Shown here piece after piece: positions 1 to 64,000 of a DNA stretch of 64,000 nucleotides. Location: the IMG/VR virus record IMGVR_UViG_3300028800_000061, positions 95,824 through 159,823 of that record. One strand, given 5' to 3'. The notes under the pieces are model-generated. The model searched no databases. It worked only from the letters and a program-made list of their open reading frames with translations, and had not been told where the DNA came from. Positions within the stretch are counted from its first letter, which is position 1; each line of letters begins with the position of its first letter. The translations under genes were made by a program, and so were the position numbers. Source of the DNA: a virus.

Positions 1-192
1 AGATCCGCTGCTCGCCGCGTTCCAAGTCACCGAAGGCCGGGTTGTCACACTCGAAACGTTGGCGGTGCCGTTCGCTCCCGGGGAACCTGTGTGAAGCTGC
101 ACGAATGTGGTCGCGATGCCGGTGAAGGTGGTGTTGTTGAGCACATTCAGCCAGGCGTTCGCCAAGTTGGTGGTCTGCAGGCCGTCAGCCAT
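1..192 (-). CDS. minor tail/fiber-like protein, N-terminal part (runs off window edge)
   Basis: Translated by hand: MADGLQTTNLANAWLNVLNNTTFTGIATTFVQLHTGSPGANGTAN; the FVQLHTGxPG motif is typical of actinophage minor tail proteins; lies downstream of tape measure. Confidence 0.65.
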   Translation of the reverse strand, partial: MADGLQTTNLANAWLNVLNNTTFTGIATTFVQLHTGSPGANGTANVSSVTTRPSVTWNAASSGS

Positions 193-307
193 CTATCTCA
201 TCCTTCTTCTCATCAGCCACGTCAGATGCTTTGATCACCCGCGCGTCTGCTTCGATTTCGATGCGCATATCGACGGTCGGCGGGGTGCCGTGCTCGTTAT
301 CTGGCAT
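185..307 (-). CDS. small acidic hypothetical protein (40 aa)
   Basis: MPDNEHGTPPTVDMRIEIEADARVIKASDVADEKKDEIDG; GGAG/AGGTG RBS; stop overlaps start of the next gene. Confidence 0.55.
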   Translation of the reverse strand: MPDNEHGTPPTVDMRIEIEADARVIKASDVADEKKDEIDG

Positions 308-328
308 GCATCACCTGCTCCAGGGCGC

Positions 329-364
329 GCGAAAGCCCCAGCCCGGAAAGGCCAGGGCTTTCGC
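329..364. terminator. hairpin downstream of tape measure gene
   Basis: GCGAAAGCCC...GGGCTTTCGC inverted repeat. Confidence 0.45.
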
Positions 365-376
365 TGTTCGTGGCGG

Positions 377-3300
377 CTATTTGGTTGCGAGCGTGAGACC
401 GTTAGTACCGTTCCTGCGGTTGTAACGCAGGGTGTACTTCTGGTCAGTAGCCTGAAGATTGCTGCCGGTCGGCCATTGCATCTTCAACGTCAAATTCAGT
501 GTCTGCTGGGAAGATGTGACACCGAACCCGCCCGCTCCTTGCGATGCGGCCAGGGCCACGCCTGTGGCCGGGTGCACAGTCCCAGGTGCAGTTGCGCTGC
601 TGAGCGCCCTCATGGCAGCAGTCACATGCGGCAGCCCGGCGATGATTCCTTGCGCGAGTCCTTGTGACACCATCATCCCGTGCTGGTACATCACCGTCGA
701 TGGCGACTTGATCCCCAGATCTTTCTTGATCTGGCTGACCATGCCTTTAGCGATCTTCGTCATTTCCTTCGTGATCGCTTTTTCTTGCGCTTCCAGCCCG
801 GATAGGAAACCCTTCCCGGCCTGGGCGCCCGAGTCATACATGGCGTTAGCGGCGGTTTGCCCAAGCGACTTAGACGCCGAAGTGATACCAGACTCGGCTT
901 TGTTGATCGCCTTAATGTTCCCCGGGACCTGCAATAGCGCCTTCGCGATGGCCAGGCCCTGCACGGGCCCGGCCTGGATGATCTGGTTGATGTAATCCTT
1001 GTTCAGCCCCAGTTTCGACAGTTGGCCGATCGCCGACTTGAACTGGTTTATCTGGGACAGGTCGGCCTGCAAGTTGGCCAGAATGTTCTGCGAGGTGATC
1101 GGCCCGCTACCCGCTGCCGACACGAGATCAAACGTGCCAGCGACGCTACTGGCCGTGTTCGTGGCGAACGTTTTCGCCTTGGAAATCGTTGACATGATCG
1201 CGGATCGTTTGGTGGCGAGGGCTTGCAGTTTGTTGTTGTCAGCCTCGATCCACTTGGTTACGTTGCTCTCCGTCTGAGAGGAGATATCGCCCGCGTCAAA
1301 CGCTTCCTTGATGTAGGTGACCAGTTTCCCGGCTGCCGATTTGACTTTCGACGCAGTTCCCTCAAGTCCCGCGACTATGCCGTTGCCGATTTCAACCGCA
1401 ATGTTCTGCATGACCTTCGACGGTGAGCTGATCCCGAGCACGCTCTTGATTGACGATATGGCCGCGCTGCCGATACTGCCTGCCGCGTCACGTACGGCCC
1501 CGAGGGACGCGGTGATTCCGTGAACGAAACCCATGATCAGGTTCTTGGCCAGGTCGTACAGCAACGTGACCGCACCGTTGAAAATGGTCCGCATCACGTT
1601 GAGGATGCCGTGGATCTCATCCGAGGTCAGTTTTTTCAGGTCGGTCCACGCTTTCGCCCAGTGCCCGGTGATGATGTCCAGGAACAGTGCGATGGCGTCG
1701 CGGATTATGGCCAGCTCGGCGCGGATTAGCGCGGCGACAGTATCCCAGACTAGTTTAACCGTGTCGCGTATCAGGCCCCACGCGATAGTCCATGCGGCTT
1801 TAATCACTGCCAGGTCGATTTTGATCGTCGCGATTATCTCGGCGAGATACGTCTTGACGATGAAACTTACAACCGCCCAGACGACCCGTGCGACCTCTTC
1901 GATTTCCTTGTGGTTCTGCTCCCACCACACCCTGAATGCTGCAATCTGCTGCTTCACAAACACAAGCGGGCCGTGAACGAACCAGTCGATCACGGCACCC
2001 GCGGCGCGCATCGCCACCGCCCAGGCGGATTTGAAAGCGTTCGCGACATCATGAACGATGTCACGGACCAGTTTGCTGTGCTCATACAGTTCGTACAGGC
2101 CAAGCGCGAGTGCGCCGATCGCAATGATCGCGACACCGACGGGGTTAGCTGAGAGAACTGCGCCAAGGCCCTCCACCGAGGCGGTGACCAGCTCCACCCC
2201 CACCGCGATAGCGATAACCGCCCCAGCGAACGCCGCCATCTTCTCGTGGTGGGAAATGAACTCCATGAACTTGTCAACCGCCCGCACGACTTTGGTGAAG
2301 ATGGGCAGCAGTTTCGTCCCGAAAGTGATGACCAGGTTCTCGACATCGGCGAGGAACTGAGTCCAGGCGAAGTGCGCTGTCTTCTCCGTCTCAGACCACG
2401 ACTTGCCGTATCCTGATACCGCCTTGCCTATGCCTTCGTACTTGGTTCTGATGTTGTCCAGATTCGACATCAGGGACAGCATGGCTTTGTCGGACCGGCC
2501 GCCGCCGAACAGTTTCGCCATGACCTGCGAGGCCTGGGCTGCTGACAGCCCGGACGCTTTGAAGGCTTTCTCCATGTCCGACAACGCGATGTAGATGCCG
2601 TCAGGTTTCCGCAGATCCGTGGCGATCTTGTTGACTGTCAGCCCGTAGGAATTCATCACATCGGCCAGCGACTTGTTTTTCAACGTGATATTGTCGGTCG
2701 CCAGTCCAAGTGACCGCAGGAACGTGTTCGCCTCCTTCGACCCTGATGTGACCATGGAAAGCCCCATGGTCAACCGGGTTGAAGCTGTCTCCGCAGTGTT
2801 ACCCCGGTCAGTCAGGTACGCCAAGGCCGCACCCATTGACCGGATCGAAATGCCCATGGCCGCGGCGGTAGGCGCCCAGTTCTTAATTGACTGGTTAAAG
2901 TTCTGGAAGCGCATGTCGCCCTGGCCGACGATCGCGTTCAGCAACCCGGCGGTCTTGGCGGCGTCACTGGTGTTCAGGTTGAACGCCTTCATCACCGATG
3001 ACAGGGCGTACGTTGTGTCTTCCAGATCGGCGCCGTGGATCTGCGCGAGCTTGGCCGAGTTGGCGACAGTCGCAAGCGAGTTACTCAGACTCAGGCCAGC
3101 GCTAATTGGGTGGTAGAGAGCCGTCGCGATGGCTGTGCCAGATTCCCCAGTCTGGTATCCGATCTGGAGGATCTTCTGGGACAGTGCGGCCATGCTTATA
3201 CCGGTCAAGTGCGCGGCGGTGTACAACTGGGTGACGGCAGCCTGAAACTTCATCGCTTTGTCGATGGAGTAACCCACGGCGACTGCGACTCCGGCGATGG

Positions 3301-4066
3301 CCAGCTTCGTTGCTGAGCCGAGTCCGGCCATCGCGCCGGCGTTCCGCTCGTTCGCGGCCGCTTCCTCGTTGGCCATATCCCGTGTCAGCCGCTCGTCCGC
3401 TGCCAGGGTCTGCTGAGCTTTCGCCGAGGTCGCCGCAGCCCGGGCGGACGCTATGTGGGCATCCCGGAGTGCCGCTTGCACCTCGAGGGCGCTCTTGGCC
3501 ATGTCCGCTTCGAGCGCCTCAGCTTCAGCGAGCTTGGATTCGGCGGCCGCCGCTTCAGCCGCCGACGCAGCCAGCGCTCTCTGCTCCTCCGCTGCTGCTG
3601 CGGCGGCGGCGCCGGCCCGCTCAGCTCCGGCAGCCGCCTCAGTTGTCGCCTCGCCGGCGGCCTGCGCACCGGCGGCGAGGCGCGCTTCCGCTGCGGCAGC
3701 CTCGGATGCGGCGTCGATTGCGCGGGCGAGCCCATCCACCAGCAGCCACTCGGCTGAGGTGAGATCTGTTTCGGCGGCGACGGTTTGCATGGCCGCGGTG
3801 GACAGTTCCTCTTGCGCCGCGGCCTGCTCGGTCGCGGCTGCTGTCGCAGCCTCGGATGCTGCGGTAGTGTCGGCGGCGCCGGTTGCGATCCCGCCCGCGC
3901 TGACCGCACCAGCGGTTGCCTCGGTTGATGCGCGAGCCAGATCTTGCACCTCAGCGATTGAGGCCATCAGCCGCTCGTTGCTGGCGATCATCTCGTCGAT
4001 GCCCGCAACCCATTTACTGGCATCCGCGACAAACTCTTCGATCGCTGGTGGCAGCAGTTCAGACAC
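377..4066 (-). CDS. tape measure protein (TP901-type core)
   Basis: 1229 aa, Ala-rich helical; core motif LSSVMKAF..GDMRF..AAAMGIS; Trp-periodic repeats; follows tail chaperones. Confidence 0.93.
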   Translation of the reverse strand: MSELLPPAIEEFVADASKWVAGIDEMIASNERLMASIAEVQDLARASTEATAGAVSAGGIATGAADTTAASEAATAAATEQAAAQEELSTAAMQTVAAETDLTSAEWLLVDGLARAIDAASEAAAAEARLAAGAQAAGEATTEAAAGAERAGAAAAAAAEEQRALAASAAEAAAAESKLAEAEALEADMAKSALEVQAALRDAHIASARAAATSAKAQQTLAADERLTRDMANEEAAANERNAGAMAGLGSATKLAIAGVAVAVGYSIDKAMKFQAAVTQLYTAAHLTGISMAALSQKILQIGYQTGESGTAIATALYHPISAGLSLSNSLATVANSAKLAQIHGADLEDTTYALSSVMKAFNLNTSDAAKTAGLLNAIVGQGDMRFQNFNQSIKNWAPTAAAMGISIRSMGAALAYLTDRGNTAETASTRLTMGLSMVTSGSKEANTFLRSLGLATDNITLKNKSLADVMNSYGLTVNKIATDLRKPDGIYIALSDMEKAFKASGLSAAQASQVMAKLFGGGRSDKAMLSLMSNLDNIRTKYEGIGKAVSGYGKSWSETEKTAHFAWTQFLADVENLVITFGTKLLPIFTKVVRAVDKFMEFISHHEKMAAFAGAVIAIAVGVELVTASVEGLGAVLSANPVGVAIIAIGALALGLYELYEHSKLVRDIVHDVANAFKSAWAVAMRAAGAVIDWFVHGPLVFVKQQIAAFRVWWEQNHKEIEEVARVVWAVVSFIVKTYLAEIIATIKIDLAVIKAAWTIAWGLIRDTVKLVWDTVAALIRAELAIIRDAIALFLDIITGHWAKAWTDLKKLTSDEIHGILNVMRTIFNGAVTLLYDLAKNLIMGFVHGITASLGAVRDAAGSIGSAAISSIKSVLGISSPSKVMQNIAVEIGNGIVAGLEGTASKVKSAAGKLVTYIKEAFDAGDISSQTESNVTKWIEADNNKLQALATKRSAIMSTISKAKTFATNTASSVAGTFDLVSAAGSGPITSQNILANLQADLSQINQFKSAIGQLSKLGLNKDYINQIIQAGPVQGLAIAKALLQVPGNIKAINKAESGITSASKSLGQTAANAMYDSGAQAGKGFLSGLEAQEKAITKEMTKIAKGMVSQIKKDLGIKSPSTVMYQHGMMVSQGLAQGIIAGLPHVTAAMRALSSATAPGTVHPATGVALAASQGAGGFGVTSSQQTLNLTLKMQWPTGSNLQATDQKYTLRYNRRNGTNGLTLATK

Positions 4067-4069
4067 GGT

Positions 4070-4504
4070 TCACGGCCTGATCACGACAGATTTGAACCGG
4101 CTCCGGGCGGTTCGGCTCAGAGCGCCGGAGGCTTCGATCCGTTCCTTGGCCGGCCGGAGATATGGCCGCGCGGGCAGCGTTGAGCCGCGGCCCGCGGTCC
4201 CTCCCAGTTCCTGTATCCGCGCGTAGGGGACAGTGCCGCCGACAGCTACCGACGACCGCGCGCCACCTGCGGGGCCCTGCTTGATGGTGATCGAGGCGCG
4301 CAAGTTCCCGCTGATCCGCGCGGGCGGCTCACCAGGCGGCGACGGCGTCGGCGTGTGAGGTGCGTGCGACCGGCGGGACAACTCGTCCCGCTGCACCTCG
4401 GAAACCATCAGGGATGCCATGGCGAGCGCGGCCGCACGCGCCCCCCAGGGTGCCCGGTCGCGTATCCTCTGCAGTTTCTCGTTGATCTCGCGGATGCTTG
4501 CCAC
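4070..4504 (-). CDS. HK97 gp10-like neck/tail completion protein
   Basis: SPPGEPPARISGNLRASI...VPYARIQELGG...LPARPYLRPA motif. Confidence 0.8.
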   Translation of the reverse strand: MASIREINEKLQRIRDRAPWGARAAALAMASLMVSEVQRDELSRRSHAPHTPTPSPPGEPPARISGNLRASITIKQGPAGGARSSVAVGGTVPYARIQELGGTAGRGSTLPARPYLRPAKERIEASGALSRTARSRFKSVVIRP

Positions 4505-4526
4505 ACCAGGTCACCCGCTTCCTGGC

Positions 4527-4754
4527 TCATTTCGGGTTGGACATGATCTGGGTGGCGTAATCGCGGGCCTCAGCGATTACCGGTGCGACAGTCGCCCAAT
4601 CGGACGGGAGTGCGTCTACTTGCTCGGGAGTCCACCCGTATCGCTCGGCGAACCAGGACCACTCGATGTACTCGTCAGGGAGCGGGCAGGCGGCGCCGGG
4701 TCGCCTGAGGAAGTAGTCGGCAAGACGCTGCCTGAGATGGTCTGGGGTTTTGGG
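4527..4754 (-). CDS. tail assembly chaperone -1 frame extension (gpGT-like)
   Basis: The -1 frame after CCCAAAA (4748-4754) reads ...DHLRQRLADYF...WFAERYGWTPEQVDALP... to TGA at 4527; GWTPEQV is typical of T domains. Confidence 0.8.
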   Translation of the reverse strand, partial: PKTPDHLRQRLADYFLRRPGAACPLPDEYIEWSWFAERYGWTPEQVDALPSDWATVAPVIAEARDYATQIMSNPK

Positions 4755-5071
4755 CCGTTCAGCACCCGGTCGTAGACCGGACGGACCGCCTGGTACAAGG
4801 CGTCCTGATCGTCCATGGAGAGGTTGTTCAGGATCGCGTCACCGTCAACCGCTTGCCCTGGCAGCGGCTGCGCCAGCGTCCAGCCGATGATCATGCGTTT
4901 CAGCAGGGCATACATGATGCGGTCTTCGAGTTCGGCGGTGAATACCCGCGACTCGTCCCCGTTGATGGTGATGGAGATCGCGCCGCGGGCAGCTCGCCGG
5001 TCTCCTCCGTTGGGCTCGTCACGCAGATCGGCGTGATTGCCGGCGGACAGTTGCACGCGCAAACCAGTCAC
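4616..5071 (-). CDS. tail assembly chaperone (gpG-like, unshifted product)
   Basis: Lies between tail tube and tape measure; contains slippery site C CCA AAA. Confidence 0.8.
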   Translation of the reverse strand: MTGLRVQLSAGNHADLRDEPNGGDRRAARGAISITINGDESRVFTAELEDRIMYALLKRMIIGWTLAQPLPGQAVDGDAILNNLSMDDQDALYQAVRPVYDRVLNGPKPQTISGSVLPTTSSGDPAPPARSLTSTSSGPGSPSDTGGLPSK

Positions 5072-5125
5072 AGTCCTTTCAGGCAGGTAGCTGAATACAG
5101 CAGATGGTTTGTTGAAGGCAGCCGG

Positions 5126-6373
5126 TCAGTAGTTGACGACCGCGTTTGTGACCTGCACGACCGCCGGTGAGTACCCGCCTGATGGGCCAGCGTTAGTGGT
5201 GTTAGCCACTGCCTGGACCGTCATGTTGTACCCGAAGGTCGTTTTCGAGTCCTCGATCTGGCCTGTGTCATACGCGGCGACTTGCGCGCTGATAACCACC
5301 TGGACCAGGTTCGCGCCGACCAGGCCGTTGGTTGTCGTGATGGCCAGTGTCGGCTGAGTGTTGTTCAGGTACTCAAGGAACGGCGACTCGTCAATAGCCG
5401 GGTCGTACATGAGCGAGAATGTCGCATCAAGCTCACCGCGTGGGATGGCGAACGGTGTCTGCTGCCCGGCGTTAGTGAACTTCGGGTCAACTTTCCGGAT
5501 GAACGTTGATTTCCATTCCATGATGTTGTTCACCGGGGAGCCGCCGACACTGATTGTTGTCTGCCAGTCCGCGTACGGCTTCACGGTCGAAATAGTCGCA
5601 GTCGGGGGCGCCCCGGCCACCGCTGACGAGAACGATGTGGCTTTCCCGTCCCACATCAGCAGCGCTGTTGCGGTACCTGTGAATGACACTTCCGAGAAGC
5701 ACGTGTACGCGTAAGCCCGTGCGCCCACTGATGCGGTGACCCCGGTGTAATCGGTGAACGTGTGCGTCGGTGGCTGCGCCGTCGACCAGCCACCTGCACC
5801 GAGCCCGTTGTTCAGCAGGGAGAAGTTGTGCACGTAGGTGGTGACCGCGCTGTACGGGGTGACCGCCGCTCCGGACAGGTGGTTCTGGTACAGGGGGCTG
5901 CTCAGCGTCACCGTGGTGGACACCACGTTGGTGACAGTCCGCACCTCCTCTGCGGTGGTCCCGAGGGCGCCGACCGCGATAGTGGTGCCGTTACTGATGC
6001 CAGTCGCCGACGTCACGGAGATGGTGGCCGCGCCGGCTGTGTAGCCGGAGGCGAGAGTGGTAGGGGTGGCGGAGGTGCCGTTAACAGCCTGCCAGTAATC
6101 CCCGAAAATGTTGACCAGTGGGTACCCGACACCGTCACCGAAAACCGGGGCTTCCATTTCGAGATCACCGATCTCAACGCCCTGGATCAGGTTGTACAGC
6201 CCGGCCATGGCGTTCCGCCATGCGGTGTCTTTCAGGTAGGTGATGTTGTCTTTGGGTGTGAATTTGGTCAACGGCATGGTTGCCGTGGGATCGACTGCGG
6301 TTCCCGGGGTGACCTCTTTCGCCACGCCGATAAACCTTCTGGTAACCGGGAAGACAGCACTTGCGGTGCTCAT
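5126..6373 (-). CDS. major tail tube protein
   Basis: 415 aa; FIGVAKEVTPGT N-terminus, beta-rich; upstream of chaperones. Confidence 0.85.
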   Translation of the reverse strand: MSTASAVFPVTRRFIGVAKEVTPGTAVDPTATMPLTKFTPKDNITYLKDTAWRNAMAGLYNLIQGVEIGDLEMEAPVFGDGVGYPLVNIFGDYWQAVNGTSATPTTLASGYTAGAATISVTSATGISNGTTIAVGALGTTAEEVRTVTNVVSTTVTLSSPLYQNHLSGAAVTPYSAVTTYVHNFSLLNNGLGAGGWSTAQPPTHTFTDYTGVTASVGARAYAYTCFSEVSFTGTATALLMWDGKATSFSSAVAGAPPTATISTVKPYADWQTTISVGGSPVNNIMEWKSTFIRKVDPKFTNAGQQTPFAIPRGELDATFSLMYDPAIDESPFLEYLNNTQPTLAITTTNGLVGANLVQVVISAQVAAYDTGQIEDSKTTFGYNMTVQAVANTTNAGPSGGYSPAVVQVTNAVVNY

Positions 6374-6624
6374 GCCTGCGCCCCCTTCTTAGTGCGCGCC
6401 GTGGAAACGGCTGGCTCGGGGGCATGCTCGACAGGATCAGGGTCGGTTTCTGGATCTGGTGACCACCGGCCGTCAGCTGGCGGCACCGGCAATTCCTCGT
6501 TACCGGGAGCGGGTGCTATCTCGTACGCGTGGCCAGGTGACGCTTCCAACGGCCTCCCGGCGCCGGCATCCATGTATTGCGTGTAAAACAAGTCAGTCGT
6601 GCCGAGGTACGGGTAACGCGCCAC
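6370..6624 (-). CDS. small virion-module hypothetical protein
   Basis: GGAGG RBS; ATGA overlap with tail tube gene. Confidence 0.6.
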   Translation of the reverse strand: MARYPYLGTTDLFYTQYMDAGAGRPLEASPGHAYEIAPAPGNEELPVPPADGRWSPDPETDPDPVEHAPEPAVSTARTKKGAQA

Positions 6625-6645
6625 ACGCCTCCGGGTGGATGAAAG

Positions 6646-7167
6646 TCAGGACTGGAAATACTCAATGACGTTGATTGTGAGCCGGGCGTCGTACCGCAAG
6701 TACGCCTGATCGGCCAGGGTGTGCAGAACAGCGAACTCGTAACTCATTTCCTCGCCGATGCCGAGCAGCAGGGAGGAAATGACTCCGGTAACCGGATCGG
6801 TGATCAGCACCTCATCCGTGGATGGGCGCAGTGCGGCCATCACCGCATCCACAACAGCGGGGAAATTTGTGTCCGCTTGCGGATCGTCAGCAGCACCAAC
6901 CCAGGCCAGGTACAGGTCAACTTTGTGGGTGATCTGCTTCCACCCGGGCGCGATCACGTTCGGGCCACCTGCCCGCGGTGGGGTCAGCCGTGTTTCCTCA
7001 CCAGATCCGGGCCACAGGTACGCCTTCGGTGCGTCCAGGTCACCCGGATCCGGTGGCGTGATCACGCACTCAAGTGCGCCCTGCTGGCCAGGTTCGGCTG
7101 GCAGCGGCAAGCCGTTCAGCAGGCCGGTCAAATAGGTTTGGACGGAGTTCACCGGCACAGGCACCAC
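6646..7167 (-). CDS. putative tail terminator / neck protein
   Basis: Position and size (173 aa) upstream of tail tube. Confidence 0.6.
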   Translation of the reverse strand: MVPVPVNSVQTYLTGLLNGLPLPAEPGQQGALECVITPPDPGDLDAPKAYLWPGSGEETRLTPPRAGGPNVIAPGWKQITHKVDLYLAWVGAADDPQADTNFPAVVDAVMAALRPSTDEVLITDPVTGVISSLLLGIGEEMSYEFAVLHTLADQAYLRYDARLTINVIEYFQS

Positions 7168-7189
7168 CCCCTGCCGGGCGACCTCGCGC

Positions 7190-8149
7190 TCAGATGACCC
7201 GCCGGTACGGCTGGACCAGCGCCTGAGCTTCTTTCATGTACCAGCCAGGCGTGTTCACCGAACTGTCCCCGTGACCCGGTACGGCCTGGATGGTGGTGGC
7301 CGTCGCCCCGCGCACCAGGGCCTGGGAGACAGCGAACAGGATGGCCGCTTGGATGACGGACTGCGGCAGGGTGGTGGCCATCACCCCCACCGGGTGCTTG
7401 TAGGCCAGCGGTGAGGACAGGGTGAGCAGGCCGGGCCCGGACAGTGCGGTCGCGTTGGTGACGGTGAACGTCTCCTGCGCGCCGGGGTCGTGCAAGGTGC
7501 CGGTGGCGCCGGAGACCATCCCCGGCGGCGGTCCCCACCCAGTGCAGTCGTCCACTTGAAGGGTGACGTCATCCTCTGCGGCTGCAGCGGCAAGTGACCC
7601 GTGCGGCCACCCGTTGATGTAGGTGGTTTCGACTTGGTAGCCGCTCCGGCCGCCCCACCACCACGACGCGTACCCGGGTGCGAGAAGGACCGCCGAGCCG
7701 CCATCACCGGAACCGCCAGGGCTGGTGGTGCCGTACACCCCGATGACCGGTTTCTCGATCTTGTAACCGGTCGCGGGGATCGGGTTCCACTCGGCCGGGA
7801 ATGTGACCGTCGCGGCTACCCGGCCGGAGAGCACCGCGGTTACCGGCGAGCGGGACAGCAGCAACCGTGCGATCCCGGGCCCGAACATCTGGAATCGCAG
7901 ATCTCCTGGCCCGAACAAGGTCTCGGTGTCCACCGTTGCGCGCAGCGGCTGGTTGCAGAACCCGTCGATCATCGAGGTAGCCCGGCGGCACAAGTTCAAC
8001 TGCTCATCGAATTGCTGCTGCTCGGTCGGCCTCGATCCGGCCCCCACGGTGTTCCACACCACACCTGTAGGGGCGGCGATCAGCATCGCCGGCAGTACGT
8101 ACGGGGTGCCCGGGCTGGCTGGGACACCGGCCGGGTTGTACTCATTCAC
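7190..8149 (-). CDS. head-tail adaptor/connector protein
   Basis: RRATSMIDGFCNQ...TTYINGW...LPQSVIQAAIL...LVQPYRR pattern of head-tail connectors; GTG start chosen at 8149. Confidence 0.7.
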   Translation of the reverse strand: MNEYNPAGVPASPGTPYVLPAMLIAAPTGVVWNTVGAGSRPTEQQQFDEQLNLCRRATSMIDGFCNQPLRATVDTETLFGPGDLRFQMFGPGIARLLLSRSPVTAVLSGRVAATVTFPAEWNPIPATGYKIEKPVIGVYGTTSPGGSGDGGSAVLLAPGYASWWWGGRSGYQVETTYINGWPHGSLAAAAAEDDVTLQVDDCTGWGPPPGMVSGATGTLHDPGAQETFTVTNATALSGPGLLTLSSPLAYKHPVGVMATTLPQSVIQAAILFAVSQALVRGATATTIQAVPGHGDSSVNTPGWYMKEAQALVQPYRRVI

Positions 8150-8480
8150 CGCGGGCCACAGCCAGGTCCTCGGCTGGCAGCACGAGGATCTTGAATCCCA
8201 GGCCCTGATGTTCGGCAATCTCAGTGGCCCGCTGCTGGTATTCCTGCACTTGCGCCGGGGTGCAATCCGGGGAAATCCGGACGATCAGCGTTTCGCCAGG
8301 AGCGACTACGGTGACGCACTCGCGCAGCAGATCCCGCATCTCATCTGGGGTCAGGGATGACACTGGCGGGAGCACCATGAGCCGGTGCCTGTCCTGGGAA
8401 GCCATCTGCTCCTGAAACCGGTCACGCCACTCCTCTAGCTGCGGCTGAGTGAGCCGGGCGCCGTCATCCCAACTGTCCAT
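8142..8480 (-). CDS. hypothetical protein
   Basis: Tightly packed ORF in the head-neck operon, MDSWDDGARL... Confidence 0.55.
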   Translation of the reverse strand: MDSWDDGARLTQPQLEEWRDRFQEQMASQDRHRLMVLPPVSSLTPDEMRDLLRECVTVVAPGETLIVRISPDCTPAQVQEYQQRATEIAEHQGLGFKILVLPAEDLAVARGE

Positions 8481-8485
8481 CCTTG

Positions 8486-8677
8486 TCACCGCCCTTGCTT
8501 GTGCTGGTCGCGGACGCATTTCGTGCACACCCATCCACCGGTGTCCGGGTCGCTGATCGCATGCTTGAGGCACACCAGGTCGCCGCACTCGCGGCAGTTG
8601 ATGGATGCGTCGGATGGGTGGCGTTTAGGGCCGCCGCAGCGGGCACAGTGCGGCCGGCCGTGGCGGCGGGCTCTCAC
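8486..8677 (-). CDS. small Cys-rich (zinc-finger-like) protein
   Basis: CARC, CREC, CLKH, CTKC motifs. Confidence 0.55.
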   Translation of the reverse strand: MRARRHGRPHCARCGGPKRHPSDASINCRECGDLVCLKHAISDPDTGGWVCTKCVRDQHKQGR

Positions 8678-8681
8678 CCGG

Positions 8682-9221
8682 TCAGAGCGGGCGGGACCGC
8701 GGCCGGCCCGGCTTACGCGCTGGCGCAGCCACAGCAGGCGCTGTTCCGGCCGGCTTGTCCTCTGCCACAGGCGTCTCGGACGGCCCGGACAAGGCCTTGA
8801 GCAGTTCGGCGCGCTCGCTGGCTGGCAGTGCTGCCAGTTGCGCCGCAATAGTGGATGCGGACAGCACAGGCGCCTCCACTTGCTTCGGGGCCTGAACCAT
8901 CTCGGCGAGCTTCGTGGAGAAGGTCCGCATGGCGGCCTTCTGCATCAGCTGGCCCTCCCGCTCAGCGATCTCCACTTCGGAATGCTCATCGGGAGTGAGC
9001 GGAACACCGGCCGGGGTGGCAGCCCATCCGTACGCGCCGCCGATCAGGATCGGCACGCAGGCTGGGCACCGGACCACAGGGTGCCCGGTGTCGTCGATGG
9101 ACACGGTGTGGCTGTCACCGCACCCACCGCGGTCTGGTGGCACGTTGACGGTGCCCGGGCCGACCCGCCCGTCCGGTGTGGGCGCCAGGTCGGACATCCC
9201 GTACGCGATGGTGCTGGTCAT
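8682..9221 (-). CDS. hypothetical protein with Zn-binding motif
   Basis: CGDSH...CPAC; GAGGAG RBS. Confidence 0.6.
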   Translation of the reverse strand: MTSTIAYGMSDLAPTPDGRVGPGTVNVPPDRGGCGDSHTVSIDDTGHPVVRCPACVPILIGGAYGWAATPAGVPLTPDEHSEVEIAEREGQLMQKAAMRTFSTKLAEMVQAPKQVEAPVLSASTIAAQLAALPASERAELLKALSGPSETPVAEDKPAGTAPAVAAPARKPGRPRSRPL

Positions 9222-9499
9222 GTGTTCTCCTCGGTTGTTTCCGCCCCGCAGCGGGGGCACAGGAATGACCAGGCGTTCCATGTGCGCTTGCAGGGGATGC
9301 AGCGGCGGCCGCGCCTGGTGCCGAAAGCGAATTGGGGCCCGCCGCGCATCACGCCGGACTGGCCGTACCAGGACCGGTTGATGTACCGGGCGTCTTTCTC
9401 AGACACCTCGACTTGGCCGCCGGACCGGTCGGCGTCGTACTTGATGCCGTTGGCCATGTCGAGGCCTTTGCATCCGGTGGGCAGTTGCACAGTGGGCAC
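9218..9499 (-). CDS. hypothetical zinc-ribbon protein
   Basis: CIPC...CPRCG; overlaps start of the next gene. Confidence 0.6.
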   Translation of the reverse strand: MPTVQLPTGCKGLDMANGIKYDADRSGGQVEVSEKDARYINRSWYGQSGVMRGGPQFAFGTRRGRRCIPCKRTWNAWSFLCPRCGAETTEENT

Positions 9500-9502
9500 A
9501 GG

Positions 9503-9781
9503 TCACGCACCTGTCTGCAGCACGGATACGGCTGCGGTGCTGGATGCGGCGATCGCGTAAATCTGATCGCCGGAGAACAGGTAGCCGGAGAATGTGCCGT
9601 TTGCGGCAACGGCGGCACCGTTGGATGCGGTGACTCCGGGTCCGCCCAGGTACACGACGATCGACCCGGAGCCGTTGGCGAAGTAGAACCAGCCCACAGG
9701 CCCGGGGGTCTGTGAGACCGGCGCCGCCGCTACCAGCACCGCGGTGCTGGCTCCGGCTGTGTACTGGGCGGACCCGGCCAT
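9503..9781 (-). CDS. putative capsid decoration/accessory protein
   Basis: Small, beta-rich, Ala/Gly/Ser-rich; downstream of capsid gene. Confidence 0.55.
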   Translation of the reverse strand: MAGSAQYTAGASTAVLVAAAPVSQTPGPVGWFYFANGSGSIVVYLGGPGVTASNGAAVAANGTFSGYLFSGDQIYAIAASSTAAVSVLQTGA

Positions 9782-9782
9782 G

Positions 9783-10253
9783 TCAGCCGACCAGCCGGGC
9801 GACGACCGCTGCCGCGTACACCGATGAGGCGGTGGCGTTGGCGATCGCGGTGATGTTCACCGTGTCCGTGGCGGACAGGTTGAGGATGACCGGCCCGAAC
9901 TTCACATCACCGCTCGCGCCTGTTGTGGAGATCAGGCCAAACGGGATGGGGCTCAACCTGGCGGTGCTGGTCTGGTTGAGTGCCGTGTTGTGCGAGTCGG
10001 CAGCGACTGTTGTCGTGCCCGATATGGCGACGCTGCCGGTGATCTCCCACAGTCCGGCTGTGCCAGGTGTGCAGGTGGCCACGACGGTCGCCGCAGTGGG
10101 CGCCGTCTGCTTACCTGCACCCTGAACGGTGAGCTGGCCATCTTTGTAGAACGTGACACCCTGGACGACAACACCGGGTGATGGCTGGATATAAGCCCCG
10201 CCGCCGAGTGTCTGCTCGCCCGCTGGGGTTGGGTTAGCGGTGAGGTTAGTCAC
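9783..10253 (-). CDS. putative capsid decoration protein
   Basis: AAGGAG RBS; Thr/Ala/Gly-rich beta protein immediately after capsid gene. Confidence 0.6.
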   Translation of the reverse strand: MTNLTANPTPAGEQTLGGGAYIQPSPGVVVQGVTFYKDGQLTVQGAGKQTAPTAATVVATCTPGTAGLWEITGSVAISGTTTVAADSHNTALNQTSTARLSPIPFGLISTTGASGDVKFGPVILNLSATDTVNITAIANATASSVYAAAVVARLVG

Positions 10254-10293
10254 ATGCTCCTTAACCGGTAACTGATTGCTTTACGAACGGCGC

Positions 10294-10334
10294 GCGTGCG
10301 CCCGGCCAGGTGGTGAATCTGGCCGGGCGCACGC
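10294..10334. terminator. strong hairpin after major capsid gene
   Basis: GCGTGCGCCCGGCCAG...CTGGCCGGGCGCACGC. Confidence 0.6.
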
Positions 10335-10341
10335 AGCTTTG

Positions 10342-11446
10342 TCAGGACCAGGTACCGGTCGCGCCGGAACGGTCAGACTTCTGAATTCCCTGCAGAAGAC
10401 CGCAGTAGAACGGGGCGTTCACGACGAGGCTTCCGAACAGGAACATGCTGTAACGGAACGAGGCGTCGATCACCGGCCACGAAATGCTCAGGTAATCCTG
10501 CACCGCGACGAATTCGACCACGTTGGAAACGTTGCTCCACGCGAAAGGCATCGTGTAAGACATCAGCATCGCTGTGCCTTGTGTCAGCCACGGGTGGACG
10601 ACGACTTTCAGCGGGTTGCGGGTGATCGGGTTCTGGAACTCCGAGACGGCAGCACCCAGCCGAACTCCCGGCACCTCAGCCTGCTCAACGAACAGGCGGT
10701 AAGCGCCGTTAGCGGAGCTTGAGTTGATGATGTCGTTCGACAACCGCATCACATCGCCACCTTCGGCGATGATCTCAGCCGGGTCGGCCCTGTAAGCCCC
10801 GTAGGTGTTGCCCGTTCCGTCCCACAACTGCTGCAGGGCGTTGTTCAGCACCGAGGTTTTCAGAGTGTCACCGATGGTGTTCGAGAAGTAGCCGGCTTGC
10901 CAGTTCGACGGGTAAATCGCACCACCAGTGGTTGCGGAGTGCCCCGACAGAACAGACAGCAGGCCCTCTTGGTCGTTGCTTGACGACGTTCCCGAGTCCA
11001 CCGTCGGCGCAACCGTTCCCGACACGGGCAGAGCGCCTTGCAGGGTGTAGTACTGGCCACCGACCTGCGTGACATCCAGGTAGTACGTTCCCGCGCTGGC
11101 CCCCGTGGTGACGTACAGGTTGTACCACTGGGCGCCCGCGACAGGGCTGATCTGGACATCCACAACCTGACCGGATGACCATGCGACTGACCCGCCCGTG
11201 CTGGCCGCGGTCTCACCGAAGTAGGTGTTAGCCGTGACCTTCACGAACACGTTTGTCGTCACACCGGTCAGCGGGCTCTCACCGGAGTTCGCGGAACGCG
11301 CGGTGAGCGTCGGAGTTCCCGGAGTGGAAACAGCGATCGAAGTAGCCCCAATATGCGCGGCCTCTTCGTTCAACATGAATTCCTGCAACAGCAGGAGGTT
11401 GGCGAGCGCGGAAATGTCTTCGAAGCCTTGACCTGAGAACTGTGCG
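10342..11446 (-). CDS. major capsid protein, exon 2
   Basis: Open frame from the 3' splice site: AQFSGQGFEDISALANLLLLQEFMLNEE...KVVVHPWL...FGSLVVNAPFYCGLLQG, an HK97-fold-like C-terminus. Confidence 0.85.
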
Positions 11447-11712
11447 CATTGATTGTTACTCGCCGTAAATGGCGGGACCGGTCATTTCTGCCGGTCTCTC
11501 ACGGTTTACCATCCCGTGAGATCGGACTGTCTCATAACCTGCGGCCGGTACCCCGTAATGCCCCGGGGTGTCGTCCATTGCACAGGTTCCGCACATACAG
11601 TCTCTACACGCCGGCGGGCATCGCCAGCGCTCGGGATTCCCCGTAGGTGGTGGGGTTCCCCGAACAGTGCAGTTTGCTCCGGCACCTCACGGCGCCGGGG
11701 GCCCGCTAGTTG
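11447..11712 (-). ncRNA. group I self-splicing intron (266 nt, no ORF) in major capsid gene
   Basis: 5' exon ends in U with a U-G wobble in P1 (GGCUC/GGGCC); terminal G; P2 with GUGA loop; P3 CUGCAC/GUGCGG; P4 UUCGGG/CCCGAG; P7 GACUGU/ACAGUC in GUAGAGACUGUA...AUGAGACAGUCC; removal restores the frame. Confidence 0.9.
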
Positions 11713-12482
11713 AGCCAGGACAGGTTCTCAGACAGACCCCAGAACCGGTAAGGGATCTTGAGGTCAACTGCGTCCTGTGTGCCAGTGCCTGGCAGGTTGA
11801 GTGGCCAGTTGACACTGCCACTGTTACCGGAAATCGACCCCGATCCCTGAACAAGCTCGGGGATGGCCAGACGGACGAACTTGCCACCAGACGGGCCGGT
11901 TTGTGAACCGGAAACACCGGTGATGACTTTCCGCTGCCTTGCAACACCCTGGCCAGGTGTCCTGGCCAGCTTGTTGCGGATCGGCGAATACACCGGGTAG
12001 ATGAGAGAGCTCGGTGCAACCAAGTCGAAGGGCACGAAGCCGGACGACAACGGCGACGTGAGCGTAATGCTCTTGCCGAGCGCGTCGGAAAGCTGGGTGT
12101 TCAGCTGGCCGACGAGCTGCTGCACTGCCTGGTTTTGCGGGCTGGCGGCCATGAATGCGCCGAACTGGCCAGCAAATTCCGGGCTGAGGCCCTTAATGAC
12201 CTCGGCTGGGCTTTCGATGCCCTTTTTGATCGCTGAGCGGAACGACAGTTCCGCTTTCATGCTCCGGCGGAAGATCTGGTCGTCATCGTCCAGTGGACGG
12301 TTACCACCAGGGCGGCAATAGCCGACACCCTTGACAAGGGTCGGCATCTTGTCACTCAGCATCAGGTCCGGTGAGTGGTAATTCTTTGCGTCAGCGTCGG
12401 CGTACCACGACGGGTTCGCGTCCGCGCGCTCCAGCGCAGCCTGGCCGGCTGTGCCGTAGGGAAGAACGTCAGTGCTTGTCAC
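11713..12482 (-). CDS. major capsid protein, exon 1
   Basis: FVPFDLVAPSSLIYPVYSPIRNKLARTPGQG motif; GGAGG RBS; spliced product 624 aa. Confidence 0.85.
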
Positions 12483-12515
12483 ACGCCTCCTGTGCGTGTC
12501 GTTACTACTTTTTGC

Positions 12516-15425
12516 TCAGTTAGGAGGGACTGATGCCGCTCCCAGCTTGTCGAGGACCGAGAGGGCCCTTTCCCGGGTTCCCGGGTCAGATGATTTGGCG
12601 CGGTCCTCGATGTAGGCGCGGTAAGACAGTTCCTCGATAGATGCGCGTGTGCGGGCTTTCTCGGCGGCTTCTTCCACCAGGTTGCGGCGTTCCACGGGAA
12701 CGGCCGGCGTGGTGGCTTGCCGGGCCAGTGCGCCCCTGACGGGGGCCATCGCTGGGTCGGGCTTAGAGCCGAGCTCGTCGACCTGCTTGCGCAGTTCAGT
12801 GATCTGGGTGTCGTAACGCTCGGCGAGCGGCGCGATCTGCTCGGCGAGAAGTGATTTCAGCACGTCCGCTGTCAGCCCTGGTGCCGCAGCCGGCTGGGTG
12901 ACCGTTTCGGGTGCGGTGTGCGGGTTGCGGCGCTCGTACTTGGCAATGGCCTTCTTGAACGCCTTGGCCAGCTGCTCCTCAGTCAGCCCATCTGGGGCTT
13001 TCCCGACAGTGCTGATTCCTCCCTGCGCGGGTGGAGTGTGCGGTGTCGGGACATTCCTGGCACCAAGATCTGGTGGCAGGACACTCTTCGATGTGGCCAT
13101 CGGGCACAGGTCAGGGAACGTCGCCGCGATGTGGTCGTGCATGCTCTGCAGCGCCACCCTGGCCTGCTCACGGGAACTGTTGGAGTAGTAGGTGCGCGCC
13201 GCGCTCGGGCTCCCCGGTGCGACCCGGTTGTTGTCACCAGTGTTGGCCGGGCTTTCAGCTTCGTGCCCGGCCGTGATCAGCGGCCGGTCGAACTGCTCCG
13301 GCTCCGGAGTGTGGTGGGATGGCGGGATGTTCGGTGAGCCACGATCTGTGGCGTCCTCCGACGCAGTGGGCCCGGACAGGTACGGCCGTTGGAACTGGCC
13401 TGGCTTCACGCCATCACCCGGCTTGATGTGCTCAGTCGGGTACATGTCCTGGAAGGCCTTGTGCAGCAGCGCGCGGCCGTCCTCGACGGCGGCCGGGTGC
13501 ATGCTTTTCACCGCTTGCGCGGCACCCACCAGGGCGGTCAGGCGGCCCGCTTCGGTGGTCTTGCCCGCGGCCGCGGCCGCGGCCGCCAGCTCACCAAACC
13601 ACGACTCGTCGATGCCAGCGCCGATCGCTTTCAACGACGGGTAGCTGTCCATGACGGCCTGCGTGTCGAAGGCCGCGCAGGCCATGTCGTGCATCCGGCC
13701 GACCGTGTACGGCGCATCAGTTTTGACTGAGGACGGCACCTTGTCCGGTGTCCGGTCCGGGTCGGTTGGCAGGCCAGCATCCGGCTCGAACTGCTCGACG
13801 GTGGATGTGCCATCCGGCTCGCGGTGCTCACCGACTGGCTTGGTGTCACCTGGCAACGGCCGGCGTGCGGCTTTCTCCGTGCCCGCCTGGGCGAGGATCT
13901 CGTCGGCGGCAGCCTGGGAGATCATGCCCATCTCAACGGACTTGGCCAGGGTTGCGGTGAGCGCTTCCACTGCGGCACGCTTCGCTGCTTTGCCCATGCC
14001 GGGGAGCTTCTTGCCGCATCCGCCGCAGAACTTGGCATCGGTGTCGGCGTGGTAGTTCTTGCCGCATCCCTTGCAGGTGCGCCCGCCGGTCTTCGCTGTG
14101 TCCGCCTCGACCGGGGTGGTGCCGGTGTCCGCGGTGTCCTTCGCTGCGGCCTTGCCGGAGCCTTTGCAATCCGGGCAGTCCATCTTGCCGCCACGGATCT
14201 TCCCGTCACCCTTGCAGGTGCCGCATTTCATCCCGGAAGCATCAGGGTCACCGTCGCTAGATGGCGCCCCATTCGCTTTCACCAGGTCGAGATCGCTGTC
14301 GATCTCGCCGGCTCCGCTGGCCTTCCACGTGTCGGGGATCTTGTCTTCCATCCCGAGCGCAGATGCGCGGCGTTTGATGTGCGAGCGGGCCGCAGCCGGG
14401 TCCTTGGCGTTGCCGGCCAGGTGAATGGCGTTATCCAGGTCCTCCCCGTTCTTGATCGGGAACGATCCGTCGGGCATCGCTGCACCCGTGTCCGCTGCGG
14501 CGTCACGCTGCGACTGAGTGAAGTCGCGCTTCGCCAGCCACCGCTCGGCGCCGTCGCGGTCACCGCCGAGACCTTCGGCGTTGCCCTCGGCGTGCCAGCG
14601 CATCCAGTCGGCGCGCTTGGCCAGGTACTCGGTACCGCCGGCGATGCCCTTGACTGATGGCTCCCGCGAGAGCCACTGGCGGCGGGCGGCCTTATATGCG
14701 GTGCGGGTTGGCTCATCGGCTTTGGCGACGGCATCAGCGTCGTCATCGTCCGGGTCGTCAGTGCTGGCGTCCTCGCCGGCGGCGGGCAGGTTTGGTGGCG
14801 GCTCCTCTGCGTCCTCACCGCCGTCCGGGTTCTGCCCTTGATCGGCGGGAACAGGGCCGGCTTTGGTCAGCAGGTCCTCCGTGTCGGCCGACTCGTACTC
14901 ACCGAACATTTCCCCGACCAGCTCCATGGATCCGCCGTCGGCCGACTTGGCCAGGACCAGCCCGCAGTTTTTGTTAGCGGGCCTGTCAACAAGTGACAGC
15001 TCAGCCAGTTCGCCGCCGTTGATGATCCCACCGCGGGCTTTCCCGCTCGGATCACGGGAAATGACCGGCCGGGCGACACCGATGCTGTACGCGGTGAGGA
15101 CACCTTTTTCCACCAGCCGCTTTGCGACCGGCTCGACTACGAGCGATTTGACGTAATGCCCGCCGTCGCCGTCCCGGTCGATTTCGATGGACAGCGCCTT
15201 GCCGGCGGGGTCGCGGCGGGACTGGTGCTGAACCCTGACGTTGCCGCCAGTGTCCCGCCACTCCTGCAGCGCTTTCGCCGACCAGACCGGGTCGACGATC
15301 TGCTCGTCAGTGTCAACGCTGCCGTCCGTGGCCTTGCCGTACACGACAAGGTCCCCGTCAGCGTCCTTCACGAATTTGACAATTGGGAAGCTGACATAGG
15401 TCAGTTCGGAAACGGCTGTTGCCAC
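12516..15425 (-). CDS. prohead protease / scaffold multidomain protein
   Basis: N-terminal HK97-type protease (VYGKAT..VDTDEQIVD, VRVQH, AYSIG, ELSLVDRPAN); AMPDGSFPI..DLDNAI domain; CxxC zinc motifs; C-terminal coiled coil. Confidence 0.85.
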   Translation of the reverse strand: MATAVSELTYVSFPIVKFVKDADGDLVVYGKATDGSVDTDEQIVDPVWSAKALQEWRDTGGNVRVQHQSRRDPAGKALSIEIDRDGDGGHYVKSLVVEPVAKRLVEKGVLTAYSIGVARPVISRDPSGKARGGIINGGELAELSLVDRPANKNCGLVLAKSADGGSMELVGEMFGEYESADTEDLLTKAGPVPADQGQNPDGGEDAEEPPPNLPAAGEDASTDDPDDDDADAVAKADEPTRTAYKAARRQWLSREPSVKGIAGGTEYLAKRADWMRWHAEGNAEGLGGDRDGAERWLAKRDFTQSQRDAAADTGAAMPDGSFPIKNGEDLDNAIHLAGNAKDPAAARSHIKRRASALGMEDKIPDTWKASGAGEIDSDLDLVKANGAPSSDGDPDASGMKCGTCKGDGKIRGGKMDCPDCKGSGKAAAKDTADTGTTPVEADTAKTGGRTCKGCGKNYHADTDAKFCGGCGKKLPGMGKAAKRAAVEALTATLAKSVEMGMISQAAADEILAQAGTEKAARRPLPGDTKPVGEHREPDGTSTVEQFEPDAGLPTDPDRTPDKVPSSVKTDAPYTVGRMHDMACAAFDTQAVMDSYPSLKAIGAGIDESWFGELAAAAAAAGKTTEAGRLTALVGAAQAVKSMHPAAVEDGRALLHKAFQDMYPTEHIKPGDGVKPGQFQRPYLSGPTASEDATDRGSPNIPPSHHTPEPEQFDRPLITAGHEAESPANTGDNNRVAPGSPSAARTYYSNSSREQARVALQSMHDHIAATFPDLCPMATSKSVLPPDLGARNVPTPHTPPAQGGISTVGKAPDGLTEEQLAKAFKKAIAKYERRNPHTAPETVTQPAAAPGLTADVLKSLLAEQIAPLAERYDTQITELRKQVDELGSKPDPAMAPVRGALARQATTPAVPVERRNLVEEAAEKARTRASIEELSYRAYIEDRAKSSDPGTRERALSVLDKLGAASVPPN

Positions 15426-15468
15426 ATGCCTCCACGGCCGGGGTGCTGGATTAGTTCTGGGGTTGATG

Positions 15469-16140
15469 TCAGGCGGGCATGCAGAAGGGCCGCCCGCGGA
15501 GGACGGCCCTTCTGTCAGTTGCTGGCGGGTGGGTTAATCTCTCACCCTCGGATTGCCGCATCCGTTTATGTATGCCGTCGCGGCTGTAGCGGGTGGTGCA
15601 GGGCGGGCATGCGGGGGCGATGTTGGTGATATCGACGTTCAGGTAGTTGCCGTCGAGTTGGACGGCGAACAGTTCAGCGGTGCCGCCGATGGTCCGGCCC
15701 CACGATGCGAGCTGCCCGCACCAGTGGCACGGGTGCGGGCCCGGGCCGATCGCGTCATACAGCACTTTGCGGTGCATGTAGACGTCGCCGTTGGCGTCGG
15801 CCAGCGGGTGGGTGCGGGCTTTGACCCGGATCCGGCCGTTGAGCATGATGGCTCCGGCGCCGTTCGGGCGGCGCAGGACGATCGCAGGGTCTCCGTGTTT
15901 GCGCCAGCGGCCGTAGTGGGTGCTGCACCAGCCCAGCGATCGCGCTCGCTGGGTGCATTCCGGGAACTTGCACACAGGTGCAGGGGCTTGCCTGGGCGGA
16001 GCGATTGGGTCACCTGTGCGCCGCCACTGCTGGTAGTGCCGCCAGCAGTAGCGCATGGCAACCCAGCGTTCGGGGCATTCCGGTACGCGGCAGATCTTGT
16101 CCCCTGCTGGCAAAGTCAGAAGGCCGGGCTGGTCTGTCAC
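15469..16140 (-). CDS. HNH-endonuclease-like protein (apparently degenerate)
   Basis: Two CxxxxC..CxxHY..W repeats; YMHRKVLYDAIGPGPHPCHWCG; LDGNYLNVDITNIAPACPPC lacks the canonical His/Asn. Confidence 0.65.
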   Translation of the reverse strand: MTDQPGLLTLPAGDKICRVPECPERWVAMRYCWRHYQQWRRTGDPIAPPRQAPAPVCKFPECTQRARSLGWCSTHYGRWRKHGDPAIVLRRPNGAGAIMLNGRIRVKARTHPLADANGDVYMHRKVLYDAIGPGPHPCHWCGQLASWGRTIGGTAELFAVQLDGNYLNVDITNIAPACPPCTTRYSRDGIHKRMRQSEGERLTHPPATDRRAVLRGRPFCMPA

Positions 16141-16517
16141 GGTCCTGTCTGATCTTCTGTAGGCACAGGTGCCTGGTCCCGGCTGGCTGCGGCGTTGAAG
16201 GTGGCGAGGGCCTGTTTGGCGGCACGGTGCTGCATGTGGTCCACTCCCCGCTCGGTGAGGCACCAGCCGGTTGTGGTTACGACATCACCGCCGGGGGTCG
16301 CTTCGGCCATGAACCAGGCCCAGGACCCAATGGCTGCTTTTCTGCGCATGGTGACGGTGGCGTTCACCCGGATCGCCTGCTCACGTGCGTGAGATTGCGC
16401 GCGGGCGCTGAAAAGGTTGCAGATGGCACGTCTGCGCCGTCTCGCGATTATCATCGCGATCATGCCAAAACCGCCCGTGAGGGCCACTATGGTAACGAAT
16501 AGCCACGCAATTGTCAC
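16137..16517 (-). CDS. membrane-anchored hypothetical protein
   Basis: N-terminal hydrophobic helix followed by RRRRR. Confidence 0.55.
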   Translation of the reverse strand: MTIAWLFVTIVALTGGFGMIAMIIARRRRRAICNLFSARAQSHAREQAIRVNATVTMRRKAAIGSWAWFMAEATPGGDVVTTTGWCLTERGVDHMQHRAAKQALATFNAAASRDQAPVPTEDQTGP

Positions 16518-16711
16518 GCCTGGTAGTGTACCTTTTGTCCTCGGCGGTGCGGATCATGGAAACGGGGGCGAACCCCAGCGGGGAGTACCTCACCTGGGGA
16601 TCTGCAAATCCAGAGCCTGAGCGGGCGGTCCGCACCGCCGGGTGCCCGGCACGGCACGTCAACCAGGGCAAGGGCAGCTTTCGTCGCACATCTCGCCGAC
16701 GGCGGCCGCAA
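16514..16711 (-). CDS. hypothetical protein
   Basis: Fills the operon gap with a GTGA overlap; start uncertain. Confidence 0.35.
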   Translation of the reverse strand: MRPPSARCATKAALALVDVPCRAPGGADRPLRLWICRSPGEVLPAGVRPRFHDPHRRGQKVHYQA

Positions 16712-16919
16712 GGTACCCGGCAGCGAATCCGTGAGTAAGCCCGATTACCACCGCCGCTGCGAGCTGCACACCCATGGCGAGCAGCAACCGGACGAAGAAC
16801 GCACCATGGCCCGCTTCGAGGATGGTCAGTGCGGCCATCCCGCCGGCCATCTCAAGCTCTGAAATCTCACCGCGAGTGGCTATCTCGGCCCAACGTGCCG
16901 CCTTCATGCCGTGTTTCAT
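16659..16919 (-). CDS. small membrane protein
   Basis: Hydrophobic segments; ATGA overlap. Confidence 0.5.
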   Translation of the reverse strand: MKHGMKAARWAEIATRGEISELEMAGGMAALTILEAGHGAFFVRLLLAMGVQLAAAVVIGLTHGFAAGYLAAAVGEMCDESCPCPG

Positions 16920-17101
16920 GCCGGACTGCCACCATCAGAGCGGGCGGCGCCCCACTCCAGCCGTACCAGCTCAACGTTCGGCCGGGTGATGATGTACAGC
17001 GATTCAAGCCGGCTGAACCCGGCCTCCCGTAGTGAGGTGAACCACTCATGGCAGCCGGCTGCGCTCGCCGCCATTGGGGACAGACCGGGCATGGAGTCCA
17101 T
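16916..17101 (-). CDS. hypothetical phage protein
   Basis: HEWFTSLREAGFS motif common in small phage proteins; AGGAGG RBS. Confidence 0.6.
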   Translation of the reverse strand: MDSMPGLSPMAASAAGCHEWFTSLREAGFSRLESLYIITRPNVELVRLEWGAARSDGGSPA

Positions 17102-17189
17102 TCCGTCTCGTTCCTCCTGATCGGTGCAGGTTCCCTCACGGGCCGTGAGCTAAGATGCGTGCGCCCTTGAACCTCGCAGTCAGGAACTC

Positions 17190-18383
17190 GTGCGCACTGT
17201 GGACGATGCGGAACTCAAAACCAGGTACTTGCACGGTGAGGCAGTCGGTGTCATAGCTGCTGCCGCCGGGATGAGCAGAAAGAAGCTGCGGCACAGGCTG
17301 ATAAGCCTCGATGTACCTCTCCGTGCCAGGACCGAGCTGATCGTGCAGCGTGCCCGGCAACTCGACGGGACTGATACCGACGCCCGCTATACCGCCGGAG
17401 CGGGAATCGCCGAGCTTGCTGTCGATCTCACCGCCGAGCTCGGCGTGCACATCAGCGAAGGGGTTGTCCGCACATGGCTTGAAATGCGGGATGTTCCCCT
17501 CCGGGGCCGGTCAGCAGCAGCGAAACTTGCCTCCACTGCCCGGACCCGTGAGCAGCGCATGGAAATGACCGCCGCGGCGCGTGCGAGCACCCGGGGAATC
17601 CCCGTGCCGATCGAACGGCGACTGGCGGCCGCTATCGGCAGGGAGAACCCGCGGCCGGGAAGCTTGCCTCCCGCGAACCGGGATCTGGCGCAAATCCTGC
17701 AGCGGTCCGGCCGGAGAGTTACCACGCTCAAAGCCGCTGGGCCGTACAGCATTCCCGTTGCGACCGGCACCACGGGCATCGACCTGACCGCCAAAAGCAC
17801 CGAGTGGATGCTGCGCGTACGCGGCCCGCGCTTGAGGTACCTGCTCGAAACCGGATGGGATGTCCTGTTCCTCCGCGTCATGTCGACCAGGTTCCCGATC
17901 CCGCCCGCGATGGCAGATCTGGTTTTCGACCGGCTCGCATGGCGCGACGGGCACCCGGACTCCCCACGCCGGTTCATGGTGATCGACCGGAACGGCCAGA
18001 TCATCCGGCAAGGATTCGCAGACGACTTGCCGCCATCCAACCTGGGTGCCACATCACGGATGATGCGTAAGCAGGACTGCGGCAGCCAGTTAGATGACAT
18101 CCGCCGGCATCATCGACTGCCCGGTGTCTCCCGGGTACAAGGAGCACCGGCAGTTCGGGTGAGCCGGCGGCTGATCATCACCGGAGGGAAACTCATCCCC
18201 TACCGGGATCAGCCCGGCCGCCTCGTTGCCATCGCACACGGCGCACACCGTTGCGTCCCCAGCGGTGGCCCATCCGACCGCCGCGATCCTGGCCTGCTGG
18301 TAGTACGCCAGCGCCGCCAAGGACATCGACCAGGTCACCTCGGTCTGGGTCACGACCAGGGCGGCAGGCTCATTTCCGAGTAG
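17190..18383 (+). CDS. HTH-repeat plus DUF559/Vsr-like nuclease-fold protein (homing-endonuclease-like, degenerate)
   Basis: Two HTH-like repeats ending in DVPLR; AAGPYSIPVA...RLRYLLETGWDVLFL; antisense to head module; 3' end overlaps gpF gene. Confidence 0.55.
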   Translation: MRTVDDAELKTRYLHGEAVGVIAAAAGMSRKKLRHRLISLDVPLRARTELIVQRARQLDGTDTDARYTAGAGIAELAVDLTAELGVHISEGVVRTWLEMRDVPLRGRSAAAKLASTARTREQRMEMTAAARASTRGIPVPIERRLAAAIGRENPRPGSLPPANRDLAQILQRSGRRVTTLKAAGPYSIPVATGTTGIDLTAKSTEWMLRVRGPRLRYLLETGWDVLFLRVMSTRFPIPPAMADLVFDRLAWRDGHPDSPRRFMVIDRNGQIIRQGFADDLPPSNLGATSRMMRKQDCGSQLDDIRRHHRLPGVSRVQGAPAVRVSRRLIITGGKLIPYRDQPGRLVAIAHGAHRCVPSGGPSDRRDPGLLVVRQRRQGHRPGHLGLGHDQGGRLISE

Positions 18384-18836
18384 CCCATCGAGTACGCCAG
18401 TGAGTTGCCCTGCGGTGAGCCCACCCGCAACCGCAGCGAGAAGGGCTTGCTCCAGCCGTGTCACCCGCGTTGCCACCAGGCCGCCCACCCGCCGGTCACC
18501 CTCGTCAAGGATCGACTGCAGTGAGCTGTCCGGCGCGTCCAGGTCGATGCTGGTGATCTGGACGGCCGAGTTCCGGCCGAGCCGCCAGCCGTCCGCCCAC
18601 AACTCCCGCATGATCCTGGTGAGCGCCACAGTTAGCGCTGCGGTAACCCCGGTTCGTTGCAGGTACCGTTTCGGGCCACGCGGCCGCGCTGCTGCACCTG
18701 CCCCGTTGCCGCTAGCCAGCCACCCGGCAGCGAAATCGGCGGGCAAAACGCCCTGCAGTTCCCTGGCGAGCCGGCCAGCGTACTGGGCTGCTAGCTGCCG
18801 GTCCCGCTCCCACCCGGGCCAGTCAGGGCTTTTGGG
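18090..18836 (-). CDS. Mu gpF-like minor head protein domain (probably reached by -1 frameshift from portal)
   Basis: TQTEV...WATAGDATVCAVC...PPAHPNCRC; frame opens at CCCAAAA (18830-18836) two codons after a TGA. Confidence 0.8.
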   Translation of the reverse strand, partial: PKSPDWPGWERDRQLAAQYAGRLARELQGVLPADFAAGWLASGNGAGAAARPRGPKRYLQRTGVTAALTVALTRIMRELWADGWRLGRNSAVQITSIDLDAPDSSLQSILDEGDRRVGGLVATRVTRLEQALLAAVAGGLTAGQLTGVLDGLLGNEPAALVVTQTEVTWSMSLAALAYYQQARIAAVGWATAGDATVCAVCDGNEAAGLIPVGDEFPSGDDQPPAHPNCRCSLYPGDTGQSMMPADVI

Positions 18837-21298
18837 CTGCCATCATCCCCGCCACCCTTGTTGAGCTTGGCCCGGTTCATCGCCCCGTCCCACGGCCCGG
18901 TGTCCGTGCCCACAACACCGACCCATGCGAGGGTGCTTGTTTTGCCTGCCCGTTTGAGAGCGAGAGTCCGGTGCCAGCCGTCAGCGATCTCGTACTTCGC
19001 CTGGCCGGGTACTTTCACCAGCACGACCGGCGCGAGTTGCGTCCCGGCCCGGATGGATGCGGCGATCGCTTCTACTTTCGCCGGGTTGCGTGCACCGCCC
19101 GGGCGGCGGGCCATCTCGATCCGGGACAGTGCCACGGATACCGGCCCATGCCACCGTGCATCTTTGACCCACTCCAGCACGGCGGCCGGGTAGTGCCGTG
19201 CCAGGTACGCGTACACCTCATGTGTCAGATCGGCGTGGCTGGTCTGCGCCGCGATCTCTGCTGTGCTCTTGGTGCTCAGCATCGACCGGGCTACATCGCA
19301 CACCTGATCGGCGGTCAAGCCCTTGCCCAGGTCCTCCTCGATGCTGGCGAGCAGTGCAGCGGGCAGATCTTGCGGCGCCCACCCGGTGACTGTGCCGCCT
19401 TTGCGCAGGTGATTGCGCAGCAGATCCAGTTCTCGCAGTTGCCCTTTCCTCGCGGAGGTTGGAGTGGCGTTCGCGGAGCCGACCGCACCGGAGCGCGCAC
19501 CGGAGTGCGCCGGGGTGCCCCGGCCGGACTGGCTGACCGCGCCGCCGATTGCCCGCGGTGCCGGCTGCTGGGCGACCGTGGCGGGCCCCGCTGGTGGCGC
19601 CTGCTGCGGGGCGGTCGACGGGCCGCTTGTTCCTGCGATCTGCGCTGGATCCAGCGGTGCAGGTGTGGGCCGGGAGCCGGTGACCTGCGGTGCGGTCGGC
19701 GCACCAGCGAACGGGACGAAACCCTCGCGGACAGTCGCCCATCCAGGGTCGGAGGTGACAGGAAGGTTCCACGGGTCGCGGCCCAGCTCGACACGGGCCT
19801 CATCGACGGAGCACAATCCTGCGCTAATCTGCTCCACAAGAAGGGTTGTCAGAGTGGCGGCGTCTTCATCTTCTTCCAATCCTTCCCATTGCCACTCAAG
19901 GTCTTCCTGCCCGCACACATCTTGCAAGATCCTGTCGAATACCGCGGCCTTCAGCCACATTAGCAAGGGGACGGTTCCCTTGCGCTCCTGAATGTCCTGC
20001 CCGGCTTTCGCCATCTGGTTCGCCGCACCGACACTCTGGGTCGCGGAGACACGCGGTGAGATGCCCAGTTCCATGGGCATGACGGAGAACGCCATGCACA
20101 CCTGGGTCATGATGATCTCATCGAACTGGTCGGCCAGGCTCGCGGGCTTCTGCGGGTCCACTTTCGACCCGCCTGGGAGAACAATGATTTTGTGCTTCCA
20201 TGCTTGATCACCGGCAAGGGCATTCAGCGCGTCTTGAAGCTCCCGGATCTGCTGCGGGGTCATGTTCGTGTCACCCGGCGAAACGAACAGGCCAGGAATG
20301 GATCCCTCTTGGAAAAAGTTCAGCTGATACTGCTGCCGGTTCAACCCAGCCATGACCGGGATAATCGCCCGCTCAATGGGCGCCTGACCGTACGGTGTCC
20401 ACGTGCGGGCGGTGTACGGCAGGTACATCAGCTGATCGCCCCGGTACTCCGCGATGAGCCCGTCATCTGCGGTTTCCTCAACCAGCAGCGTCATCAGGTC
20501 CACACGCGGGACACCGTATTCGTATTGCTGATAGGCTGGGTTGGGCGGTGCTGGCACTCCGCCAAGCACATCCACCAGTGGCCGGATAAGTGTCCCGTCG
20601 ATAAGATCTAGCGCGGCCACGTTTGATCCGAGCAGGCCCTTGTTCCGCACTTTCGACGGGTGCACGTACAGCGCCAGGGCGTCGGTAACGAACACTTCCT
20701 CAAGCAACGCGTCGAACCATGAGGAAAAATCGCCGTAGCGCGGATCGGGCTGGCGGAAGAACTTGACAGCCTGCGCCCTGCGCTCCGCGAAGTCGGCCAT
20801 GCCGCTGTGCGAGCCCCGCAACGATTTCGCGGCGTCCCTTGTCAGGGCAATGTTCCACCCGACGCCACGCAACTCCGATTTGCGCAATTCGATGCACGCA
20901 CGGGCGACACTGTACAGGTCCGCGAGAGTCCGCAGAGTCTGGAAGTCGGCGAGCTTTCCAAGGCCTTCCGTGCCGGGCATGCCCATAGGCATGTCCCAGC
21001 CGATCGGGTACTGGAAGCGCCTTATCGGCGGCCTTTCCTCACCCGGTTCCGGAGTGTCAATCGGGACTGGCTCTATGGGGGCGAGCGGCCCGAACATGCC
21101 GGACAGGAATGTTCGCCAGTCTCGTGGCAGCCCGCCGTGCTGGCCGGCTGACCGGCCGGAGGTCCACTCGTTGTAAGAGGCAACGAGCGGGGACGGGCCC
21201 GGGCTGATCGACGGCGGTGTGACCGTGGCGAATCCGCCTGACCGGCCAGCGGCTGTCGCTTTCAGGGTGCGGGTGATGGCGCGCAGGTCCGTGGGCAC
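18791..21298 (-). CDS. portal protein with C-terminal ParB-N-like domain
   Basis: LRTLADLYSVARACIELRK, PYGQAPIE, FFQEGSIPG, VCMAFSVMPMELG, SVDEARVELG; C-terminal APVVLV...YEIADGWHR. Confidence 0.9.
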   Translation of the reverse strand: MPTDLRAITRTLKATAAGRSGGFATVTPPSISPGPSPLVASYNEWTSGRSAGQHGGLPRDWRTFLSGMFGPLAPIEPVPIDTPEPGEERPPIRRFQYPIGWDMPMGMPGTEGLGKLADFQTLRTLADLYSVARACIELRKSELRGVGWNIALTRDAAKSLRGSHSGMADFAERRAQAVKFFRQPDPRYGDFSSWFDALLEEVFVTDALALYVHPSKVRNKGLLGSNVAALDLIDGTLIRPLVDVLGGVPAPPNPAYQQYEYGVPRVDLMTLLVEETADDGLIAEYRGDQLMYLPYTARTWTPYGQAPIERAIIPVMAGLNRQQYQLNFFQEGSIPGLFVSPGDTNMTPQQIRELQDALNALAGDQAWKHKIIVLPGGSKVDPQKPASLADQFDEIIMTQVCMAFSVMPMELGISPRVSATQSVGAANQMAKAGQDIQERKGTVPLLMWLKAAVFDRILQDVCGQEDLEWQWEGLEEDEDAATLTTLLVEQISAGLCSVDEARVELGRDPWNLPVTSDPGWATVREGFVPFAGAPTAPQVTGSRPTPAPLDPAQIAGTSGPSTAPQQAPPAGPATVAQQPAPRAIGGAVSQSGRGTPAHSGARSGAVGSANATPTSARKGQLRELDLLRNHLRKGGTVTGWAPQDLPAALLASIEEDLGKGLTADQVCDVARSMLSTKSTAEIAAQTSHADLTHEVYAYLARHYPAAVLEWVKDARWHGPVSVALSRIEMARRPGGARNPAKVEAIAASIRAGTQLAPVVLVKVPGQAKYEIADGWHRTLALKRAGKTSTLAWVGVVGTDTGPWDGAMNRAKLNKGGGDDGSPKALTGPGGSGTGS

Positions 21299-21401
21299 AG
21301 GTCACCCCCCGCCCCTGTGCGTGCGTTGTTGCTGGTTTCGCGGGCAGGGGAGCTGGCAGGGCCTGCCGGTCAGCGGCGGCGGGCCCTGCCAGGTCGTCAG
21401 G

Positions 21402-21830
21402 TCAGAGCGAGAGCATCCAGGAGATGCCGTACACCGTGTTGGCCTGCGAGTCGGACGGTGATGTGATCGACACCGAGAACCCGGTCGCGGAGACGACAGT
21501 CACCGCCGGGCTCTTAGCGGCGACAGCTGAGGTGGTCGACGCGATGACCACGATTGGCACTGCGGGCAGTGTGGTGCCGAACGTGACCGCGACCAGTACG
21601 CCGGTCGCTGACGATGTGCCCGTGCCAGCGGTCAGGCTGCCCCTGGTGATCGTTGAGCCTGCCGCCACGACTGGGGATGGCGGGGCTGAGCCCGCTCCCG
21701 CGCCCGCGGCCGCGGTGACAGTGGTTGAGTCCCATGGGGAGTAGCCCCACTCGGCGGCGGTCGTACTGGTCGCAACAAGGTACTGGCCTTGTGCGGGAAC
21801 TCCGTAGGGGACGGCTACTGCGGTGCCCAT
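21402..21830 (-). CDS. Thr/Ala/Ser-rich putative virion protein
   Basis: AAGGAG RBS; beta-rich composition. Confidence 0.55.
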   Translation of the reverse strand: MGTAVAVPYGVPAQGQYLVATSTTAAEWGYSPWDSTTVTAAAGAGAGSAPPSPVVAAGSTITRGSLTAGTGTSSATGVLVAVTFGTTLPAVPIVVIASTTSAVAAKSPAVTVVSATGFSVSITSPSDSQANTVYGISWMLSL

Positions 21831-21925
21831 ATGACTCCTTCTGCCCGCGCGCTCGCGGGCGGGATGGTTGACCTGATTTGGTGATCACAGTGGGCATGCA
21901 GGTGAGAGCGGTCGGCAGCCTGTGG

Positions 21926-22150
21926 CTACGCGGTAGCGAGGATGAGCCCGCCGAGGCACGTTTCGGCGTGGTGGCGGCGCTCGGCGAGCAGCTCGGTGAA
22001 CTGGCGTTTGCTGTTGGCTGTGCGCTGCCATCCGCACCACCGCTGCCCCTCGTGGCAGAGCAGGACGAACGGCAGCCGGATCGGCGGGCCGGCGACTTGC
22101 CCGTCCGTAAGCGATGCCGGGCTGATAGTGATATCGGAAGGTGCCGTCAT
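21926..22150 (-). CDS. hypothetical protein
   Basis: ATGA overlap with upstream gene. Confidence 0.5.
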   Translation of the reverse strand: MTAPSDITISPASLTDGQVAGPPIRLPFVLLCHEGQRWCGWQRTANSKRQFTELLAERRHHAETCLGGLILATA

Positions 22151-22422
22151 CGTGGCATCCCGCACCCGTCAGTGAACTTGATTGTCGTGCCGTACTCGGG
22201 ATGGCCGTGGACCGCATAGAAATCATCCCAGCAGGCCCACACCGAGTGGCTTTTGAACTGGGTGCACCACCGGAGGACCACAGTGCCGTCCGAGAAGATG
22301 GCACCCTCGTAGTCGGGTGAGTGCCCGCTGTTGGTGATGCCCGCGGCCTCGTATTCGGGGGGCGGCTCGGGCCGGTAACCGGCGAACGATCGCGGGTACG
22401 TGTATGTCCTGGTGTAGGTCAC
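22147..22422 (-). CDS. hypothetical phage protein
   Basis: EGAIFSDGTVVLRW...VHGH motif typical of a small actinophage family. Confidence 0.65.
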   Translation of the reverse strand: MTYTRTYTYPRSFAGYRPEPPPEYEAAGITNSGHSPDYEGAIFSDGTVVLRWCTQFKSHSVWACWDDFYAVHGHPEYGTTIKFTDGCGMPR

Positions 22423-22664
22423 GCTGTCTCTTCCGGTTCGGGTGGGAGGGCGTCGGGCCACATGAGGCCGTCTTGCGGCCACCGGCCGTCTGGCCAGAAC
22501 TCGACGGCTGCGAGGGTGCCGTTCTGGTGGAATTCGATCCGGCGGATTCTGGGGCAGGCCCGGGCGTGCGCGGCGCCGCAGTGATCGCACCTGCTGGCCC
22601 GGTACTGGGCCCACATGGCGCGGATCTCATCGGGTGCATATGACTGCCCGGTATCAGCCGCCAC
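22419..22664 (-). CDS. hypothetical protein (CxHC..H..C)
   Basis: GTGA overlap with downstream gene. Confidence 0.5.
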   Translation of the reverse strand: MAADTGQSYAPDEIRAMWAQYRASRCDHCGAAHARACPRIRRIEFHQNGTLAAVEFWPDGRWPQDGLMWPDALPPEPEETA

Positions 22665-22678
22665 AACTTCAAATGGTG

Positions 22679-22727
22679 TTGACAGTGTCCGCCAGTTTCG
22701 GTAGGTTTGTCCGTATGACTAGGACAA
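22679..22727 (+). promoter_or_regulatory. sigma70-like promoter plus operator copy 1
   Basis: TTGACA-17-TAGGTT overlapping TTGTCC-N9-GGACAA. Confidence 0.7.
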
Positions 22728-23182
22728 TGTTGGATATGAGGTCAGCGCTGGTCCCACTCACGCAACTCCGCGAGATCCAGGGCTGCGCCGGCTCTGGCGG
22801 CATGGTCCGCTCGGAGTGGCGTAACCAAAGCAGACTGCGGGCGGGGCAGCTTGTCCGCCGGGACGGCTGGTGGCAGGTCATCACCGGCATGAGCCTGGAC
22901 AAGCTGGGCGGCGGCCACCGTGTCCAGTTGCTCAGCGCGGACGGCGAGCGGACCAGCGTCCGCCTGCTGCGCTGCGACGGCCTTGAGGTCCGCACCGACA
23001 CCCGCATCGACCGGGCGACCCTGCAGCTCGCTGAGCGCGGCACGGATACCCGTGGCGTCTTCCACCGCTCCCGCAGCCGGGAGCGCGCCCGGGCAGTCCG
23101 CATTGAACGGCGGCAGAAGCCCTGGCGGAACGGTCACAGGGAGCGCGATCCGGGTCCGTGGCTGTGGGATATGTCAGCCTGA
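22715..23182 (+). CDS. hypothetical protein
   Basis: ORF directly downstream of promoter/operator; start uncertain. Confidence 0.5.
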   Translation: MTRTMLDMRSALVPLTQLREIQGCAGSGGMVRSEWRNQSRLRAGQLVRRDGWWQVITGMSLDKLGGGHRVQLLSADGERTSVRLLRCDGLEVRTDTRIDRATLQLAERGTDTRGVFHRSRSRERARAVRIERRQKPWRNGHRERDPGPWLWDMSA

Positions 23183-23230
23183 CATCCTGGGACTATTCCC
23201 CAGCCCCCGACCGCAGAGGAAACACGCTAA

Positions 23231-23548
23231 GTGACGTTCATCGAGTGCTCGTGGGATACGACTGTCAAGTCGACACTCCGCATCGATCTGAGCGATGCCC
23301 GGGATGTCATTGAGCAGTTGCCCGGCGGGGGATCCGGCAGCGTGGAGCGCAAAGCCATGCTGCTACGGGTGATCGACAGGATGCTCACCCCCGGCACATT
23401 CATCGCTCCCAGCGATGTCCGGTTCGTCGCCCGAGCTATTGCTGACGCAAAGGATGCGATGATCGCGCACTTGCGCGATCCCGGCCGCTACCGCAGTGAA
23501 GTAACTTTCGGCCCTCACGCCCTGGCCGCAGAACTGATCGAAGAGTAA
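23231..23548 (+). CDS. hypothetical protein
   Basis: GAGGA RBS, 105 aa. Confidence 0.6.
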   Translation: MTFIECSWDTTVKSTLRIDLSDARDVIEQLPGGGSGSVERKAMLLRVIDRMLTPGTFIAPSDVRFVARAIADAKDAMIAHLRDPGRYRSEVTFGPHALAAELIEE

Positions 23549-23766
23549 CGCTCGCCGGGGAGCATGGAAGGCGCCAGCCTGAGTGGCCTGGATTTACCAG
23601 GCAGGCGGCGCCTTCCATGTTGCGGGGTCACGTGGCCGGGGACCTGGCAGAGATGGTCAAGTAAGGGGGAACCAGCCCTGCCAGTGTGCGAGCCCCCGGT
23701 TAAAACCTTGGTAGGAGATGGTGCGCCGGCTCGCACTGCCCACCCATATGTGCCGTTAATACCCGT

Positions 23767-23886
23767 TCAGTGGTGATGTGTAAACACGGTGACCACCAGC
23801 AGGATGAACGTGATGGCCAGCCACAGCAACGCCAGCCACAGAAACCACGATCCCAGCCGGGACAAAATGCGGCCCAGATCTCTCAC
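23767..23886 (-). CDS. small membrane protein (39 aa)
   Basis: MRDLGRILSRLGSWFLWLALLWLAITFILLVVTVFTHHH; GTGA overlap. Confidence 0.5.
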   Translation of the reverse strand: MRDLGRILSRLGSWFLWLALLWLAITFILLVVTVFTHHH

Positions 23887-24140
23887 TGCTTCTCACCTGG
23901 CACAGGCGGCGGCACCCACCCCATCGCTTTCAGCGCTTTCTCAGTTGCCTTATCCACCACGACCCGGGATTGAACGCCGATGTCGAACGCGTCGAGCGGA
24001 AGCAGCGCCACCTTCAGTACCGGCACCTCATCCGCTGCGAGCGTCAACGACGCCTTCACCACGGTGCGCAACTCGAAACCGTCCACCCGGATCACCGGGT
24101 GCGCGGCCTGGCCGGAGATCTCCACCTTGTGCGCGGGCAT
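23883..24140 (-). CDS. hypothetical protein
   Basis: MPAHKVEISG...; operon packing. Confidence 0.55.
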   Translation of the reverse strand: MPAHKVEISGQAAHPVIRVDGFELRTVVKASLTLAADEVPVLKVALLPLDAFDIGVQSRVVVDKATEKALKAMGWVPPPVPGEKQ

Positions 24141-24154
24141 CTCGTGCTGGGATA

Positions 24155-24415
24155 TCACGCTGGCGCAACCCACGGCTTGTCGACCGGGATGTGCGGGCGC
24201 AGCCCGCACCACTGCCCGTACGGCGCGCTGATCTCCTGCGGATCCAGCCGGGCCAGGGACCAGCCCGCCTGAAAGTACGCCGAGGTGTCCTTGGTGAATT
24301 GCTCAAGATGCTCCGCGCTCTCCGGCTCGAACGCCGGGATCACCTTGACCACGGATCTCGTGATCGGATTGACGATCCGTGTCACGGGGGTACCGGGGAT
24401 GAAATCGAGAAGCAC
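24155..24415 (-). CDS. hypothetical protein
   Basis: AAAGGA RBS before GTG. Confidence 0.5.
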   Translation of the reverse strand: MLLDFIPGTPVTRIVNPITRSVVKVIPAFEPESAEHLEQFTKDTSAYFQAGWSLARLDPQEISAPYGQWCGLRPHIPVDKPWVAPA

Positions 24416-24450
24416 GCGCCAGTCCTTTCGTGGTGTAGGAAACCGGAGGG

Positions 24451-24771
24451 TCACGTGATGGTGAGGGTGCCGCCCTGCAGCACCGGTGTTTCCGGGGATG
24501 CCGAAATCTGGACCCAGATGTCGTACGTCCCTGTTGCGAGCGTCACAGTTCCGGCCGGACCGACAAGGCACTGCGCCAGGTAAATCCCAGGAGCTGTCGA
24601 TGTGTCCCACACAGCGGTTTTCCAGTCGCCGCTGCCGGGCGGGGCCCACGCCGCCATGAACGCCATCTTCACCGTGTCTGATGTCGGGTCGATTGCCGCA
24701 CCGGATTCGATTGCCTCAATCGGGACCTGGACGTACACAGTGGAGAGCACGGAGATAGTCACATTGGCCAC
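24451..24771 (-). CDS. Ig-like/BppU-N-like virion accessory protein
   Basis: STVYVQVP...DPTSDTVKMAF...DWKTAVW...CLVGP...GTYDIWVQI..SPETPV pattern. Confidence 0.6.
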   Translation of the reverse strand: MANVTISVLSTVYVQVPIEAIESGAAIDPTSDTVKMAFMAAWAPPGSGDWKTAVWDTSTAPGIYLAQCLVGPAGTVTLATGTYDIWVQISASPETPVLQGGTLTIT

Positions 24772-25119
24772 GCCGCGCCCCCCTGCTGGTGCCTGGTTTA
24801 AGCGGGACGAGCGCAGGACGCGGTAGCTGATGTGCGGGACCACCGAAAGGACGCAGTCCCTCCCGTGACCTTGGCTCCCTGCTGGCCCATGCCCATGGCG
24901 CAGCTGGGTGGCTTTAACGCCCGTCCCGGGTTGTGGTGGGGGGTCTTGGCGGGGGGTCGTGTGGGCGTCGCCCGGCACCAGATTTTGACGGCATAAGCCT
25001 GATGTGGTCGGCCCGAAGTGCAAAATTCAGGAAAGTTGCTCTAAGTAGCGAAATGGTTTGGCCGGTTACGGACAGTGGCCGGACACTGTGTGTAGTGGCC
25101 GGCCACTGTCCGTGATTGG

Positions 25120-25734
25120 CTACTTGCCGTTGCGACGGTTGCGGCGTGCCGTTGCCGGCGTGGTGGCCGGAACGGTGGCCGGAACGGTCTCCGTGTCCGT
25201 GGCCGGAACGGTCTCCGTGTCCGTGGCAACGGTGGCCGGAACGGTCTCCGTGTCTCCGGCCGGAACGGTCTCCGTGTCGTTACCCTCGGACGGCCCTGTA
25301 GTGGACTCTGCGCTGTCCGGAACGGTCTCCGTGTCTCCGGCCGGAACGGTGGCCGGAACGGTCTCCGTGGCCACTACAGTCACGGGCAGGGACTCTGCCA
25401 TGCGGAGCGACTGATTGGCCGGCCGTCCGGCTGCGGCATTGGCGTGCTGGCGTTTGTCGCATGCGTTCTGCACACGGCAGTTTGGGCGGGTCTGAATGGC
25501 CTGGAACGGGAAGCCGCAATTGACACAGTGCGCGTATCCGGGCCGCAACGGCTGTCCGTTGCTGCCGGTCCGCAGGATGGCGCTTCCGGTGAGCGCGTCC
25601 AATCCGGCCTGATTGGCGACGGGGTAGGTGAGTCCGGCTGCGGACAGTATGGCCATGGCGGCCGCTACCGCATCGGGGGTGGCATTGGCCTGTACAGCGC
25701 TGTCTGTGGCCGGGGGGCTAATGGTGTCGGTCAT
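25120..25734 (-). CDS. C4 zinc-finger protein with TETVPA tandem repeats (paralog of 46440-47012)
   Basis: GYAHCVNCGFPF..Q.RPNC....ACDKR; upstream TTGACA/TAGGTT promoter and GGAG RBS. Confidence 0.65.
   Translation of the reverse strand: MTDTISPPATDSAVQANATPDAVAAAMAILSAAGLTYPVANQAGLDALTGSAILRTGSNGQPLRPGYAHCVNCGFPFQAIQTRPNCRVQNACDKRQHANAAAGRPANQSLRMAESLPVTVVATETVPATVPAGDTETVPDSAESTTGPSEGNDTETVPAGDTETVPATVATDTETVPATDTETVPATVPATTPATARRNRRNGK
25160..25372. repeat. coding tandem repeats (GGCCGGAACGGTCTCCGTGTC units)
   Basis: About 6 TETVP-encoding units plus shorter TVPA units. Confidence 0.8.
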
Positions 25735-25775
25735 TGTCCTGGTCTCCGATCGGTTGGGATTTGCTTACATTCACC

Positions 25776-25810
25776 AACCTAGTGGAGTGCGGACGCCTGT
25801 CAACACGTTT
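25776..25810 (-). promoter_or_regulatory. sigma70-like promoter (no operator)
   Basis: AAACGTGTTGACA-16-TAGGTT on minus strand. Confidence 0.6.
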
Positions 25811-26059
25811 CGACCATACCGTTATGGACCTGTTATAAATGGTTGACGGTTAGCGGATCGCCGTTCGCCTGTCAACATGTTACGGAGCCTGTTACCGTAC
25901 CGTTATGCGGTTACCGTGTGTGACATACTGTTGTCAATACCGGCCCAGCCATTGTTACCGCATCGTTACTGCTATACCTGCTATGCGGAGCACTAGCAGC
26001 AGTGTGAGCCGCCCCGCCGTGGGCTCGCGGCTCGGACGAACCTCCTGCCCGAGCCCGCC

Positions 26060-26630
26060 CGCACATCCGATCATGATTAGAATTTTTTTTTCTGTTCCGA
26101 ACCCGCTCGGTCTCGGCTCGGCGGCTCACCCGGGCGAGATCGGAGCGCGATCCAGCTCCGCGACCCGAGCGGGCTCTCGAGGCGGCCCGCCGCCCTGGAG
26201 CGATCCTCCGAGCAGGCCGCGATACCGGGATCGGCCCTCCGAGCGTGATCGCCCGATCGGGAACGATCCTCAGGGCAGGCTCCCCGACCGAGACCAGCTC
26301 TCCCAGGCGGGCTCGCCGATCCCGGTCCGATCACCGAGCGGGATCGCGCTCCGATCGCGGACCTATCTCACGGCCGCCCGCGAGCGCGCACCCATTCATG
26401 ATTAGAATTTCTTTTTCTGTTCTAACTCGGATCTGAGATCGCGCTCGGATCGCGGCCGAGTGCGACTGGGGTGCTCCACTCGGCGGGCTCTGCGCGGTTC
26501 GCCGCAGTGTGCGATCGTGTCCAGATCGCGGGCCCGGGCAGATCGCGCTCAGATCGTGCTCAGGTGTGGCGGGTGAGCTGCGGCCGCGAGCGGGATCGTG
26601 TCCCGATCGGGGATCGTGCTCCGATCGGGG
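26060..26630. repeat. GATC-dense non-coding tract with GATC-N7-GATC pairs and two TCATGATTAGAA/T-tract motifs
   Basis: About 23 GATC in about 570 bp (hand count); overlapping ORFs look non-coding. Confidence 0.75.
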
Positions 26631-26713
26631 TTGCGGTGTGTGAGCGCGACCGCACAGGTGGTTCGTGCGGTCGCGCTCACATCCCCAGGGCTCGCATACC
26701 CAGGGAGCATGGT

Positions 26714-26902
26714 CTACCCCCAGGCGTTCCACTCCCGGGGGTAGATGGTGGAGGTGAACCCGCACCCGGGGGTACGGCAGGTGCACGGGGCGAACACGAT
26801 GATCGGGTCGCGGCCGATGATGGTTGCCACGTGGGTATCGGGGTTGTGCTCGGCGGTGGGCCGGGTGCCGCCGGCCAGCGGGGTCACCTGCCCGCTTGCC
26901 AT
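26714..26902 (-). CDS. small hypothetical protein
   Basis: MASGQVTPLAGG...CTCRTPGCGF; second gene of a small operon. Confidence 0.4.
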   Translation of the reverse strand: MASGQVTPLAGGTRPTAEHNPDTHVATIIGRDPIIVFAPCTCRTPGCGFTSTIYPREWNAWG

Positions 26903-27072
26903 GACAGGCTCACCTGGTGGCCCTGGATGTACAGGTCGACGTAGGCGGTGTCGGTGCCCACCGCGATGTCGCGCCATCCGTGAGCGTGGATCAGCTGGGT
27001 GCCCAGGAGCATAAGGGCGCCCAGGGCGAGCAGGCTTAGGGCGGCGGCGAGGGTAGCGCGGGTCTTTGGCAT
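26884..27072 (-). CDS. small secreted/membrane protein
   Basis: AGGAGG RBS; signal-like N-terminus MPKTRATLAAALSLLALGALMLLG. Confidence 0.6.
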   Translation of the reverse strand: MPKTRATLAAALSLLALGALMLLGTQLIHAHGWRDIAVGTDTAYVDLYIQGHQVSLSWQAGR

Positions 27073-27096
27073 GGGGTGCCTCCTGTAGCTGGTAGT

Positions 27097-27150
27097 TTGT
27101 CCTGGCGTGCAAGACAAACATACCAGCTACGCGCGCGTGTCAACACGTTT
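27097..27150 (-). promoter_or_regulatory. promoter plus operator copy 2
   Basis: AAACGTGTTGACA...TATGTT; TTGTCC-N9-AGACAA at 27097-27117. Confidence 0.65.
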
Positions 27151-27361
27151 TGCGGGTGTTTTCTGCGAACGTTTCCGCAGCTCAGGCGGCGTCGCCGACT
27201 GTGGTCACCAGCCGAGCGGCATGCTCACCGCGAGAGCAAACGCCACGTAGGCAAGTCCGGCCAGAACAAGAATTACGCGCATTGCGAGTTCCAATCTGTT
27301 CGTGAGCCCGTGCGGGCTAGGGGGTTCGTGTCAGCACGTTCCGCGGGGTGTTTTCTGCAGG

Positions 27362-27688
27362 TCAAACCCCCGCAATCGCCTTCTCTGCGAAATCGCGGAT
27401 CGCCGCCGGCAAATCCAGGTCGTACGAGCCGCCACCACCGGTCCACCCGGCCTCGCCGTACCCCACCACATGGGTGCTGTACGTCACCTGCCCGCCGCGG
27501 TCGTGCTCGACCACGATCGCGTGCCGGCGCGGGTGCAAACTCGCATCGGGACGGAGCGCGAACGCGGCGATCACCGCACCACCCTCAAACCGCTGCGGCG
27601 GATCCAGCTGGGGGCCCATGGCGTCGTAGGCGGCGCGCAGCCGCCCGCCGATGACCACCAGGCCGTCCGAGCTCGACTGCCCGCTCAT
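27362..27688 (-). CDS. hypothetical protein
   Basis: ATGA overlap; GWTGGGGSY..L..A..DF pattern. Confidence 0.55.
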   Translation of the reverse strand: MSGQSSSDGLVVIGGRLRAAYDAMGPQLDPPQRFEGGAVIAAFALRPDASLHPRRHAIVVEHDRGGQVTYSTHVVGYGEAGWTGGGGSYDLDLPAAIRDFAEKAIAGV

Positions 27689-27993
27689 GCGAGATCGGGG
27701 CACTGCCGGCAGGGATAGTGACCCTGGTGAACTGTTATGTCCGGGTGACGGTGAGTGGGACGGACGTTCTGCACGCTGTCGGCCACGATGAAATCGCCTG
27801 ACGTCATGTCGTCGTAGACCTTGGCGGCCAGGTAGGCGCTGAGCCTGTAGACCTCGCTTATGGCGGTGAGCAGCAAACGCTGCGATGCCTTGTAAACGGG
27901 CTGGTTGCTCTGCGCGAGGCGGTGATCCTCCGCGCAGGACAAAGCGTAGTGCGTGTCCGCGACTTGCTGGCAGAGCTTCTGCTGGGGAGTCAT
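27685..27993 (-). CDS. hypothetical protein
   Basis: GGAGG RBS downstream of operator copy 3. Confidence 0.6.
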   Translation of the reverse strand: MTPQQKLCQQVADTHYALSCAEDHRLAQSNQPVYKASQRLLLTAISEVYRLSAYLAAKVYDDMTSGDFIVADSVQNVRPTHRHPDITVHQGHYPCRQCPDLA

Positions 27994-28018
27994 GCCTGTT
28001 GCCTCCGTGCCGTTTGGC

Positions 28019-28039
28019 TTGTCCTACCTACAAGGACAA
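28019..28039. promoter_or_regulatory. operator copy 3
   Basis: TTGTCC-tacctacaa-GGACAA. Confidence 0.7.
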
Positions 28040-28104
28040 TCCAACCAGCCGCAGCAGTGCAACGGCAACCAACTCAACAGAATTGTTAGCGAACGTTTTT
28101 GCCG

Positions 28105-28355
28105 TTCAGATCGTGTTCGCGGCTCTTCGAATCAGCCCCGCGATCCCGTTCCGATCGGGGATGGTGACCATCCCCGGCCCCGATCACGTTCCGATCCCGG
28201 ATCGCGCTCCGATCTGCCCTCGGAACGTGATCCCCGATCCGCCGATCGCACTCAGATCGCCCGCGGCGAGCGAGCACCACCGGTCCACGACCACCCGCGG
28301 CCCGCCCGCCCAATCATGATTAGAACTTTTTCAACCCGGATCGCGTTCAGATCTG
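28105..28355. repeat. second GATC-dense non-coding tract
   Basis: About 13 GATC in about 250 bp, many 11 bp apart; TCATGATTAGAA at 28314. Confidence 0.75.
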
Positions 28356-28413
28356 CCCCCGAATGCCCGTGCGGCTCGCGAGCCGGCGTGACCCGCGAGC
28401 CGCACAAACCCGG

Positions 28414-28908
28414 TCAGGACCGCTTGTCCTCCATGCGGTTCAAGAGCGCCAGGCCGGCACCGACCGGGTTCTGCTCCTGAAACGCGCCGATGACCGCCGC
28501 CAGCATGTGGTTGTACTCACGATCGAACAGCTCCCGCTCCAGTGAGGTGCCGAAATCCACCGGGGAGCCGCCGGCGAGCGCTTCCTCCTGGTCCCACCGG
28601 GTGAACAGCAACTCCGCGGTGGCGGTGTTGAAGAACCACCAGTCGAGGTCCTCGTGGATAACCTGCGTGCGCTGCCGGGCCCCTTCGACCAGCGCTGCCG
28701 CCAACTCCGCGACCGGACCCTCATGCGCGCTCCGCACCTGGAAAGAGAGCCACTGCGCCCGCAGATTGTAAGCGCGAGCCAACGATTCGCTGACCCGCTC
28801 CAGGCGGATGACTCTATCGTTCACCGCATCCCGGAACCGCTTATCCGCCGCCTCCAAGATCTCCGACACCGTACGCTCCGCCTGCGTACCTGACTGCGCA
28901 CCACTCAT
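28414..28908 (-). CDS. hypothetical helical protein
   Basis: GGAGGT RBS downstream of operator copy 4. Confidence 0.65.
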   Translation of the reverse strand: MSGAQSGTQAERTVSEILEAADKRFRDAVNDRVIRLERVSESLARAYNLRAQWLSFQVRSAHEGPVAELAAALVEGARQRTQVIHEDLDWWFFNTATAELLFTRWDQEEALAGGSPVDFGTSLERELFDREYNHMLAAVIGAFQEQNPVGAGLALLNRMEDKRS

Positions 28909-28922
28909 CGAACTACCTCCCA

Positions 28923-28955
28923 CTAGGTTTGTCCTACTTCCAAGGACAAACCTAG
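28923..28955. promoter_or_regulatory. operator copy 4 (extended palindrome)
   Basis: CTAGGTTTGTCC-N9-GGACAAACCTAG. Confidence 0.75.
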
Positions 28956-29317
28956 CAGCCACACACACCGCACAAGCAAACTCAACAGAACTGTAAACAA
29001 CCAGGCACACCGCCCAGATCCGAGCGCGGTCACCCGCCCGTTCGCCACCCCATACGTTCGCCGAACAACCCCCCACGAGGACGAAAGCGAAAACCCTTCA
29101 GGGCGGGTGAGAGGCGCCGGGTACTCGGGGAACTACACCGGAACTCCTGAGGGAGCCTGCGGGAACGCTGATCGCCTGTGAGTCGCCGCAGATGGCCCTT
29201 CGCGGGGCGGGACTGCCGCACCCATTCATGATTAGAACTGCTCGGCGGGTTTTCGCACATTCTTGCGCATCCAGGTACCCCCAGGGCGGGGGAATCGGGG
29301 GTACCTGGATGGGGGTG

Positions 29318-29803
29318 CTACCAGCCTGCTTCTGACCGGAACCGCATTCTGGTGACTTGCGTGACCGGGCCAGTAGCGCGGAGCGGCTGCGACGTAATCT
29401 CGAATGTGTCGATGTCTATGATCCGCAGTGCCGCCGGATCTCTTGCCGGGAGAACGAACAGCGAGTTGGTGCCCGCGTATACCTCCCGGTAGTAAACCGT
29501 GTTCCCGGCCATGCCCGTGACTCGCCGGATCGCCGCCGGTGGGCGGACAGGGCAATCGTGGGGCCGGATGACCTCAAGCTCGGTGCCGACAGTGATCCGG
29601 AGCTTGACGTCTCCCACGGTTACCATGCGGCCGCGGCGGGCGTCTGCTTGCCCGGTAGCGGTTATGTACACGGTGTAGGCCGCTCGGTCGGCGCAGTGGC
29701 GGCAATTATCGTCAGGGTGCTCGGCGGGATGCCACAGGCAGGTCGCGTGGTCCCTCAACCTTGCAGCGAGCGAGCCGGCGATCTCACGCCAGTTGGCGCT
29801 CAC
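29318..29803 (-). CDS. hypothetical protein
   Basis: AGGAG RBS; operon overlap. Confidence 0.55.
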   Translation of the reverse strand: MSANWREIAGSLAARLRDHATCLWHPAEHPDDNCRHCADRAAYTVYITATGQADARRGRMVTVGDVKLRITVGTELEVIRPHDCPVRPPAAIRRVTGMAGNTVYYREVYAGTNSLFVLPARDPAALRIIDIDTFEITSQPLRATGPVTQVTRMRFRSEAGW

Positions 29804-30237
29804 CGGGAGCGACTCCTGTTAGTGCGCCGGCGGACAAGCTCCGCAGTGCAGGCAAGGTAGGCGTTCTTTGCGTAAGGGCCGATGATGATGCCGAACTGGG
29901 AGAAGTCGGATCCGAGGATGTCCCGGACCTCGCCAAGGTCATCGTCGGTCAGTTTCGCGATCACCCCTGCGACAGGGCCTTCCATCTCGTCAGCGGATGC
30001 GAGCTCTTTGGCGACTTCCATCGCGATGAGTAGCCGCAACTTGGCGAGATCCGGGACATCGCCCGGGACGCAGGGCTGGTCCTCGTCGATCACCGCGAGG
30101 AGGGCCTGCGTGTGACGTCGCAGCTCGTAGTACCACTTCACGAGGACGCGCGCCGGGAGTAGCAGATCTTCGCGGGGCTGGATGTTGCTGGTCACGTAAG
30201 CGCGGGCTGCGATCACCCTCGGGTCGCCGGCGTTCAT
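29800..30237 (-). CDS. hypothetical protein
   Basis: ATGA overlaps. Confidence 0.55.
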   Translation of the reverse strand: MNAGDPRVIAARAYVTSNIQPREDLLLPARVLVKWYYELRRHTQALLAVIDEDQPCVPGDVPDLAKLRLLIAMEVAKELASADEMEGPVAGVIAKLTDDDLGEVRDILGSDFSQFGIIIGPYAKNAYLACTAELVRRRTNRSRSR

Positions 30238-30698
30238 GACTGCGCCGGGCCAAGCTCGGCCACCATGACGTTCGCGGCGGCGACAGCTTCGGTGAGGATC
30301 AGCATGGCGAGCGGGGCGCCGGTCTGGTGCTGTGTGCGGCCGCCGATGGCCGCCCAGTCCGACCACGTGTCCTGCGCGACTATGCCTGGTGGTTCGGTGA
30401 TGTCGTGGTCGTACTCGATGGCCCACCGGTACTCGCCGGGGTGACCGTAACCGCGGCCGTCTTGGACGGTGATGGTGATGTTGGGCGGGCTGGTGAGCCA
30501 GCCACCATCGGCCACAGCTCCGATGAGAGTGTCGATGTCGTCACTGCCGATGGGGGCACCGGACGCGGGCCATGTGGCGCCGAGCATCAAGCCTGTCGTA
30601 GGGCCGTAGGTCCCCAGGGCGAAACCCTCGACCTGGGACATCGACAGGTACGTTTCGGTCTGCGGGTTCAGGATGAACTGGCCATCTGGGGCGGTCAT
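30234..30698 (-). CDS. hypothetical protein
   Basis: ATGA overlaps; C-terminal AMLILTEA resembles AMLILVEA of the upstream gene. Confidence 0.6.
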   Translation of the reverse strand: MTAPDGQFILNPQTETYLSMSQVEGFALGTYGPTTGLMLGATWPASGAPIGSDDIDTLIGAVADGGWLTSPPNITITVQDGRGYGHPGEYRWAIEYDHDITEPPGIVAQDTWSDWAAIGGRTQHQTGAPLAMLILTEAVAAANVMVAELGPAQS

Positions 30699-31228
30699 GG
30701 CTTCACCAGCACTTCGGTGAGCGCACGCAGCAGGGCGTCGGTTTCCTCGGCCGCTTCGACCAGGATCAGCATGGCGAACTCGGCAGTATCCGCCGGGCGT
30801 TTGCCATCACCGTCCATGCCGATTTCATCCAGGGGCCTGGGCGCGGTGGACACGATGTACGGATCCGCCATCCAGGTTGGCGGGCTGAACTGGATGAACC
30901 AGGCGTAGCGGGGATCGCCGTCCGCGAGAGTGTGCTCCTCGTTGGTGGTGATCCCGATGGTCAGATGGTCCGGAACCCGGATGATTTCCTTGGCGGCGGC
31001 CCAGTGGATCAGGTCGGAAACATCTTGGCCATCCATGTAGTCATCGGAGGCCCAGCCGCGGCCGAGGGACAGCTCCGGCGGCAAATGCTCCGCGTGGGCT
31101 TCTACGCTCGTGCTCACTGTGCCGTGCTCGTCGGTCAGTGCTGCGGTGAGCAGTTTCATGCCGGGATCGTGGTCGTACTCGATGCGCACGGCCGGTTGCG
31201 GGACCGGCCGTAGTCGTTGGGCTGCCAT
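30695..31228 (-). CDS. hypothetical protein
   Basis: AGGAGG RBS after operator copy 5. Confidence 0.65.
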   Translation of the reverse strand: MAAQRLRPVPQPAVRIEYDHDPGMKLLTAALTDEHGTVSTSVEAHAEHLPPELSLGRGWASDDYMDGQDVSDLIHWAAAKEIIRVPDHLTIGITTNEEHTLADGDPRYAWFIQFSPPTWMADPYIVSTAPRPLDEIGMDGDGKRPADTAEFAMLILVEAAEETDALLRALTEVLVKP

Positions 31229-31248
31229 GGGACGCGCCTCCTGGTAGG

Positions 31249-31269
31249 TTGTCTCTATTACTAGGACAA
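31249..31269. promoter_or_regulatory. operator copy 5
   Basis: TTGTCT-N9-GGACAA. Confidence 0.7.
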
Positions 31270-31326
31270 CCTTACCAGTTAGCGCGTGCGTGCGGCGTGC
31301 CTGCGTGCCAGTTCTGCGAGTGCGTT

Positions 31327-31764
31327 CTACCTGCGGGACAGCCACGCCGCGGGGATCGGCGCTCCGCTCACGAACCCGGTTTCCGCCGCGGCCTCCAGGA
31401 AGTCCTGGGCGCCCGCGGCCTCGTTGACCGCAGCGGCGCGGTCGTCGGAGTTGAGGTTGTGATCGAGCAGGACCCGCGGCAGTTCGACCAGTGCGTCGAT
31501 CGCGTCGCGGTACACGGCCATCACCGCGTTCCGCACGCCGTGGCCGTTGTTGACGCGCTCGAGCACGTTGGCTGGCCAGATTGCCCGGCCGGCGGCCCGG
31601 ATCGCTGACGGGCTGAGATAGCGGGATCGCTCGCGCTCACGGTCGTAGCGAGCTGTGCCGTCGAGGCATTCGTTCATGTACTCGCCGAGAGCGCGGCCGG
31701 GAGCCGTTTTGAGCGTGGCCAGGTCGAATCTGCGATGCGCGGTGGCCTGTGTGGTGGTGGGCAT
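31327..31764 (-). CDS. hypothetical protein
   Basis: GGAGG RBS after operator copy 6. Confidence 0.65.
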   Translation of the reverse strand: MPTTTQATAHRRFDLATLKTAPGRALGEYMNECLDGTARYDRERERSRYLSPSAIRAAGRAIWPANVLERVNNGHGVRNAVMAVYRDAIDALVELPRVLLDHNLNSDDRAAAVNEAAGAQDFLEAAAETGFVSGAPIPAAWLSRR

Positions 31765-31780
31765 GGTGCCTCCGTTTACG

Positions 31781-31801
31781 TTGTCCTTACTGTCAGGACA
31801 A
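31781..31801. promoter_or_regulatory. operator copy 6
   Basis: TTGTCC-N9-GGACAA. Confidence 0.7.
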
Positions 31802-32101
31802 CGTAACATTGCGGGGCTGCACACGGGCATATTTCGGGGGTGTATTCGGTGTGTCGCGGGACTGTGCGCCCTTGCGGCATAACCGGAGGGCGCGAGGCGG
31901 GCCGGTTGTTGCCGGCCGGTGAGCGACCACAAGAATGATCATGGGTCGGGCTGGTCAGCGGGTAGCAGGCCTAACCGGAGGATTCGCGTGTGGTGCCCGC
32001 GAGCGCCGTGCAGTTCCACCGGCGGCAGCCCGAGTGCGCCCATTCATGATTAGAGCCCCGCCACTCGCGGCCGTGCTCTTGTGCTGGTTGTGAGCCAGGT
32101 C

Positions 32102-32151
32102 TGGACAGTGCCTTGTACGTACAATAAGGTATGTCTAGACAGTGTTGACAA
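32102..32151 (+). promoter_or_regulatory. promoter plus degenerate operator copy 7
   Basis: TGGACA-17-TAAGGT; ATGTCT-N9-TGACAA. Confidence 0.55.
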
Positions 32152-32179
32152 CGTCCCCGGCACCCCGCAGGAGGCTCAG

Positions 32180-32560
32180 ATGCGTAAAGCAGACGCACCG
32201 CAGGCAGCACAAGCGATCATCATCGTCAGGCGCCACCAGGCGCACGCCGGGCACCTCACCATGACCGACGCGGTGCACGAGGTCCTCGGCGGGCGAGAAG
32301 TTCAGGTCATCGGCACGATCGGCGGCGAGCACATAGGTGAGACCACCGTCGACGTGATCCCGCGCATCCCGCCCACATACCGGACAGACCCCGAAGTCGC
32401 AGGTGTCGCATGGGAGCACCCGAAGATCATGCCGCCGGCGCTGGTGCCGTTGCTTATGAAAGCACTGCTCGAAGCGGGCGGCATCGCAACCTCGGTGAAC
32501 CGGGCCAGGGCGACCCAGAGGATAACGAGCGCCCAAGAAGGGGCAAAGATACCTGCATGA
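32180..32560 (+). CDS. hypothetical protein
   Basis: AGGAGG RBS. Confidence 0.6.
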   Translation: MRKADAPQAAQAIIIVRRHQAHAGHLTMTDAVHEVLGGREVQVIGTIGGEHIGETTVDVIPRIPPTYRTDPEVAGVAWEHPKIMPPALVPLLMKALLEAGGIATSVNRARATQRITSAQEGAKIPA

Positions 32561-32919
32561 GCACAAAACACGGTGAGCGAGCACCCGCCCCGTACCAGTA
32601 CAAGATCCGCACAAACGCAGCCGACCGCAGCGAGGACATCAAGTTCGCCCACGCCCAGGTCATCCTGCGCCGCGGAACACCCATCCAAGCATGCGTCGTC
32701 TACCCGGCTGATGGCACCGGAATCGACGGGCATCCGGTGCACCGCGGTGACCCGGTACCCGGGATGACCGTCACAATCAGCAGCGACGGCGCCATCACCT
32801 GGCCAGAAGCGTCCCGGCCGGTGAACTCTGAGGTTGCCCGCGAGTTCGCCGGCGTGATCCGGTGGGCCGCATCGCTCATCGACACCGCTGTCGGCCGGCT
32901 GGCAGGGTTAACCGCATGA
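32557..32919 (+). CDS. hypothetical protein
   Basis: ATGA overlap. Confidence 0.6.
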   Translation: MSTKHGERAPAPYQYKIRTNAADRSEDIKFAHAQVILRRGTPIQACVVYPADGTGIDGHPVHRGDPVPGMTVTISSDGAITWPEASRPVNSEVAREFAGVIRWAASLIDTAVGRLAGLTA

Positions 32920-33248
32920 ACAGGGACACCGGAGAGCCCACCACGGTAAGCGCTGAGAGTAGATCCCTGTCGGGAACAAGGCTCCGGCCAAATCTGACAA
33001 CAGATCAAGCTGTCGCCATACTCAACCACGGGCAGCAGATCACGGTCACGCTTCAAATCCCGGGACACGAGCCGTACACCGTCGCCGAGCTCTCACCTGT
33101 CACCCTCGCCTCAAACCGGGCGAACATCGAGTTCGACTTCACCCCGTTTGAGACCAGCGACATCGCTGACGCCCGCGCTTACCGTGACGCAGTCGAGCAA
33201 GCCGTAGCAATTGCCGATGAGTGGACAGCTCAGCGGCGCGGGAAGTAG
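32916..33248 (+). CDS. hypothetical protein
   Basis: ATGA overlap. Confidence 0.55.
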   Translation: MNRDTGEPTTVSAESRSLSGTRLRPNLTTDQAVAILNHGQQITVTLQIPGHEPYTVAELSPVTLASNRANIEFDFTPFETSDIADARAYRDAVEQAVAIADEWTAQRRGK

Positions 33249-33261
33249 CTTCCCTGCCACT

Positions 33262-33308
33262 CATGGATGAAGCCCTGCCGCGGGAGCCGTGGCAGGGCTT
33301 CATCCATG
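33262..33308. terminator. long hairpin between convergent genes
   Basis: CATGGATGAAGCCCTGCC...GGCAGGGCTTCATCCATG. Confidence 0.7.
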
Positions 33309-33329
33309 GACAGAACGCGCGCCTGCTGA

Positions 33330-33608
33330 TCATGACCATACCCCGTCCGGGCCCGGGCCTGGCAGCGGGCCGCGGCGTTCCTCCGTGCCGGTGTACCGGT
33401 ACTCATAGACGGAGATCTCAACCGGCTGGTACATGACATACCGGGCCAGGATCACCCTCGGGCCGGCGCGATCGGCGCGGGTGGCGTAGAACCGCACCGC
33501 CGGCGGGATCGGGTGCTCCAGTACGCAACGCAGCCCATCCGCCGGGCCGCCAGCGTGGATCACCGTGGGAAAGCGCCCTGGTGGCGTGTACGTGCTGGCC
33601 CACTTCAT
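33330..33608 (-). CDS. hypothetical protein
   Basis: ATGA overlap with terL stop; GGAGG RBS; GGPADG motif. Confidence 0.6.
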   Translation of the reverse strand: MKWASTYTPPGRFPTVIHAGGPADGLRCVLEHPIPPAVRFYATRADRAGPRVILARYVMYQPVEISVYEYRYTGTEERRGPLPGPGPDGVWS

Positions 33609-35086
33609 GCGGCCGCCTCCGGCACCACCCCAGCGGGTGTGCCACAGAACGGGCAGACGTCGTGGCCCTCGACGATGTACGGCTCCCGGCACACGCCGCA
33701 AGCCGTGACGCCGTATGCGCCGAGCCAAGAGCCCTGCGACAGGCCGCGCAGCTCAGTGACCGCCCACACCAGCGCGTCCACCCGGTCCGGGCTGAACGGC
33801 GAATCGGGCACCCACGCGCACATCTGGTCCTCGAGCTGCGGGAAGCACCCGACATGGTGCATCCGGCGTTGCTCGTACAGGGAGGACACCGGCTCGGCCC
33901 GGACCCGCTTGCCGCGAGACGCGCGAACCGATTTGTACGGCACCAGCGGATCGACAGCGCGCAGCAGCGAGCGGATGTAATCGCCGCCGTTGTTCACCTC
34001 AGCGACAATCGAGTCCGCCTCGTAAGTGTGGTACGCGCGGACCGCGGCGCGCATGCACGCATCAGGCGTGCCGCGCATCGTAAGGTCAGCCAGGACGTAC
34101 CCGTGGCCGTCCGGGCCCTCGCCGACGACCACAAGGCCGGTTTCGTCAGCCTCCTCACCGGATGTGACAGCTGGATCGATCGCCACCACGACACGGTGCA
34201 GATCTGGGACCTGGTTGAGGGTGATGCGGGTTTCGTCGATATCCGCCCTGGCCCACAGTGCGCCGTCGACGTCCTCAAGCAGCTCGCCCTCTAGCTCCTG
34301 GCGGCCGAGGCGGGTGCCGCCGTACCGGCGCCGGAGTTCTTCAAGGGCCGCCGGTGCCAGGTTGTCCGAGTTCTCCCAGGTGGATCCTCTGGTGATGTGG
34401 ACGGATCCGTCGTTGCGGGTGGCCAGATCGCGGATCAGCGGGACCACCCGCGGTGTGGTGGTCACCACGACACGCGGGAACTGCCCGACCCGCAGAGCGG
34501 GGATCAGGCCCTCGTACCAGGCGGCCGGGTAACGCCACGAGCCGACCTCATCGCACCAGGCGCCGTGCAAGTTCGCGCCACGGAGCCGCTCCGGCTGATC
34601 AGCGGAGTACCCGTATATCACCGATCCGCCGGCCAGCACGATCTGCATCTCGTTACGCCGGTACGCGGTCAGCTCACCCGGCCGCAGCGCCTGCAAAATG
34701 CCAGTGGTGCCCTCCACGCAGGTTTTACGGACATCACGGAACGTCGGGGCGATCACCGCCCACTCCGAGCCGGGTGTGCCCATGGCCTGCTCGACAAGCC
34801 AGTTGGAGCCGGTGAACGTTTTCCCGGTTCCACGGCCAGCGAGCAGCAGCCAGACGTGCCACGACTGGTCGTGGCGGTCGCAGCCGCAGGAGAACCCGTT
34901 GCGGTCGGGCTCGTGGTGCCGCGGGTCGTCAGGCGGAAGTTGCTTCGGCCTTGCCGTCGCTCGCCACGGCCTGGGCCCGTGAGCTTGACGCAACGCGAGC
35001 TCGGCCGCCAGGCGGTCCTTCAGGCGTTGTTTCTGCTCCGGCTCCAGATCGCGCCAGCTCTGCAACAAGGCGCTCGATTTCGGCAT
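33605..35086 (-). CDS. terL: terminase large subunit
   Basis: Walker A AGRGTGKT, ERLRG, Walker B AWCDE, VTTTP; nuclease motifs VAIDPA, DETG, AEVNNGG, PDRVDA; start chosen at MPKSS. Confidence 0.95.
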   Translation of the reverse strand: MPKSSALLQSWRDLEPEQKQRLKDRLAAELALRQAHGPRPWRATARPKQLPPDDPRHHEPDRNGFSCGCDRHDQSWHVWLLLAGRGTGKTFTGSNWLVEQAMGTPGSEWAVIAPTFRDVRKTCVEGTTGILQALRPGELTAYRRNEMQIVLAGGSVIYGYSADQPERLRGANLHGAWCDEVGSWRYPAAWYEGLIPALRVGQFPRVVVTTTPRVVPLIRDLATRNDGSVHITRGSTWENSDNLAPAALEELRRRYGGTRLGRQELEGELLEDVDGALWARADIDETRITLNQVPDLHRVVVAIDPAVTSGEEADETGLVVVGEGPDGHGYVLADLTMRGTPDACMRAAVRAYHTYEADSIVAEVNNGGDYIRSLLRAVDPLVPYKSVRASRGKRVRAEPVSSLYEQRRMHHVGCFPQLEDQMCAWVPDSPFSPDRVDALVWAVTELRGLSQGSWLGAYGVTACGVCREPYIVEGHDVCPFCGTPAGVVPEAAA

Positions 35087-35510
35087 CCAAGCCGTCCTGG
35101 ATTTCGACTTTCGCCTGAACTGGTGCATCCAGGCCGAGAAGTTTCGCGCGGCGCTCACTGATTTTCAGCAGGCGGTCAAGGGCGTGCAGTTTCGGCATGT
35201 CGTCGGTGAGGACATCACCGGTTACCGGGTGAACGACCGCGCGGCCCTGGGAGACGGATATGTGCTCACGGGCGACTACCCGCCATGCGATACGCGCCAT
35301 GTCGTCGAGCCGGTCGAGTTCCATTTGGCGGACTTCGCCGACCATCTCTTTGGATTGGTCGCGGATCGCGCGGGTGATCGCGTCGTACGCCGATGATGGT
35401 GACCGGTAACCGAGCTGGGTAGCGATCTGCCGGTGGTTGAGGCCGCGGCGGCGCAGCTCTACGGCCTGGTTGTCGCGTTCACGGTCGGCGACGCTACGGC
35501 GGCGCGGCAT
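34929..35510 (-). CDS. terS: terminase small subunit
   Basis: N-terminal HTH (LRRRGLNHRQIATQLGY); ELDRLD...ERRAKLLGLDAP; overlaps terL. Confidence 0.85.
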   Translation of the reverse strand: MPRRRSVADRERDNQAVELRRRGLNHRQIATQLGYRSPSSAYDAITRAIRDQSKEMVGEVRQMELDRLDDMARIAWRVVAREHISVSQGRAVVHPVTGDVLTDDMPKLHALDRLLKISERRAKLLGLDAPVQAKVEIQDGLDAEIERLVAELARSGAGAETTPEGPPGGRARVASSSRAQAVASDGKAEATSA

Positions 35511-35585
35511 AACTCGCCCCCCTTCATGATGATCGGGCGAGCGGTGCCCGCGAAACGTTTTAGTACTGGTAGCCAGCGTGCTAGC

Positions 35586-35606
35586 TTGTCTATACGGCAA
35601 GGACAA
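35586..35606. promoter_or_regulatory. operator copy 8 (between divergent terS and accessory gene)
   Basis: TTGTCT-N9-GGACAA then AAGGAGG. Confidence 0.7.
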
Positions 35607-35624
35607 TCTAAGGAGGCGGGCGTG

Positions 35625-35864
35625 ATGGACTCAGCGGCCGGGCCCGGGGTGCCGGTGGAGAAGCAAATCGAGGAACTCATGACCGACATCGACACGGCCG
35701 AGCGGGATGCCGCCCGGGACCTGGGCGCGGAAGCGGTCGAAGCGGGCGGGTGGACCGAACTGATCCGCAGCGTCATCGGCTGCGCCGGACCGCACATCGG
35801 TGACGAGGCCAAACGTGAGGTGCTCCGCATGACAGGGCTGGCGGAACACCCCAGCCAGCTCTGA
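35625..35864 (+). CDS. hypothetical protein
   Basis: AAGGAGG RBS. Confidence 0.65.
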   Translation: MDSAAGPGVPVEKQIEELMTDIDTAERDAARDLGAEAVEAGGWTELIRSVIGCAGPHIGDEAKREVLRMTGLAEHPSQL

Positions 35865-35900
35865 CCACTACCCGGGGAATGGCGAAAGGGAGAACAGGCA

Positions 35901-36185
35901 ATGCGAATGCGACCGATCAACTACCGGGGCGCGCTGAGGACTGCTGGCAGGTTCGTGATCTGCGTTTTGGCTGCCGGGTACGTGCTGACGTTGACGTTGG
36001 GCTTTTTCCGGCACGAACCGCCGCGGCCGCCGGCGAACCGGATCCTGCCATCGTGGACGTTCATTCAGCAGGTGCCGCCTGCGGTGCAGAACAGTTTCAC
36101 CCCGCCTCTTCCGGAAGGGTGCATCGCGATCGTTGGTGACACGACCATCATCATGTGCCGGAACGGTCAGACCGAAGAGTCCTAG
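35901..36185 (+). CDS. membrane-anchored hypothetical protein
   Basis: GGGAG RBS; one hydrophobic helix. Confidence 0.55.
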   Translation: MRMRPINYRGALRTAGRFVICVLAAGYVLTLTLGFFRHEPPRPPANRILPSWTFIQQVPPAVQNSFTPPLPEGCIAIVGDTTIIMCRNGQTEES

Positions 36186-36254
36186 ACCGGCCTGTGAACG
36201 CCTTCGCCGGGTCGATCGGGCGGGGGCGTTCACGTGTTCCGGACACGCAAACGA

Positions 36255-36308
36255 AACGTATTGACAGTGTCCCAACGCGTGGTAAGTTTGTCCGCATAGT
36301 AAAGACAA
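36255..36308 (+). promoter_or_regulatory. promoter plus operator copy 9
   Basis: AAACGTATTGACA-16-TAAGTT; TTGTCC-N9-AGACAA. Confidence 0.7.
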
Positions 36309-36327
36309 TCTACCGAAGGTGGCACGC

Positions 36328-36843
36328 ATGACACTCACCGATACCAGCAGCGCACCCGCGCCGGTTACCGACGACAAAATCGAAACACCGGATGACGCCT
36401 GCATCACGATCCCCGAGATCGGGCAGAAAATCCTCACCCGCGACATGGCCACAGTCACCGTCACCGAAATCCACGACGGCGGCCGGCGCCTCACAGTCAC
36501 CGGTGACACCGGTGAACCCGCGCAAATCGAGCGGATCCGCACCGGGTACTGGGTCCTCGCATCAGTCCTCGACCCGGCGAACATCCCCCCCGGAGACACC
36601 GGGGACTGGCCCGGCGAGGACGCAGACCCGGCGTACCTCCTGTACTCCTGGCTCCGCGAAGTTGACTACGGGCTGCGCGGGCCGATCGCAGACGCCCCCG
36701 ACACCATGCACTGCTACGCGTGCGGCGGCTACGACGGCATCACCTACAAGGAGCAGGCGGTCATCGAGTTCGGCGGCGTCGCCGAAGCGCACCGCGACCC
36801 CACCCAGGTGTACCTGCTCGAATGCGGCCACATGGCCATCTGA
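36328..36843 (+). CDS. hypothetical protein
   Basis: First gene of operon; CYAC...LLECGH. Confidence 0.6.
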   Translation: MTLTDTSSAPAPVTDDKIETPDDACITIPEIGQKILTRDMATVTVTEIHDGGRRLTVTGDTGEPAQIERIRTGYWVLASVLDPANIPPGDTGDWPGEDADPAYLLYSWLREVDYGLRGPIADAPDTMHCYACGGYDGITYKEQAVIEFGGVAEAHRDPTQVYLLECGHMAI

Positions 36844-36944
36844 TCGTCGCGGCGCACGACGGCGATGCGCGTCCCCGGCCCACCCTGCTGCCGGGTTACG
36901 CGCACCGCCGCCGCCCACCGTGGGCGAATCGGAAGGAGACACCG

Positions 36945-37436
36945 ATGAAAGAGTGGCACGGGCTCGCCAACGGGCCCGGGTACGAGATCGCAGAGAAACG
37001 CGTCGCCCGCCGCGGCGACGACAAGATGCCGGCCTGGGTCACAGCTGGGATCGCCAGAACGTTCGGCGTGAACCGGGCGGTGGTGCACGCCGCCTGGCGT
37101 GACGGCACCCTCGACCTGGCCGCCGAGGACACTCCCGCGGGCACGATGATCGTGTTCTTCACCAACAGCGAGCAAGCCGGTGAACTGCCGGGACGCCTGC
37201 GACCCGGACGGCACGCCAGGCCCGCGCCGATGTCCGCTGACCGGCTGATCCAGAAACCGGTCAGCGGGCAGACCCTGGAAACTTCCCGGTACGGCACCGT
37301 CACTGTCGTCGAGGTGCACGACGGCACCGGGCTGACGATCAGCGTTCAGGACCGCCTGAACCGGGTGTGGGATCTGGAGCGCGACGAGGACGGCTGGTGG
37401 GTCCTCGCGCTCGGCCAGTTGCCGGTGGCGTCATGA
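36945..37436 (+). CDS. hypothetical protein
   Basis: AAGGAG RBS; C-terminal GTVTVVEVHDG...WVLA resembles ATVTVTEIHDG...WVLA of 36328-36843. Confidence 0.6.
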   Translation: MKEWHGLANGPGYEIAEKRVARRGDDKMPAWVTAGIARTFGVNRAVVHAAWRDGTLDLAAEDTPAGTMIVFFTNSEQAGELPGRLRPGRHARPAPMSADRLIQKPVSGQTLETSRYGTVTVVEVHDGTGLTISVQDRLNRVWDLERDEDGWWVLALGQLPVAS

Positions 37437-37828
37437 GCGCAGATCCGGTAGCACAGGACAAAGCCGACCGCTGGCTGCCGACCGGGGCCGCTGTCCGTCA
37501 CGCCCAAGCGCTACTCGCTGCCGAGCCGCTGGCCGACCTGGCCGCCATCCCCATGATCCAGCCCGGTAAAACGTACGGCTGGTGGCGGCTCGGTCAGCAA
37601 GTCGAAACCGTGGCCGGTGTCGTGTTCATCGGCATAAACGGTGACGCACCCGCCGGTTCGGCGGTGCCCGACTACGCGTGGGCGCGCGATATGGCATCCA
37701 TGGTCGCGGCGACAGTACTCGGCGCTGACCGCGAGGGAACAGTCGGATGGGCCACCGTTGACCGGGATGGCTACGTCACCGTGACCGAAGACTGCATCGA
37801 GCGCGGGCACCGGCGGCGGACATCATGA
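37433..37828 (+). CDS. hypothetical protein
   Basis: ATGA overlap chain. Confidence 0.55.
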   Translation: MSADPVAQDKADRWLPTGAAVRHAQALLAAEPLADLAAIPMIQPGKTYGWWRLGQQVETVAGVVFIGINGDAPAGSAVPDYAWARDMASMVAATVLGADREGTVGWATVDRDGYVTVTEDCIERGHRRRTS

Positions 37829-38193
37829 GCGGTGAGCTACGCAAGATCCTGGTCAACGAAGCCGACTGGGATGAGCGCCCGCCCAACGCGATCCCGGAGT
37901 TCTGGCTGATCGTGAACGCGCCCCGGCCGCTAGCCGGCCCGATCACCTGGACCGGGCAGTTCCGCCACGGCATCTTCTACGCGGCCGCACCGGAGATTCT
38001 CCCCGGCACGTTCGGGTGGGCCGCCGATGACGCCTGGCTCATCCAGTTCATCACCAACGACCAGATCGAGAAACTCGTTCTCGCCAAGTTCGCTGAGTAC
38101 GGGTACGACAGCGCGGCGGCCGCAGGAGTCACCATCGCCGAGCAGGCTTACTGCATGGGCCTACCCTGGCATGAGAAAGAAGGATCGCAATGA
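37825..38193 (+). CDS. hypothetical protein
   Basis: ATGA overlap chain. Confidence 0.6.
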   Translation: MSGELRKILVNEADWDERPPNAIPEFWLIVNAPRPLAGPITWTGQFRHGIFYAAAPEILPGTFGWAADDAWLIQFITNDQIEKLVLAKFAEYGYDSAAAAGVTIAEQAYCMGLPWHEKEGSQ

Positions 38194-38432
38194 GCGTGGA
38201 ACCAACGCGGCCGCGGAGGGATCCCAGCGAGCACTCAGAGCGGGATGTCGCTGATATCCCGCTCGCCGCGATCGGCCGGATTGTGGAATACAACTGGGCC
38301 GACGAGGAGCGTGACCACGAGGAGTGCGCGGGTAACGGCAACAGTCAGGAGCACCACATCTTCAACGATCTGCGGGTCGTCCGGGACTGGCTTAACGCCG
38401 CTGGCTCAACGGGAGCGGAGGCCCGGCTATGA
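38190..38432 (+). CDS. hypothetical protein
   Basis: ATGA overlap chain. Confidence 0.6.
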   Translation: MSVEPTRPRRDPSEHSERDVADIPLAAIGRIVEYNWADEERDHEECAGNGNSQEHHIFNDLRVVRDWLNAAGSTGAEARL

Positions 38433-38737
38433 GCGAGGCGGCCGAAGGTCCGGGCGCTGTCGTTGTGGAAGTGGACATCATCCGCTGCCCGTGCTGCGGC
38501 GGCCAGTCCGTCCCCTGGACGACCGATTCTGTTACCGGCCAGTGCACGATCTGCGTCAAAGACGGCTGCGAGCCGGACAGCACTGAGTGTGCCCGGCAGG
38601 ACTTCCACGAGGACGAGGGCGACCGCACTCACTGCACGTTCTGCGGCAGCTCGCCGGCACCGCGGCTCGTCGGCGCCGCCAGCCCCGAAGAGAACCCTCG
38701 CTGCTGCGAGGACTGCTGGGATGAGAGGCTCCGATGA
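38429..38737 (+). CDS. Cys-rich hypothetical protein
   Basis: Multiple CxxC; ATGA overlap. Confidence 0.55.
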   Translation: MSEAAEGPGAVVVEVDIIRCPCCGGQSVPWTTDSVTGQCTICVKDGCEPDSTECARQDFHEDEGDRTHCTFCGSSPAPRLVGAASPEENPRCCEDCWDERLR

Positions 38738-39066
38738 GCGAAAAAGTCAGTCAACATCCTGGCGGCATCAGCCAGGAGGTCACGGTCGAAACCCAGGAGT
38801 GGATGGTCACCCAGACTGTCCCGGTTGTGGCCCGCACACCGTACGAGGCCGCCTGGGAAGCCCGGAAATCGCAGCGCGACCGGGACTCGGACATGGATGT
38901 GTTCAGCGTCGCCACGATGGACGGCCCGGTCCTGGTTGATCTGGGTGAGTTCCCAGACGGGAAGCCGTGCCGCGCCTGCGGTGAGTGCACCGGTGGCGGT
39001 GAGGGCTACGGCGGGCTCTGCGGTGTGTGCGCCGACCGGGCCGAGAGCCAGAGGCGGCCGTCATGA
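38734..39066 (+). CDS. hypothetical protein with C-terminal CxxC motifs
   Basis: ATGA overlap. Confidence 0.55.
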   Translation: MSEKVSQHPGGISQEVTVETQEWMVTQTVPVVARTPYEAAWEARKSQRDRDSDMDVFSVATMDGPVLVDLGEFPDGKPCRACGECTGGGEGYGGLCGVCADRAESQRRPS

Positions 39067-39377
39067 CACAGGAACCGATGATCGCTGTCAGCTGGGAGCG
39101 CCTGATCAGCTTCGAGGCCAACCTGCCTGTATCTGAGGTCCGGGCGGCCCTGGCCAGATGCCCGCGGCTCAGCCAGTCCGAGCTCGATCAGGCACTCAAA
39201 GACCTTGACCATGTTCTTGCCGGGCACCAGTTGGATGAGGGCGCGGCGGGCGGACTCGCTGAGTTCCTCCCGGAGGCTGTTCCTCTTGGTGACCGGGAGG
39301 AACGGAACCGGCAGGACACATCATGGCCGGAGGTCACTCACATCGAGGTGGCGGGCAATGGCCCGGCAGCCGGGTGA
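39063..39377 (+). CDS. hypothetical protein
   Basis: ATGA overlap. Confidence 0.55.
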   Translation: MTQEPMIAVSWERLISFEANLPVSEVRAALARCPRLSQSELDQALKDLDHVLAGHQLDEGAAGGLAEFLPEAVPLGDREERNRQDTSWPEVTHIEVAGNGPAAG

Positions 39378-39552
39378 GGGCCGGTGGGCCTATGAGGATA
39401 TCCGTGAGGAAATGGGTGGCAGCCTGACGCTCGATGACCTTGAGCCGGAGATGGTTGAGAAGGCGCGCGCGTGGGCGAAGCGGTCGCATCAGAAGTGGCC
39501 GCCGAGGCCGTCCCGGCGCGAGTGGCAAGTTCGGATCATCAAACTCCGGTAA
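39358..39552 (+). CDS. hypothetical protein
   Basis: GAGGTG RBS; last gene of operon. Confidence 0.5.
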   Translation: MARQPGEGRWAYEDIREEMGGSLTLDDLEPEMVEKARAWAKRSHQKWPPRPSRREWQVRIIKLR

Positions 39553-39869
39553 CCGGATCACTGGTGCCGGTGGTGGTGCCGCCCGATGCGCGGAAAAGAG
39601 GGCGGGTCAATGCTGCGACAACGTCGATCCCGGATACCGCGACAAGGGCCCTGGCGGGCTTAGTGGGACGTTAACCGCACCAGCCACCGTTCGCAGCCCC
39701 GTAGCGCGCTGTGCGCAGCGCCTACGGGGCTGCGGTGTTGCTGCGCATGGTTGCTGCGCTGCGCTTTGGTCGCCCCGCAGGTGCGCGTACAGCGCTGCCT
39801 AGCGTGCTGCGGCAGTGTGCTGGCCAGCGCGTGCAGCATGCCAGACGGGGGATGCCAGATCATAACGCG

Positions 39870-39925
39870 AAACGTGTAGACACTGTCCGCACGCATGGGT
39901 TAGGTTGTCTATATTGAGTAGATAA
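39870..39925 (+). promoter_or_regulatory. promoter plus operator copy 10
   Basis: AAACGTGTAGACA-18-TAGGTT; TTGTCT-N9-AGATAA. Confidence 0.65.
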
Positions 39926-39942
39926 TCTAAGGAGGTGTTCAC

Positions 39943-41469
39943 ATGGCATACGCAAGGCAGTACACAGGCGGGCGGTACAACGGGCAGGGCTCGCAGCGCA
40001 GCGCGCCGCAACGGCCGCGGGTGCTCAGCCCGGTACGGCAGATCACCCCAACCGCCGAGCAGCAGGCCATCATCGACGCTTACCGGACCGGTGCCGATCT
40101 GGTGATCAACGCCGGCGCCGGGAGCGGGAAGACCAGCACGCTGCGGTTGCTGGCCAACGCGACCCCCGGCAAGCAGATCCTTTACCTCGCCTACAACGGG
40201 GACACGAAGCGGGCCGCGTACGACACGTTCCCCCGGCAGGTCACCTGCAAGACCACTCACGGGCTGGCCTGGACCCCAATCGGGCCGGCGTTCACCGGCC
40301 GGACCAAAGCCGCCCGGATGAAAAGCACGGAGATCGCCCGGCTGCTCAAACTGCACGGGCCGACCAAGTTCTCCGAGCGCACCCTCGCCCCAGCGCAAAT
40401 CGCATCAATCGTGATGCAGACGATCAAGAAGTTCACGCACACCGCAGACCTGGCGATCAGCGACCGGCACGTGCCCCGCGACGTTAAAGGGCTCGAAAGC
40501 CGCGACGATCTCGACCAGTTGCGGGCGGTGGTCACGCCGATCGCCCGCCGGGCCTGGGCCGGGGATATCACCTCAGAGCACGGCAAGCTGCCGTTCGATC
40601 ACGACTGCTACCTGAAGATGTTCGCCCTGCAGCGGCCGCGGCTCGGGTACGACGTGATCTTGCTGGATGAAGCGCAGGACACCAACCCGTGCGTTGAGGC
40701 CATGATCGAAGATCAGCGGCAGCACGGCACCCAGCTGATCCTCGTCGGCGACCAGTACCAGTCGCTGTACGGGTGGCGCGGTGCAACCAACGCGATGGTC
40801 AACTTCAACGGGCAGCGGTTCATCCTGTCCCAGTCGTTCCGGTTCGGGCCCAAGATTGCCGAGCAGGCCAACATCTGGCTGGGGATCCTCGGCGCCGATC
40901 TACGGCTCACCGGATTCGACAAGATCCCCTCACGGGTTGAGGCGCTCACCCAGCCGTCGGCCATCCTGTGCCGTACCAACGCCGAGGCGCTCTCCCAGGC
41001 GATCCGCGAGCTCGGCGACGGCCGGCGGGTGTGCATGGCCGGCGGCACCAAAGACCTGAAATCAATGGCATACGGTGCGATCGACCTGAAAGAAGGCCGT
41101 CCCGCAGATCACCGTGACCTGTGCGCTTTCAGCACCTGGGGTGAAGTGCAGGATTACGTCGAGGATGATCCGGCCGGGGCCGACCTGAAAGTGTTCGTCA
41201 AGCTGATCGACAGTTACGACCCGTGGGTCATCCTGGACATCCTCAACCAGCTCACCGATAAAGCGGATCACGCCGATGTGGTGATCTGCACCGTGCACAA
41301 ATCCAAGGGCCTTGAGTACCGCACGGTGCTTCTCGCCAGCGATTTCGCTGAACCGCGGGAGGGTGAGCCCATTTCGGAGGAGATGGCGATGGTCATCTAC
41401 GTGGCGGTGACCAGGGCGAAACTTGTCCTCGATCCGGCTGGGGTGGCCTGGGTCAAGAACCACCTGTGA
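39943..41469 (+). CDS. UvrD/Rep-like superfamily 1 helicase
   Basis: PTAEQ, AGAGSGKT, LDEAQD, VGDQYQSLYGWRGA, SQSFRFG, LCRTNA, TVHKSKGLE, YVAVTRA. Confidence 0.93.
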   Translation: MAYARQYTGGRYNGQGSQRSAPQRPRVLSPVRQITPTAEQQAIIDAYRTGADLVINAGAGSGKTSTLRLLANATPGKQILYLAYNGDTKRAAYDTFPRQVTCKTTHGLAWTPIGPAFTGRTKAARMKSTEIARLLKLHGPTKFSERTLAPAQIASIVMQTIKKFTHTADLAISDRHVPRDVKGLESRDDLDQLRAVVTPIARRAWAGDITSEHGKLPFDHDCYLKMFALQRPRLGYDVILLDEAQDTNPCVEAMIEDQRQHGTQLILVGDQYQSLYGWRGATNAMVNFNGQRFILSQSFRFGPKIAEQANIWLGILGADLRLTGFDKIPSRVEALTQPSAILCRTNAEALSQAIRELGDGRRVCMAGGTKDLKSMAYGAIDLKEGRPADHRDLCAFSTWGEVQDYVEDDPAGADLKVFVKLIDSYDPWVILDILNQLTDKADHADVVICTVHKSKGLEYRTVLLASDFAEPREGEPISEEMAMVIYVAVTRAKLVLDPAGVAWVKNHL

Positions 41470-41557
41470 CCGCCGGGCCAGGGCCGCGGGCGGCGCCGAG
41501 CTTCCGCCCGCTGGCCCTGGTTCCACGGCAACAGCACATCAACGAAAGGGAACTGTT

Positions 41558-41917
41558 ATGCCACCCAGCACAAGCACCCTGTGGAATGCCACCAGGTACG
41601 TGCTCAACCACGCACGCGACCTGCTCACCGATGACAGCGCGGCTATCTACCACGAGGCGATCAGCGTTGACATGCTCGACGATCTCGCCGGGCTCGCCTG
41701 CAAAGTGTGGCTGACGGACGAGCCGCGGCAGTGGGCACAAGTTCAGGCGATGGTCCGCCGCTACCTGACCCAGGCGTGCGGTTACGAGCCGCTCGACGCG
41801 CTCGACCCTCTGATTGAGCGGGCCGCCGGGGATTTCGATCGCGCGGACCGGCAGTTGCAGGCCCAGCTGCTCAAGTACGCCCTGCTGCGGTGCCGGAACG
41901 CCGAGCGATCCGCGTGA
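41558..41917 (+). CDS. hypothetical protein
   Basis: AAAGGGA RBS. Confidence 0.6.
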   Translation: MPPSTSTLWNATRYVLNHARDLLTDDSAAIYHEAISVDMLDDLAGLACKVWLTDEPRQWAQVQAMVRRYLTQACGYEPLDALDPLIERAAGDFDRADRQLQAQLLKYALLRCRNAERSA

Positions 41918-42189
41918 CCAGGATCGAGTTCGGGGAGCCGGAGCAGACCACCATCCGCGATCTGACCATAGGTGACTTCGTGGTGGTGATCCCCACCCAG
42001 GAACGGTTGCGCGGGGTGCGGGTCAACAGCGCGGTCCAAACCATCACCGGGCGTGCCCGCGGCTGGCGGCTCGGCCAGGGCGCCAGCAGGCGGGTTGTGC
42101 CATCGCGGGTGCTCACATTCGTGAGCGCCGGCGAGGTGGACCGGCCTTCGCATTTCACGGTCACAGTGCGCAGGCCGATAGCACCGTAA
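41914..42189 (+). CDS. hypothetical protein
   Basis: GTGA overlap. Confidence 0.5.
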   Translation: MTRIEFGEPEQTTIRDLTIGDFVVVIPTQERLRGVRVNSAVQTITGRARGWRLGQGASRRVVPSRVLTFVSAGEVDRPSHFTVTVRRPIAP

Positions 42190-42197
42190 TCGCACCC

Positions 42198-42253
42198 AAA
42201 CGTATTGCCGTTGGCGTATTGCGGCTGCTAGTTTGTCCATGTTACATTGACAA
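42198..42253 (+). promoter_or_regulatory. promoter plus operator copy 11
   Basis: AAACGTATTGCCG-18-TAGTTT; TTGTCC-N9-TGACAA. Confidence 0.65.
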
Positions 42254-42266
42254 TATTAAGGGGTTG

Positions 42267-42638
42267 ATGGCAATGCCTGACACAGCGACCGTCCCAGGCG
42301 ATGGAACGCTCGCCCTGTACACGTGGCTCCTGGAGCACGACCGCGAAAGCAGCCATGCCGAGGCAGCCCGCATCCGCGACGAGGAGATCGGGCAGGCGCG
42401 TGATCTCGAAACCGGAGCGCTGCAGCGGGCGTTCGACGACTACATGGCTGACATCCGGGCCGCCCGCAAGGACGCCGACCGGCGCCGCGCCGGCGCCAAC
42501 CGCGCCTACGTCGCCTCGGCTGAGGCGCTCAACCTCTGGTACGACGTGCGGTTCACCGGCACACCGGAGGAAGTCCGGGCTGCGTTCGCCGCTTTCGTCC
42601 GCGCGCACCGCAACACCGGAGAGGACCTGGCGGCATGA
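42267..42638 (+). CDS. hypothetical coiled-coil protein
   Basis: AAGGGG RBS after operator. Confidence 0.6.
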   Translation: MAMPDTATVPGDGTLALYTWLLEHDRESSHAEAARIRDEEIGQARDLETGALQRAFDDYMADIRAARKDADRRRAGANRAYVASAEALNLWYDVRFTGTPEEVRAAFAAFVRAHRNTGEDLAA

Positions 42639-42952
42639 CCGATTTCGCGCTCAAAGTCCTCGACAGCGACGGCGGCGAGATGACCGGCTCCGCGGCCGTG
42701 GAAGCGCTTAGGGCTGGCCGGGCAGTGCGGATTGTCCCGGTGTACGCAGCCCGCCCGAGCCGGGCAGTGGACGGGGTGGATGTTGAGGTCCTGCCGTGGC
42801 GGCGGCGGCCGGGTAACCAGTTCGACCCGCCCGGGCTCGCCTGGGCGGGCAACCGCCGGCCGACAGATGACGAAGTGGAGATGTTCCTCCAGGCGGTTCG
42901 CGCTGGGGCGCTACTCATCCGCCTGGCCATCGAGAAAGGACACGGATCATGA
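42635..42952 (+). CDS. hypothetical protein
   Basis: ATGA overlap. Confidence 0.55.
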   Translation: MTDFALKVLDSDGGEMTGSAAVEALRAGRAVRIVPVYAARPSRAVDGVDVEVLPWRRRPGNQFDPPGLAWAGNRRPTDDEVEMFLQAVRAGALLIRLAIEKGHGS

Positions 42953-43233
42953 ACGCCGTAGCCGCCCGGGACCGGGTGTACGTGCCGATCGGTGAGCCGG
43001 TGCGGGTGATCCTGCCGGCATCCGAGGTGTGCATGCACATGCGGGTGACCGGCAAGGTCATGCAGGTGGCGCTGGTCAAGGACCGGCCGGGTGCGCCAGC
43101 GTACACGGTGAGCGCGCAGATCCTCCGTGAGGACGGCGGCAGGTTCGGTGCGCCGGTCCTGCCGGGTGAGGCCGGGTTCTACCAGGACGGGAGCATCTGG
43201 TACTGCTACCCGGCTGTGGGAGCCCGGCCATGA
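42949..43233 (+). CDS. hypothetical protein
   Basis: ATGA overlap; SEVCMHMRV motif. Confidence 0.6.
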   Translation: MNAVAARDRVYVPIGEPVRVILPASEVCMHMRVTGKVMQVALVKDRPGAPAYTVSAQILREDGGRFGAPVLPGEAGFYQDGSIWYCYPAVGARP

Positions 43234-43349
43234 GCCTCATTCACAGTGCGCAGTTCTGGTGGGGCTGCCTGTCCGGCGGCGGCGGGGTGGCCGCCGTCGT
43301 GATCTTCACCAAGCTGGCCAGGGATCTGCGGGGCAGGCGGTACGGGTGA
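43230..43349 (+). CDS. small membrane protein (39 aa)
   Basis: ATGA/GTGA overlaps on both sides; hydrophobic core. Confidence 0.5.
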   Translation: MSLIHSAQFWWGCLSGGGGVAAVVIFTKLARDLRGRRYG

Positions 43350-43585
43350 GCGCCGCCACCGGTCAGCGGGCTGCAGCGCAGCGGACCTGGCGGAAGCACT
43401 CTGCATCTCTCACCAGGGCGATTAACAGCGGCGACCCGGACCGGATCGTCACCGCGTGCCGGGCAGCGATCCGGGCTTGGGATCAGCCTGGTTGCGGGTG
43501 GCCGGATAACTGGTCGAAGTGGCAGCGGGCTCTCGACGACTCAAGGCCGTGGAACAAGCAGATCGCCCTGGAGGATCTGCGCTGA
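43346..43585 (+). CDS. hypothetical protein
   Basis: LTRA...AC..AI..W...WPDNWSKWQRALDD. Confidence 0.6.
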   Translation: MSAATGQRAAAQRTWRKHSASLTRAINSGDPDRIVTACRAAIRAWDQPGCGWPDNWSKWQRALDDSRPWNKQIALEDLR

Positions 43586-43670
43586 GCATTGACCGGGTCA
43601 CTCGCCGGATGTGCGGCCGGTAATGGCGAGTGGTCCCGGTGAAAGCTCAACCCGAACAGGAGGAGACACC

Positions 43671-44255
43671 ATGTTGCACCAGATCAAACTGATCCAGCTC
43701 AGTGCGGGGCACCGGATCGGTGGCACGCTCACGGATGCGCAGTCGCGGGAGTTGTTCCGGGTGCGCGGCCGCGGCGTGCACAACCCGGAGTTCTGGCACC
43801 GGATCATCCGGATGGGCAGCGACCTGCAGCTGATGGCGCAGCCCGGCGTGATCAGCAACGGCCGGATGGCCAGCGATCAGCAATTCGTCGCCGCGCCGGT
43901 GCACATCGGCTCGTACATGCTGGTCGACGGCACCGGGTACAAAATCACGGCCCGGACGCTTGCCGATCCTGAGCTTGTACCGGTCGATGGACTGGTCGTC
44001 GAGGCGCTGCTCATCGACGGCACGTGGTCAGTTCACAACGCCGGGTGCGCGGACGTGGCCCGCAAGGCCCCGTTCTCGGCGCACGGGCAGAGCCTGATCA
44101 CCGCCGGGCCCGATCAGCAGAGTGTCGGTGAGTGGCTGAACTCCGACTTCATCGCCGAGGGCGCCATCACTCCGGCGCACGCGCTAGATGATGTGTCGTT
44201 CGCGCCGTGCCTGGCCGGGCTGCCGATGAACGCGGGCCGGGCCGGCAATGGATGA
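43671..44255 (+). CDS. hypothetical protein
   Basis: AGGAGGAG RBS; VHNAGCADV...FAPC domain. Confidence 0.65.
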   Translation: MLHQIKLIQLSAGHRIGGTLTDAQSRELFRVRGRGVHNPEFWHRIIRMGSDLQLMAQPGVISNGRMASDQQFVAAPVHIGSYMLVDGTGYKITARTLADPELVPVDGLVVEALLIDGTWSVHNAGCADVARKAPFSAHGQSLITAGPDQQSVGEWLNSDFIAEGAITPAHALDDVSFAPCLAGLPMNAGRAGNG

Positions 44256-44511
44256 CGAACTGGAAGTGCTGGCGGACCGGGCCGAGCTGGTGCTCGAGTC
44301 GGGCGGCCGTTGGTCACCGCGGCGGCTGGCCGCGGTGTGCGGGGCCCATCCAGCGGATGTTCAAGCTGCGTTGCTGCATGCTGCCGGAACTGGCAGCCAC
44401 AGCGCGCTGCAAACCACGCCGCAGGGTTTGCGGTGTGCGCACGTAACACTGCGCGCTGCGCACCGCAACGGTGGAGGCGCGCAGCGTAGCGCCGAGCGTG
44501 CCGCCCTATGA
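44248..44511 (+). CDS. hypothetical protein
   Basis: Overlaps neighbours; 3' half lies in a GpC-rich tract. Confidence 0.4.
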   Translation: MDDELEVLADRAELVLESGGRWSPRRLAAVCGAHPADVQAALLHAAGTGSHSALQTTPQGLRCAHVTLRAAHRNGGGAQRSAERAAL

Positions 44512-44864
44512 CCGGGGAGATCGGGGTTGTTTACCTGATCTGCTTCCGCCGGCGGTACAAGCACGCCGGGCATTACATCGGGTGGACCAACAGCCTTCTG
44601 CGGCGTCTCCGGACACACGCGCGAGGTAACCCGTGCGGTAAGGCGGCCCGGTTGATGGTTGTCATTCATGAGGCCGGGATCGAATGGGATCTTGTGTGCG
44701 CGTGGGAGGGCACACGTGATGATGAGCGACGGCTGAAGAACCGGCATGGGGCGAACAAGTTCTGCCCGCGGTGCAACACCAATCCGCAGCGGGTCAGCCT
44801 ACCCCGCGTAGATGAGAGGGAGATTGAGCGTGCGCAGACAGCGCTTGCCAAAGCAGCAGCCTGA
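44508..44864 (+). CDS. GIY-YIG nuclease
   Basis: GVVYLICF...HYIGWT..L.RRL..H..G; ERRLK; CPRC. Confidence 0.85.
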   Translation: MTGEIGVVYLICFRRRYKHAGHYIGWTNSLLRRLRTHARGNPCGKAARLMVVIHEAGIEWDLVCAWEGTRDDERRLKNRHGANKFCPRCNTNPQRVSLPRVDEREIERAQTALAKAAA

Positions 44865-45129
44865 CATCATCCGGCGACTGTCGGAGGCCTATCACGTCCC
44901 GGAGACAGTGGCCGCCTATGAGCCGTGGTCGAACGGGTGGGCGATCGGTTTCAAAGTCACTCACCCCGATGGGCGGGTGGAGTTCGTTTACCTGAACCCG
45001 TCCACCCTTGAGGATCCAGAGCACGAGACTCCGAACGTGTTCCTGTACCACGGCACGACTGGCGATCCGTCTGATGACGGGACTGTCTGCTACGTCGACC
45101 TGTTCAGGGGGGATGGCCGGGATGGCTGA
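44824..45129 (+). CDS. hypothetical protein
   Basis: NGWAIGF...FVYLNPS...PNVFLYHG; start uncertain. Confidence 0.55.
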   Translation: MSVRRQRLPKQQPDIIRRLSEAYHVPETVAAYEPWSNGWAIGFKVTHPDGRVEFVYLNPSTLEDPEHETPNVFLYHGTTGDPSDDGTVCYVDLFRGDGRDG

Positions 45130-45415
45130 GGTTCTGAGTGCAACCCAGGCGAACGCGATCCGGTACGCGGCGGAGGCTACCGGAGCTGATCCAGCTGAGG
45201 TTCTGATCAGTTACTCCGGCCGCGGCATGTTCGGTGAACAGTGCCTTGGGCTCAAAGTCAGCTTCTTCTTGCAAACGTGCGTTTTCTTCAACACCCTGGC
45301 GGATGCCGATAAAGCACTGTCCTCAGCTCTGTACGACGATCACCGATCAGAATCACTGGGGATGGGGACCATTGTGTACTTCCCCCGGTACCAGTTGCCC
45401 GATCTGGAGGGCTGA
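45122..45415 (+). CDS. hypothetical phage protein
   Basis: YSGRGMFGEQCLG...SLGMGTIVYFP motif of a widespread small phage family. Confidence 0.7.
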   Translation: MAEVLSATQANAIRYAAEATGADPAEVLISYSGRGMFGEQCLGLKVSFFLQTCVFFNTLADADKALSSALYDDHRSESLGMGTIVYFPRYQLPDLEG

Positions 45416-45418
45416 ACG

Positions 45419-45607
45419 GTGGATAGCCCGATCATCAATGCGGACGAGATCCCCGACGATCTCGCACCGGGCACGTACTGCTGCCGTGTCGACGACAGCA
45501 CGACCTGGGCTGGGTTCCGGTACCGGTTTGTCGTCCCGCCTCGTGTCCATGTCCCAGGTGACTGCCTAGTACAGATCGTCAAGGCTGCCCCAGGTACGGA
45601 GGGCTGA
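45419..45607 (+). CDS. hypothetical protein
   Basis: GGAGG RBS. Confidence 0.5.
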   Translation: MDSPIINADEIPDDLAPGTYCCRVDDSTTWAGFRYRFVVPPRVHVPGDCLVQIVKAAPGTEG

Positions 45608-45610
45608 CCC

Positions 45611-45856
45611 GTGCCGTTCACGGTGATCGGCTTGCCCGGTGGGATGGTGCGCGTGGAGAACGCGGCCACCGGGCGTGTTGCCGCGAAGTGCACGACCCCG
45701 GCTCGGGCGCGGGCGCAGCTCCGCGTGCTGCACGCTGTTGATCAGCGGGCCGGGCACGGGTTGTGCTCGTGCCCGTGCTTGTGCTGGCAAGGCGGCGATG
45801 GTGACGGCGGATGGTGCCTGGATTGCCGGGGTGGGCGGCACAGTGGATCCAGGTAA
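45611..45856 (+). CDS. hypothetical protein
   Basis: GGAGGG RBS; ARAQLRVL; Cys-rich tail. Confidence 0.55.
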   Translation: MPFTVIGLPGGMVRVENAATGRVAAKCTTPARARAQLRVLHAVDQRAGHGLCSCPCLCWQGGDGDGGWCLDCRGGRHSGSR

Positions 45857-45932
45857 CACGCCTGAGCCGGCTCTGCGTAAATGGGAGATGGCCTGGTGAT
45901 CGCGGGCCGGGCGCGCACGGTGGCGACGTCGG

Positions 45933-46439
45933 ATGCTCGGGTGTGCGCGGGCGGATCCGGGCTGGTACTACCTGGCCAGGTGCGCGCTGCCTGAGGATGG
46001 CGGCCCGGGCGGGTGGTATCTGCGCGATGCGGAAGATGCCGGCCGCCTGGATTTCATGGGTGCGCTGAAACCGGTGGCGTTCCGTGCGGCGAACATGGAG
46101 ATATACCACCGTCAGGATGAGGTGGACGGCCGGGCGGCTTACTTCTCGATCGCGATGGAGATGGTGACTGGTTTCAGCGACCGGGATGCCATTGATGCCG
46201 CGCCGTGGTGGCATGCCGCTGATGTGATGCCGCGGCGGTTTCTCATGGGCCCGGTTCGTGATGCGCGGCGGTGGGCGGTGTCGCAGCAGATGCAGTGGCC
46301 GCCGGAGTGCGTGACTGGCGGGATTATGCGGGCCGAATGTTATTGGAAACGTGTTGACACTGTTCCGCCGCGGCTGCTAGTTTGTCCATGTAATAAGGAC
46401 CGGCTGTGCGGCCGGGCCATCGACACGAAGGAGACACCA
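45933..46439 (+). CDS. hypothetical protein (frame continues without stop into next gene)
   Basis: Plausible globular sequence; no stop before 47012. Confidence 0.4.
46347..46402 (+). promoter_or_regulatory. promoter plus degenerate operator copy 12
   Basis: AAACGTGTTGACA-18-TAGTTT; TTGTCC-N9-GGACCG. Confidence 0.65.
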
Positions 46440-47012
46440 GTGGAAACCACCACCGCGCCGGACCCCGCCGGCACCGAGACCACGCAGACCGGGAGCGAGG
46501 CGAGCGAGGCGAGCGAGGCGCAGCCGGCCCGCGTGTTCAACAACGGGCTCACCCCCGGGCACGACAAGACCGGCGCACCCTTGCAGGCCGGTTACGTGGG
46601 CCACTGCCAGGCGTGCGGGTTCCCGTTCTCCAAGCAGCAGAAGCGGCCGATCTGCCAATCCACGGTGGCCTGCAAGAAGCGGCTGGGCGACGGCACCTAC
46701 ACCGGCGGCGCTTCCTCCCCGGAGAGCACCCCGCCCGCGCCGGCGGGTGAGAGCCCGCAGCCGGAGAGCACCCCACCGGGCGGTGCCAGTGCCATCCCCG
46801 GGCCCGCCCCGGTGCCCGGTCCCAGGCCGGCGGGACGGAACCGGCGTGAGCCGGTGCCCACCCCGCGGCCCCCGGCCGGACGCAAGGGCAGCAGGCTCGC
46901 CCGGGCGGCGGAACTCGCCGAGCGGGACCACGCCGCTATCACCACCGGCGAGGACGCCGAGGCCGCGCAGTTGCGGCAGGAAGCCGAGCAGGCGCAGGCC
47001 GACGCCGCCTGA
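46440..47012 (+). CDS. C4 zinc-finger protein with disordered flanks (paralog of 25120-25734)
   Basis: AAGGAG RBS; GYVGHCQACGFPFSKQQKRPICQSTVACKKR. Confidence 0.7.
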   Translation: METTTAPDPAGTETTQTGSEASEASEAQPARVFNNGLTPGHDKTGAPLQAGYVGHCQACGFPFSKQQKRPICQSTVACKKRLGDGTYTGGASSPESTPPAPAGESPQPESTPPGGASAIPGPAPVPGPRPAGRNRREPVPTPRPPAGRKGSRLARAAELAERDHAAITTGEDAEAAQLRQEAEQAQADAA

Positions 47013-47133
47013 CCGGCCGGGAGGCCCAGACAGGGTGCACATGCCGCCCCGCCGTGGCATGTGCACCCATCCGGGTAACAGCCCGGCCGGGACATGTGCG
47101 ACACCCGGATCCTCATCAAGGAGGCACCAGATC

Positions 47134-47877
47134 ATGACCGTCACCACTGACAACCCGCTGCTCGGCAGGGTCCGCAAGCTGCTGGCCAAAGCGGAAGCCG
47201 TGGGCGTCACGCCACCGGAAGCGCAAGCGCTGACCGCGAAAGCCGCTGAGCTGATGGCCAAGTACGGAATCGACCGGGCGCTGCTCGCCGCCGACCGGCC
47301 GGACACCGACCGGCCCGCCGACCGGATCATCGACGTCGACAACCCGTGGGCGCGGATCCAAGCTCACCTGCTGTGCGGTCTCGCCGCGGCGATGCGCTGC
47401 CAGTGCGTTGTCCTGCCCACCAGCACGCCGGGCTCCCGGATTCACATGTTCGGCTTCGCTTCCGACATCGAGCGGGCTGACATCCTGTACACCTCAGTGC
47501 TGGTGCAGATGTGGATGGCCCTGGCCGTGGCGGAAGTGCCCGAGTGGTCGCGCAGCCCGCGGGCGTGGCGGCGCAGCTTCCTGCTCGGATTCGCCACTGC
47601 CGTGGTTTCCCGTGTGCGAGCTGCCGAGAAGGAAGCCGCTGACGAGGCCACTGCGCCCGCGGCCGCCACCAGCTCGAAGGCGACGATCGTGCTGGCCGAC
47701 CGGCGGCAGGTCATCCGCCGCAACATTGAGCAGGCCTATCCGCTGACGCGCAAGACCCGCCTGACCTACAGCGGCAACGGCTACGGCGCCGGCTACACGG
47801 AGGGGCAGAAGGCGGACATCGGCGGCGGCGCGGCGCCGGTCCGCGGCGGCCGGGCCGGGCAGGGGGCGATCGGCTGA
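47134..47877 (+). CDS. DUF2786-family protein
   Basis: LGRVRKLLAKAE...PPEAQALTAKAAELMAKYGI; AWRRSFLLGF; AAGGAGG RBS. Confidence 0.85.
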   Translation: MTVTTDNPLLGRVRKLLAKAEAVGVTPPEAQALTAKAAELMAKYGIDRALLAADRPDTDRPADRIIDVDNPWARIQAHLLCGLAAAMRCQCVVLPTSTPGSRIHMFGFASDIERADILYTSVLVQMWMALAVAEVPEWSRSPRAWRRSFLLGFATAVVSRVRAAEKEAADEATAPAAATSSKATIVLADRRQVIRRNIEQAYPLTRKTRLTYSGNGYGAGYTEGQKADIGGGAAPVRGGRAGQGAIG

Positions 47878-47961
47878 ACCATGCGGCACGGGTGACCCTC
47901 GCCGGGCGGGCCGGCATCGGACTTCGAGGTCCGGGAGGGTGCGGAAGGAAAGGAGTTCGCT

Positions 47962-48318
47962 ATGAGCGCTAGCAAAGGCATAGTCGCAAAGATCTACCGG
48001 AGCCACGAGGTCCCGGCCGGGGTGACCCCTGATTTCATACATCTCGTGCTGGTGGTCGGCACTACCGACGAAGCTGGCAAGGTTGTCGAGCCGGTTGAGC
48101 CTGAGCACCAGGTGCAGGCGCCGCACGGGGTGCCTGCACCTGAGGTAGTCGTCGTCCGCCACTTCGACCACGGTCGGCCCGCATACTACGCCCGGCCGCG
48201 CGGAGTGCCTGGTGTGTGGGTTTGGGGTGGCACGTTCATCTACACCAGCGCCACCGGTTTCGCGAACCTGACCGGGATCGCGGGTGCCGTCCCGTTCCAC
48301 GACCAAGTCGAGCGGTAA
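47962..48318 (+). CDS. hypothetical phage protein
   Basis: AAGGAG RBS; WGGTFIYTS...AVPFHD motif. Confidence 0.65.
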   Translation: MSASKGIVAKIYRSHEVPAGVTPDFIHLVLVVGTTDEAGKVVEPVEPEHQVQAPHGVPAPEVVVVRHFDHGRPAYYARPRGVPGVWVWGGTFIYTSATGFANLTGIAGAVPFHDQVER

Positions 48319-48333
48319 AGGAAAGCTGACATC

Positions 48334-48681
48334 ATGCGACCAAGAACTAATCGTCCTGGCCCTGGGCGTACTGTCTCTGAGTCGGACAGCGACTGGCGTC
48401 ACGACTGGGAGACCACGCAGAATCTCGGAGCCGAGTTCATGCCTGCCATTCCCGGGGAAACCGGGCGGCGGCACGCCCACTATCCGGATGTGGATCCGGC
48501 GGCGGTTCGCATCGCTGGCGTTCTCGTGTCCGTGTACATCAAGGATGGGGCACTGTGCCTCTCCGCTGACCTGGAAGCAGCCGACCCGGGCCTCTACCCT
48601 GAGGGAGCGGTCCCGGTGAAGTTGTTCGTCCAGGCTGCGCGGTTGTATGCGATCGACGGCACCGGGAAGGAACTGACATGA
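48334..48681 (+). CDS. hypothetical protein
   Basis: AAAGGA RBS. Confidence 0.55.
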   Translation: MRPRTNRPGPGRTVSESDSDWRHDWETTQNLGAEFMPAIPGETGRRHAHYPDVDPAAVRIAGVLVSVYIKDGALCLSADLEAADPGLYPEGAVPVKLFVQAARLYAIDGTGKELT

Positions 48682-48899
48682 TCGACAGTCACACGTTTGT
48701 GGATGCGCTCGCCCAGGTGATAGCCGACGCGGATATGCGTGTCTGGCCGGCCGCGGGCGAGGAGGAGACGGTGACTGGCGTGATCCCGTACGGCGGGACC
48801 GGGGTGCTTGTCACCATGTCCGGCGGGCAGGTAGTTCACCTGCTGGTCGAGTCGATTCTCGCCGCGGCTGCCACCGGGCCTGCCTCGAAGGGAGGTTAG
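48678..48899 (+). CDS. hypothetical protein
   Basis: ATGA overlap. Confidence 0.55.
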   Translation: MIDSHTFVDALAQVIADADMRVWPAAGEEETVTGVIPYGGTGVLVTMSGGQVVHLLVESILAAAATGPASKGG

Positions 48900-48902
48900 A
48901 CG

Positions 48903-49352
48903 ATGGCAGAGAGGAAACCGCTGCCTGCTCCTCGGCTCGTGGAGGGGCAGATCGGTGGTGTGCACGAGATCGTCGAGGCGTTTGGTGGTGCGCTGAGCAA
49001 GCAGCGGATCAGTATCCTCATGTCGCACCCGGACGCGCCGGAGGCTATTAGCGATACAGCGGGCGGCGGCTCGCAGTGGTTCCTTGACGACGCCGCCAGG
49101 CATGTCGCGAAGGTGCGGGAGTTGCCGTTGCCGTCTGGTCCGTTGCCGCATGTGCTGGCCAGCGCGAGCGACATTGTGGCCGTTTTCGGGGGTGCGATCA
49201 GCCGCGGGCAGGTGGGCCGCGCGATGCTGGTTGAGGGTGCTCCACGGGCGGTGGGTGAGACCGAGGGCGGCGGCCGCAAATGGCTGCTCGATGCGGCTGT
49301 CGAGCACATCCAGACGGTACGGGCGCCAGGTCGCCCGCGTAACGAGAAGTGA
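48903..49352 (+). CDS. tandem winged-HTH (AlpA/excisionase-like) DNA-binding protein
   Basis: Internal duplication: EIVEAFGGALSKQRI..APEA..GGGSQWFLD / DIVAVFGGAISRGQV..APRA..GGGRKWLLD; C-terminal PGRPR. Confidence 0.7.
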   Translation: MAERKPLPAPRLVEGQIGGVHEIVEAFGGALSKQRISILMSHPDAPEAISDTAGGGSQWFLDDAARHVAKVRELPLPSGPLPHVLASASDIVAVFGGAISRGQVGRAMLVEGAPRAVGETEGGGRKWLLDAAVEHIQTVRAPGRPRNEK

Positions 49353-49638
49353 CCGGGAGTGCGCAGCGCTACGTTGCGCGCCGCAGGGCTAGTTCTGGCA
49401 GTGCATGCTGCATAGCGCAGTAGCAGCGACTGGCCCGGAGGCGTGCAACGTAGCGCTTTATGCTGCCCAAGCGGCAGCGCTGGCCAGCGCTGTAAGCCAC
49501 ACCGCAACGCGTCGGGTGCGCACGTAGCATGGTTACCAGCGCGCGTGCCCCAATGCCTGTAGGCGCGCGTACAGCGCGCCGCAGGGCGCATGCGGCAGCA
49601 ACGTTGCGCAGCAACGCGGATGGCCAGCCGGGGGGCAT

Positions 49639-49836
49639 GTGGCCGACACTGAGATCCGGCCCGGCCAGGTTGTGTGGTGCTGGGGTGATGACACCTGCGA
49701 TCACACTTACCGAGGCCTGGTGATCGAGGCCGAACCGCCGCGGTGGTACCGGGTGCGATTCACGTTCGGGACGGTGTGGGTGCCGGGCGGGTGGCTACTG
49801 GTGGATGCCAGCCAGCTCGTACGCCTGCCGGACTGA
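49639..49836 (+). CDS. small SH3/Tudor-like hypothetical protein
   Basis: IRPGQVVW...YRGLVI...YRVRF. Confidence 0.4.
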   Translation: MADTEIRPGQVVWCWGDDTCDHTYRGLVIEAEPPRWYRVRFTFGTVWVPGGWLLVDASQLVRLPD

Positions 49837-50175
49837 TACCCCCAGCGAGCGGACCACCTCAGCTTGATCACGCAATGTCCGCAGGTGGTCTTGCGCGGAC
49901 TCGCGGATCACTGTCGCCCGGTCGTAGGCGAACTCCAGGTCGGAGACTTGCTCGTCAACCCACGCGTCCCGCTCGGCGGTAGTCGTGCCGCCGCGGGCTA
50001 CCTTTGGGGCCTGGCCGGCGAGGAGTGCGCGGCGGCGGGCCCGCTTGTACTCGTGCTTCGCGTTGACCTCAAGGTCGCGGGCTTGGGCGAGTGCGACGCG
50101 GGCCCGGCCGAGCTCGTTGACCAGGGTGCGCAGCTTGGACTCAATCTCGACGGGGGTGAGCGCGTCACCGTTCAT
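49795..50175 (-). CDS. coiled-coil hypothetical protein
   Basis: LTPVEIESKLR...TTAERDAWV; last gene of the modification operon. Confidence 0.65.
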   Translation of the reverse strand: MNGDALTPVEIESKLRTLVNELGRARVALAQARDLEVNAKHEYKRARRRALLAGQAPKVARGGTTTAERDAWVDEQVSDLEFAYDRATVIRESAQDHLRTLRDQAEVVRSLGVSVRQAYELAGIHQ

Positions 50176-50178
50176 GAT

Positions 50179-50688
50179 TTACGTCGTCCAGCCCTCGGAG
50201 AACCCGTCGCCGGCGCCGCGTTTCGTCATCTGGCCCCGGTCGGCCAGGCGGGATACTTCTTCCTGGTCCATTTCCAGGCGGGCGCCGATCTCATGCGGGT
50301 CCATGCCAAGATCGAGCAGGTCCGCGATGATGTCGGCCATCGCGAGGACGTAGTGGGTGCCGCGGGCCCGGTTGTGGCGGATGGTGGCCATGCGCGCGAC
50401 ATCGGGCGGGCACTCGGCGAGGGTGACGATCGGGACCAGGCCGCCGGTGAGTGCAGCGATCTGCTTGTCCTCGGCGACAAGCCAACGGTGGTAGCCGTCA
50501 ACAATTTCTAGGCGCTCACCGCCGTCGTGCTCACGGACAACGATCGGCTGTGTCCACCCGTTCTCGAGGATGGAGATTTTCAGCAGCCGTTTCTCCGGCG
50601 GGGCTTGCCGGTTGGGATTCCAGTCGTTGCTGCTCAGGGCATCGCGGGGCACCCATCGCACAGCGGAGATGGGTTGCGTTTCGATCAA
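50179..50688 (-). CDS. IbrB-like ParB-N domain protein
   Basis: QPISAVRWV, NDWNPN.QAPPE..LL..SI...GWTQPIVV, IVDGYHRW, MATIRHNRARGTH; TTGA overlap with upstream IbrA-like gene. Confidence 0.88.
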   Translation of the reverse strand: MIETQPISAVRWVPRDALSSNDWNPNRQAPPEKRLLKISILENGWTQPIVVREHDGGERLEIVDGYHRWLVAEDKQIAALTGGLVPIVTLAECPPDVARMATIRHNRARGTHYVLAMADIIADLLDLGMDPHEIGARLEMDQEEVSRLADRGQMTKRGAGDGFSEGWTT

Positions 50689-52001
50689 GGGAGTTCCTTC
50701 GCATACGGCGGGATCAGCGCGTACGGGTCCGGTGGTGGCGGTGTGGGGGCGGCCAACTCGACGTAGGTGCCGTCGGCGATGATCTGGGTGAGTTCGGCGG
50801 CGTACTTGTGCCAGATGTGCGGGGCTGGGATGCCTTTGCCGATGACTGGGACGCGGGCGGCTGCGGTCGCGGAGCGGCGGTCTTTGAAATCGCCGCGCAT
50901 CGCGATCGACAGCAGGTAATCCCACGACACCCCCGATTCGGGGTGGGGGGTGCGGATCACCATCGGGTCACTGGTTTTGCGGTAGTGACGGCCTAGTGCG
51001 TCGCGGACCCTTTTGATGACGATCGGCCGGTCAGCCGGGCCGAATTTCTGGATGTACCTGGTCAGGAAATCGGGCCACAGCATGCCCTCTGGTTTCTGGG
51101 GGCGTTTGTGGTAGCCGTACAGTTCGGTGAGCGCGTACCTGACTGCGGATCCTGCACCGGGTACCCGTTCGGCCATCTTGCCCCAGACATCGGGGAAGCA
51201 GGAGGCGAAGGTGTGCAGTTTCTGCAGTGGTTCCTCACCGAACGCGGGTGAGCACCGCTGGCTGCTGTGCGGGATGCCGGCCATTTCGAACCGGTCGTAG
51301 GCCCGGTTGTAATCCCAGCCCTTGATGGCAGGTGCGGTCCACACGTCTTCTGTGGTCCAGTCGTACACCGGGTACGCTTTCCAGATGTTTCCGGCGGACT
51401 CACCCTCGGTGTATTTGATCATGTAGTTTTCGGATGCGTGCCGCAGCAGCGCCCATGTGCGGGTCCGCGATTCCTGGGCGCGGATGCCCATAAGGGTTGC
51501 GCAGTTGCCCTGGCCGGCAGTGAACATGAGCCCATCCGATTGCGGGATCGTCAACCTGGCTGCTGCCGGTTCGGCGGGAAACCCGGCCAGGACCGTGATC
51601 GCTTCCGGTGGCAGGGGCCGGCACCATTTGTCGCGGGACTCCGGCGCCCACGGCCACCAGTACGGGAACTCCCGCGAGCACGCGTTGCGGTGCTTCACCG
51701 GCAGGCAGTACCACTCCAAGGCGATGTCGTCGCGCTGGCCCATCCGGCGGACGTACTCTTCGGTTTCGAGCGGGATCGCTTCCTCGTCGAAGAAGCAGGC
51801 GCGCAACGGCAGGTGCCGTTCAAAACGGGGATCGGAGTGCGCGACCTCTAGGGCGATGTTGAGTACCGCGGTGGAATCCTTGCCGCCGGAGAACGCGACC
51901 CTGATGTTGTCGAACCGTTCCATGATGGTGGCGGTCCGCTCCAGGGCGAGGGTGTAAACGTCCTGTTCTGCTGGCCTTCGGGACAGCAGGTGGTAGGACA
52001 A
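50685..52001 (-). CDS. IbrA-like PAPS-reductase-family (PP-loop) protein, copy 2
   Basis: VAFSGGKDS, FFDEEA, WYCLP, GIRAQES..R, YPVYDWTTEDVW, YNRAYD, QRCSPAFG. Confidence 0.88.
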   Translation of the reverse strand: MSYHLLSRRPAEQDVYTLALERTATIMERFDNIRVAFSGGKDSTAVLNIALEVAHSDPRFERHLPLRACFFDEEAIPLETEEYVRRMGQRDDIALEWYCLPVKHRNACSREFPYWWPWAPESRDKWCRPLPPEAITVLAGFPAEPAAARLTIPQSDGLMFTAGQGNCATLMGIRAQESRTRTWALLRHASENYMIKYTEGESAGNIWKAYPVYDWTTEDVWTAPAIKGWDYNRAYDRFEMAGIPHSSQRCSPAFGEEPLQKLHTFASCFPDVWGKMAERVPGAGSAVRYALTELYGYHKRPQKPEGMLWPDFLTRYIQKFGPADRPIVIKRVRDALGRHYRKTSDPMVIRTPHPESGVSWDYLLSIAMRGDFKDRRSATAAARVPVIGKGIPAPHIWHKYAAELTQIIADGTYVELAAPTPPPPDPYALIPPYAKELP

Positions 52002-52075
52002 CGTGGCCCCCTGCCGGGTTACAGTCGGAAGCTAAGACGCTGTTCCTGTCGCGGCTTGCAGGGCCGGGGATGGTG

Positions 52076-53413
52076 TCAGGGCCGGGCTGGCGGGCTAACG
52101 CCGGCCCGGCCTGCTGCCCAGGCGTACGGCGGTATGAGCGAGTACGGGTCTGCGGGCGGCGGAACTGGGGCGGCCAGCTCGGCGTAGGTGCCGTCGATCA
52201 TGATTTGATGCAGTTCGTCTGCGTACTTGTGCCAGTACCCGGGCAGCGGACGGCGCTGGGCGTCGTTGAGGATCCGGCCGCCGGCGTGCTTACGTGATTT
52301 GAAATCGCCGCGCATCGCGAGCATGAGCAGCCAATCCCACGACAGGCAGGTGTCCGGGTGTGGTGCGTGGACGACGATCGGGTCTGCGGTCATCTGGTAG
52401 TGGCGGGCGAGCAGCAGCTTGATCTTCCCCGCGATAGTGGCAGCGTCACCGGGGCGGAACTGGCGCAGGTAGTGGCCGATGAAATCGGGCCACGCCAGGC
52501 CGGGTGGTTTGGCCGGGCGGCCGTGGTAGGAGTAGAGCTCGGTGCGCGCGTAGCGGACTGCGGCGCCGACACCTGGTACCCGCTCGGTCATCTTGGACCA
52601 CACATCAGGGAAGCACGCCGCGTAGGTGTGGATTTTCTGCAACGGTTCCTCACCGAACGCTGGGGAGCACCGTTGGATGGAGTGGGAGACGCCAGCCATC
52701 TCCATCCGGTCATACGCCCGGTTGTAATCCCAGCCTTTCACCGCTGGTGCGGTCCACACATCCTCAGTAGTCCAGTCGTACACCGGGTACGCTTTCCACA
52801 GGTTGCCCTGGCTTGTGCCATCATCAGATTTGACCAGGTAGTTGTCAATTTTGCGGGCGGTCACCGCCCGGCGGCGGGTCAACGATTCCTGCGCCCGGAT
52901 ACCCATGAATATCGCGGTGTTGCCGCGCTCGACGGGAGCGAGCAGCCCGTTCATCTCCGCTGTGGTCAGCCGGCTCTCGACAGGCCAGATCGGGAACCCT
53001 GGCAGCTCGGTGATGGCTTCCGGTGGGAGGGGGCGGCACCATTTGTGCTTGTCCTCCGGGGCCCACGGGTACCACCAGGGGTGCGTGCGGGAGCACGCGT
53101 TGCGGTGCTTCACCGGCAGGCAGTACCACTCGCAGTTGATGTCGTCGCGGGCGGCGATCCGCCGTACGTACTCCTCGGTTTCGACCGGGATCGCTTCCTC
53201 GTCCTGGAAGACGGTACGCAACGGCAGATGCCGGGCGTACTTCGGATCGGAGTGGGCGACATCGAGGATGACGTTCAAGGTGGCGGTGGAATCTTTGCCG
53301 CCGGAGAACAGGACAAACACCCGGTCGAAGCGGGCCAGCACAGAGGCGGTACGTTCCATCGCCAGGGTGTAGACGTCCTGCCCGGCTGGCCGTTTCGGCA
53401 GCATGGTGGCCAA
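52076..53413 (-). CDS. IbrA-like PAPS-reductase-family (PP-loop) protein, copy 1
   Basis: Same motif set as 50685-52001; start TTG 53413 or ATG 53404. Confidence 0.88.
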   Translation of the reverse strand: MATMLPKRPAGQDVYTLAMERTASVLARFDRVFVLFSGGKDSTATLNVILDVAHSDPKYARHLPLRTVFQDEEAIPVETEEYVRRIAARDDINCEWYCLPVKHRNACSRTHPWWYPWAPEDKHKWCRPLPPEAITELPGFPIWPVESRLTTAEMNGLLAPVERGNTAIFMGIRAQESLTRRRAVTARKIDNYLVKSDDGTSQGNLWKAYPVYDWTTEDVWTAPAVKGWDYNRAYDRMEMAGVSHSIQRCSPAFGEEPLQKIHTYAACFPDVWSKMTERVPGVGAAVRYARTELYSYHGRPAKPPGLAWPDFIGHYLRQFRPGDAATIAGKIKLLLARHYQMTADPIVVHAPHPDTCLSWDWLLMLAMRGDFKSRKHAGGRILNDAQRRPLPGYWHKYADELHQIMIDGTYAELAAPVPPPADPYSLIPPYAWAAGRAGVSPPARP

Positions 53414-53430
53414 CCGCCGGACCCCTTCTC

Positions 53431-54030
53431 TCAGATGGTGACGATCTGCCCGGGCGGGAGTTCGGCAGCAGCGGGCCCGGCTGGCCAGGAGCACAAGTAG
53501 GTGCCGTTCCCGTGCTCCCAGGTCCACAGCGGGTGGTAGTGGCGGGTGGCGTACAGGTGCCCGTCCTGGTCGGCGATGACGATCGCCCACGCTTCCTGAA
53601 CGGCTCCCGCGGTGAGGTCAGCTAGCGCACCCAAAGGTGATTTGACCTGCCGGGCGGCGGCGTACGCGACCGCGAAAGCGATCGTGTCGGTGGCTTGCGA
53701 GACGGCGAAGGTGTCCGCGTTGTAGATGCAGCCGTTGTGCGCGACACCGTGGCCGCCGCGCAGGACCGGCTGCAGCTGGGTCAGGTCCTGCCAGTCACCG
53801 AACGAGGCCAGGCGGGTGTGCCCGAGGATCTGGTGCGCGCCGAGGGCACGGATATCTTTCGCGCTGACCGCGATCGGGCCCGCGCGGTGCACCGTGCTGT
53901 ACCCGCCGTCCGGGTCGCGGGTCATCCACCCGTGGCCGTGTGGCCCGCGGCGGCCAGCCGCGATAGCGGCCCGCTCGAGCATGCCAGGATCAGGTGGGCC
54001 CGTGCCGTTGTAGGCGAAAATTCCGCACAC
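53431..54030 (-). CDS. class II (Ntn) glutamine amidotransferase, stand-alone
   Basis: N-terminal (M)CGIF, RGPHGHG, GHTRLAS, AHNGCIYN, TDT. Confidence 0.85.
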   Translation of the reverse strand: MCGIFAYNGTGPPDPGMLERAAIAAGRRGPHGHGWMTRDPDGGYSTVHRAGPIAVSAKDIRALGAHQILGHTRLASFGDWQDLTQLQPVLRGGHGVAHNGCIYNADTFAVSQATDTIAFAVAYAAARQVKSPLGALADLTAGAVQEAWAIVIADQDGHLYATRHYHPLWTWEHGNGTYLCSWPAGPAAAELPPGQIVTI

Positions 54031-54038
54031 GCCCGGCC

Positions 54039-54839
54039 TCAGTCGCGGCCGGTGCGCTGCATCCACTCCGCTGCCTGCGGGAGGACTGTGGCGGCGTGGC
54101 GGATGACATCCGGGTCGATCGACCAGCACTCGGAGAATCCGTGATCGGTGGAGTGGGTCCACTGGCGTGCTGGCCACGGGCCTGTGCCGACCTGGTAGCC
54201 GCGTGGCCAGTCGTAGCACGGTGGCAACGGCAGATTCTCGCGGGCGATCAGCGCCAGGGCATGCTCATGGGTCCAGTCGGCGAGCGGGGACCAGTAGGTG
54301 ACACCGCGGGAGTTGGTGTACCTGTCGGCTTCACCGGGGCCGACGTAGTTGCCGTCTTTGCGGCGGCGGCCGAGCAGGAGCATGTCCAGTTTCTGTGCGC
54401 GGAAGTAGTCGCGCTGGGCCCGGTGCTGCACCACGGAGAACCACCGTGAGCCGTGGCGGCCCTGGGGAAACAGCATGACCGGGCGGGCGGCGAGCCACGC
54501 CAGGTCGATGGGGACAGCGCCGATCTCGCAACCGGGTGGCATGTGGTCGGTCAGCCAGCGGAGCATCGCCGGCCACTCCAGGCCGGTGGTCATGCCGAGG
54601 ATGCATTCGGGGACGCCGGCCAGCTCTGCGACGTGCCGGAGAATCTGGGAGTCTTTCCCTCCGGACCAGCCGTATGCGAGCCGGCGGCCGCCGGCCAGTT
54701 CGCTGGTGATGCCGGTGACCGCTTTGTCGACGAGCGCGTCGAGTTCGCTGTCAGTGACGGTTTCGCGGGCCCACTTGGCGGCTTCCTGCCATGCGGCAGC
54801 GTCGGAGATGTGCTGCTTGCGGCCGAGTGCGCCGGTCAA
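54039..54839 (-). CDS. PAPS-reductase-family (PP-loop) protein, short type
   Basis: YGWSGGKDS, LGRRRKDGN, SPLADWT. Confidence 0.85.
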   Translation of the reverse strand: MTGALGRKQHISDAAAWQEAAKWARETVTDSELDALVDKAVTGITSELAGGRRLAYGWSGGKDSQILRHVAELAGVPECILGMTTGLEWPAMLRWLTDHMPPGCEIGAVPIDLAWLAARPVMLFPQGRHGSRWFSVVQHRAQRDYFRAQKLDMLLLGRRRKDGNYVGPGEADRYTNSRGVTYWSPLADWTHEHALALIARENLPLPPCYDWPRGYQVGTGPWPARQWTHSTDHGFSECWSIDPDVIRHAATVLPQAAEWMQRTGRD

Positions 54840-55267
54840 TCTGCCTGGTCCCCTGCGTAGATCGGGCGGTCGAGCAGTGTGCCGTCCCAGTCGGTGAACG
54901 CCATCCGCTCAGGTGAGTCGACTGGTTTGTGGGGTGCGCCGATGGCGATAAGCACGTGGCCGCGTGGCCCGGCGCCGACAGCGTGCGGGACCTGGCCGTC
55001 CACCATGTACAGGTCGCCGGGGATCACATCGTAGGTGATGCCCGCGACGCTGATGGTGCCGGTACCCGCGAGGCAGTACAGCAGGTGATCGCCGGGGTGC
55101 GTGTGGACGGGGAAGCTCCGGCCTGCTGGGACGCGGAGAATGTCAGCGCCGAGGTGCCCGTTGGTGTGCAGGCCAAGGCCGGTTGCGGGTGCCCCGTGGA
55201 CGGGGACACCTTCGGTGATGACTTTGAGCGACGCGTCGGCCAGGTTGATGATTTTCAGGTCGGTCAC
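54836..55267 (-). CDS. cupin-domain protein
   Basis: FPVHTHPGDHLLYCLAGTG...PGDLYMVDGQVPHAV. Confidence 0.85.
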   Translation of the reverse strand: MTDLKIINLADASLKVITEGVPVHGAPATGLGLHTNGHLGADILRVPAGRSFPVHTHPGDHLLYCLAGTGTISVAGITYDVIPGDLYMVDGQVPHAVGAGPRGHVLIAIGAPHKPVDSPERMAFTDWDGTLLDRPIYAGDQAD

Positions 55268-56010
55268 TGGGCCTCCCCGGGCTGCAGGTAGGCGCGGGCG
55301 ATCGCTGTTACTGCGTCAGCGGATGTTGGCAGGCCAAGGTTCTGCTTCGCGGTGGTGACTGCCCGCTGGATCAGGTCACGCTGGTATGTGGAGACCATCC
55401 AGGAGACTTGCACCCATCTGTGTGTGTCCTCGCCGGCTGGCGGGGCGGCCTGGCCATTGCCGCTGGGCGCCGGTGGCGGTGTCGTGTCCAGTGGCGGTGG
55501 CCCTGGTTGCGGTGGCCCGGGCGGGAGCGGGTCACCGGGCGGGCCCGGCCATTTTGAGGGGTCGTTGAAGTCGTTGAGGAAACCTGTGGCCTGGTCGGCG
55601 AGTGCGCCGCTGGTCCTCATGATTTCGGTGACCGCGCGCTCGTCGAACCCGGTGCCGGACAGGTCCTCGTCGAGGGCGGTGAGCAGGTCGGCTAGCAGCC
55701 GGTCGTCGTAGGCGCCCATGTCGGAGAGCCGGTTGTCGGCCAGGTTGATCCGGATGGCTTCATCATCTGTGCAGGTGATGATTTCGCAGCGTGCTGTCTC
55801 CTGGCCTTCGGCTTCGAGGGCGTCACGGGTGTGGTTGCCGGCGAGAATGATCAGGCCGTCCGGTCCATCCCGCACGACAAGGGACCGGTACTGGCCGTTC
55901 CGCCGGATGCTGCCCCTGATCTCGTCCGTGTTGCCGCGGCGCGGGTTGCCGGGGAATCTGGTGAGCTCGGCTAGCGGGATGTCGCGGACTGCGATCCAGG
56001 TGGCAGGCAT
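55264..56010 (-). CDS. ParB-N domain protein (phage type)
   Basis: PGNPRRGN...SIRRNGQYRSLVV...ILAGNHT...LADNRLSD; Pro-rich linker; AAGGAG RBS. Confidence 0.85.
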   Translation of the reverse strand: MPATWIAVRDIPLAELTRFPGNPRRGNTDEIRGSIRRNGQYRSLVVRDGPDGLIILAGNHTRDALEAEGQETARCEIITCTDDEAIRINLADNRLSDMGAYDDRLLADLLTALDEDLSGTGFDERAVTEIMRTSGALADQATGFLNDFNDPSKWPGPPGDPLPPGPPQPGPPPLDTTPPPAPSGNGQAAPPAGEDTHRWVQVSWMVSTYQRDLIQRAVTTAKQNLGLPTSADAVTAIARAYLQPGEAQ

Positions 56011-56022
56011 TGGCTCCTTCGC

Positions 56023-56280
56023 TTACTGGCCTCTGTTGTCAGGTGGGCGTCGCCCGGCCCGTTCACCAGGTCGCCCGTGATTTTGCGCGCGGCGGCGGCA
56101 GCATCTGCGTGCTGCTTCTTTGATCTGCTTCCATCGCCACTCGCGCCATGCTTCGCGGTTGCGTATCGCCTGCGGCGTGAACAGCCGGGTGACAATGCGG
56201 GTTATGAGCAGGTACCAGAAACCGAATGCGGCAGCCAGGACAAGGATTGCAACCGGATCGGATATCACGGTGATCCCCAC
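56023..56280 (-). CDS. small membrane protein
   Basis: Hydrophobic helix PVAILVLAAAFGFWYLLI; start uncertain. Confidence 0.4.
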   Translation of the reverse strand: MGITVISDPVAILVLAAAFGFWYLLITRIVTRLFTPQAIRNREAWREWRWKQIKEAARRCCRRRAQNHGRPGERAGRRPPDNRGQ

Positions 56281-56425
56281 CCGGGCGTAAGCCCGACCCC
56301 CCGGAAGGCTGCCCGGGCGGGGATCACCTTTGCTCCGCGCGCACCCCATGGAAAGGATGGGGGGCGGAGCCAGCGCGGCAGATGAGGTGCATTCACCTGC
56401 TGCGCACACTTTACAAGTGCCCGGG

Positions 56426-56629
56426 TCACCAGCCTGCTTGCTCACGTGTGAGCATGCGGTGTTTCCCGGACGGCAGGAGCACCATCACTTTAGCGGGTGC
56501 CTGCGGCGATTTAGGGCCAGCCGGGCCGCGTTTCGCGGAGCGGATACCACCGGAGTTGTTGTGGCCGCTTTTCTGCTTCTTCGCTGAGGGGGTTACGTAC
56601 TTACGCCGAAGCTGGATCTCTTGAGCCAT
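56426..56629 (-). CDS. small basic hypothetical protein
   Basis: Operon packing, Lys/Arg-rich. Confidence 0.45.
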   Translation of the reverse strand: MAQEIQLRRKYVTPSAKKQKSGHNNSGGIRSAKRGPAGPKSPQAPAKVMVLLPSGKHRMLTREQAGW

Positions 56630-56630
56630 G

Positions 56631-56897
56631 TCACAGTTGCCCTACCGGATCGTATTTCGCTTTCAGCACAGCATCCGAGCAGGGATAGAACTCGCCGCGG
56701 ACACCTTTGATCACCCAGTGGCCGGGTGGGATCGGGATCCATGCACGTTCTTCTGTGTTTCGCAGCAGGACACTGCCTGACCTGTCGATTTTCAGATTGC
56801 CCGGGCCGGTGAAATCCAGTATCTCGCTCAGGTTCCTGCCATCCCAGCGTGCTGCGGTGATCTCAACTTCACGGGACCGGAAACAGTGCACAGGCAA
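56631..56897 (-). CDS. conserved small phage protein
   Basis: ITAARWDGRN...PGHWVIKGVRGEFYPC...KY motif. Confidence 0.75.
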   Translation of the reverse strand: MPVHCFRSREVEITAARWDGRNLSEILDFTGPGNLKIDRSGSVLLRNTEERAWIPIPPGHWVIKGVRGEFYPCSDAVLKAKYDPVGQL

Positions 56898-56927
56898 CGG
56901 CGATGTTCACCGCCTTCGGGTACGAGG

Positions 56928-56960
56928 TGGCCCCCGGCGAGTAGCCATCGCCGGGGGCCA
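56928..56960. terminator. hairpin closing the structured RNA region
   Basis: TGGCCCCCGGCGA-7nt-TCGCCGGGGGCCA perfect 13-bp stem. Confidence 0.7.
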
Positions 56961-57009
56961 GTAAGAGGATTCAGTTCCTCGTTGCGTGTATGAAACGCGA
57001 CATGGGTTG

Positions 57010-57145
57010 GGGCCAGCGGCGTTTAAAGCGCGGGTCAGGTTCTCGTCAGATGCTCTGCCTATTGAGCTACCGGGGCACGGGCGCCCCGGGCCGGGCTCGA
57101 ACCGGCAACCTTCTTATGCTTGCCTGCGCTTGGTTGATCCAGCCC
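57010..57145 (-). ncRNA. circularly permuted tRNA-like (YrlA-type) RNA domain 2
   Basis: T arm GCCGG-TTCGAGC-CCGGC, acceptor CCGGGGC-loop-GCCCCGG, TA, D arm GCTC-AATAGGCA-GAGC; enclosed by AAGCGC/GCGCTT and CAGG/CCTG stems. Confidence 0.75.
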
Positions 57146-57153
57146 AGTTTAAG

Positions 57154-57311
57154 AGTGAGCTTCGAGCGAGAATCTGAAGTTGGGTCGCGTCCGGGTTGCC
57201 TCTACCAGTTGGGCTACACGGGCCCGTTTGTGCCCGCAGAAGGAATCGAACCTTCACTGTGACCCTGGCCGCTTGATGAGATTGAATGTCAGATCTCAGC
57301 TTGCGCTCACT
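57154..57311 (-). ncRNA. circularly permuted tRNA-like (YrlA-type) RNA domain 1
   Basis: T arm GAAGG-TTCGATT-CCTTC, acceptor TGCGGGC-loop-GCCCGTG, TA, D arm GCC..CTGGTA..GGC; enclosed by AGTGAGC/GCTCACT, TCTGA/TCAGA and GGGTC/GACCC stems. Confidence 0.75.
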
Positions 57312-57318
57312 GCTTATG

Positions 57319-58050
57319 TTACCGGAACAGCCACCCGAGGAACGCGTTTCCCACTTCAATGTCGCGGACTTCCATCGAGTTCGCTTCTTCACGTGCTTGC
57401 TTCACCGCGATTTGCAGACGGTCCACCCGGTCTAGTAGTTCCGCGATACGGGCTGGTGGCAGCGCACCTGAGTAATTGATGCGCGCCCATGACCCGACAG
57501 TGACATCTTCGAAGTACACGTCAACTTGCGCCGGGTGCTTGTCGGTGGCTGCGGCCTTGACGTGGTTGCGGGGGACTTTCTTCGTCCGGTGCGTGATAGC
57601 CGGGGCGGTGCGCCACCATCCGGTCGTCTGATCCATCTCCCACTGCTGGGACTGGTCGTGCGCGGGCAGTTTCGTGATGACCGCTCGCAAATCGGAGAGC
57701 TGCTTCTCAAGGAACAGCAGGAAAGTCGGCGGGGCCTGGCGGACGAGAAGCTCACCGTCGATGATCACATCGGCGCGGGCTTCGCAGTTCGCGTAGTCCT
57801 TGGTCGCTTGCACATCGAACAGCCGGGTCAGCGACCGGATGATGTCCTTGATGACATCCTCGATTTTGAGCTGCACCCTGGTGGACTCGGGGGGCAGCTC
57901 CTCGCCTTCCTCGTCGCGGGGAAGGTATGTGCGGGTCAGCCCTGTGACCATGCCGTCTTTCTGGATCTGCTTGTACAGGCCGGTCAGGTGCGCGTAGGTC
58001 TTGTTTTTGACGCCCGTGTCGACGGCGACGATCTGGCATAGCTTGGTCAC
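57319..58050 (-). CDS. conserved coiled-coil protein of unknown function
   Basis: KL.QIVAV..GVK, LTRTY.PRDEEGE.LPPE...VQ, ATKD.AN..A.AD, ATDKHPAQV, AVK.ARE.AN; recalled as a family found in actinobacteria and phages (needs HMM confirmation). Confidence 0.8.
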   Translation of the reverse strand: MTKLCQIVAVDTGVKNKTYAHLTGLYKQIQKDGMVTGLTRTYLPRDEEGEELPPESTRVQLKIEDVIKDIIRSLTRLFDVQATKDYANCEARADVIIDGELLVRQAPPTFLLFLEKQLSDLRAVITKLPAHDQSQQWEMDQTTGWWRTAPAITHRTKKVPRNHVKAAATDKHPAQVDVYFEDVTVGSWARINYSGALPPARIAELLDRVDRLQIAVKQAREEANSMEVRDIEVGNAFLGWLFR

Positions 58051-58144
58051 TGCGTTCCCCCTGCATCTAGCTCAGGGGCGTGAGATTAGCAGCGACAGGG
58101 AGGGGAATCTCAGCTTATTTCCGTGACCATCGGAGATCTGGTGT

Positions 58145-58450
58145 TCATGTCCGCTTCGCTGGCCAGTTCTGCCGGCTGGCACGCCGGCGGATCGATGGCT
58201 TCACCGCGGCATGGCTGACGCTGCGGCGCATGTCCCGCCACGGGATCCAGTCCTCGCACGGGCACTCAACAGGCCCCCACCCGCCTTGCACGCACCCGCA
58301 TTCGGGGCACAGGAGCTCACCGCAGTTGCCGTACTCGCATTCGCCGAGAGTCCACCAGCTCGCATAGTCCGGGCCGGTGACATCCTTGCCCAGGAACTCG
58401 ATGTACTCGGTTTTGATGGCCGGCGGCCGGTGGGTACAGCCTCGCCTCAC
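58145..58450 (-). CDS. Cys-rich hypothetical protein
   Basis: Multiple Cys motifs; GTGA overlap. Confidence 0.45.
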   Translation of the reverse strand: MRRGCTHRPPAIKTEYIEFLGKDVTGPDYASWWTLGECEYGNCGELLCPECGCVQGGWGPVECPCEDWIPWRDMRRSVSHAAVKPSIRRRASRQNWPAKRT

Positions 58451-58707
58451 CAGCAGTGCCCTTTCTCGGTGCTGCGGGTGTGCGCCGGATCAGGTTGCTG
58501 GCCGGCGGCCAGCTCCACGTTGGCGGCACGGCGAACCCGTTTCCACACCCGCCGCGAGCGCATCCACCGCCGCGAGAACGGGGAGAGACCGGGCGTGCGC
58601 CGGTCAGTTCTGGACATAGGCCCGGCCAGCCGGCCGCATGCTGGGACGCTCAGGCGGTACTGTGTCCGGCTGCGGTGACGGTGGGACAGCGGGCAGGAAC
58701 CGGTCAA
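58447..58707 (-). CDS. hypothetical basic protein
   Basis: Fills operon gap; start uncertain. Confidence 0.35.
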   Translation of the reverse strand: MTGSCPLSHRHRSRTQYRLSVPACGRLAGPMSRTDRRTPGLSPFSRRWMRSRRVWKRVRRAANVELAAGQQPDPAHTRSTEKGHCW

Positions 58708-58794
58708 CGGGGAGCCACCCGAGCATTGCGGCAGCTTCCGTTATCTGCCAGGTGGTTACTGGCGTATCAGGCCACATCGTCACGGGCGGTGATT

Positions 58795-59559
58795 TTAGGC
58801 CGCCGGCTGCTGGTTCGGCAGCAAGACCGGGTCAGGCTGGGCGTCTCGGGCGCACTGTCCGGTTGCTGCCTGGCTGGCCGTTATACGGGCGAGCGCTTCC
58901 CGCCACCAGCCGCCCAGCCCGGGAACTGATTCAGGTCTCGGCACCCCAGGGTGCGGCCAGAACTCGGTTTCCACACCGCATGCCATGATCCGGAAATCGC
59001 AGGCGAAAATCTCTGTTGCAGCAGTGTGCCACCGACCGCCGGTCCCGTGCACGTTCGTGTCCTCGGGCAGGCCGCGGCGGCGCATGTAATCCTCGATGGT
59101 GTCCAGGTCATGCAAGTACCGGGTCCGGGCTGCGTAGTTGAGCATCCACTCGATGTGATGCCCGTACTCGTGCGCTACAAGGTACCGGGTCATCGCCGGA
59201 TGCGGCGGGATCCGCTTCCCGCACAGCATGATCACACCCAGCGGCGGGTCTTTCACCCACGACTGGAGCGGGCCGTCTCCCTCGTAGTGACCGGAATCGT
59301 GGACGTTCGCGAATCCGTTGGTCCGGCCGGCCGGCTCACGGTCGGCGGCGATCATCCCGATCTCCCATGAGGGCGGGCAGACGCCAACGACCACATCTAC
59401 AGCGGCGGCGATCGCATCGAGGTCGTGCGGGTACGCGGGGAACGGATCGAAGGTGGAGGACACGGTGTACCGGTGATGCGACCACGATGGTGCACCACGG
59501 TTGAAATCCCAGTTGGCTTCGGCCAGCACGTTAAGCGGCTGGATGGTGATCTGCGGCAT
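58795..59559 (-). CDS. zincin-like metallopeptidase
   Basis: YLVAHEYGH motif plus downstream EIFACDF glutamate. Confidence 0.7.
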   Translation of the reverse strand: MPQITIQPLNVLAEANWDFNRGAPSWSHHRYTVSSTFDPFPAYPHDLDAIAAAVDVVVGVCPPSWEIGMIAADREPAGRTNGFANVHDSGHYEGDGPLQSWVKDPPLGVIMLCGKRIPPHPAMTRYLVAHEYGHHIEWMLNYAARTRYLHDLDTIEDYMRRRGLPEDTNVHGTGGRWHTAATEIFACDFRIMACGVETEFWPHPGVPRPESVPGLGGWWREALARITASQAATGQCARDAQPDPVLLPNQQPAA

Positions 59560-59678
59560 CAGGAAGGACCAGTTACCCATCGGATCGTCGGTGCGAGGGC
59601 GGTCCATCGCACGGTGGGTGCGCCGGCTGCCCACCGGGTCACCGGCGCCGAGGCGGCGAACGTGGCGGCCGGGCTCAT
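59559..59678 (-). CDS. 39-aa peptide with three APxxRW repeats
   Basis: MSPAATFAASAPVTRWAAGAPTVRWTALAPTIRWVTGPS; ATGA and TGATG overlaps with both neighbours. Confidence 0.55.
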   Translation of the reverse strand: MSPAATFAASAPVTRWAAGAPTVRWTALAPTIRWVTGPS

Positions 59679-59896
59679 GCTGTGCGGGCGAGGATGATGC
59701 GCCGGGCCCGCTCGCGGGTCGCAACCTCAGCCAGGGCCACCGCACGAGGTTCGAACAAGCTCCGGCCTTGCTCGTCAAGACCGGCTTTGGGAAGTTTCCC
59801 CCGGGCAACCCATTGCCGGATTGTGCCCGGTTTGACTTTCGCCAGGGCCGCAGCCTGATCGGTGGTGATAAGCCCATCGGCGCGGGTGATCCGCAA
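59675..59896 (-). CDS. MerR-like HTH DNA-binding protein
   Basis: LITTDQAAALAKVKPGTIRQWVARGKL. Confidence 0.8.
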   Translation of the reverse strand: MRITRADGLITTDQAAALAKVKPGTIRQWVARGKLPKAGLDEQGRSLFEPRAVALAEVATRERARRIILARTA

Positions 59897-59919
59897 TGCC
59901 GTCACCCCCGGGGGAACGC

Positions 59920-59953
59920 AAAAAAGCCCCGAACCGGTGGGGGTCCGAGGCTT
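59920..59953 (-). terminator. intrinsic terminator
   Basis: AAGCCTCGGAC..GTTCGGGGCTTTTTT. Confidence 0.7.
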
Positions 59954-60037
59954 CGCTTGTTCGATCGCAGGCACACCTGTACTACTGGCACTTACGTTAC
60001 ACGTCACATACCCCCGGCCGCAAGGCGGACGTAAAGG

Positions 60038-60910
60038 TCAAGATGCCTCAAGAAGGACCGCTGTTGTCTGCGCTGCAACCCACTTCGAGTACCGGATGGT
60101 GTGAGTGCGGTACTCGTCCGGGGTGAGGATGTCACCACAGTTAGTGCACACCGATTTGTATTCCGGCTCGGGTGCCGCTTCAAGGCCGAGCGCGTCGCAG
60201 CGGCGGCATGGGATTCCGTCGAGCCGTTCCGGCGGCGGAAGCGTCTCGCCGAGCAGTGCGCGGGCGGTGTGATGCAGCCGGAGGATCTCCTGCCCGGCGC
60301 ACGCCCCGTCCAACGGCAACCGCACCTCGGCGTACCCGGCCTGGGCATGCACCACACCGTCGCTTTTAACCAGCAGCTTGGCGGCCGCGGGCAGCGACAG
60401 GTTGCGGGTCATCCTGGCCGTCGGCAAGGTGAGCAGCTTATCCATCCGGCCGGTGAGCAACCGCACCGCCGAGGACAACGCCCGCTCGTGCCGCCGGTAC
60501 CTGGCCAACTCCGGGTTCAATGATGTGCCCGCAGCTGCGGCGACCCGGATCTCCCACGAGCTCATGATCGCCACCATGTCCCGCAGCAGCGCATCAAAGT
60601 CGAGGCGGGGCGGCACGGGTGGGGTGCGGGAGCCGGACACCTTGTCATCCCATGATGGGGGTTTATCGCCGAGGCGGACCCACAGGCGGACGTACTGCTC
60701 GGGTAGCCGTCCGAGCGCGCGGGAGATTTTCAGCCTGCAACGGCGGCAGTACGGCTCGCCCCGGACAGCCCACCCTGCGAGCATCGGCCCATCCTCACCA
60801 GGGCTGGCGCCGGCGCACCGTTCACCGCGGGCACAGCGACGCCCGGCCGGTGATGGGCCGGGCGTGACTGGGACGATATCGGTTGGTGCAGAGTGAATCC
60901 AGTACGGCAC
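60038..60910 (-). CDS. conserved actinophage Zn-binding protein (putative regulator)
   Basis: CARGERC, YCRRC, VSGSRTPPVP, PCRRC...CTNCG; precedes the HTH gene as in many actinobacterial prophages. Confidence 0.65.
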   Translation of the reverse strand: MPYWIHSAPTDIVPVTPGPSPAGRRCARGERCAGASPGEDGPMLAGWAVRGEPYCRRCRLKISRALGRLPEQYVRLWVRLGDKPPSWDDKVSGSRTPPVPPRLDFDALLRDMVAIMSSWEIRVAAAAGTSLNPELARYRRHERALSSAVRLLTGRMDKLLTLPTARMTRNLSLPAAAKLLVKSDGVVHAQAGYAEVRLPLDGACAGQEILRLHHTARALLGETLPPPERLDGIPCRRCDALGLEAAPEPEYKSVCTNCGDILTPDEYRTHTIRYSKWVAAQTTAVLLEAS

Positions 60911-60957
60911 AGATCCCCCGATCCCCGGCGCGAACCCCGGGGATCATTATGCCGTTG

Positions 60958-61335
60958 CTAGCTGGCCAGCCTGTCCGGCTTCCGCACGGGAGCAGGCATG
61001 TTCACGTACTTGATGATGATCCGCGCCGCAGCGAGAATGTCTCTGGCGTGAACCATCGCCTTTGCGGTCCGGCAGACCATCGCCACGGCCAGCCGCCGCT
61101 GATACCCCTCGGTCTCGTCCTCGACATCCTGGAAGTACTCGAAGAACCTGTCCGCCAAGTCCTCCAGGCGGCGCTGGTGAGACTCCATCTCACGCAAGGT
61201 GAACCCGATGCCCAGCACCCGGCGGGCGCACTCCAGCGCGACCAGACGGTTCTCGAACACCGGTCCGCAAGGTGACTGCTCAGTCAGATCCAGGCCGGGC
61301 AGGCCTTCCCAATAGCGGAACGCCCCATCGTTCAT
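60958..61335 (-). CDS. hypothetical protein
   Basis: GGAGGGG RBS; helical. Confidence 0.5.
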   Translation of the reverse strand: MNDGAFRYWEGLPGLDLTEQSPCGPVFENRLVALECARRVLGIGFTLREMESHQRRLEDLADRFFEYFQDVEDETEGYQRRLAVAMVCRTAKAMVHARDILAAARIIIKYVNMPAPVRKPDRLAS

Positions 61336-61509
61336 GGTTGCGTCCACCCCCTCCGCAGGTTTAGTCAGTCGGCCCGGCAATCGTACAGCGGCCATTAGAA
61401 AATGTCTCCATTCCAGTTGTGATCGTGCCCGCGACCTGCGATGCACTCTCCTGCGATCCGTTTAGCTTTCTGTGTCGCTTGTGCAGGATGTGGCGCGTGC
61501 CCGGTTAGG

Positions 61510-62334
61510 TTAGGTATTTCCCTGTTGACCATTCCAGGCGCTGAGGATCTGGTCGGCTGCCCGGCGGCGGGCGACAGCGCGCGCGGCCCCCTTGGCCAGG
61601 CACTGCGGGGTGGCCAGCTCGGCCAGCGCGCCGACATCGAACACACCGGTTCCGGGTGGGACCGGTGCTGCGGAGAGAAACTCCCGGCCGTCGAGGATCA
61701 GCTTGAAGTAACCCAGGTCCGGGGCGGCAGTCAGCTTCCGCTTTCCGGCAGCCAGGTCCTCGTCGAGGCACCGCCACAGCCCGCCGTCCACTCCTCGCCA
61801 CAGTTCACGCACAGCCTGGTACGGCGTGGCGTACTGCTTGTCTAGGCGTCCGTCCAGGGTGAACATCCCAAGCCTGAAACGATCATCGTGCACTGCGGCT
61901 GTGCTGCACGTTTCGCTGTAGGCAATGCCGGTGACCTCCCCGTTCCGGAGGACGCACCCGTAGACAGACTCGGGCGGCGGCATCGGAATCGCCCGCTGGA
62001 TCTGCTTCAGGGTGTCCGCTGTGATGGTCCGGCGGCCGCCGCGGAGTCCGTCCCAGATCACATCAGGCTGATCTGGGCTCACTGTGTACCAGGCACCGGT
62101 CTTGAGCCAGTCACCGGAAATGCGGCCGTCGATCGCCTGGATGGTGATCGACCTGTCCTCGCCGCGGATGATCCGGGCGCTGATCCCCTCGCCGATCAGA
62201 TGCTTCTCCACTGCCCCGGACTGGGAGCCGTTGTCGACGGTGAAGGTGGAGTTGGTTTCCGGGCGCTCCTGCAGCTTGGCTACAAGCGCAATGAGCAGAT
62301 CACATTCCATGGCGGGTCTCCTGGTCTTCTTCAT
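61510..62334 (-). CDS. hypothetical protein
   Basis: Long ORF in a co-oriented operon; AGGAG before internal Met. Confidence 0.6.
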   Translation of the reverse strand: MKKTRRPAMECDLLIALVAKLQERPETNSTFTVDNGSQSGAVEKHLIGEGISARIIRGEDRSITIQAIDGRISGDWLKTGAWYTVSPDQPDVIWDGLRGGRRTITADTLKQIQRAIPMPPPESVYGCVLRNGEVTGIAYSETCSTAAVHDDRFRLGMFTLDGRLDKQYATPYQAVRELWRGVDGGLWRCLDEDLAAGKRKLTAAPDLGYFKLILDGREFLSAAPVPPGTGVFDVGALAELATPQCLAKGAARAVARRRAADQILSAWNGQQGNT

Positions 62335-62656
62335 CGTTGAACGGCCGGCTGAGCTGGATACGGACGAGGAACAGCACGCCCGCAGTGGCGGTGATCGCGC
62401 AGATCGCCATCAGTGGTGTCTTGCCGAGCAACCCTCTGGCGATCAGGGCGAAGATCACCAGGAGTGCGGCGGCGAACGCGACGTTGGCGGTGGCTTGCCA
62501 GTGATCGGCTCGTCGCTGGGTGGACGCCGTGACACCGAGGATGACCACCCAGCGGGGGCGGGCGGCGGCGACTAGCTGATCTGCCCCCGTACGTGGCGCT
62601 GCCGCCGCTGGCGTCGGTGGCAGCGGCGGCGCCTGATCCAGGTCGGGTGCGGTCAT
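62300..62656 (-). CDS. two-TM membrane protein
   Basis: Two hydrophobic helices; ATGA overlap. Confidence 0.6.
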   Translation of the reverse strand: MTAPDLDQAPPLPPTPAAAAPRTGADQLVAAARPRWVVILGVTASTQRRADHWQATANVAFAAALLVIFALIARGLLGKTPLMAICAITATAGVLFLVRIQLSRPFNDEEDQETRHGM

Positions 62657-62961
62657 GACGGTGGGATCACCGTGCCGGCCAGAGTTGTGCTCAACCCACG
62701 GTGCACGCCGACGACACCGCCAGTGTCATCGATGATTAGCACCTCCGGCATTTGGTGCAGGAACGGGCGGATCTCGGCACGGACCGCGGTCCAGATCGCC
62801 CGCAGCTTCCCTACGCGATCGGGAGAGGGCTCGGTGTCCCAGTCCACTTGCACATCAGCCGGATCGGCTGCGATCACTTTCTCCGGGCCGACACCCAGCA
62901 TGGCCATTGCGGTTTCCACTGTGAGGATCGCCCACACGGTTGGTTGCTGATCAGATTCCAT
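62653..62961 (-). CDS. hypothetical protein
   Basis: GGAAGGA RBS. Confidence 0.55.
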   Translation of the reverse strand: MESDQQPTVWAILTVETAMAMLGVGPEKVIAADPADVQVDWDTEPSPDRVGKLRAIWTAVRAEIRPFLHQMPEVLIIDDTGGVVGVHRGLSTTLAGTVIPPS

Positions 62962-62979
62962 GTGCCTGGTTCCTTCCGG

Positions 62980-64000
62980 TTACGCGGCGGTGTTCCGGCC
63001 GCCGGCTACTGAGCGCGCCAGCGCCCGCTCGACATCTCCCAAACTCAGCCCGCTGCCGTCCGGCCGGCGGGCGTTGCACATCAGGTCGTACATGTCTGAG
63101 GTGGGCTGCTTGGCCAGCGCCGCCTGAACTGCTGCCACATCCTCATCCGCGCGGGCGGCCATCTCCGGGTCGGCATCAGCGGGGCTGCGGGTCAGCACGG
63201 CGGTCGCTGTGCCTGCCACCGCCGCCGCTTCCTGGCTGATGACAGGCATCCGGCCGTTCCACTCGGTGATCACCTGCTGGTGAACGAGCCCGAACTTCTT
63301 CATCGCCGCAGCGACCGGGGGGTCATACAAGATTGGGGTCTGGCTGATCACTCCTGCGACATGGCGGATGTCAAACCCCGTCTCGCCTTGCTCCAGGTTC
63401 TCCGGCGCCCACTTGGTGAACCACTTCGCGGATGGCCTGTTATCGACACCCTTGATGTAGCCGCCGCCCTGCTCCGTGGTCGGGATCTTCGTGGAGTCAC
63501 CTGTGACGCCGAACATGCTGCCGGTCAGCGAATCGGTGCGGAACGCCAGGGCCTGGAGGGAGATCAGCATTTCGCGGATTTCCCGCAAGCCCATCTGCGA
63601 CAAGTCACCGATCTGGGATGCGAGCAGCAGATGGAGTCCGAGTTTGCGGAATGTGGTGGCTGCGATCGCCAGGCAGGCGACAGCTTCCTCCCGCAAGTTC
63701 TTGTCCCGGCATGCGACCATCAGCGGGATCTCATCGATGTCGACCACGATCAGCGGCCGGCCGGGCGCCGGGTCAAACCAGCCTTTGCCCGTGTTGGTGC
63801 GCCGCTGGCCGGTGACCGGATCTTGGTCGTACCAGATTTCCTCGGACATGTGCTCTGAGCGTGCCGCCGCCGCGGTGACCGCGAGCTGCAGCAGCTCAAC
63901 GACACCTTCCGGACCCCAGCCGAGCAGATCTGCACGGTCACGCCACACACTGAACGGCTGACGTTGCGGATCACCCATCCACACGTCGATCATCCGCTGC
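62980..64000 (-). CDS. FtsK/SpoIIIE-TraB-like ATPase, C-terminal part (5' end outside window)
   Basis: VWMGDPQ, Walker B LIVVDIDE, FRKLGLHLLLASQ arginine-finger/Q motif, GGGYI. Confidence 0.75.
   Translation of the reverse strand, partial: QRMIDVWMGDPQRQPFSVWRDRADLLGWGPEGVVELLQLAVTAAAARSEHMSEEIWYDQDPVTGQRRTNTGKGWFDPAPGRPLIVVDIDEIPLMVACRDKNLREEAVACLAIAATTFRKLGLHLLLASQIGDLSQMGLREIREMLISLQALAFRTDSLTGSMFGVTGDSTKIPTTEQGGGYIKGVDNRPSAKWFTKWAPENLEQGETGFDIRHVAGVISQTPILYDPPVAAAMKKFGLVHQQVITEWNGRMPVISQEAAAVAGTATAVLTRSPADADPEMAARADEDVAAVQAALAKQPTSDMYDLMCNARRPDGSGLSLGDVERALARSVAGGRNTAA

Follow-up and report, generated by a model that had tools for sequence, protein, structure and literature searches.

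The 266 nt at positions 11712..11447 of the DNA analysed here very probably form a group I intron without an open reading frame of its own, inserted in what is probably the single major capsid gene of a phage. The analysed stretch, referred to as the window, comprises 64,000 nucleotides, corresponding to positions 95,824 to 159,823 of the IMG/VR record IMGVR_UViG_3300028800_000061, which is a metagenomic assembly. The phage has a high-GC genome of 160 kb, and the gene split by the intron, probably its only one for the major capsid protein, is located on the minus strand. As judged by full-length RNA homology, the intron is a further member of the lineage that contains the BAKA intron, for which splicing has been proven by RT-PCR. 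That this gene is interrupted by a group I intron, compact and without an ORF, had been proposed in a preliminary description of the DNA. The proposal was borne out by the exact insertion into the probable capsid gene, by the covarying core and by the homology to the BAKA intron and to introns that are recognised by RF00028.

Exons and splice junction

The 3' end of exon 1 reads TCC TGG CT and the 5' end of exon 2 reads C GCA CAG, which places the insertion point inside the motif SENLSW-L-AQFSGQGFED with the Leu codon split as CT|C. The insert of 266 nt, 11712..11447 on the minus strand, starts with CAACTAG and finishes with ATCAATG. In the unspliced frame a TAG was met at 11708..11706, and the open reading frame from the GTG at 12482 accordingly finishes with SENLSWLN followed by the stop. 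A second open frame starts within the gap; from 11445 downward it reads AQFSGQGFEDISAL and it reaches its stop at 10342. Together, exons 1 and 2 comprise 625 codons including the stop, corresponding to a product of 624 aa.

Both pieces matched the same protein family, phrog_13692, the first at profile positions 13-84 and the second at positions 123-490 (E 1.6e-37). The second piece was searched against a set of 5.8 billion proteins, which yielded 817 homologs, many of them 600-634 aa long, and alignments were made with 11 and then with 30 sequences. P0003 (622 aa, 87-92% identical) and approx. 30 other uninterrupted homologs were gapless at the junction with SENLSWLAQFSGQGFEDISA; the uninterrupted reading across the junction was SENLSWLAQFSGQGFED, or PYRFWGLSENLSWLAQFSGQGFEDISALANL in its longer context. 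Exon 1 was 92% identical to residues 2-257 of P0003 and exon 2 was 87% identical to residues 254-622. As the uninterrupted homologs are gapless at this point, the boundaries of the insert are exact to the base, and the removal of 11712..11447 exactly restores the family sequence. The preliminary description had given the same coordinates, junction, stop codon and length of 624 aa, all of which were correct according to the exon reading and the uninterrupted homologs, and the contiguous reading that it expected in intron-less homologs was found in P0003 and the approx. 30 others. No extra small gaps ("mini-introns") were detected in the exons of the window; the alignment to P0003 was continuous across residues 2-257 and across residues 254-622. 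A junction-spanning tryptic peptide of the spliced capsid protein would cover NLSWLAQFSGQGFEDISALANLLLLQEFMLNEEAAHIGATSIAVSTPGTPTLTAR or an equivalent.

Identity of the interrupted gene

Remote homology and gene order indicated that the interrupted gene probably encodes the major capsid protein. The Pfam family SU10_MCP was matched below its cut-off, with E values of 9e-4 to 9e-5, in 12 of 30 homologs. Additionally, gp6 of Arthrobacter phage Mufasa8, annotated as "major capsid protein", was matched with E 4e-6 and 25% identity in an alignment that covered 95% of exon 2. A profile and sequence search of the PDB with the capsid protein gave no meaningful match, and an AlphaFold2 model of P0003 based on 30 sequences was poor, with a pLDDT of 45. 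The order of the genes was portal, MuF-like region, HNH, protease/scaffold, capsid gene, head-tail adaptor and tape measure (Table 1).

Flanked by the MuF-like region and the protease/scaffold gene, the HNH gene lies 3.8 kb upstream of the intron; its product may have to do with packaging or may be a free-standing homing endonuclease. Inside the protease/scaffold fusion, a stretch of CxxC..CxxC motifs (CGTCKGDG..CPDCKGSG..CKGCG..CGGCG) is reminiscent of a zinc ribbon or a DnaJ-type finger, which is unusual in a scaffold. Directly after the capsid gene, the related loci L203-L205 carry genes for a glycosyltransferase (Glycos_transf_1; 2688-3863) and a NAD-dependent epimerase/dehydratase (3860 onward), which hints at virion glycosylation in these related phages. 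Where L203-L205 have the glycosyltransferase gene, the window has an ORF of 156 aa without a known family (9783-10253).

Table 1. Positions of the genes, exons and intron elements in the window.
Feature	Position	Strand	Remarks
Tape measure gene	377-4066		
Head-tail adaptor gene	7190-8218		
Capsid gene, exon 2	11446..10342	minus	367 codons from AQFSGQGFED, preceded by the last base of the split Leu codon and followed by the stop
Group I intron (probable), 266 nt, ORF-less	11447..11712	minus	294.4 bits with model R1; covariation
3' tail AGUAACAAUCAAUG with terminal G11447	11447..11460	minus	(G)AGUAACA motif conserved in the intron family
P9, P9.1 and P9.2	11461..11521	minus	conserved P9 loop GAUGGUAAA; GAAA loop of P9.1 in conserved CAGAAAUGA
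J8/7 AUGAG and P7 3' strand ACAGUCC	11524..11535	minus	
P8 and its extension	11536..11588	minus	AACCUGU/GCAGGUU, GG/CC, ACCCCG/CGGGGU
P3 3' strand GUGCGG	11589..11594	minus	abuts P8, no P7.1/P7.2 between
J6/7 GUA and P7 5' strand	11597..11607	minus	G11604, bulged A11603, G11602, then ACUGU
P6 hairpin	11608..11630	minus	directly after P4
P4, J4/5, P5 and J5/4	11631..11663	minus	P4 UCGGGG/UCCCGA, J4/5 AA, P5 CCCC/GGGG, J5/4 AA
P3 5' strand CUGCAC	11667..11672	minus	partner 11594..11589; 100% of cells paired, 3/6 pairs compensatory
P2 hairpin, 8 bp	11679..11698	minus	GNRA loop GUGA; compensatory changes at 8/8 pairs
P1	11700..11716	minus	exon GGCU (11716..11713) and intron C1 (11712) with guide GGGCC (11704..11700)
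P10 guide GCG	11704..11706	minus	pairs with exon 2 CGC (11446..11444)
Capsid gene, exon 1	12482..11713	minus	GTG start at 12482, 256 codons and CT of Leu codon 257, ends in SENLSW
Protease/scaffold fusion gene, 969 aa	12516-15425	minus	N-terminal match to head maturation protease
HNH endonuclease gene, free-standing	15469-16263	minus	phrog_5351, 9443, 1271
Portal gene	18791-21298		

Secondary structure of the intron

The pairing of P7 across the 3' strand of P3 forms a pseudoknot, and this P3/P7 pseudoknot defines the group I core. The intron of the window shows it within the complete helix order P3-P4-P5-P6-P7-P3'-P8-P7'-P9. At the 5' splice site U11713 pairs with G11703, which is the U.G wobble of P1, and the in-frame stop UAG (11708..11706) lies inside the loop of P1. 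This wobble and the terminal G, noted already in the preliminary description, were thus identified as U11713.G11703 and G11447. P10 consists of 3 bp in the window; it covaries in the related insert at locus L004, where it is CUG/CAG, and has 0-2 bp in some relatives.

J3/4 reads UGU. In P4 and P5 99% of the cells were paired across the related introns and 5 of 10 pairs showed compensatory changes; the two helices were collinear with P4/P5 of RF00028 in the insert of L016. The motif GUAGAGA was found in 9 of 12 distinct introns. Adjoining the bulged A11603, the pair G11602-C11525 of P7 did not vary in any of the 12 introns; by analogy with G264-C311 of Tetrahymena we take it to be the guanosine-binding site. 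The motifs of P9 and P9.1 are common to the BAKA intron and the RF00028-positive capsid introns. No Pfam match was obtained for ORFs inside the 266 nt and therefore no endonuclease is encoded by the intron.

Covariation of the fold

The transcript of 283 nt was predicted to fold with -130 kcal/mol, corresponding to z = -5.0 against dinucleotide shuffles. An insert at L004, also of 283 nt, could be aligned to the intron of the window with 58% identity, and the differences were largely compensatory. RNAalifold on these two sequences gave 71 pairs, 26 of which had compensatory double changes. From this pair of sequences, aligned solely with MAFFT, the full group I fold was assigned by hand.

The analysis was extended to 12 distinct related introns, the BAKA intron included. 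Their alignment was fitted to the model and is thereby biased toward the structure; in it 97.7% of the cells paired, as compared with 33-42% when the partners were slid by 1-3 columns. Compensatory changes were seen at 50 of the 71 pairs, and none of 500 shuffles matched any of the observed measures. The pairs of P7 lie outside the model, and 4 of these 6 pairs changed in a compensatory manner among the 12 introns. Helices P1-P4 and P6-P8, which had been pointed out before from the single sequence, hence exist and covary in the 12 introns.

Each of the 10 relatives that were examined had a U at position -1 and a guide fitting its particular exon, and all relatives examined ended in G, like G11447. 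The intron of the window matched 58 of the 60 columns that were invariant in its relatives; of the two exceptions, one was a C-G pair changed to U.G, which still pairs, and the other a position in the loop L5. This conservation bears on the question whether the insert could be a dead intron, i.e. a non-splicing descendant of a group I intron that would have inactivated the capsid gene and left a defective phage. RF00028 gives no score to the sequence, and splicing was predicted from the sequence of a metagenomic assembly, both of which would fit such a relic. We nevertheless consider it quite improbable, as all core helices pair, the guanosine site, the U.G wobble, the terminal G and P10 are intact, and the family-invariant columns are matched as described. 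Moreover, neither exon contains a stop or a frameshift and both are under purifying selection, with dN/dS of 0.10-0.16 against four relatives, and no second copy of the capsid gene was found in the 159.8-kb record, which is 98% complete according to CheckV, so that the interrupted gene is the sole one.

Detection with RF00028 and with a model of the lineage

The preliminary description had put forward an Infernal search with group I covariance models as a check, and with RF00028 this check gave no support. Rfam produced no group I match in the entire window at its gathering thresholds or at E<=10 over 751 nt and 286 nt, and RF00028 did not match on the whole 159.8-kb genome. The gathering threshold of RF00028 is 50 bits, and the BAKA intron scored 28.6 bits, i.e. 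below the threshold. Because the RT-PCR-proven BAKA intron also misses RF00028, we concluded that the miss is a property of the sub-lineage and not evidence against a group I intron.

We constructed a covariance model, R1, from the insert of the window and that of L004 with the hand-assigned structure minus the pseudoknot. R1 matched one place only, in the window as well as in the 159.8-kb record. For comparison, 83 loci encoding the capsid family were fetched (602 kb) and P0003 was mapped onto them; here R1 gave 49 matches, all on the gene strand. Six inserts passed RF00028 (L016, L057, L080, L019, L014 and L023), with 52-66 bits in that model and 55-91 bits in R1. The alignments of L057 and L016 were collinear from P3 to P9 and continued through the 3' domain of P9.1, P9.2 and GAGUAACA, a domain that is missing from the Rfam model. 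Neither the gene, by megablast, nor the intron, by blastn, had a match among 50,697 phage records. A 15-mer core pattern had 117 loci in viral_contigs, which were judged to be mostly chance matches and were not used.

That no Rfam family matches the sequence would also be expected if the insert were something other than a group I intron, such as a MITE-like element, a group II intron, an element for translational bypass or an artefact of the assembly. We regard this as extremely improbable. At 266 nt the insert has the group I helix order together with covariation and lacks the GUGYG 5' end and domain V, which speaks against a bypass element and a group II intron; in addition, homologous inserts recurred among assemblies independent of one another, in every case on the gene strand, with a U before them and a G at their end.

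Relation to known introns

Among phage group I introns the classical examples, those in td, nrdB and sunY of T4, in SPO1's DNA polymerase gene and in orf142 of Twort, belong to subgroup IA2. The intron of the window resembles them in being of the self-splicing type and in interrupting an essential gene of the phage at a place where the coding sequence is highly conserved. Unlike them it lacks a homing-endonuclease ORF and is found in a virion gene instead of a DNA-metabolism gene, in a high-GC phage. It also lacks P7.1/P7.2 between P3' and P8, the feature of subgroup IA2 (Michel & Westhof 1990). The tRNA introns of the Azoarcus type (IC3), to which the preliminary description had likened the intron, are similar by description, being small and ORF-less, without P5abc and with a GNRA loop on P2, but differ by description in that the intron of the window has the additional hairpins P9.1 and P9.2 and the extension of P8.

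Two introns have been described in Cluster J mycobacteriophages, with RT-PCR and sequencing showing the removal of each (Pope et al. 2013, PLoS One 8:e69273, PMC3706429). The intron in the minor tail protein gene of BAKA and Optimus is ORF-less, has 265 nt at 28,186-28,450 and was confirmed to splice by RT-PCR (PMC3706429). R1 matched it in BAKA (L201, JF937090) at 28,189-28,450 with 156.6 bits (E 5e-46) over model positions 1-284, and the match ended on the published 3' G. The BAKA intron and that of the window are of the same size class, ORF-less, inserted after a U and terminated by a G, with full-length homologous RNA; common to both are GAUGGUAAA as the loop of P9, CAGAAAUGA within P9.1 and GAGUAACA as the tail, and they reside in late structural genes of phages of high-GC Actinobacteria. 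They differ in that the aligned identity is 56%, that the BAKA intron is located in a tail gene and the intron of the window in a capsid gene, and that the phages belong to different lineages with unrelated capsid families; splicing was demonstrated by RT-PCR for BAKA and is predicted from sequence for the window.

The second intron, in the capsid gene of LittleE, bears a homing-endonuclease gene (HEG) and was inferred to splice efficiently (PMC3706429); its 5' part is related to the BAKA intron. The capsid location had previously been called less common for phage introns. Such a location is, however, already known from LittleE, and Tuc2009 has been cited as well (PMC3706429). The sister introns that are RF00028-positive agree with the intron of the window in capsid family, helix order and 3' domain, but their sites are different (approx. 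aa 153-165, 243/244 and 575-600) and details of P5 and P8 differ.

Proposed splicing reaction

According to the fold, the late transcript would form the group I core and react by textbook group I chemistry. Free guanosine would bind to the G11602-C11525 pair of P7, beside the bulged A11603, and would attack the bond after U11713, which would be held in P1 by its U.G pair with the guide GGGCC. Thereafter the terminal G11447 would occupy the same guanosine site, and the freed end of exon 1 would attack the 3' splice site, which P10 (GCG/CGC) would align. The exons would thus be joined as SENLSW-L-AQFSG, giving the mRNA for the capsid protein of 624 aa. Without splicing, translation would stop at UAG 11708..11706 after a fragment of 258 aa, so that the ribozyme should be required for virions to be produced. 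The spliced junction, searched as an exact 29-mer, was absent from metagenome_contigs, a collection in which few samples would hold the RNA of the phage.

Some group I introns require protein cofactors in vivo, and peripheral elements normally stabilise the autonomous folding of an intron. The intron of the window encodes no protein, and a true group I intron that needs a phage or host protein of the maturase or chaperone type, which would gate the capsid output in the manner of a "checkpoint", is conceivable. The free-standing HNH gene 3.8 kb upstream might be thought of here, although no role in splicing is known for it. We regard this dependence as very improbable: the sequence gives no sign of a cofactor, the peripheral stabilisers are conserved (the GNRA loop L2, the GAAA loop L9.1 and the L9 motif), and no dedicated factor was named for LittleE, inferred to be efficient, or for BAKA, confirmed to splice (PMC3706429). 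Apart from the need for splicing in order to make the capsid protein, nothing was found in support of the regulatory checkpoint that had been suggested from the sequence. Autonomous splicing of the insert by the reaction above is the reading we favour.

Intron sites among sister capsid genes

Interruptions were seen in no fewer than 16 of the 83 loci, at approx. 10 positions and often more than once per gene. Loci L019/L020 had five matches (848-1153, 1399-1597, 2456-2669, 2725-3000 and 3952-4225), L023 likewise had five (2007-2314, 2573-2963, 3954-4222, 4259-4560 and 4606-4913), and four group I intron matches were located in the capsid gene of L014.

In the numbering of P0003, close relatives of the intron were found at F246 (L203-L206), L249 (L045), G261|Q262 (L004, L019) and F264 (L003), with the intron of the window at L256; further sites were V325 (L003), L574 (L023, L019, L211, L212) and positions near residues 163-166 and 589. 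The five sites F246, L249, L256, G261|Q262 and F264 fall within 57 nt, in the most conserved motif of the protein (residues 246-264). Among the loci examined, site L256 was found only in the window. All sites examined follow G-(G/C)-U or C-C-U, and the five clustered sites each follow G-(G/C)-U. In relatives at other sites, P1 with its U.G pair and P10 change with the exon context. The close relatives (56-81% identical) occupied at least 7 sites of the same capsid gene; those nearest to the intron of the window (72-76% identical) were located at L574 and L249 and not at L256.

Larger introns of the same lineage, at L024:1519-2607 and L042:1951-2874, encode proteins of 307-362 aa with the domains DUF559 (a Vsr-like endonuclease), HTH and NUMOD3, and in both loci R1 matches flank the ORFs. 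These proteins are likely homing endonucleases.

The pattern of sites fits reverse splicing or a repeated ectopic insertion assisted by endonucleases. That the ORF-less lineage spreads by reverse splicing through its internal guide of 4-6 nt, and not by endonuclease homing, is a possibility that we put forward tentatively and hold to be rather unlikely.

Discussion

Introns of this kind are already known, and the intron of the window adds one member. As had been predicted, gene callers split the capsid gene, and half-length ORFs are present in public protein sets. Many "hypothetical proteins" of 340-440 aa from the capsid family are found there (P0004, P0005, P0018, P0020 and others); P0004, P0005 and P0020 are ORFs of 383-384 aa. 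Such proteins may be exon-only fragments that result from gene callers stopping at introns, and for P0004 and P0020 the origin as exon fragments was checked in the DNA. As RF00028 misses a sub-lineage that includes the proven BAKA member, too few introns of this type are annotated in high-GC phages; those that Rfam misses would be recovered with a model such as R1.

Both the density and the turnover of intron sites are unusual in the capsid family, which could be used to study the movement of ORF-less group I introns. If reverse splicing were true, the family would document, in nature, the transposition of phage group I introns to ectopic sites. For the phage itself the intron would mean that its most abundant virion protein is made only after the action of a ribozyme.

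Follow-up and report, generated by a model that had tools for sequence, protein, structure and literature searches.

A candidate programmed −1 frameshift at C_CCA_AAA joining portal and MuF coding frames in a large high-GC phage

The locus lies on the minus strand of the window, i.e. the whole 64-kb stretch of viral DNA that was analysed, where a long portal reading frame is overlapped near its end by a frame in the −1 register that has no start codon of its own. An earlier note on this DNA had proposed that the two are joined by a programmed −1 frameshift, and the features at the site are the following.

21298..18791, minus strand: portal/ParB-like 0-frame ORF (P0001) of 835 aa, the default product, ending in ...GSPKALTGPGGSGTGS*
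18841..18859, minus strand: G-rich, Shine-Dalgarno (SD)-like stretch AAGGGTGGCGGGGATGATG, 5–23 nt upstream of the heptamer
18845..18843, minus strand: TGA closing the −1 frame, two codons before CCC
18836..18830, minus strand: slippery heptamer C_CCA_AAA, in X_XXY_YYZ phase in the portal frame, the proposed −1 shift site
18793..18791, minus strand: 0-frame stop TAG, with 12 sense codons (ALTGPGGSGTGS) between heptamer and stop
18090..18830, minus strand: continuation in the −1 frame, a MuF / SPP1 gp7-like minor head protein module of 246 codons plus the stop at 18092..18090
18744..18746, minus strand: TTG, the first ATG/GTG/TTG of the MuF frame, 30 codons past the heptamer

Around the heptamer the portal frame reads ...GGC AGC CCA AAA GCC..., whereas the −1 frame reads from there PKSPDWPGWERDRQLAAQYAGRL..., with SPDWPGWERD...PPAHPNCRC... 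ahead of its stop, and homology to MuF starts 3 codons after the slip. The note had described the site accurately: the heptamer stands in slip phase near the portal stop, two codons ahead of it a TGA closes the −1 frame, which then stays open into the PPAHPNCRC gpF/MuF domain, and neither ATG, GTG nor TTG occurs in that open frame before the TTG listed above. The SD-like stretch contains both the −1-frame TGA and an ATGATG in the +1 frame. The fusion, put at about 1070 aa in the note, is computed as 1069 aa, and the single ORFs of the nearest relatives have 1063–1065 codons.

Concerning the identity of the two halves, the upstream ORF is matched by Pfam Phage_portal (PF04860) with an E-value of 7.7e-15 (55.3 bits against a cut-off of 39.1) and by the phrog_2662 portal profile (E 2.7e-48), and it is 64% identical to the portal P0011 of a related locus, L001. 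Towards its C-terminus, the ParB-like family phrog_1033 matches residues 734–786 (E 2.7e-5), a DGWHR motif is present, and Pfam ParB_N (PF02195) falls below its cut-off (E 0.027, 14.9 bits against 26.3); the ParB label of this domain is used here as a weak assignment. The −1 ORF (P0002) scores just below the cut-off of Pfam Phage_Mu_F (PF04233; E 8.9e-6, 26.9 bits against 29.6), and several head-morphogenesis families of PHROGs also back its MuF identity, as do homologs for which PF04233 hits had been precomputed. In fact, the phrog_2662 'portal' profile spans both halves, its positions 34–411 corresponding to P0001 and 562–707 to P0002.

The public gene call for MuF is an ATG form of 173 aa (P0003), and this choice of the gene caller would agree with MuF being made separately by internal initiation (at TTG 18746, at a GTG further on or at the P0003 ATG), the heptamer being irrelevant to its expression. 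Weak AGGG-like stretches are indeed present ahead of TTG 18746, and MuF is separately expressed in relatives such as L001 and L017. However, the 30–77 residues upstream of these starts, WPGWxxD included, are kept as protein in homologs: the MuF frame is 43% identical to the MuF protein P0004 over 95% of its length, the start-less N-terminus included, for which P0004 has the counterpart PQWPGWWRDEQLAA, and other relatives agree. Conservation of protein ahead of TTG 18746 implies that coding begins upstream of any start codon. The WPGWERD segment highlighted by the note is thus conserved as WPGWxxD, and against independent gpF initiation at 18746, which the note had considered, stand the approximately 30 conserved residues preceding the TTG; this codon lies inside a conserved coding region and is a possible internal start, without support. 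Moreover, the separate MuF of L001, L017 and others has a proper ATG or GTG and an additional N-terminal segment of ~32 aa, which is missing in the window, and separate initiation accounts neither for the heptamer being conserved in nucleotides nor for the 12 further start-less loci described below. We regard an internal start as unlikely; most likely, the MuF of this large high-GC phage would be made only via a slip near the portal end, although a share of internal initiation is conceivable.

As to the heptamer, the 64-kb window contains CCCAAAA twice where ~4 copies are expected, and such a count is by itself uninformative. Each copy is on the coding strand and in slip phase, and the −1 frame behind each is open. 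The second is placed as follows.

4754..4748, minus strand: second CCCAAAA, in slip phase in a 151-aa ORF (5071..4616), with a −1 extension of 73 codons

This 151-aa ORF stands two genes upstream of the tape measure gene (4066..377, confirmed), a Neck1-like gene separating the chaperone-site ORFs from the tape measure, and neither ORF at the site has a family match. The site is probably a tail assembly chaperone slip site of the G/GT type, assigned by position only. The portal/MuF heptamer is identical to it, as the note had stated; the sequence identity stands, and the chaperone identity is a positional assignment. The slippery sequence of phage A2 is reportedly also C CCA AAA.

The distribution of the heptamer among relatives was analysed in two samples. 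The unbiased one is a small portal-based search, independent of the heptamer, in which L005, L007, L008 and L011 carry portal, ParB and MuF in one ORF of 1063–1464 codons; all four have an in-phase C CCA AAA in a linker that is otherwise unalignable around it. The heptamer is absent where MuF has its own start (L001/L002, L017, L004 and L010), and none is found before MuF in the fused relatives L019/L020, L023 and L024, which indicates that the signal is not obligatory. The other sample is a pattern scan of IMG/VR for CCCAAAA-N(0-30)-WPGW, which requires the heptamer and is thus no measure of prevalence: it evidenced 45 real junctions with an in-phase heptamer, with 31 in-phase fused junctions and 12 junctions of the window's polarity, and no real junction in the third phase. 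The survey of homologs for CCCAAAA before WPGW, suggested in the note, speaks for its proposal in both samples. The heptamer is kept in phase despite the rarity of its codons, CCA making up 6% of Pro and AAA 18% of Lys in these ORFs. Other searches had a low yield: blastn of the 5-kb region against a phage collection gave no match and tblastn only distant relatives (≤31% identity), a related-locus search with the MuF protein alone and a genome-contig scan with the portal alignment found nothing, and a metagenome scan returned 7 loci only, mostly truncated. A 29-sequence MuF alignment was too diverse as scan query, and the heptamer-blind sample is thus the small portal-based one.

In most relatives the polarity is reversed, i.e. 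the fusion is the 0-frame product and a slip would truncate it. In these fused forms the median distance from the slip to the −1 stop is 4 codons, as compared with 53 for the null, and the stop comes within 2 codons in 49% versus 4% (combined p 6e-13). Two cultured Arthrobacter phages, Sonali and Mufasa8, have C CCA AAA in gp3, between its NUDIX part and its MuF part, with a −1 stop 9 codons past it, and it is the only slip-phase heptamer inside this ~1000-codon gene, Sonali having another only at codon 1. Overall, this signal is found at the portal/MuF junction in dozens of relatives, including two cultured phages.

The window's own arrangement recurs at 12 other IMG/VR loci from at least 4 lineages, in which MuF lies in the −1 frame without a start, the spacers differing among them (5, 14 and 20 nt). 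In 8 of the 13 loci of this type, window included, the −1 frame is closed 1–5 codons before the heptamer and start-less after it. These loci bear on whether an artefact, or an indel that recently inactivated the gene within the A-run, accounts for the frame break in the window. A run of five A's would give a portal-ParB-MuF fusion in one frame, of the ordinary kind seen in L007; a run of three would let the portal terminate as ...SPKP*, MuF then beginning at an ATGATG that overlaps it (MMAAQSPDWPGW...). Either gene structure would be tidy, and the window comes from a metagenome-derived virus record. Nevertheless, the same polarity with differing spacers in the 12 other loci, and its maintenance throughout an 8-member clade, as a pseudogene would not do, argue against this explanation, and the other long genes seen in the window show no sign of a break. 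An ENA contig (L159, 1737 nt) is 100% identical, the four A's included, which makes an assembly error less likely, although it perhaps derives from the same reads as the IMG/VR record. An exact-junction scan of IMG/VR allowing A3, A4 or A5 found no other copy. We consider an artefact or indel of this kind very unlikely. Transcriptional slippage was set aside, since a run of four A's is far below the known slippage runs, which are far longer.

In respect to stimulatory elements, the family as a whole and the window give distinct pictures. Across the family, upstream anti-SD complementarity exceeds a positional null (KS 1.6e-21), the duplex energy averages −10.7 as compared to −7.7 under synonymous resampling (Wilcoxon 2.7e-9), and the synonymous positions −6 and −9 are T in 25/50 and 22/50 loci, where ~4–5 are expected. 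In the window the anti-SD duplex energy is −10.9 kcal/mol versus −5.35 elsewhere in the same ORF (p 0.03), and the stretch is no stronger than its Gly/Asp-rich peptide gives by chance (p 0.6). Downstream, the family-wide structure signal is weak to modest and the RNA fold of the window does no better than shuffled sequences (z −1.1), which leaves a stimulatory hairpin unsupported there.

The same upstream region contains a seven-codon mini-ORF, ATG ATG GCA GCC CAA AAG CCC TGA, whose frame is +1 relative to the portal and whose start lies behind the SD-like stretch. A +1 shift at CCC_TGA_C from this mini-ORF would also reach MuF; the G-rich stretch ahead of it and the shift-prone CCC_TGA at its end are compatible with such a route, as is an ATG or GTG in the +1 frame at −7..−5 in 23/50 family loci. 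However, past that ATG/GTG the +1 frame of relatives is not consistently short or stop-terminated (median of 31 codons versus 39 for the null), and a conserved mini-ORF was rejected on this account. In addition, the route would miss MuF in the fused-polarity relatives, and what all loci have in common is the heptamer in portal phase. A +1 shift appears extremely improbable.

The sequences establish the signal and its phase, show that the start-less −1 frame is coding, and show the cassette to be conserved in nucleotides among many diverged relatives of either polarity. The reading that we favour, with a probability of about 0.8, is that a programmed −1 frameshift on C_CCA_AAA yields a portal-ParB-MuF fusion. 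On arrival at C_CCA_AAA, ribosomes translating the portal/ParB-like ORF would have CCA paired with tRNA-Pro and AAA with tRNA-Lys, and some of them would move back one base to CCC_AAA and then read the −1 frame, giving the 1069-aa fusion with the junction ...GSPK/SPDWPGWER... and the predicted junction peptide GSPKSPDWPGWER. Those that do not slip would terminate 12 codons on and release the 835-aa portal. One gene region would hence supply plain and MuF-carrying subunits of the portal dodecamer in a ratio set by the slip efficiency, and the upstream SD-like stretch may stimulate the slip as in dnaX. We infer the slippage itself, its efficiency and the entry of both products into the portal ring.

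A tree of the MuF module requires 5 changes of polarity, 4 of which are forced by supported branches, and the window's polarity is kept throughout one diverged clade of 8 members. Such frequent flips imply that the frameshift ratio is perhaps high, which suggests an output that is not necessarily the few gpF domains per ring envisaged in the note. It seems rather probable that mostly uncultured high-GC phages, probably actinophages, form a large clade with one polarity-agnostic recoding cassette, made of the SD-like element and C_CCA_AAA, which would give rise to plain and MuF-bearing portal subunits. The clade with this cassette would include the cultured Arthrobacter phages, the cassette sitting at the boundary between portal, with an optional enzyme domain, and MuF; at least 4–5 flips between 'slip truncates' and 'slip fuses' would have taken place in it.

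In E. coli, the tau and gamma forms of dnaX arise from a −1 frameshift at A_AAA_AAG, which has an SD-like element ahead of it and a stem-loop behind it (reviewed in PMC5009743). The likeness is that one gene gives long and short subunit forms of a multimeric machine, and that in fused-polarity relatives the −1 frame stops 1–2 codons past the slip, and that an SD-like element lies ~5–20 nt upstream; the gene, the heptamer (here C_CCA_AAA) and the hosts differ, there is no clear downstream hairpin here, and the polarity of the window is inverted, the slip lengthening the product. In tailed phages, programmed frameshifting is textbook for tail chaperones and a few capsid decoration cases, not for the portal. 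The note had also placed a portal frameshift outside this picture, and our literature search turned up no portal recoding site: the portion of a 2016 recoding review that was accessible does not contain 'portal', the PRFect survey of SEA-PHAGES genomes lists no such site, and the paper describing portal-MuF fusions reports no frameshift.

The −1 frameshift of the lambda G/GT-type tail assembly chaperone (Xu, Hendrix & Duda 2004, as cited in PMC7302621) resembles the present case in that a slip near the end of the upstream ORF leads into a start-less ORF and yields a minor fusion needed for virion assembly. However, portal and MuF are head rather than tail proteins, and their family also has the truncating polarity and fully separate genes. 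In Lactobacillus phage A2, a −1 frameshift in the major head protein gives gp5A and gp5B (Garcia et al. 2004, as cited in PMC10885494 and PMC5009743); this shift was experimentally shown and produces a second, essential head component, but it concerns the major capsid protein, adds only a C-terminal extension and belongs to a low-GC host. Annotated portal-MuF fusion genes are found in Microbacterium phage clusters EA3/EA5/EA8/EB, with no recoding reported (PMC7302621), and Sonali gp3 is likewise annotated as 'portal and MuF-like fusion protein'. These actinobacteriophage fusions share the order portal, optional enzyme domain, MuF, and phrog_2662 covers both halves, yet they are described as simple, whereas the halves in the window lie in different frames. 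The same two protein families are adjacent in SPP1, whose gp6 (portal) and gp7 (MuF family), in contrast, are encoded separately, each from its own start and without frameshifting (PMC6316719). Since SPP1 gp7 occurs in few copies in the head and binds the portal, a covalent portal-MuF link is functionally plausible.

If real, the signal would explain how a dodecameric portal is fitted with a controlled number of MuF, ParB or NUDIX domains as bulky internal cargo, as well as the start-less or truncated MuF calls in many metagenomic phages, the 173-aa call being an example, and it would guide the annotation of portals and their cargo. Flips of polarity would be near-neutral only with very efficient slippage (tens of percent), and their repetition around an unchanged heptamer represents a natural experiment on how efficient the frameshift is; with Sonali and Mufasa8, portal-MuF recoding can be tested directly at the bench.

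The genes flanking the junction between portal and MuF (the Mu F / SPP1 gp7-like module) lie on the minus strand of the window, within an IMG/VR record of 159.8 kb and 65.7% G+C. The earlier note had described here a heptamer in the portal frame, an upstream TGA in the -1 frame and a MuF frame devoid of a start, and reading both frames confirmed all of these elements, as follows.

21298..18791, minus strand: portal ORF of 835 aa (Pfam PF04860, E 7.7e-15; phrog_2662, E 2.7e-48)
18836..18830, minus strand: heptamer C_CCA_AAA in X_XXY_YYZ phase, the portal frame reading AGC CCA AAA GCC
down to 18090, minus strand: MuF ORF of the -1 frame, 246 open codons, reading SPDWPGWERDRQLAAQYAGRL ... PPAHPNCRC ... 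past the heptamer
18746, minus strand: TTG, the earliest ATG/GTG/TTG of the -1 frame, 30 codons in

The heptamer is followed by 12 sense codons and the portal TAG, and the TGA closes the -1 frame two codons upstream of it. The C-terminal domain of the portal ORF is weakly ParB-like (PHROG ParB-like E 2.7e-5; Pfam ParB_N E 0.027, below cut-off). The proposed gpF identity of the -1 frame is consistent with the Mu F / SPP1 gp7 head morphogenesis profile of Pfam, at 26.9 bits and thus just below the 29.6 cut-off, and by matches to several PHROG head-morphogenesis families. The computed slip product amounts to 823 + 246 = 1069 aa and is joined at GSPK/SPDWPGWER, in agreement with the fusion of about 1070 aa that had been put forward. 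Indeed, both ORFs represent halves of one fused family, because the phrog_2662 'portal protein' profile spans both, its positions 34-411 matching the window portal and 562-707 the MuF ORF.

Sequence comparison indicates that the start-less stretch of the -1 frame is coding. The MuF homolog closest to it among the proteins of the collection (P0004; 43% identity over 95% of the query) can be aligned with the -1 frame beginning at residue 6 of that frame, PDWPGWERDRQLAA versus PQWPGWWRDEQLAA; on the contig of this homolog MuF starts at an ATG of its own, three bases past the portal stop, and carries about 32 additional N-terminal residues which are absent from the window MuF. The public gene call of the latter, 173 aa from an internal ATG, would drop 77 conserved residues. 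Internal initiation of a shortened MuF is disfavoured, as the start-less residues are conserved in the homolog and start-less loci of the window type recur.

This recurrence was seen when IMG/VR was scanned for a CCCAAAA with TGGCCNGGNTGG (WPGW) at most 30 nt behind it, a pattern matched by at least 119 stretches, 80 of which were classed by the open frames on either side of the heptamer. As the pattern requires the heptamer, the scan informs on recurrence and phase, not on prevalence. Heptamer and WPGW share a frame in at least 31 fused junctions, and at least 12 loci are arranged as the window. Ahead of the heptamer the portal frame of the 12 window-type loci is open for 111-837 codons, and it ends 7-23 codons past the heptamer, with WPGW and MuF in a -1 frame open for 186-385 codons; the third-phase matches among those listed were all random short ORFs. 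Counting the window, 8 of the 13 window-type loci have the -1 frame closed 1-5 codons ahead of the heptamer and no start codon between it and WPGW. A rival reading is an indel or assembly error in the A-run, where five A's would make a plain fusion and three an overlapping ATGATG start, with the portal ending in SPKP and a stop. This is disfavoured, and an error at the junction unlikely, because window 19539..17803 has a 100% identical counterpart, four A's included, in an ENA contig (1737 nt, MEGAHIT-style name) whose independence from the IMG/VR record may be incomplete, because 12 other loci share the arrangement, and because this polarity is kept in a clade of eight members.

CCCAAAA occurs 7 times in the whole 160-kb genome and twice in the window, the other copy being the following.

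4748-4754, minus strand: CCCAAAA in slip phase within an ORF of 151 aa (4616-5071), with a 73-codon -1 extension to about 4530

This ORF lies shortly upstream of the tape measure region, where a tail chaperone frameshift is expected, and with its extension it is a probable tail assembly chaperone pair using C_CCA_AAA, assigned by position; neither ORF matched a PHROG family. The slippery site is thus the same as that of the portal, as had been remarked. Between this pair and the tape measure gene (377-4066) there is, unusually, a tail-completion/Neck1-like gene (4070-4504, minus strand; phrog_5, E 7e-10). A third genomic copy, at position 76014 (minus strand) of the whole record, about 19.8 kb before the window start, also has slip phase; it lies within an open frame of 360 codons, and the -1 frame behind it is open for 55 codons.

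Relatives were also sought through the portal, without reference to the heptamer. The nearest portals are those of L007 and L005, whose portal core is about 76% identical. Together with L008 and L011, these loci carry portal-ParB-MuF as one ORF (1063-1464 codons, in line with the fusion size predicted in the earlier note), and in 4/4 the linker, otherwise unalignable, contains an in-phase C CCA AAA (GGC CCA AAA GCG; GAC CCA AAA GCA; CGC CCA AAA CTG; GGC CCA AAA GGA). The heptamer likewise stands immediately ahead of the MuF module in L006, L013 and L014/L015, and is absent from those relatives in which MuF starts independently (L001/L002, L017, L004, L010/L032). Fused L019/L020, L023 and L024 have neither heptamer nor Pro-Lys dipeptide, and for this reason the dipeptide seems to follow from the heptamer and not the reverse. 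Elsewhere among these relatives, L020-L022, of order portal-MuF-ParB, have an in-phase CCCAAAA at about 6723 before the ParB-like domain, not MuF, and the -1 frame there stops 3 codons later; the cassette may have a more general role as a mark of cargo-domain boundaries. The L017 portal ORF has an in-frame insertion of about 370 codons (4200-5308), between query portal residues ~401 and 397, possibly an intein or an inserted domain; in L001 an HNH endonuclease gene directly follows the separate MuF, with an AbiEii-family gene a few genes further (4681-5811 and 7648-8301).

A conserved Pro-Lys would not explain the invariant CCA AAA, because both codons are rare in these ORFs (CCA 6.0% of Pro, AAA 17.8% of Lys). 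In fused forms the -1 stop comes a median of 4 codons past the slip, versus 53 elsewhere in these ORFs, and within 2 codons in 49% versus 4% (combined p 6e-13), typical slip-site sequences being CCC AAA AGG TGA and AGC TGA. Since this stop comes so soon, a -1 slip would give a cleanly truncated portal, much as E. coli dnaX likewise yields a truncated product by -1 slip. Across the family, the stretch of 20-odd bases ahead of the heptamer pairs with the anti-Shine-Dalgarno 3' tail of 16S rRNA at -10.3 versus -5.0 kcal/mol elsewhere (KS 1.6e-21), and at -10.7 versus -7.7 in synonymous recodings of the same peptides (Wilcoxon 2.7e-9). T is found at synonymous positions -6 and -9 in 25/50 and 22/50 cases, versus about 4-5 expected, yielding G[AG]TG[AG]TG, which may form part of a Shine-Dalgarno-like stimulator. 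This motif (GATGATG or GGTGGTG) lies family-wide at -11..-5 before the heptamer, in the window at 18841-18847; in roughly half of the loci it gives a +1-frame ATG or GTG, and frequently also a -1-frame TGA. The window stretch AAGGGTGGCGGGGATGATG conforms to the family pattern, yet is no stronger than its Gly/Asp-rich peptide gives (p 0.6). Downstream RNA structure is weak across the family, and the fold in the window is not significant (z -1.1).

On a maximum-likelihood tree of 47 MuF modules, 5 polarity changes are needed, of which well-supported branches force 4; the window MuF groups with fused L005, L007 and L011, and an internally diverged clade of eight keeps the window polarity. Repeated changes and the persistence of this clade argue that the -1 arrangement is a stable, repeatedly evolved state, not a one-off lesion.

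Cultured phages are distant relatives only (portal identity of at most 31%), and two of them have the fused form.

2144-5131 of L157: gp3 of Arthrobacter phage Sonali, 'portal and MuF-like fusion protein', with Pfam portal, NUDIX and MuF domains
140-3142 of L160: gp3 of cultured Arthrobacter phage Mufasa8, of a different genus, 55% identical to Sonali in this part, with NUDIX between portal and MuF (portal gene named 'MutT/NUDIX hydrolase' in the RefSeq copy)

Both have a slip-phase C CCA AAA at codon 737/738, between the NUDIX and MuF parts, with GGTGGT before and a -1 stop 9 codons after. It is the sole slip-phase copy inside a gene of about 1000 codons, Sonali having another only at codon 1. 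These two phages make the frameshift hypothesis bench-testable.

Such -1 frameshifting is in itself classical and well known from dnaX, lambda G/GT and the head protein of phage A2; the novelty is the portal/MuF gene pair and the two-polarity design. Portal-MuF fusions have been reported for Microbacterium phages (PMC7302621) and annotated in Arthrobacter phages, in both cases without mention of recoding; 'portal' is absent from the PRFect paper and from the accessible part of a 2016 recoding review. The best explanation of the junction is a -1 programmed ribosomal frameshift on C_CCA_AAA, and the earlier interpretation of a frameshift fusion is supported by comparison, through the conserved start-less MuF, the in-phase heptamer of relatives and the tree. 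The same comparative data tell against a mini-ORF of 7 codons with a +1 shift at CCC_TGA and against transcriptional slippage, both of which are disfavoured. Under -1 frameshifting, probably helped by the upstream Shine-Dalgarno-like stretch, slippage in the window would turn a fraction of portal chains into portal-ParB-MuF, whereas in most relatives it would have the opposite effect and truncate the fusion. The fact that lineages flip polarity and yet keep the heptamer suggests that both products are needed and that slippage is efficient enough for such a flip to be tolerated.

Follow-up and report, generated by a model that had tools for sequence, protein, structure and literature searches.

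We propose, with a probability of roughly 0.45, that a seven-gene cassette in a large high-GC phage (genome 159.8 kb) encodes a glutamine-dependent, ATP-driven amidoligase working within an IbrA/IbrB-type, ParB-assisted machine, with DNA as the presumed target. The cassette lies on the minus strand at positions 50179-56010 of the window (the whole 64,000-nucleotide stretch that was analysed), and its tightly coupled genes encode, in order, a ParB-like protein (ParBL), a cupin, a short PAPS-reductase-like PP-loop enzyme that we label sPAPS, a stand-alone Ntn glutaminase, two IbrA paralogues and IbrB. The initial annotation had described a minus-strand operon with all seven proteins here; they are present at that place, and scans of the cassette proteins with Pfam and PHROGs agree with it. 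The span of 49795-56010 that it gave also takes in an eighth gene (49795-50175, minus strand; 126 aa, phrog_1389 3.8e-19), which runs in the cassette's direction 3 nt downstream of IbrB, has a counterpart in no related locus and probably lies outside the module. Several cassette junctions show 4-nt overlaps, including that of the ParBL stop with the cupin start, which suggests translational coupling. The glutaminase start was corrected to the GTG at 54030 (M-C-G-I-F) from the start of a 262-aa ORF, and that of the first IbrA to 53404; the TTG start of IbrB at 50688 overlaps the stop of the second IbrA as TTGA.

The glutaminase (53431-54030, minus strand; 199 aa, GATase_6 2.7e-6) is a class-II (Ntn) amidotransferase domain, with a Cys directly after the initiator Met and the glutamine-site Arg, Asn-Gly and Asp. 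Among 23 sequences the invariant residues are Cys2, R28-G-P-H31, H71, R73, N99-G100 and D115, and its profile matches the glutaminase domains of GlmS and PurF at 7e-9 to 3e-8. Modelled as a complex with sPAPS, it scores an ipSAE of 0.88 against 0.07 for the best control, a value that expresses model confidence and is no measurement; 58 of 80 solved complexes reach this mark, as do 2 of 110 mismatched pairs. At least 96% of the contacts are common to the three runs, the partner pLDDT is 94, and in the modelled interface sPAPS 85-108 faces glutaminase residues 1-2, 27-31, 74-77 and 99-101, the catalytic set among them. This sPAPS segment is equally conserved in loci that have no glutaminase, and it must therefore have another role as well. 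A natural fusion of glutaminase and IbrB (P0203 of locus L104, one contig) has sPAPS before it and a cupin after it. Adjacency and the modelled contact together support the PP-loop enzyme and the glutaminase functioning as a pair. To this extent the multistep modification with an amination step put forward in the initial annotation is partly supported; its DNA substrate is drawn from the ParB-fold partners and from analogy.

The partner enzyme, sPAPS (54039-54839, minus strand; 266 aa, PAPS_reduct 1.8e-6, phrog_424 2.5e-25), carries a WSGGKDS motif that is invariant in 24 sequences, among which there is no invariant Cys. In its AF2 model (pLDDT 93.8) this motif is placed after strand 54-57, in keeping with PP-loop (N-type) ATP pyrophosphatases, where it follows the opening strand of a Rossmann-like fold, and the best fold matches are PAPS/APS reductase, FAD synthase, TtuA and the GuaA ATPPase subunit. 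The profile search of the PDB likewise gave PAPS reductase, FAD synthase, TtuA and GuaA but not AsnB. We predict that sPAPS is the acceptor-activating subunit. Its relatives number 409 in the protein collection and occur on at least 277 viral contigs in IMG/VR.

The two IbrA paralogues (both minus strand) are 64% identical and consist of a PAPS_reduct PP-loop domain followed by DUF3440 and a helical C-terminal part. The first (52076-53404; 442 aa, AF2 pLDDT 86) matches PAPS_reduct at 2.2e-10, DUF3440 at 8.7e-7 and phrog_2302 at 1e-75; the second (50685-52001; 438 aa) matches PAPS_reduct, DUF3440 and phrog_2302 (about 1e-76), and both exceed the curated cut-offs (PF01507 2e-10 and 4.5e-8; PF11922 9e-7 and 5e-7). 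Across 68 IbrA sequences the SGGKDS motif, an E173-S174..R177 motif and a single Cys95 (W-x-C-L-P..H100) are invariant. In the tree, the tandem copies of L001, L003 and L020 each cluster inside their own lineage, and the two window copies fall together in an unresolved clade, which fits this pattern; by this sequence evidence, IbrA is repeatedly duplicated in different lineages. IbrB (50179-50688, minus strand; 169 aa, ParB_N 1.7e-6, phrog_2159 5e-56) is the small adjacent ParB_N partner, at 28.4 bits for PF02195 against a cut-off of 26.3, and is 51-72% identical to its counterparts in high-GC related loci and 34-46% in L019 and L020.

ParBL (55264-56010, minus strand; 248 aa) gave no match in the Pfam scan and matches phrog_723 at 2.2e-40, as do its counterparts in related loci; it consists of an N-terminal ParB/Srx-fold domain, a Pro-rich linker and a small C-terminal domain. 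The cupin (54836-55267, minus strand; 143 aa) has the two Cupin_2 motifs with conserved His ligands (PF07883 6e-12), with His55, His57, His95 and His104 invariant in 6 homologues, and is predicted to bind metal. It is about 50% identical to PDB 9ug7_A, a 'Cupin type-2 domain-containing protein' (E 5e-26), and occurs in 5 glutaminase-bearing loci, with phrog_28683 in its place in others.

At least 15 distinct loci of phages or prophages, a Thermomonospora prophage among them, share the core order sPAPS-glutaminase-IbrA(1-3)-IbrB; several are followed directly by the genes for terminase and portal, and the glutaminases of diverged loci with the same gene order are 26-57% identical. Because the same set and order recur in many diverged loci, the cluster is more than a product of chance, and the neighbourhood comparison bears out the expectation that its genes are conserved together as a module. 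Prophages with the cassette are present in cultured Thermomonospora, Streptomyces, Micromonospora and Actinomadura strains. All examined glutaminase relatives, one partial weak match excepted, adjoin sPAPS, and this includes distant ones (profile E about 1e-24 to 1e-28). Sorting 85 distinct sPAPS loci by their neighbours, we observed glutaminase in 17, a sodium:solute symporter gene overlapping sPAPS in 63, neither in 5 and both in 0. On the sPAPS tree this alternation represents about one switch, so that it counts as one observation and not as many. Four distinct relatives have an aldehyde dehydrogenase of the ordinary NAD(P) type after IbrB; this phage lacks it, as it does the symporter. The gene list initially read from ParB to IbrB represents one form of a module whose make-up varies, and not a fixed seven-step pathway.

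Similar to the cassette, the IbrA/IbrB pair of E. coli ECOR-9 (ibrAB), of K-12 (YbdN/YbdM) and of phages (phrog_2302 with phrog_2159) consists of a PAPS_reduct and DUF3440 protein followed by a small ParB_N protein; it is present in 223 phage records and is phage- and prophage-linked. The window IbrA is about 30% identical to IbrA of cultured phages, and in contrast to the plain pair it is duplicated and has for neighbours a further PP-loop/ParB pair (sPAPS and ParBL) together with a glutaminase and a cupin. The name IbrA/IbrB carries no mechanism. We found no paper describing the cassette; the novelty claimed for the pathway at first must be qualified, since the IbrA/IbrB pair and sPAPS are both already widespread. 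To our knowledge, no member of PF01507 with a glutaminase partner has been described. The glutamine-dependent N-type ATP pyrophosphatases (AsnB, GMP synthetase, glutamine-dependent NAD synthetase and Gat-QueC) likewise join a PP-loop adenylating unit to a glutaminase, which in AsnB and Gat-QueC is of the Ntn class II as in the cassette. Unlike these enzymes and CmoY, sPAPS belongs to PF01507 and not to Asn_synthase, QueC, NAD_synthase or GMP_synt, and in the cassette the PP-loop unit and the glutaminase are separate proteins. CmoY, an asparagine-synthetase-like phage DNA ligase, shows that this chemistry can take place at a carboxyl group of phage DNA, and it frequently has ParB neighbours; CmoX occurs with ParB neighbours and CmoY, and one such cluster has a glutamine-hydrolysing amidase domain (PMC12783734).

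ParB-fold helpers accompany several DNA-modifying enzymes, as DpdB does DpdA and DndB does DndC (PMC12839542, PMC10853773), and the phage thymine dioxygenase 5mYOX176 requires ParB176 only on dsDNA (PMC13229309). The cassette resembles 5mYOX176/ParB176 and DpdA/DpdB in having a small ParB-fold protein with no obvious DNA-binding domain beside an enzyme, whereas the enzymes differ, being a 2OG dioxygenase and a TGT-like transglycosylase in those systems. DndBC and BrxP (type-4 BREX) also combine a PAPS-reductase-family PP-loop enzyme with a ParB-superfamily protein and act on DNA, but the cassette is phage-borne and is no host defence.

Searches of the whole 159.8-kb genome returned no Aminotran_5 (cysteine desulfurase), no QueC (PF06508) or TGT (PF01702), for which the controls were positive, and no C5-methylase, CmoA/CmoX-type homologues included; the absence of desulfurase, deazaguanine and methylase partners noted initially thus extends genome-wide for Aminotran_5, QueC, TGT and C5-methylase. 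One N6/N4 methylase is present far from the cluster, Tet_JBP was not found (a weak negative, as the control search matched nowhere), and the cluster yielded no gene of the DndC/DndD/DndE type. IbrA is not DndC, with 25-34 bits for TIGR03183 against a cut-off of 290 and neither the Fe-S Cys triad nor the Cys dyad. Gat-QueC or deazaguanine DNA modification was rejected on the lack of a QueC-family PP-loop domain and of a DpdA/TGT transglycosylase in the genome, and an AsnB- or CmoY-type ligase because, in the Pfam scan of all cluster proteins, the PP-loop proteins match PAPS_reduct alone. With the desulfurase, QueC, TGT and Cys motifs missing, the phosphorothioate and deazaguanine routes appear unlikely, which upholds the earlier view that the pathway is distinct from both.

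In the amidoligase that we propose, the module would comprise two PAPS-reductase-family PP-loop ATP pyrophosphatases, sPAPS and IbrA, each with its ParB/Srx-fold protein (ParBL and IbrB). sPAPS would use ATP to adenylate a substrate oxygen (carbonyl, carboxylate or phosphate), and the glutaminase, its Cys1 face modelled as docked on sPAPS 85-108 beside the PP-loop, would split glutamine. We infer that the ammonia is then passed to the sPAPS substrate, where it would displace AMP and leave an amine, amide or amidate. IbrA, with its single invariant Cys, may perform a second ATP-dependent step and the cupin an accessory metal-dependent one, and the ParB-fold partners most likely bring the enzymes to double-stranded phage DNA or activate them on it. 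DNA is probably the target, by analogy with the ParB-fold partners of the published ParB-assisted DNA-modifying enzymes. A narrower version, in which an sPAPS-type enzyme and its glutaminase aminate phage DNA after replication, as a backbone phosphoramidate or by base amination or amidation, while IbrA sets the sites and the ParB folds open dsDNA, we consider unlikely; its phosphoramidate option derives from the analogy with DndC-type phosphate activation.

The aldehyde dehydrogenase of the relatives, the cupin and the importer of the sister clade suit chemistry on metabolites no less well than chemistry on a polymer. A pathway in which the PP-loop enzymes, the glutaminase, the cupin and, in relatives, the dehydrogenase make or alter a metabolite or free (deoxy)nucleotide, as a later-incorporated precursor or an anti-defence compound, we consider somewhat unlikely. 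The ParB/Srx folds would then be NTP-using enzymes (sulfiredoxin/SerK-like) and not DNA clamps, and ParB folds do bind ATP, GTP or CTP in varied contexts (PMC12704722). The symporter gene that overlaps sPAPS in most of its distinct loci is consistent with such a pathway, as are the resemblance of the four dehydrogenases to aminobutyraldehyde, betaine-aldehyde and phenylacetaldehyde dehydrogenases, the weak likeness of the cupin to ectoine synthase and the nearest folds of sPAPS and IbrA (FAD synthase, CysD and APS/PAPS reductase), which act on small molecules. However, this phage lacks both dehydrogenase and transporter, two ParB-fold proteins per module near packaging genes match DNA-modification cassettes (PMC13229309, PMC12783734), and the repeated duplication of IbrA better fits a specificity-determining enzyme than a metabolic step.

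Not every Ntn domain that stands alone need be an ammonia donor; it may be an amidohydrolase, as EgtC is. The glutaminase-like protein, stand-alone and EgtC-like at about 200 aa, has weak EgtC, YafJ-type and 1te5 matches, and R73 and D115, which hold the alpha-carboxylate and alpha-amino groups of glutamine, would also hold a gamma-glutamyl adduct; its task might be to remove a gamma-glutamyl moiety, or one like it, from an intermediate that sPAPS makes. We regard this as improbable, since the profile matches to the GlmS and PurF domains far exceed that to EgtC (0.46) and the catalytic face is modelled straight against sPAPS, as in channel-forming amidotransferases. Sulfur chemistry similar to that of Dnd, Ssp or type-4 BREX, with IbrA and/or sPAPS thiolating the DNA backbone or a base via a host cysteine desulfurase, has an equally small probability. 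DndC and BrxP belong to the PAPS-reductase family, IbrA has weak local matches to DndC (NCBIfam 25-34 bits; PADLOC 2e-8), and its invariant Cys with a nearby invariant His recalls sacrificial or persulfide-carrying PP-loop enzymes; but the DndC matches span about 58 residues and fall far under the 290-bit cut-off, the three-Cys Fe-S site is missing from IbrA and an invariant Cys from sPAPS, the genome has no Aminotran_5, and sulfur transfer offers no role for a glutaminase. The fold matches of sPAPS include TtuA, NcsA and TilS, as would suit PP-loop enzymes acting on phage or host tRNA in the manner of TilS, TtcA, TtuA or QueC. This is very improbable, given that the Fe-S cysteines of TtuA/TtcA are absent, that ParB-fold partners are known with DNA enzymes and not with tRNA enzymes, that the relatives are mostly 30-100-kb phages or prophages, and that the tables of called genes for the inspected loci list no tRNA genes linked to the module.

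Few unexplained enzyme pairs are as common in phage genomes as those of the IbrA/IbrB type, which are routinely mislabelled as sulfur metabolism ("PAPS reductase", cysH), and the glutaminase variant gives a first chemical handle on them. With a glutaminase predicted to bind one of the PP-loop enzymes, we expect one step to move nitrogen from glutamine at the expense of ATP; this is directly traceable with 15N-amide glutamine, and the prophage copies in cultured actinomycete strains make the experiment feasible. The solute importer that takes the place of the glutaminase in the sister clade suggests that the attached group differs between phages. If DNA is the target, phage DNA hypermodification and anti-restriction would gain a new enzyme family from the cassette, and perhaps a new chemistry as well. 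Post-replicative amination of DNA, if true, would amount to a so far undescribed chemistry of DNA modification and would assign a function to IbrA/IbrB for the first time.

The virus record, of which the window forms the last 64 kb, is 159,823 bp long, 98% complete (CheckV) and about 65% G+C, and carries eight consecutive minus-strand genes (49795-56010) that are backed by codon-position G+C and ORF structure. Seven of them make up the cluster, and every domain that the initial annotation had named there was recovered by Pfam and PHROGs: a ParB-like protein (phrog_723, 2e-40, without a Pfam match), a cupin (Cupin_2, 6e-12), a short PAPS-reductase-like PP-loop enzyme of 266 aa (sPAPS; PAPS_reduct, WSGGKDS), a glutaminase (GATase_6, beginning M-C-G-I-F), IbrA1 and IbrA2 (PAPS_reduct + DUF3440, phrog_2302 about 1e-76 each, 64% identical to one another) and IbrB (ParB_N, phrog_2159, 5e-56). 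No related locus has a counterpart of the eighth gene (phrog_1389). Starts were corrected for three genes, the glutaminase (GTG 54030), IbrA1 (53404) and IbrB (TTG 50688), which places the glutaminase start 8 nt past the sPAPS stop and makes the IbrB start overlap the IbrA2 stop. The tight coupling described earlier holds, with 4-nt overlaps at the three junctions ParB-like/cupin, cupin/sPAPS and IbrA2/IbrB, and within the cluster we found no internal promoter or terminator that was convincing above shuffled expectation. The named relatives of the cluster proteins come from Micromonospora, Actinoallomurus, Streptomyces, Thermomonospora and Actinomadura, and the phage host is therefore probably an actinomycete. 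Upstream of the cluster, 57319-58050 (minus strand) encodes a 243-aa protein with a full-length DUF7873 match (E 2e-97). On the other side, an ORF at 46747-47877 (plus strand) matches DUF2786 (3e-16) and DUF7168 (1.7e-8), in a region (45.9-49.6 kb) with overlapping long ORFs on the two strands and uncertain gene calls.

The survey of neighbourhoods bears out the co-conservation of the module. The word-indexed protein collection has 27 relatives of the glutaminase and 409 of sPAPS; many pairs come from contigs of equal length, and so probably from one and the same contig. An exhaustive comparison of the glutaminase profile with 1.84 billion representatives gave 67 clusters at E <= 1e-30; nearly all of the top 150 are stand-alone proteins of about 200 aa, and two distant members sampled at random both adjoin sPAPS. 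The order in the fetched contexts is ParB-like, cupin (or phrog_28683), sPAPS, glutaminase, one to three IbrA genes and IbrB, with an aldehyde dehydrogenase added in four distinct loci and, in some (e.g. L002, L004), terminase or portal genes within a few kilobases after the module. A Thermomonospora chromosome of 7.4 Mb carries one such locus as a prophage (GCA_014138835.1; L003:8625-16590). In three loci (L019:9971-10654, L020:3929-4891, L105:209-871) the glutaminase gene runs opposite to the rest of the operon, which is co-directional, and keeps its slot between sPAPS and IbrA. The profile scan of genome contigs confirmed no glutaminase locus, although NCBI actinomycete records do carry the module. 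Against 50,697 phage records the cluster DNA gave only three short 73% matches, and tblastn found no match for the glutaminase and a single one for sPAPS, in an unannotated gut contig, so that no cultured phage is at hand as a model.

Several loci differ in detail. Half of the glutaminase-bearing high-GC loci have in the cupin slot phrog_28683 (L002:8472-9209, L015:8461-9210 and relatives), a protein of 245-250 aa without a Pfam match and with a mean column identity of 78% among 7 copies; its motifs (H-L-H-T-G and P-R-G-V-S-H-Q-F-N) are suggestive of a cupin, but with an hhalign probability of 13% that assignment is not supported. Over 106 residues the cupin of this phage shares about 50% identity with PDB 9ug7_A ('Cupin type-2 domain-containing protein'), an entry for which we found no publication in the literature. 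In several relatives (L003:15618-16178, L009:2764-3366, L011:4763-5332) an insert of about 0.5 kb separates the last IbrA from IbrB, which may reflect homing-endonuclease insertion; in L003 it consists of an ORF that faintly matches LAGLIDADG_3, and in L009 it follows a short duplicate fragment of the IbrB N-terminus.

Scanned with the sPAPS profile, IMG/VR yielded at least 277 confirmed contigs. The common form among the 80 best loci consists of sPAPS, a ParB-like protein (about 200 aa), IbrA and IbrB, and the gene ahead of it, of 475-495 aa, overlaps sPAPS at its end. This gene encodes a divergent sodium:solute symporter (SSF about 1e-22), with PanF and PutP as the nearest subfamilies and choline and urea transporters as the nearest solved structures. 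Among 85 distinct sPAPS sequences, 17 are accompanied by the glutaminase, 63 by the symporter and none by both; the remaining 5 have neither, at least two of them lying on short contigs (L049, L055). In the sPAPS tree the symporter loci form a single nested clade and the glutaminase loci form deeper, paraphyletic groups, so the alternation counts as one observation and would correspond to roughly one evolutionary switch. The same topology led us to drop the view of the glutaminase as a late accessory. GP88 occurs in relatives and is absent from the window.

To assess whether the glutaminase and sPAPS associate physically, we modelled the two as a complex with both partners supplied as alignments. 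The score was 0.88 in three runs (best control 0.07); of 80 solved complexes 58 reach this mark, as do 2 of 110 mismatched pairs. The runs agreed in at least 96% of contacts, and partner pLDDT was 94. The score seems unlikely to reflect a memorised structure, because neither partner has a close sequence relative among solved structures (9-18% identity for the sPAPS matches). The confident part of the predicted interface comprises glutaminase residues 1-2, 27-31, 74-77 and 99-101, which make up its catalytic face, and sPAPS residues 85-108, beginning in the loop after strand 2. Judging by the order of secondary-structure elements, this loop would lie beside the PP-loop, which follows strand 1. 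A search of the word-indexed collection for longer, fused glutaminases returned none, and the exhaustive profile search returned one real fusion, the 362-aa protein P0203 (L104:452-1540), with a glutaminase at residues 1-184 and an IbrB-type ParB-N domain at 198-358 that matches IbrB of this phage at E 8e-45. The genes for sPAPS and a 228-aa cupin flank it on a 3.4-kb ENA metagenomic contig (67.5% G+C). A second candidate, P0183, proved to be no fusion: its ORF had been called too long, and its N-terminus is of low complexity. The natural fusion, as read from the contig, is independent support for physical coupling, and together with the modelled contact it would make the glutaminase a physical part of a PP-loop/ParB machine.

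The glutaminase family keeps Cys2, R28-G-P-H31, H71, R73, N99-G100 and D115 invariant, which from the alignment and from what is known of PurF and GlmS we assign to the nucleophile, the oxyanion hole and glutamine binding in a class-II amidotransferase; its profile matches the glutaminase domains of GlmS and PurF at 7e-9 to 3e-8. PP-loop enzymes all begin with a substrate oxygen attacking the alpha-phosphate of ATP, and in AsnB, GuaA, NadE and Gat-QueC an attached glutaminase provides the ammonia that then displaces AMP. The simplest reading is that sPAPS and its glutaminase would carry out the same two steps, with a base carbonyl, a carboxyl group or a phosphate as candidate acceptor. To our knowledge, no member of the PAPS-reductase family has been paired with a glutaminase before. 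Fold matches to the models (pLDDT 93.8 for sPAPS, 86 for IbrA), all at low identity, include PAPS/APS reductases, the FAD synthase PAPS domain, CysD, TtuA/NcsA, LarE and the GuaA ATPPase subunit; they confirm the predicted PAPS-reductase-family fold of both proteins, are generic to that family and give no clue to the substrate, and the C-terminal helical part of IbrA had no match in the fold search.

In sPAPS the PP-loop is conserved along with a G-R-R-R-x-D-G-N motif and seven invariant tryptophans, and no cysteine is invariant; IbrA retains SGGKDS and an E-S..R motif and has just one invariant cysteine, within W-x-C-L-P..H, and therefore no three-cysteine Fe-S site. DndC models scored tenfold below their cut-off, and PADLOC defence-system models gave only short DndC-like local matches. 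The whole genome encodes no cysteine desulfurase, QueC, TGT or C5-methylase, in line with the absences reported in the initial annotation; its statement that no methylase is visible stands for C5-methylases, the sole DNA methyltransferase-type match in the genome being an N6_N4_Mtase (2e-19) outside the window, at positions 46182-46838 of the record. Taken together, the cysteine motifs, the absent genes and the low DndC scores argue against Dnd/Ssp-type phosphorothioation and deazaguanine routes, from which the pathway had already been set apart. A fourth PAPS_reduct protein (350 aa; PF01507 1e-9, phrog_424 2.7e-27) is encoded outside the window at 35786-36838 of the record, directly after a DUF6349 gene, with no ParB partner near and in a position unrelated to the cluster.

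The proposal of DNA as the target rests on the two ParB-fold partners in each module, on the adjacency of related cassettes to packaging genes and on published precedents of DNA-modifying enzymes that depend on a ParB-fold protein or are found with one, namely the 5mYOX176/ParB176 pair (PMC13229309), the CmoX/CmoY neighbourhoods (PMC12783734), and DpdB and DndB (PMC12839542, PMC10853773). A pathway acting on a metabolite or on the nucleotide pool instead remains a serious rival, because symporter, aldehyde dehydrogenase and cupin are protein types that typically deal with small molecules; neither the symporter nor the aldehyde dehydrogenase occurs anywhere in this phage genome. The earlier observation of the cluster is confirmed, and its interpretation as an ATP-dependent DNA modification with an amination step is partly supported.

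In the IbrA tree, tandem copies group within their own lineage (two copies in L001, three in L003, two in L020), indicating repeated duplication, and the two copies of this phage fall together with their nearest relatives in a small unresolved clade. Such recurrence is what would be expected of a specificity-setting component under diversifying pressure. We found no functional description of the module in the literature searched; the modelled sPAPS-glutaminase contact, the glutaminase-IbrB fusion, the cysteine census, the recurrent IbrA duplication and the exclusive glutaminase/symporter alternation with its phylogenetic reading are new here. The module is worth experiment because the nitrogen transfer predicted for it would be directly traceable.
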